Part shown: piece by piece, positions 1-10,607 of the stretch
How the letters are laid out: every line of letters begins with the position of its first letter
How positions within the stretch are numbered: the first letter of the stretch is position 1
Assembly: GCA_048885865.1 (NCBI GenBank)
Contig: JBHLLF010000074.1
Coordinates: 1 to 10,607 of the forward strand
Source of the DNA: Candidatus Hermodarchaeota archaeon
Lineage (GTDB): Archaea; Asgardarchaeota; Thorarchaeia; Thorarchaeales; Thorarchaeaceae
Direction of reading: 5' to 3'
DNA length: 10,607 bases
Made by a program: the position numbers and the translations under genes
Notes under the pieces: generated by a model
Told to the model about the DNA's origin: nothing
The model's database searches: none
The model's input: only the letters and a program-made list of their open reading frames with translations

Positions 1-681
1 GCATATTCGGAAGTTCGAACACTCAAGTATTTAGACTCAGTCAACCTGTATTGGGCTGCATCAGCTGTCCTGTTGCTGCCTCTAGCAAGCATTGAACCAA
101 TGCTGCTGTATGGACTAGGTGCCTTCTTCGCTGCTGTTCTGTCACTGTCGGGAGCAAGTCTGCTAGCTATGGAGCGAGTTCCATGGTTCCCGCCCGATGT
201 GGAGAGCATTCTCTATAATGAACGATTTGCATATGTCGCTCTTTGCGAGAAGAACCAGAGTCATGTGACCCCAGTAATCTTTGTTTATGATGGCAAGTAC
301 CTGTATTTTGGAATCTCGCTCGCCTCAGCGAAATATCGGAAGATCAAGAAGAATCCCAATATCGCAGTTCTCGTGGACTTGAGGGATAGTAAAAATGTGA
401 TGAATAATCGAGCTGTAATGCTGCGAGGGAAAGCGATGATTCTGGGTGAGATTAATCCACTCGGACTCTTCAGGCTATACTTGTATGGACTCTGGATGCT
501 CAGAGTAAGGTCACTCTTCAGTAGAAAGTATCCGCGATACATGAAGTACTATGATACACAGCCAAAAGACCTCCCTCTAGCATGGCAAAACAAACCATTT
601 GTTTCGCGTGTTATGGTTCGGGTCGAGCCTGAGAAGATTACATACTGGAGAGAAGCGAAACCACAAATCCTGAGGGTATGA
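1..681 (+). CDS. 5'-truncated membrane protein with C-terminal pyridoxamine 5'-phosphate oxidase-like (split beta-barrel, flavin/F420/heme-binding) domain
   Basis: Frame 1 has no stop from base 1 (AYSEVRTLKYLDSVNLYWAASAVLLLPLASIEPMLLYGLGAFFAAVLSLSGASLLA...), so the gene probably starts upstream of the window rather than at 73. Two hydrophobic segments precede a PNPOx-like domain: SHVTPVIFVYDGKYLYF, SAKYRKIKKNPNIAVLVD, VMLRGKA, VRVEPEKITYW. Confidence 0.8.
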   Translation, partial: AYSEVRTLKYLDSVNLYWAASAVLLLPLASIEPMLLYGLGAFFAAVLSLSGASLLAMERVPWFPPDVESILYNERFAYVALCEKNQSHVTPVIFVYDGKYLYFGISLASAKYRKIKKNPNIAVLVDLRDSKNVMNNRAVMLRGKAMILGEINPLGLFRLYLYGLWMLRVRSLFSRKYPRYMKYYDTQPKDLPLAWQNKPFVSRVMVRVEPEKITYWREAKPQILRV

Positions 682-1170
682 ATGATGTTTCTAGCAAAGA
701 CTCACAGTGCTCCTGTCAAAATAGCAAAAGAGATTCCTGAAGAAGCTCTTCGCATTCTTAAATCAGGATTCTTTTCCTACTTGGGGACTTCAGAAACGGA
801 TTGCATGCCTCATCTTACAGCTATGTTCTATGTCTGGCATGATCCGACAAAACAGGTGTTTATGGTCACAACGAGAGGAAGTCACAAGATATCAAACATA
901 AGAAAGAATACGAAAGTGTGTGTCACTGTCGATGAACGGAACTCTGTACTACCTGCAGCCAATCGCGGAGTCATGATCAAGGGCCGTGCTATGATGGTGG
1001 AGATGGAGCTTGTCGATGAAGCCATTACGATTGACTTCCTCTCCAAGTACATTAATTTCCTCGGATCTGGATATCCACTAGGAAACCGAATCGCGATTAG
1101 GATTACTCCGAGGATACTATCATATTGGAGAGGCACAGACTTCTATAGATGGAAAAACCCCGATTATTGA
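682..1170 (+). CDS. Pyridoxamine 5'-phosphate oxidase-like (split beta-barrel) family protein
   Basis: Family motifs PHLTAMFYVW, SHKISNIRKNTKVCVTVD, GVMIKGRA, IRITPRILSYW. GAGGGT SD-like element at 672-677. Starts directly after the upstream TGA. Confidence 0.85.
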   Translation: MMFLAKTHSAPVKIAKEIPEEALRILKSGFFSYLGTSETDCMPHLTAMFYVWHDPTKQVFMVTTRGSHKISNIRKNTKVCVTVDERNSVLPAANRGVMIKGRAMMVEMELVDEAITIDFLSKYINFLGSGYPLGNRIAIRITPRILSYWRGTDFYRWKNPDY

Positions 1171-1180
1171 GCAGATTTTG

Positions 1181-1240
1181 GTTTCAGCAGGAAACTCAGA
1201 GTGCTTCGATGGCGAAACTTTCGAAATCGAACATGAAACT
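1181..1240. promoter_or_regulatory. Candidate operator region: 27-bp imperfect palindrome plus three GAAACT direct repeats
   Basis: TTCGAT-gg-CGAAA-c-TTTCG-aa-ATCGAA at 1205-1231 (11 of 13 pairs match). GAAACT at 1191, 1214 and 1235. GTTTC-N5-GAAAC at 1181-1195. Confidence 0.5.
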
Positions 1241-1263
1241 CGCGTCTTATGATACATTACATC

Positions 1264-1278
1264 CGGTAAGGTTTTTTA
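1264..1278 (+). promoter_or_regulatory. Putative archaeal BRE/TATA promoter
   Basis: CGGTAAGG followed by TTTTTTA, about 50 bp upstream of the likely start codon of the next gene. Confidence 0.45.
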
Positions 1279-1326
1279 CTGGGTAGTTAGCCGCTGTGCC
1301 TCATTGCACAACCTCTGGTGACAGCT

Positions 1327-2511
1327 GTGAAACGAAGATCAAGAAATGCCATTATTGTTGTGTTAGCTGTTGCTTTTGTCCTCGTGTTGGCATCTCAGTC
1401 TATAGTTGCATTTACGACTGACCAGGGAACCTGTAATGATCCATTATGCCACACTACTGCAACTGCAATAGCCGTAAGCACAGATGCGTCGGTGGACGTT
1501 AACGAAGGAGAGCAATTCTCATTCGTGGTTCGAGCAACTGCAACTGCAGGACCAACCACTTTGGTACTAAAGCTCCCACTTGACCTTCAGGATAATGCGC
1601 TATTTAATGTGCCAGGTGATGGATTGGTACGTGACGGTGATGCGGCCGACCTAGATCCAGACGCTCTTGAGCTCGAAGTAAATTATACGCTAACAGCGCC
1701 TAGTTTATCAGGCTCCTATGTTCTCGAGATATGGGCTGCTGGGAATGGCGGTCATGCAGACATGACGTCAATCACTGTCAATGTTCTCCATGTGGGTGAG
1801 GGGCCTGCGTTCTCTAGCTTTAGCCAAATTCCTGCCGCACCCTTTGACAATGAAAGTGTCTTGGTTTCGGTGAACATTAGCTCCGAAGCGGGCATTGCTT
1901 CAGCTGTACTTCAATATCGTGTCAACACTACGATAGAATGGACCAATGTCACCATGAATCTAGTTGGTGGATTCTACCAGGCAACGATTCCAAGATTCCC
2001 TCCAGGTACGACAATTGAATATCGAATCGTCGCAAGGGATGGAAACGGAATTGAAGTTGTCACCGACCCGCCTCTGAAGTACACTGTGCGGGCCATACCA
2101 CCTATTCAGATGCACTACGGCTTCTACTTGGGTGCTCCTGCACTAATACTTGCGTACCTGGGCACCGCGCTTGAGTACTATGACGAGGAAAGATTCACCA
2201 GAATACATGGCTTTATGTTAACATTGGCATACTTCTTGACTTTGATCAATGTACTCTGGCTGTTTCAGGAGGATCCAGGGGCTTGGACAGCATTGAACCC
2301 ATCATACCTGATTAATCCTGCAGAGCTAATGCTCTTTATTCACTCCTGGCATATTTGGCTCGGAATAATCAGTATGATTCTTGGAACACTAGCCATCATC
2401 ACCCACATCGCAGGGTGGAAAACATGTAATCTCGGCCTACCAGCAGTATTGATGTGGACAATACTTGGGCTGACAGGATTTTACCTAAACGCAGTTGGAT
2501 TCTTGATGTGA
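1327..2511 (+). CDS. Exported CX4CH-motif (putative heme c) Reeler-like + Ig-like protein with C-terminal His-rich 4-TM cytochrome b-like domain
   Basis: GGTGA SD at 1317-1321 favours GTG 1327 over 1318. Signal peptide MKRRSRNAIIVVLAVAFVLVLASQSIVA. CNDPLCH at 1432-1452. Beta-rich domain ending TAPSLSGSYVLEIW. Ig-like domain at about 1801-2090 (YQATIP...IEYRIVARD). Four hydrophobic helices at 2113-2508 with His in MHYG, RIHGFM, IHSWHIWLG and THIAG. Five NxS/T sequons. Confidence 0.7.
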   Translation: MKRRSRNAIIVVLAVAFVLVLASQSIVAFTTDQGTCNDPLCHTTATAIAVSTDASVDVNEGEQFSFVVRATATAGPTTLVLKLPLDLQDNALFNVPGDGLVRDGDAADLDPDALELEVNYTLTAPSLSGSYVLEIWAAGNGGHADMTSITVNVLHVGEGPAFSSFSQIPAAPFDNESVLVSVNISSEAGIASAVLQYRVNTTIEWTNVTMNLVGGFYQATIPRFPPGTTIEYRIVARDGNGIEVVTDPPLKYTVRAIPPIQMHYGFYLGAPALILAYLGTALEYYDEERFTRIHGFMLTLAYFLTLINVLWLFQEDPGAWTALNPSYLINPAELMLFIHSWHIWLGIISMILGTLAIITHIAGWKTCNLGLPAVLMWTILGLTGFYLNAVGFLM

Positions 2512-2516
2512 TAACT

Positions 2517-3980
2517 ATGACTGAAGAACAAGTTGAACAAGTTGAAACAGTAACGCAAGATTACGAAGACGCAGTCATGAGAGACCTTGCGGCTGCTGTG
2601 AGTCGAGATAGAGTTTCGGACATGCTATTGGAGAGAATTGTATACAGCGGCGATCCAGCAGCACTTCCACAATTTCACTACAGATGGAAAGGAAAATACC
2701 TTGTCGATTATGTTGTGAGAGTTGAAAACATTGATGAGGTCAAGGAAGTCCTTGCGACTGCTGCGGGACATAACATTCCTGTCATTCCAAGAGGCGGGGC
2801 ATCAAGTTGCCTAGGTTCGTCAAGTCCTACGAGAGGCGGGATATCACTTGACATGAAACGAATGGATGCGATACTGGAAATCAACACCAAAGAAGGATAC
2901 GTGAGGATTGAACCAGGCGTTCCTTTTGAGAGGCTGGATATTGAACTCGCAAAGGTTGGCAAGACCATCGGGATATATCCTACTAGTGCGAAATCAGCTG
3001 TCATAGGAGGATGGATTGGCTGTGGAGGAGCGGCGGGTATAGGCACGCCCTACTATGGAGCCCTTAAAGACAACATCCTCGAAATAAAAGTAGTAAATCC
3101 AGATGGCGAGTTGGTGGAGGTCAGCGGAGATGACATCGATCTTTTCGTAGGTTCGTATGGCATACTTGGTGTCATTGTCGAAGTGAAAATGAAGATTCAC
3201 GACAAGCCTGAAGACTTCATCCCATTCAGCTATGGATTCGACCTATTGGAGAATTTGTGTAACGCAATGCGGCATATCTCTTCCATCGAAAGGAAACCCA
3301 TCCATCTGAAGATTGCAGACAAGGACTTCCAGAGCTATAGCAATGCTCTTGAAAAGGGCAATTACGTCTTGACCGTCGTATATCCGAATCAACCGGAAAA
3401 GGTACCAATTGATGACCTCAAAAGAGCAATTGCTGACAATGGAGGCATGGAACTTGGAGTTGAATATGCAGCTCATGAGTGGACTCTTCGTTATGACTGT
3501 GAATTCAATCCCAAGGAGCATTGTGACACACTGATGTTTCAAGAGGTTCTGATCGAAGTCGACAAGCTCTACGACTTGCTCAAGAAATATGAGGCGTACA
3601 AGAAGTCTCATAAAATCCCTGCAATCTGGTTTGCAATGTTGGGCAATCCCGGATGGGTGAGGGCTGAACTCATGGCAATGCTTAGTCCGGACCAGTATCT
3701 CAAATTCATTGCCAGCAAAGGCATCCTTCATAAAATGGTGAAGAAGGGCATTTCGCTAGGCGGAGGACCCTACACAATTGGCCTTCAAAATTCAATCTAT
3801 ATGAAGTATGCATATCCTCAGAGATTTGAAATGATGAAGACAGCAAAGGAAAAATGGGACCGGAACAATATCATGAATCCAGATCGGGTGACATCGTGCA
3901 TGACATCATTCTTCAGGATTAATGTGTTGTTTGCGATGGCAGCTGGAATAAGGCGGCTATCTAGATATGTGGGGAGATGA
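2517..3980 (+). CDS. FAD-binding oxidoreductase, GlcD/VAO-PCMH family, substrate unknown
   Basis: PCMH-type FAD-binding motifs: IPVIPRGGASS, ISLDMKRMD, VRIEPGV, YPTSAKSAVIGG, FVGSYGILGVI, C-terminal DRNNIMNP. ATG 2517 lies 5 nt after the upstream stop and avoids the 58-nt overlap implied by a start at 2454. Confidence 0.9.
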   Translation: MTEEQVEQVETVTQDYEDAVMRDLAAAVSRDRVSDMLLERIVYSGDPAALPQFHYRWKGKYLVDYVVRVENIDEVKEVLATAAGHNIPVIPRGGASSCLGSSSPTRGGISLDMKRMDAILEINTKEGYVRIEPGVPFERLDIELAKVGKTIGIYPTSAKSAVIGGWIGCGGAAGIGTPYYGALKDNILEIKVVNPDGELVEVSGDDIDLFVGSYGILGVIVEVKMKIHDKPEDFIPFSYGFDLLENLCNAMRHISSIERKPIHLKIADKDFQSYSNALEKGNYVLTVVYPNQPEKVPIDDLKRAIADNGGMELGVEYAAHEWTLRYDCEFNPKEHCDTLMFQEVLIEVDKLYDLLKKYEAYKKSHKIPAIWFAMLGNPGWVRAELMAMLSPDQYLKFIASKGILHKMVKKGISLGGGPYTIGLQNSIYMKYAYPQRFEMMKTAKEKWDRNNIMNPDRVTSCMTSFFRINVLFAMAAGIRRLSRYVGR

Positions 3981-3985
3981 GGTGA
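3979..3985 (+). promoter_or_regulatory. Shine-Dalgarno sequence GAGGTGA
   Basis: Archaeal-type SD overlapping the upstream stop codon, 7 nt before ATG 3993. Confidence 0.75.
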
Positions 3986-3992
3986 CTAGATA

Positions 3993-5117
3993 ATGAGAGT
4001 TGACATTGAAAAGAAAGTAATGCGTCATTGTGGATCCTGTAATTACTGTCGCGATACATGCCCAATGTATATAGAATTGGGTTCCGAACTTGACAGTCCG
4101 GGAGGAAAAATCAGGGCACTCAGAGCGTACGGTGAAAAGATGAGAAAGCCACCTCAGGAGCTGCTTGAAAGGCTCTATTGCGCTGACTGCAGAAGGTGCG
4201 AAGCGATTTGTCCTGCGGGAGTGCCTGTGACACACATATGGCATGATGCCAAGGCGACTCTCCTCAATAGCGGGGGAGAAATGTCAGAGAGCCTATTGAA
4301 AGTGATTGATTGGCTTGACAAGGAAGGAACGCCGTTTATAGGATACGAATCCGATGATCGAACTATCTGGGCTGAAGACTTGGAGCTTCCTGAAAAATCA
4401 AACACAGCTATATTCAGCGGCTGCATGGGGAGCTTCTGGTTCCCAGACCAACCAGAGATGGTTGTAGACATGCTTCAGAAATTGAAGGTCGATGCAGGAT
4501 ATGTTCCCAGTGAGGTCTGTTGTGGGTTGATGTCCTACTGGGCAGGTGATGATGAAGGCTTCAAGAGAATTGCACAGCAGAACTATGAGATGTTCAAGAA
4601 GGCGGGGATTCAACACATAGTCACAGGATGTGGTGGTTGCTATGGAACATTGGCTGAACACTATGAGCATCTTGTTCCAGGATTTGATGTGGAGATCCAT
4701 CACACTGTTGATGTGCTAGCCGACATGGTTCGTAATGGTGTCCTGACCTTCAAGGGGAAGGAAGGCACCTACACATTCCATGACAGCTGCCATCTCGGTA
4801 GGGCGCTGGGTATCTATGAGCCCCCAAGAGAAATAATCAGAGCGATTCCAGATTTAGAATTCGTTGAGCTTCCAAACAATAGGGAGAACTCCAATTGCTG
4901 TGGAGGTTTCCTGACAGTTCTAGACCCGAATTTATCCGAATCCGTCGGTAAGAGAAGGGTTAATGAAGCCGTTGAGCTAGGTGTGGACGGAATGATTACT
5001 GAATGTGTATCATGTTTCAAGAACTTGAGCTACTGTGCACGTGAGACAGACCTCGAAGTCATTCAGCTCGATGAGGTAATTTTGGATCTTGCACAGTCAT
5101 CTCTAGTAGAGGAGTGA
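3993..5117 (+). CDS. Fe-S oxidoreductase, GlcF/HdrD-like (2x[4Fe-4S] plus two CCG domains)
   Basis: Ferredoxin motifs CGSCNYCRDTCP and CADCRRCEAICP. CCG domain 1: FSGC...VCCG...GCGGC. CCG domain 2: HDSCHLGR...NCCGG...ECVSC. Confidence 0.92.
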   Translation: MRVDIEKKVMRHCGSCNYCRDTCPMYIELGSELDSPGGKIRALRAYGEKMRKPPQELLERLYCADCRRCEAICPAGVPVTHIWHDAKATLLNSGGEMSESLLKVIDWLDKEGTPFIGYESDDRTIWAEDLELPEKSNTAIFSGCMGSFWFPDQPEMVVDMLQKLKVDAGYVPSEVCCGLMSYWAGDDEGFKRIAQQNYEMFKKAGIQHIVTGCGGCYGTLAEHYEHLVPGFDVEIHHTVDVLADMVRNGVLTFKGKEGTYTFHDSCHLGRALGIYEPPREIIRAIPDLEFVELPNNRENSNCCGGFLTVLDPNLSESVGKRRVNEAVELGVDGMITECVSCFKNLSYCARETDLEVIQLDEVILDLAQSSLVEE

Positions 5118-5124
5118 GAACTAA

Positions 5125-6456
5125 ATGAGTGAATCAAGAAAGGGGACCAGGGTTGTTGTTGTAGGCGCTGGCATAGCTGGATTCAGCTGTGCATTAGAGC
5201 TTAAAGGACTCAAGGCACGATGTACAATTCTGGAGAAAGAGAAGACTGTGGGTGGAAGAGCACGATCCTTCACCGAGTCGGGATATGTATTCGACCAAGG
5301 CCTCCACTTTTTCGTTGGTGGTTTCAAATCACTGATACCTATTCTCGAACGAAGCGGAATCAGGATGACCACTGTGGGAGAGGGAGCTGTCTGGCTCAAG
5401 GGTGGTGAAAGACATATTGTCCGGAAGTCAGCTGTGGACCTCGCCAAGTTTGGGCTATTGCCAGTGGCAGACAGGGCACGTCTCGGCTTGCTTGTTCAAG
5501 AGAGTATGAATCGTCCCGATGAAGAGTTCCTCGAACTCGATAAGATGACCTTCTCTCAATACGCAGAGGAGAAGGGCATAGCGGAGTCCATCCAGGAAGA
5601 CTTCTATGATCCACTGATTAGAACCGTGACCTTCATGCCTCCAGACGAGGTTTCTGCTGGCCAGTATCTATACTCTGAGAAGCAGAGGTTTGCATACGAG
5701 GATGGATTCAAGGCTATGTATCCGGAACGAGGAGGACTTGGAAGTGTCCCATATACTCTCATGCTTCAGGCACGCAATTTTGCGGTAGAGCCAAAGGTGA
5801 ACTGCACAGTAAAGCAAATCATCGTGGAAGACGGCAAGGTTCAAGGTGTCGATTATGAACAAGATGGCAAGGACCAGCATGTTGATGCCGATGCCGTTGT
5901 GGTGACTACCCCAATTGATCTTCTTCCAAATCTTGTGAACATGAGCAAACTCCCTGGTGATTTCGCTAAGGCAGTTGGCAAATTCAATTATGCTCCATCG
6001 ACCGTAGCCTACTTCGGGCTTTCTTCCCGTGTGCTTGATTTCAACGTTGGGGCCTTTGTCCCTGGTAAGAAAATCAACATTGTTGCAGAGGCTAAACGGG
6101 TTTCTGGGGTTCTTGCTCCTATTGGAGAATCACTCCTGACTGTCACCGGCATTGACAAAGAACTCCTCAAGATGAGCGATGAAGAGGCTACTGAGGAAAT
6201 CCTCAACGAATTAAAGGAACTCATACCAGGTATTGAAAAGAAAGTCACCTGGAAGAAGAGCTGGAAGATTTGGCGATCGGTCCTATCTCAGCCACCAGGC
6301 ATTCTTGAAGATCGACTCAAGACAAACAGGACAGGAGTCGAAGGGCTCTATGTTGCAGGATCATTTGCGAACTGTGGTATATACTATGCTAGCATGGAAG
6401 CAGCTTCGAAGTCTGGCATTGCCTGCGCAGGGGAAATGATTAAGGACCTTTCCTAG
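5125..6456 (+). CDS. FAD-dependent oxidoreductase, flavin amine-oxidase superfamily, phytoene/zeta-carotene desaturase- or HpnE-like
   Basis: Rossmann motif VVVVGAGIAG...LEKEKTVGGRARS. Also DQGLHFFVGGF, FYDPLIRTVTFMPPDEVSA, and C-terminal GLYVAGS...ASMEAASKSG. GAGGAGTGA SD at 5109-5117. Confidence 0.8.
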   Translation: MSESRKGTRVVVVGAGIAGFSCALELKGLKARCTILEKEKTVGGRARSFTESGYVFDQGLHFFVGGFKSLIPILERSGIRMTTVGEGAVWLKGGERHIVRKSAVDLAKFGLLPVADRARLGLLVQESMNRPDEEFLELDKMTFSQYAEEKGIAESIQEDFYDPLIRTVTFMPPDEVSAGQYLYSEKQRFAYEDGFKAMYPERGGLGSVPYTLMLQARNFAVEPKVNCTVKQIIVEDGKVQGVDYEQDGKDQHVDADAVVVTTPIDLLPNLVNMSKLPGDFAKAVGKFNYAPSTVAYFGLSSRVLDFNVGAFVPGKKINIVAEAKRVSGVLAPIGESLLTVTGIDKELLKMSDEEATEEILNELKELIPGIEKKVTWKKSWKIWRSVLSQPPGILEDRLKTNRTGVEGLYVAGSFANCGIYYASMEAASKSGIACAGEMIKDLS

Positions 6457-6469
6457 CATTATAAGAGAT

Positions 6470-6510
6470 CCGGAGCGCCTTTAGGAGGCCTCCGGCATCC
6501 CTTCATTTTT
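6470..6510 (+). terminator. GC-rich hairpin followed by T-tract, putative terminator or processing site
   Basis: CCGGAG-c-GCCT-[TTAGG]-AGGC-CTCCGG at 6470-6495, then TTTTT at 6506-6510, just after the stop at 6456. Confidence 0.5.
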
Positions 6511-6558
6511 GAACCTAGCCTAACAGTCTTAAGGCGGAGCAATTGACATTCTTTTGGG

Positions 6559-7758
6559 ATGACTAAACCAGGGCCGATTGAACAAAGCGGGCAGAAGAAT
6601 GACCCGTATGTTTGTGCATCTTGTGGTAACTGCACACTAGTATGTCCTGTCTTTCGCCAGATGAGATGGGAGCCGTACGGCCCGAGAGGAAAACTAAGCA
6701 TTACAAAATCAATTTTCGAAAAGGAAGCAGAGTTCAATCCAGACTTCACGAGGAAGCTCTTCCTCTGCACGCTGTGTGAACATTGCACAACGGTTTGTAC
6801 GACTAGCATCAGGCTCGATCGATTCTGGGAACTAATGCGTGAGGAAGCAAAAGAAAGAGGACTCACTCCACCTCCAGTCAAGTTTGCCAGCGAGTCTATA
6901 AAGAGAACTGGAGACCCATTCTCTATAGGCCGATCTAGCAGATTGCTCTGGGCAGAGGGCATGGAAGACATTGTCGAGTCAAGAATCAATGCAAAAGCAG
7001 ATGTCGCATTCTTTCTTGGGTGCAATGTATCACTCAAACACCAGCTCCATGACATCGCCAGGTCGATGATAAAAATCATGGAACATGCAGGTGTCGAATA
7101 CACACTTCTCGGAGAGAAGGAGTCATGTTGTGGAGCTCCTTTGCTTTGGGCCGGAGAACCTGAAGGAACTCCAACCATGGTTGAGAAGAATGCCCAAGCA
7201 CTTGCCGATTTAGGTGTAAGAAAAGTAGTATTTAGTTGTCCATCATGTGCCAGCACCTGGATTAGTTCGATGCACAAGAGTGCAGGGACTTCAGCTGTAA
7301 GGAAGATGGAACTCCTGACGGCTTCACAATTCATTAACCAGCTCATTCAGAAGGGAGCCCTTACATTCGATGAGCAACCTATGATAACTGCAACATATCA
7401 TGATCCCTGCATATCAGCCAGGGTTCTCGGCGTTTCAAAGGAACCCAGGAATGTGATAGAGAGAATTCCTGGAATCTATCGAGTTGAAATGGTTTCATCC
7501 GAGGAAGACACTAGGTGTTGCGGGTCGCACGCCCTGCTAAATATGATTGATCCGCACTTGTCTGCGCAAATAGCTGAGATGCGACTGAGGGATGCGTCTG
7601 TCACTCCAGCATCATTGCTTGTTACAGAATGCCCCCGATGTGAGATGGCATTCGACCTGGCTACAATTACTCTGGGCTACAGTGTCAAAATTCTGGACAT
7701 TACACAACTTGTTGCAAACTCACTGAGTTCAGGAGAAATGAAAGGAGATGGGCAGTAA
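6559..7758 (+). CDS. Fe-S oxidoreductase, GlcF/HdrD-like (2x[4Fe-4S] plus two CCG domains), second paralog
   Basis: Ferredoxin motifs CASCGNCTLVCP and CTLCEHCTTVC, plus PRGK. CCG domain 1: FLGC...SCCG...SCPSC. CCG domain 2: YHDPC...RCCG...ECPRC. Confidence 0.92.
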   Translation: MTKPGPIEQSGQKNDPYVCASCGNCTLVCPVFRQMRWEPYGPRGKLSITKSIFEKEAEFNPDFTRKLFLCTLCEHCTTVCTTSIRLDRFWELMREEAKERGLTPPPVKFASESIKRTGDPFSIGRSSRLLWAEGMEDIVESRINAKADVAFFLGCNVSLKHQLHDIARSMIKIMEHAGVEYTLLGEKESCCGAPLLWAGEPEGTPTMVEKNAQALADLGVRKVVFSCPSCASTWISSMHKSAGTSAVRKMELLTASQFINQLIQKGALTFDEQPMITATYHDPCISARVLGVSKEPRNVIERIPGIYRVEMVSSEEDTRCCGSHALLNMIDPHLSAQIAEMRLRDASVTPASLLVTECPRCEMAFDLATITLGYSVKILDITQLVANSLSSGEMKGDGQ

Positions 7759-9464
7759 TGAGGTTCGTTCCACAGGAACTTGAAGACATTGTGGGCGCCG
7801 ACAATGTTACTGCAGACATTGAAACATGCCATATATACTCTGAAGACGCAGCCAATTTGCCAGCACTCGCCAGTCAGATAATTAAAAACGAATTCGATAT
7901 TGTCGCTCAGCCAGTTACGGTGAAATCGCTTCAACATCTTATACTCTTTGCAAGCGAAAACAACCTGCCGATTGTTCCAAGAGGTAACGGAACATCTGGC
8001 TGGGGAGGAGCTATTCCTGTCAAGAGAGGGCTGTGTGTAAGTCTGACCCAGATGAATAAGATGGTGCATCTTGATGACTATGCCTGCACTGTTACTGTAG
8101 AGGCAGGGATCACATGGCGAGAATTGCTAATGATTCTTGAACGAATGGGCACAACCTTGCCCATCTATCCTTCGAGTGCAACGGCGGCAACAGTTGGAGG
8201 ATTTGTAGCCAGCGGAGGCTTCGGCATAGGGTCAGCAAAGCATGGCGAGATTGGCGACCAAGTAGTCGGAATTGAAGCAGTCCTAGCGAACGGGAAAATT
8301 GTGCGAGTTGGGGAATTAGTCCTAGGACCTCAGCCTGATGATTTGCTGGAAGAAGCAGCTGAAGGAACTGCATGGCTTTCTGAGAAGGCAGGTGGTAATA
8401 TCAGACTCAAAGATGTGCTATCTGGAACTTACGGGACTCTTGGCGTTATTACCAAAGTCACTCTTCGAACTGTTCCAAAACTCCAACTTCGTCCATTTGC
8501 ATGTTCATTCGAAACAATGGAAGATCTTGCCAAAGCCGCACAACTCATGGTCGACGGCGCATTGCCATATCATCTTAGGTATCTTGACAGCAATCATACC
8601 TCCAAATTGGCTACTTTGATTGGATTCCCAGCCGAATGGAATAGATTCCTACTTGCCGGAGCGCTGCATGGAACGATCTATGATAACGATGATGGAATTG
8701 AAGCGATTGAGAAAATCGTCAATGAGAACAACGGAATAATGCTAGATGAGAAACGTGCAGAATTCTATTGGGAAGAACGTTTGTATCCATTGAGATTCAA
8801 GAGACAAGGGCCTAGTTTGATTCCAGCTGAGGTGACAACTCCTGTGGACCGCCTCGCTGAGCTTCATAGAGACACCCTGAGCAAATTAGGCAGTTCGAAA
8901 TTCGCTGTCGAGGGAACCATTGGAGCTGATGGAGTAGCATCCTATTTAGTGTGGATTCTTGACGATGAGAGAAAGAAGCTCAGGCATACAATAGGATGGC
9001 ACCGATCTTTTGACATTGCTGCTTTGGCCGGAAAGTATGAAGGACATCCCTATGCAGTTGCCCTCTGGAATACCAGACATGCCAAGGAGTTCTATGGGGA
9101 AGAGAAGATTGCAGAGCTGTCGCAACTAAAGAAGGAGATTGATCCAAAGAATATGATGAATCCCCTGAAAGTCTTCGGAGGCCGAGCTCAATTTGCATGG
9201 CACTCTCAGGTCTTTGGCTTTGGCATGGGCTTTGCTATTGCATTTGTTATGCTCTACTTTGGTCCCCAGATTCTAGGACTTGACTGGGCAGCAGACATTG
9301 TTTTTTCGTTTCCAATCCCGTTCATCCAAATGCAACTGATTTGGATGCTCTCACTTTTGGGCGGAGCGTTAGGTCTATTAGTCATTAAGCTAATGACGCT
9401 AAATCAGGCTCTGGCCGTGGGGATTCCTTTATTGAGAGTCCTTGACAAGATTCTCAATAGGTGA
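7758..9464 (+). CDS. FAD-binding oxidoreductase, GlcD/VAO-PCMH family, with C-terminal transmembrane anchor
   Basis: LPIVPRGNGTSGWGG, VTVEAGI, YPSSATAATVGG, SGTYGTLGVITKV, DPKNMMNP. Then two hydrophobic helices (VFGFGMGFAIAFVMLYFG; LIWMLSLLGGALGLLVI). TAATG stop/start overlap with the upstream gene. Confidence 0.9.
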   Translation: MRFVPQELEDIVGADNVTADIETCHIYSEDAANLPALASQIIKNEFDIVAQPVTVKSLQHLILFASENNLPIVPRGNGTSGWGGAIPVKRGLCVSLTQMNKMVHLDDYACTVTVEAGITWRELLMILERMGTTLPIYPSSATAATVGGFVASGGFGIGSAKHGEIGDQVVGIEAVLANGKIVRVGELVLGPQPDDLLEEAAEGTAWLSEKAGGNIRLKDVLSGTYGTLGVITKVTLRTVPKLQLRPFACSFETMEDLAKAAQLMVDGALPYHLRYLDSNHTSKLATLIGFPAEWNRFLLAGALHGTIYDNDDGIEAIEKIVNENNGIMLDEKRAEFYWEERLYPLRFKRQGPSLIPAEVTTPVDRLAELHRDTLSKLGSSKFAVEGTIGADGVASYLVWILDDERKKLRHTIGWHRSFDIAALAGKYEGHPYAVALWNTRHAKEFYGEEKIAELSQLKKEIDPKNMMNPLKVFGGRAQFAWHSQVFGFGMGFAIAFVMLYFGPQILGLDWAADIVFSFPIPFIQMQLIWMLSLLGGALGLLVIKLMTLNQALAVGIPLLRVLDKILNR

Positions 9465-9519
9465 CTCTTGTAGCCTTCAGACGAGGATTCGTTTGGAATT
9501 AATTACATTTCGTACTTTA

Positions 9520-9534
9520 CGGCAAGGGTTAAGT
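9520..9534 (+). promoter_or_regulatory. Putative BRE/TATA-like promoter
   Basis: CGGCAAGG-GTTAAGT, resembling CGGTAAGG-TTTTTTA upstream of the paralogous gene. A second candidate TATA (TTAAAA) lies at 9588-9593. Confidence 0.35.
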
Positions 9535-9558
9535 CTCGGGACGTAACATGCGGCGATT

Positions 9559-9586
9559 CATATCGTTAAGTTAAGCTTCCGATATG
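9559..9586. promoter_or_regulatory. Inverted repeat CATATCG-N14-CGATATG, candidate operator or RNA hairpin
   Basis: Perfect 7-bp arms at 9559-9565 and 9580-9586, directly upstream of TTAAAA at 9588. Confidence 0.45.
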
Positions 9587-9687
9587 CTTAAAATGAGCTT
9601 AGATGGTTCCGGATTGAAACCATGGCCTTGGCCAAGACCGAACGAACTCGAGATAGAGCCTTGTTCAGAACCTATGGAGACAACCAG

Positions 9688-10317
9688 ATGAAGAAGCAGC
9701 ATCGCAGAATGACCCTGGTTATAGCCACCCTGGTCATCTCAGTGTTTATCTTAGCGAGCAGTTCTTTTGCTTCACCGAATTTTGGAGCGACCTGCGGCGA
9801 TTCGCCTAGTTGCCACGTAAATGCGGGAACTACACTATCAGTAAATGCAACCGGAACAGTACAAGCTACTAGAGGAATCCCATTCCTGTTAGTAATAGAT
9901 GCAGGAGATGGTACAGAGGCAGTCAGCATGCAGAGTGGGGATGCTGACAACGCCGAGTTCACCATCTCAGTTGATGTCATTAGAGATGGCGACGCAGCTG
10001 ATACCAATGGAAACACAGGTGAGATTGATGCTTCAGTAACATTCACACCGCAGACTGTTGGATCCTATACCATTCGGATTTGGACAGGTGCTGCTGGTCG
10101 TATTGGAACTAGTGTCAGCGTGGATGTAGATGTTGCTGAGAATACTTTGACTACGACCAACGGAACAACGCCACCTACTACCACGCCTCCTCCAACTACA
10201 CTCACTCCTGAGGAGCTCATGGCTATCTGGGAGCTAATGATGTACACTATAACTCCTGCCTCCGCAGTGATACTTGCCCTGCTAGGGGTATTTGTATTCA
10301 GGAGGGCTCGTAACTAG
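9688..10317 (+). CDS. Exported, C-terminally anchored CX5CH-motif (putative heme c) Reeler-like surface protein
   Basis: GGAGA SD at 9676-9680 favours ATG 9688 over 9622. Signal peptide MKKQHRRMTLVIATLVISVFILASSSFA. CGDSPSCH at 9793-9816. Shares DNAxF, RDGDAAD and GSYxxxIW with the 1327 protein. Thr/Pro linker at 10144-10209, then a TM helix and basic tail RRARN. Confidence 0.75.
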   Translation: MKKQHRRMTLVIATLVISVFILASSSFASPNFGATCGDSPSCHVNAGTTLSVNATGTVQATRGIPFLLVIDAGDGTEAVSMQSGDADNAEFTISVDVIRDGDAADTNGNTGEIDASVTFTPQTVGSYTIRIWTGAAGRIGTSVSVDVDVAENTLTTTNGTTPPTTTPPPTTLTPEELMAIWELMMYTITPASAVILALLGVFVFRRARN

Positions 10318-10329
10318 AGGGTGGTCATC

Positions 10330-10607
10330 ATGGCACTACATCCAGTCTTTGTACACTTTCATACGGGCATTGGAGCAGCCACTGCGGTTATGGCGCTGAT
10401 CAACATTGTTTTCCGCCTCGTGTTTCGAGACGGTATTAGAACCCCTGGAACAAGGATGGCCAAGCTATTCCACGAGTTCGATATATTCATCTTTTGGGGG
10501 AATATCATCACTCTACTAGGCCTCTTCGTTGGGATGTGGTCAGGATTTGTCGATTGGCCGATGGTTGCGCTTGTAAACGATCCATATATGAGATTCAAGA
10601 TTCTCTG
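10330..10607 (+). CDS. 3'-truncated membrane protein, DUF2231-like
   Basis: Not in the ORF track because it runs off the window. Hand translation: MALHPVFVHFHTGIGAATAVMALINIVFRLVFRDGIRTPGTRMAKLFHEFDIFIFWGNIITLLGLFVGMWSGFVDWPMVALVNDPYMRFKIL... The LHPxxVHF start motif and two TM helices are visible. GAGGGTGG SD-like element from 10317. Confidence 0.75.
   Translation, partial: MALHPVFVHFHTGIGAATAVMALINIVFRLVFRDGIRTPGTRMAKLFHEFDIFIFWGNIITLLGLFVGMWSGFVDWPMVALVNDPYMRFKIL

Follow-up and report, generated by a model that had tools for sequence, protein, structure and literature searches.

A candidate trans-membrane electron carrier of Thorarchaeota, with a putative heme-c beta-sandwich and a four-helix His-rich domain, at the head of a flavin/iron-sulfur gene island

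Proteins that join an outward-facing redox domain to a membrane-embedded heme bundle have been described from distant lineages. In FRRS1/SDR2 and the CYBDOM proteins, a Reeler and/or a DOMON domain is combined with a cytochrome b561 domain, the DOMON beta-sandwich carrying heme, and the b561 part is defined by six transmembrane (TM) helices, four of which, in succession, contribute one heme-ligand His each, the His alternating as outer/inner/outer. CbcL of Geobacter, found in metal-reducing bacteria, consists of a multi-heme alpha-helical c-type domain and a b-type domain of the HydC/FdnI type, and cytochrome f is an all-beta c-type cytochrome with CXXCH near its mature N-terminus, which starts with Tyr-Pro and provides its alpha-amino group as the sixth heme ligand. 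Membrane domains of the NarI/HdrE type, for their part, have five to six helices. In mycobacterial EtfD (PDB 9ojn), a CCG/[4Fe-4S] module passes electrons on to a bis-His heme b, which lies in the TM domain at about 7 A from cluster D4 (PMC13083937). The gene analysed here shares features with each of these systems, and we give a probability of about 0.6 to the reading that its product is the membrane subunit of a Thorarchaeota flavin/Fe-S dehydrogenase and connects heme b with a heme c on the outside.

The window (the whole stretch of DNA analysed, 10,607 nucleotides) contains an ORF at 1318..2511 (+) that encodes 397 aa from a GTG start; the start at 1327 adopted by an earlier, sequence-only reading is the codon of residue 4, an in-frame GTG from which database copies also begin (Table 1). 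The anatomy was read from an AF2 model of the 397-aa protein (mean pLDDT 82), in which an N-terminal helix (residues 2-28; n-region KRRSR, core hydrophobic) is followed by C39-NDPL-C44-H45 in a low-confidence loop, a first beta domain (residues 51-157, C-terminal end ...YTLTAPSLSGSYVLEIWA), a second one (residues 164-256) and TM helices at 268-288, 290-315, 334-364 and 373-392. The sequence-only reading had seen a signal peptide, a Cys/His motif, two beta domains and four TM helices with five His, as well as HIWLG, IHGFM and a KTCNLG segment ahead of a last helix devoid of His, and all of this was confirmed. Across 49 aligned full-length homologues (identity 42-84%), C39, C44, H45, H266, H297, H342, H345 and H363 are invariant (49/49), and the loops YYDEE..T and GWKTCN.GLP nearly wholly so. 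Judged from the aligned sequences, the conservation of this protein goes far beyond chance.

Table 1. Features of the window (positions within the window; residue numbers refer to the 397-aa product)
Feature	Coordinates	Strand	Remarks
Whole gene	1327..2511	+	Putative heme-c-type beta-sandwich, probable Ig-like spacer, 4-TM His-rich domain; alternative GTG start 1318
Signal peptide / N-terminal anchor	1318..1407	+	Residues 1-30; KRRSR n-region, hydrophobic helix, ...SIVA ahead of the mature part
Domain 1, Ig/macroglobulin-like beta-sandwich	1408..1797	+	Residues 31-160; choice-of-anchor-V-like superfamily
C39-x4-C44-H45, putative covalent heme-c attachment site	1432..1452	+	Invariant in 49/49 homologues
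Domain 2, CBM56/fn3-like beta-sandwich	1798..2088	+	Residues 161-257; Asp-box
4-TM domain	2089..2508	+	Residues 258-397; H266, H297, H342, H345, H363
FAD_binding_4/GlcD-like flavoprotein	2454..3980	+	Likely true start ATG 2517, directly past the target's stop
Fer4 + 2x CCG iron-sulfur protein (HdrD/GlcF/GlpC-like)	3993..5117	+	HMM matches
Amine-oxidase/HpnE-like flavoprotein of the island	5125..6456	+	HMM matches
Second Fer4 + CCG protein	6559..7758	+	
Second FAD_binding_4 protein	7758..9464	+	Own C-terminal TM helices
Stand-alone domain-1 paralog	9622..10317	+	C-x5-CH; Thr/Pro linker; C-terminal TM anchor
DUF2231-like His-rich membrane protein, 5' part	10321..10607	+	HPVFVHFH motif; continues on contig C66

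The Cys/His segment had been taken for a hallmark of Reeler domains, and is instead a motif of the heme-c type. As in c-type cytochromes, it lies in the exported part of the protein, which in the target carries C-x4-CH after the signal/anchor helix. Its spacing varies: two residues separate the cysteines in 11 of 30 orthologues, three in 3, four in 13 and five in 3, so that the canonical C-x2-CH is found in 11/30, and the same canonical form, positioned just after the export signal, occurs in 66 of 148 wider representatives. C44 and H45 are nearly invariant (at least 90%) among 122 wider relatives; the upstream Cys is missing in 20 of the 148 representatives, and 16 of them have C-x1-CH. On this comparison of sequences, the N-terminal motif is a putative heme-c-type site of the variable form C-x(0-6)-CH, of which "CH" alone is universal. 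Variable spacing together with single-Cys relatives is atypical for c-type cytochromes. We know of no single-Cys or C-x1-CH forms among the substrates of Ccm, and both the non-universal upstream Cys and the C-x1-CH forms count against a heme-c assignment, as does the absence, in the alignments of the relatives, of an invariant Met or second His in domain 1 that could act as the sixth ligand. Some relatives, on the other side of the balance, have gained classical cytochrome c parts (five CXXCH in P0266, four in P0283), and Paired_CXXCH_1 and Cytochrome_C7 each match two members among the domain-1 relatives. With cytochrome f, domain 1 has in common a beta-sandwich body and a CXXCH-type site near the mature N-terminus, and the consensus that follows the hydrophobic core in the wider family, A-x-P, would give Tyr/Phe/Trp-Pro N-termini similar to its Tyr-Pro. 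The target differs in reading ...A followed by FTT, with no Pro, and ligation by the N-terminal amino group as in cytochrome f would be a speculation by analogy.

Two fold searches with domain 1 returned generic Ig/macroglobulin-like (MG) sandwiches, and the best 50 matches of each search included no Reeler structure and no cytochrome f, which does not imply their exclusion. The closest sequence family is that of NF041895 (choice-of-anchor V) and NF041894 (MXAN_6652), of which domain 1, with its generic fold, is a sub-threshold relative. The target matches NF041894 with E 8e-4 (residues 23-151) and NF041895 with 11.8 bits and E 0.18 in a direct hmmscan, while 24 of the 122 relatives match NF041895 at E<=0.01 (best 32.2 bits, model positions 15-132 of 150); every one of these matches falls below the curated cut-offs (42 bits for NF041895, 200 bits for NF041894), and a search of the target's own genome with the choice_anch_V profile produced no candidates despite the E of 0.18 in the direct scan. 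By these scores, domain 1 is a distant relative of choice-of-anchor V (NF041895) and not a member. Both are exported N-terminal domains followed by varied anchors, with the difference that domain 1 is joined to the 4-TM domain or to a simple TM anchor, and it also heads many unrelated surface proteins. No function was assigned to the choice-of-anchor V family in the searches made. Domain 2 is probably a spacer. Its best fold and HMM neighbours are CBM56/fn3, its invariant residues among the 49 homologues (G162, L198, W208, M213, P225 and A239) include no His, and it is absent from most relatives. The DOMON model (PF03351) has no match on the target at E<=1, and, of the conserved Met/His heme ligands of a DOMON domain, the His has no counterpart here; this identity was ruled out by the CBM56/fn3 likeness, the Asp-box and the lack of an invariant His.

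The TM domain is the best-conserved part of the protein (mean column identity of 71% in the family alignment). H266 lies at the outer end of TM1, H297 at the inner end of TM2, H342 and H345 on the outer part of TM3 and H363 at its inner end, with no His on TM4, and in the model these positions would fit an outer site (H266, H342, H345) and an inner site (H297, H363). H363 is confined to the subfamily of the target and H342 is kept in about two thirds of the relatives, which leaves most relatives with a lone inner His, so that a wire of two b-type hemes may not be general; the distance between outer and inner His on TM3 (18-21 residues) is long, and also counts against the proposed reading. A complex prediction of the TM domain with the CCG protein and two hemes scored 0.12 and 0.00 (mark 0.32) and is evidence neither way. 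Concerning known families, the b561 model (PF03188) aligns to the TM domain only at chance level (10.1 bits, E 1.63, C74:2101-2403, model positions 3-89, cut-off 23 bits). A DUF420-like domain, also proposed from the letters alone, fared no better: DUF420/CtaM (PF04238, cut-off 30.5 bits) has no match on the target, although Atlas places the TM domain nearest to a DUF420 cluster (score only 0.75) in which 40% of the members carry DUF420. No other Pfam or NCBIfam family matches the TM domain at E<=1, and neither domain gave a sequence or fold match to a known cytochrome. When PDB sequences were compared with the domain and family profiles, nothing meaningful appeared (best E 0.032, a designed protein), and a short-protein search with the TM region found 16 matches, mostly contig-end fragments of full-length orthologues, with no informative stand-alone forms; TM-only paralogs were found by genome searches. 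A relationship with the neighbouring DUF2231-like family was considered and discarded as not detectable (hhalign probability of 0.2%).

The surroundings of the gene are conserved in order. A FAD_binding_4 gene directly follows the target gene in 33/33 loci, the FAD-then-CCG order is found in all 23 loci with room for both, and five genes keep the same order in 19/19 loci, 17 of which include the split version (a domain-1 anchor protein plus a DUF2231-like protein). Contig C66 directly continues the window. Downstream of the target the island holds more copies, among them the split version and a TM-only paralog, the latter directly 5' of another FAD_binding_4 and CCG pair; there are several such paralogous modules per genome. 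The neighbours of the target score against HdrD-, GlcF-, GlpC- and DsrK-type models, and the arrangement resembles those of HdrE (HdrDE), DsrM (DsrMK) and the TM domain of EtfD, where a His-bearing helical membrane module stands beside, or is fused to, a Fer4 + 2x CCG protein. The target differs from all three in carrying an exported heme-c-type domain fused on the outside and in having no evident quinone site, and from EtfD in having four helices and not five (PMC13083937). No paper describing the protein family or the island was found in the literature searched, which included passages of 10.1101/763623; the single paper listed for DUF2231 presents a database of Cys annotation. The sequencing runs that carry the target are sediment-type metagenomes, with no RNA run among those listed.

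A further argument comes from cytochrome c maturation. The genome holds an archaeal-type System I, for which C66 carries CcmA, B, C and E and C46 a CcmF-like gene (ResB was not found in the genome), and therefore has, in addition to the motif, the maturation system that a c-type cytochrome needs. In a sample of 151 Asgard genomes, with CcmE called at E<=1e-5, CcmE is present in 13 of 17 carriers of the TM domain vs 7 of 134 non-carriers, and within the window's own family in 9/9 carriers vs 1/18 non-carriers; the four carriers without CcmE at that threshold count against the association. The two are also physically linked: CcmE is on the same contig in five genomes (G149, G140, G120, G087 and G137), and in a second Asgard family (L050, L051) a gene with domain 1 and the 4-TM domain, followed by FAD_binding_4 and CCG genes, adjoins CcmF-like, CcmA, B, E and C genes together with small domain-1 proteins. 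Carriers of the TM domain thus co-occur with Ccm, with physical linkage in two Asgard families. The argument is weakened by two other ORFs of the genome, with seven CXXCH each, that need Ccm anyway.

Is the protein, then, a true prokaryotic relative of FRRS1/SDR2, with Reeler, DOMON and b561 domains? It shares with them the order of an exported beta-sandwich, another beta-sandwich and a TM bundle with His. In the target, the first three of these His alternate outer/inner/outer in the manner of b561, and the faint b561 alignment points in that direction. The sole lead towards Reeler is a language-model (Atlas) neighbour cluster of domain 1, with a score of 0.85, in which 27% of the members are annotated as Reeler. 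Against this, none of the three domains matches the target at E<=1, domain 2 has the character described above and is missing from most relatives, and the TM domain has four helices vs six, with His on TM1, TM2 and TM3 and none on the last one, so that the proposed b561 kinship does not stand. Reeler (PF02014, cut-off 21 bits) has no match at E<=1 on the target or on 18 domain-1 relatives, nor anywhere in the genome at E<=10; it is not among the 25 most-matched families listed for the 122 relatives (E<=0.01), and neither Reeler, DOMON nor b561 is among the 25 listed for the 49 orthologues. Together with the generic folds and the absence of Reeler structures among the best fold matches, this leaves the Reeler identity of domain 1 unsupported and makes common descent with FRRS1/SDR2 barely credible. 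The sequence-only reading was thus partly supported: a prokaryotic analogue moving electrons across the membrane to the surface does fit, given the gene's place, always at the head of a conserved FAD/Fe-S/CCG island, and its linkage to Ccm, while the kinship does not.

Two other explanations give the conserved residues a different role. The Cys-His pair might bind no heme at all and hold Cu or Fe, or provide a surface protein with a thiol that is redox-active or carries a persulfide, while the 4-TM domain would do no more than anchor the protein, bind a quinone or hold a metal ion by three His (H266, H342, H345). We hold such a role to be unlikely, as it leaves unexplained why Ccm is tightly linked to the gene and co-occurs with it in two Asgard families, why the canonical CXXCH directly follows export signals in 66 of 148 representatives and why some relatives are fused to true cytochrome c domains. 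Alternatively, the protein might be an accessory of heme handling or cytochrome c biogenesis, in which the His-lined TM domain passes heme outward, as CcsBA and CcmF do, and the apocytochrome-like domain replaces CcmH, which, to our knowledge, archaeal System I lacks. Ccm linkage (including the CcmF-like gene that adjoins the dom1+4TM gene in L050), conserved His at both membrane faces and the DUF420 cluster as best Atlas neighbour, DUF420 being the CtaM heme-insertion family, speak for it, the last with a score of only 0.75 and no HMM match. However, the TM domain, fused or alone, always stands directly before a FAD_binding_4 and CCG pair, as the membrane subunit of a dehydrogenase would, and the several paralogous modules per genome and the many unrelated surface proteins headed by domain 1 are also at odds with an accessory of this kind, which appears highly improbable.

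The membrane redox subunit remains as the best explanation, based on the invariant C39/C44/H45 and five TM His, the motif after an export signal with its canonical forms and cytochrome c fusions, the presence, co-occurrence and linkage of Ccm genes, the conserved FAD/CCG gene order (shared by the TM-only paralog), the precedent of EtfD and the outer and inner placement of the His. The protein probably carries electrons across the membrane for the adjoining flavin/iron-sulfur enzymes, and the exported antibody-fold domain, judging by its motif, probably carries covalently bound heme. The cofactors, subunit contacts, substrate and direction of flow we infer as follows. The cytoplasmic FAD_binding_4 protein would oxidise or reduce a substrate, and the [4Fe-4S]/CCG protein would relay electrons to the 4-TM domain, first to a b-type heme close to its inner face (H297, H363) and then to another b-type heme close to its outer face (H266 with H345/H342). 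The next carrier would be a heme covalently attached to C44, and usually to the upstream Cys, with H45 as axial ligand, in the exported beta-sandwich, which the Ig-like domain 2 would hold away from the membrane; from this heme c, electrons might reach surface cytochromes or external acceptors, or the flow might be the reverse.

So understood, the protein is best read as a functional analogue of FRRS1/CYBDOM, relatedness not being demonstrated. Both would have an outward beta-sandwich joined to a His-ligated TM heme bundle and a trans-membrane electron flow, in the target a proposed one, but homology is undetectable, the outer heme is b-type in FRRS1/CYBDOM and would be covalent c-type in the target, the TM domain has six helices in the former and four in the latter, and the electron donor is ascorbate in one case and, as proposed, the neighbouring FAD/Fe-S enzyme in the other. 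The resemblance is best read as convergence, a point of interest for the construction of heme wires across membranes. The target would resemble CbcL, in which a TM b-type domain is fused to an exported c-type domain feeding extracellular electron transfer; the putative c domain of the target differs in being a single-site beta-sandwich, and its TM family is undescribed.

As a whole, the island combines several pairs of flavin and Fe-S enzymes with two His-rich membrane families that are undescribed, with exported domains of the heme-c type and with Ccm genes of its own. It supplies two candidates for new families of cofactor-binding proteins. One is the beta-sandwich and its degenerate C-x(0-6)-CH motif, with which System I maturation would accept more kinds of substrate than are known for it, and the other is the 4-TM partner of CCG proteins. 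More tentatively, domain 1 may represent a new class of all-beta c-type cytochromes, with heme held on one Cys through the archaeal Cys-type CcmE System I and possibly the amino group of the mature N-terminus as sixth ligand. Fused to a 4-TM cytochrome b of a family that is undescribed, it would make up a wire of three hemes across the membrane, with which Thorarchaeota would respire to or from the surface. Thorarchaeota have mostly been described as fermentative, and the island points to membrane-bound, possibly extracellular, electron transfer in them. No known group is closer to the eukaryotes than the Asgard archaea, and, if the proposal is true, Thorarchaeota would possess a surface-respiration device built on the same plan as the eukaryotic CYBDOM/FRRS1 reductases.

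The target protein is encoded on contig C74, which makes up the window, of a Thorarchaeota (Asgard) bin of 3.58 Mb (117 contigs, 87% complete). AlphaFold2, given 49 homologues, models it (mean pLDDT 82) as an N-terminal helix, a loop with two Cys and one His, two beta domains and four long helices. A word-indexed search retrieved 135 homologues, annotated as hypothetical throughout; those with a named organism come nearly all from Thorarchaeota or Promethearchaeota, with one label each for Hodarchaeota and Odinarchaeota. In 49 full-length homologues (42-84% identical), no change is seen at C39, C44, H45, H266, H297, H342, H345 or H363, and most positions in the loops YYDEERFT and GWKTCNLGLP are likewise invariant. 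Because of this anatomy and this conservation, the features described by the sequence-only reading, from the signal peptide to the four TM helices with their five His, hold in all their details.

Coordinates of the target and of related features (window positions unless another contig or a locus is named)
Feature	Position	Strand	Remark
Target ORF	1318/1327-2511	+	397 aa counted from first GTG
Target N-terminal helix	residues 2-28		AlphaFold2 model
Target C39-NDPL-C44-H45			low-confidence loop, AlphaFold2 model
Target beta domain 1	residues 51-157		AlphaFold2 model
Target beta domain 2	residues 164-256		AlphaFold2 model
Target four long helices	residues 268-288, 290-315, 334-364, 373-392		AlphaFold2 model
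PPOX-class flavoproteins	1-681, 682-1170		upstream of target
FAD_binding_4 protein with TM helices	7758-9464
Last ORF of window (DUF2231-like)	10321-10607		continues at C66:4-297
Prenyl-type genes	C66:6389-9606
CcmE	C66:12222-12602
Domain-1 regions heading large surface proteins	C37:22764-23237; C10:25106-25579		own genome
Large surface protein headed by domain 1	L016:3010-6684
f9 locus L050	G132:C88, 4900-15074
f9 locus L051	G109:C47

Domain 1 was searched for in 1.84 billion representative proteins with a profile made from 29 orthologues, 15 stand-alone paralogs and two other paralogs of the same genome; 364 relatives passed E<=1e-3, and 146 passed E<=1e-10. A C-x(2-6)-CH motif lies near position 17-64, directly after the signal/anchor helix, in 92 of 148 representatives from this list. 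Counted more finely, the 148 comprise 66 with C-x2-CH, 22, 16, 2 and 2 with spacings of x4, x1, x3 and x5, 20 with CH alone and 20 without a motif in the first 100 residues; in 30 orthologues the spacing is x2 (11), x3 (3), x4 (13) or x5 (3). Only C44, H45, N93, F96 and P128 are nearly invariant in 122 aligned relatives. The closest curated family is the NCBIfam choice-of-anchor V, matched by 24 of the 122, and since the best match reaches 32.2 bits (cut-off 42; model positions 15-132 of 150), domain 1 is a distant relative of this family and not a member. Additional heme sites of the classical type occur in some relatives (five CXXCH in P0266, four cytochrome-c-like repeats in P0283), and Paired_CXXCH_1 and Cytochrome_C7 matched two members each. 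Individual relatives gave matches to models of the hydrogenase small subunit (VhuG/HydD/FrhG-like) or of rhodanese/MoeB-like proteins, which hints at a reusable outer redox module. Domain 1 is also found at the head of large surface proteins, such as a 961-aa ORF in the same genome and, in certain Thorarchaeota, a 1224-aa protein with PKD/Big_13 repeats whose gene lies upstream of the island. The consensus following the signal core in the family is A-x-P, and it might be speculated that cleavage after the Ala would give Tyr/Phe/Trp-Pro N-termini, which would resemble that of cytochrome f and bear on the missing sixth ligand.

As to cytochrome c maturation (Ccm), the genome encodes a CcmF-like protein on contig C46 and, on contig C66, CcmA, CcmB, a CcmC-like protein and CcmE, about 9.5-12.6 kb past the junction with the window; ResB was not found in it. 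This CcmE ends in ...CPSKY, the Cys-type motif of the archaeal variant of System I; bacterial CcmE has its heme-binding His there. In an even sample of 151 Asgard genomes, which are kin and not independent samples, CcmE occurs in 20 and the TM domain in 17 (9/27 in the window's family, counting G000, 6/25 in family f9 and 2/2 in family f24), and CcmE is present in 13 of the 17 carriers versus 7 of 134 non-carriers or, within the window's family, in 9/9 versus 1/18. The link is physical as well as one of co-occurrence: CcmE lies on the same contig as the target, ~14-17 kb beyond it, in genomes G149, G140, G120, G087 and G137. The strongest argument for a tie of domain 1 to the Ccm system comes from f9. 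Here a 290-aa protein unites domain 1 with the target's type of 4-TM domain, domain 2 being absent; FAD_binding_4 and Fer4/CCG genes come after it, and immediately beside it lie genes for a CcmF-like protein, for CcmA, B, E and C and for more small domain-1 proteins. Because of this adjacency, domain 1 is probably a client of the Ccm system, i.e., a putative covalent heme protein. All domain-1 proteins beside these ccm genes have a single Cys, the place expected for the first Cys being occupied by a His 3-5 residues upstream (H-x2-3-CH), so that the motif site is unusually degenerate.

The 4-TM domain forms a separate family, also present in a 137-aa TM-only paralog on C66 and in some 30 representatives combining it with domain 1. 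In this set H266, H297 and H345 are almost always present, about two thirds of the relatives retain H342, and H363 is restricted to the target's subfamily; the C66 paralog keeps the equivalents of the first four of these five His residues along the chain (H266, H297, H342, H345) and has Gly at H363. In the model, H266 (just before TM1) and H342/H345 (two to three turns into TM3) lie at the outer face, and H297 (two turns into TM2) and H363 (inner end of TM3) at the inner one, which fits one predicted bis-His site near each face in the target, most relatives perhaps having the predicted outer site alone.

Gene order was counted in 33 Thorarchaeota loci: FAD_binding_4 directly follows the target in all 33, FAD and then Fer4/CCG in 23 of 23 with room, and the order FAD, CCG, amine-oxidase-like, CCG, FAD-with-TM is kept in 19 of 19, followed in 17 of these by a separate domain-1 protein, anchored at its C-terminus, and a DUF2231-like His-rich membrane protein. 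The latter matches PF09990, at scores below the cut-off, in three of four copies tested (E 3.3e-5 to 0.02), and hhalign found no relation between it and the target's TM domain. The TM-only paralog also precedes a FAD_binding_4 and CCG pair. An outer domain-1 protein is hence paired twice with a His-rich membrane protein, once fused and once split, and the membrane part always adjoins a flavin/Fe-S/CCG enzyme pair. The FAD_binding_4 protein at 7758-9464 has its own C-terminal TM helices and the target-adjacent one has none, so the island has two ways of attaching a flavoenzyme to the membrane. Since C66 begins with the rest of the window's last ORF, it directly follows C74; farther along, it bears the TM-only paralog as well as a third and fourth pair of CCG and FAD_binding_4 genes. 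The redox island is separated from the ccm genes by genes for a UbiA-type prenyltransferase (its sequence broken by a run of N), a polyprenyl synthase and a flavoprotein resembling geranylgeranyl reductase, all named from their translations alone, whose products could supply the island with a membrane quinone-like or phenazine-like carrier. Upstream of the target there are two PNPOx/F420-type (PPOX-class) flavoproteins, of which the first is extended by a hydrophobic N-terminal stretch; because this pair directly precedes the target in only 9/33 loci (L012-L018, L021, L022), it is placed outside the core island.

The sequence-only reading had seen in it a relative or analog of FRRS1/SDR2, with a Reeler-like and a second beta domain before a b561-like or, alternatively, DUF420-like membrane part. 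In its proposed function the target resembles FRRS1/CYBDOM, which have an outer beta-sandwich heme domain and a transmembrane heme bundle, and bacterial b/c fusions such as CbcL, but it is a member of none of these families. Pfam and NCBIfam gave nothing above cut-off on it; Reeler, DOMON, Cytochrom_B561 and DUF420 did not match it at E<=1, nor were they among the 25 most-hit families listed in a scan of 49 orthologues. The Reeler HMM was also silent on 18 wider domain-1 relatives (E<=1) and on the whole genome (E<=10), the sole pointer to Reeler, treated as a lead, being a neighbour cluster of domain 1 in a language-model Atlas (Bacteroidota, score 0.85) with PF02014 in 27% of its members. 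The b561 HMM aligns with the TM domain at chance level (10.1 bits, E 1.63, cut-off 23), and the nearest Atlas cluster to this domain, although it contains DUF420, scores only 0.75. None of the four assignments is supported by its HMM, and true homology with FRRS1 is very improbable.

Two other explanations dispense with electron transfer through hemes. The Cys-His motif might be a non-heme metal or thiol site joined to a plain anchor, which we hold to be unlikely beside the linkage to Ccm genes in two Asgard families; the same linkage might befit an accessory that handles heme for the Ccm system, a still less probable role beside the constant FAD_binding_4 neighbour. Literature searches found no paper on the target's system.

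The preferred reading, to which we give a probability of roughly 0.6, is that of a membrane subunit passing electrons outward through heme b to heme c; in it, we infer the electron direction, the substrate and all cofactor binding. Docking of a CCG/[4Fe-4S] protein on a heme-b membrane module is established for HdrDE and DsrMK. In the cryo-EM structure of EtfD, ~7 A separate the [4Fe-4S] cluster D4 from a heme b that has two His ligands and sits in a domain of five helices (PMC13083937). By analogy with these three systems, the target would serve the adjacent FAD_binding_4/CCG enzyme, whose electrons would be carried across the membrane by one or two b hemes, pass to the c-type heme outside and, from there, possibly reach surface acceptors such as two proteins with seven CXXCH motifs each, encoded elsewhere in the genome, one of them adjoining CcmF on C46. 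On this reading the target, built from two undescribed families, would be a membrane-bound cytochrome subunit serving a CCG-type dehydrogenase.
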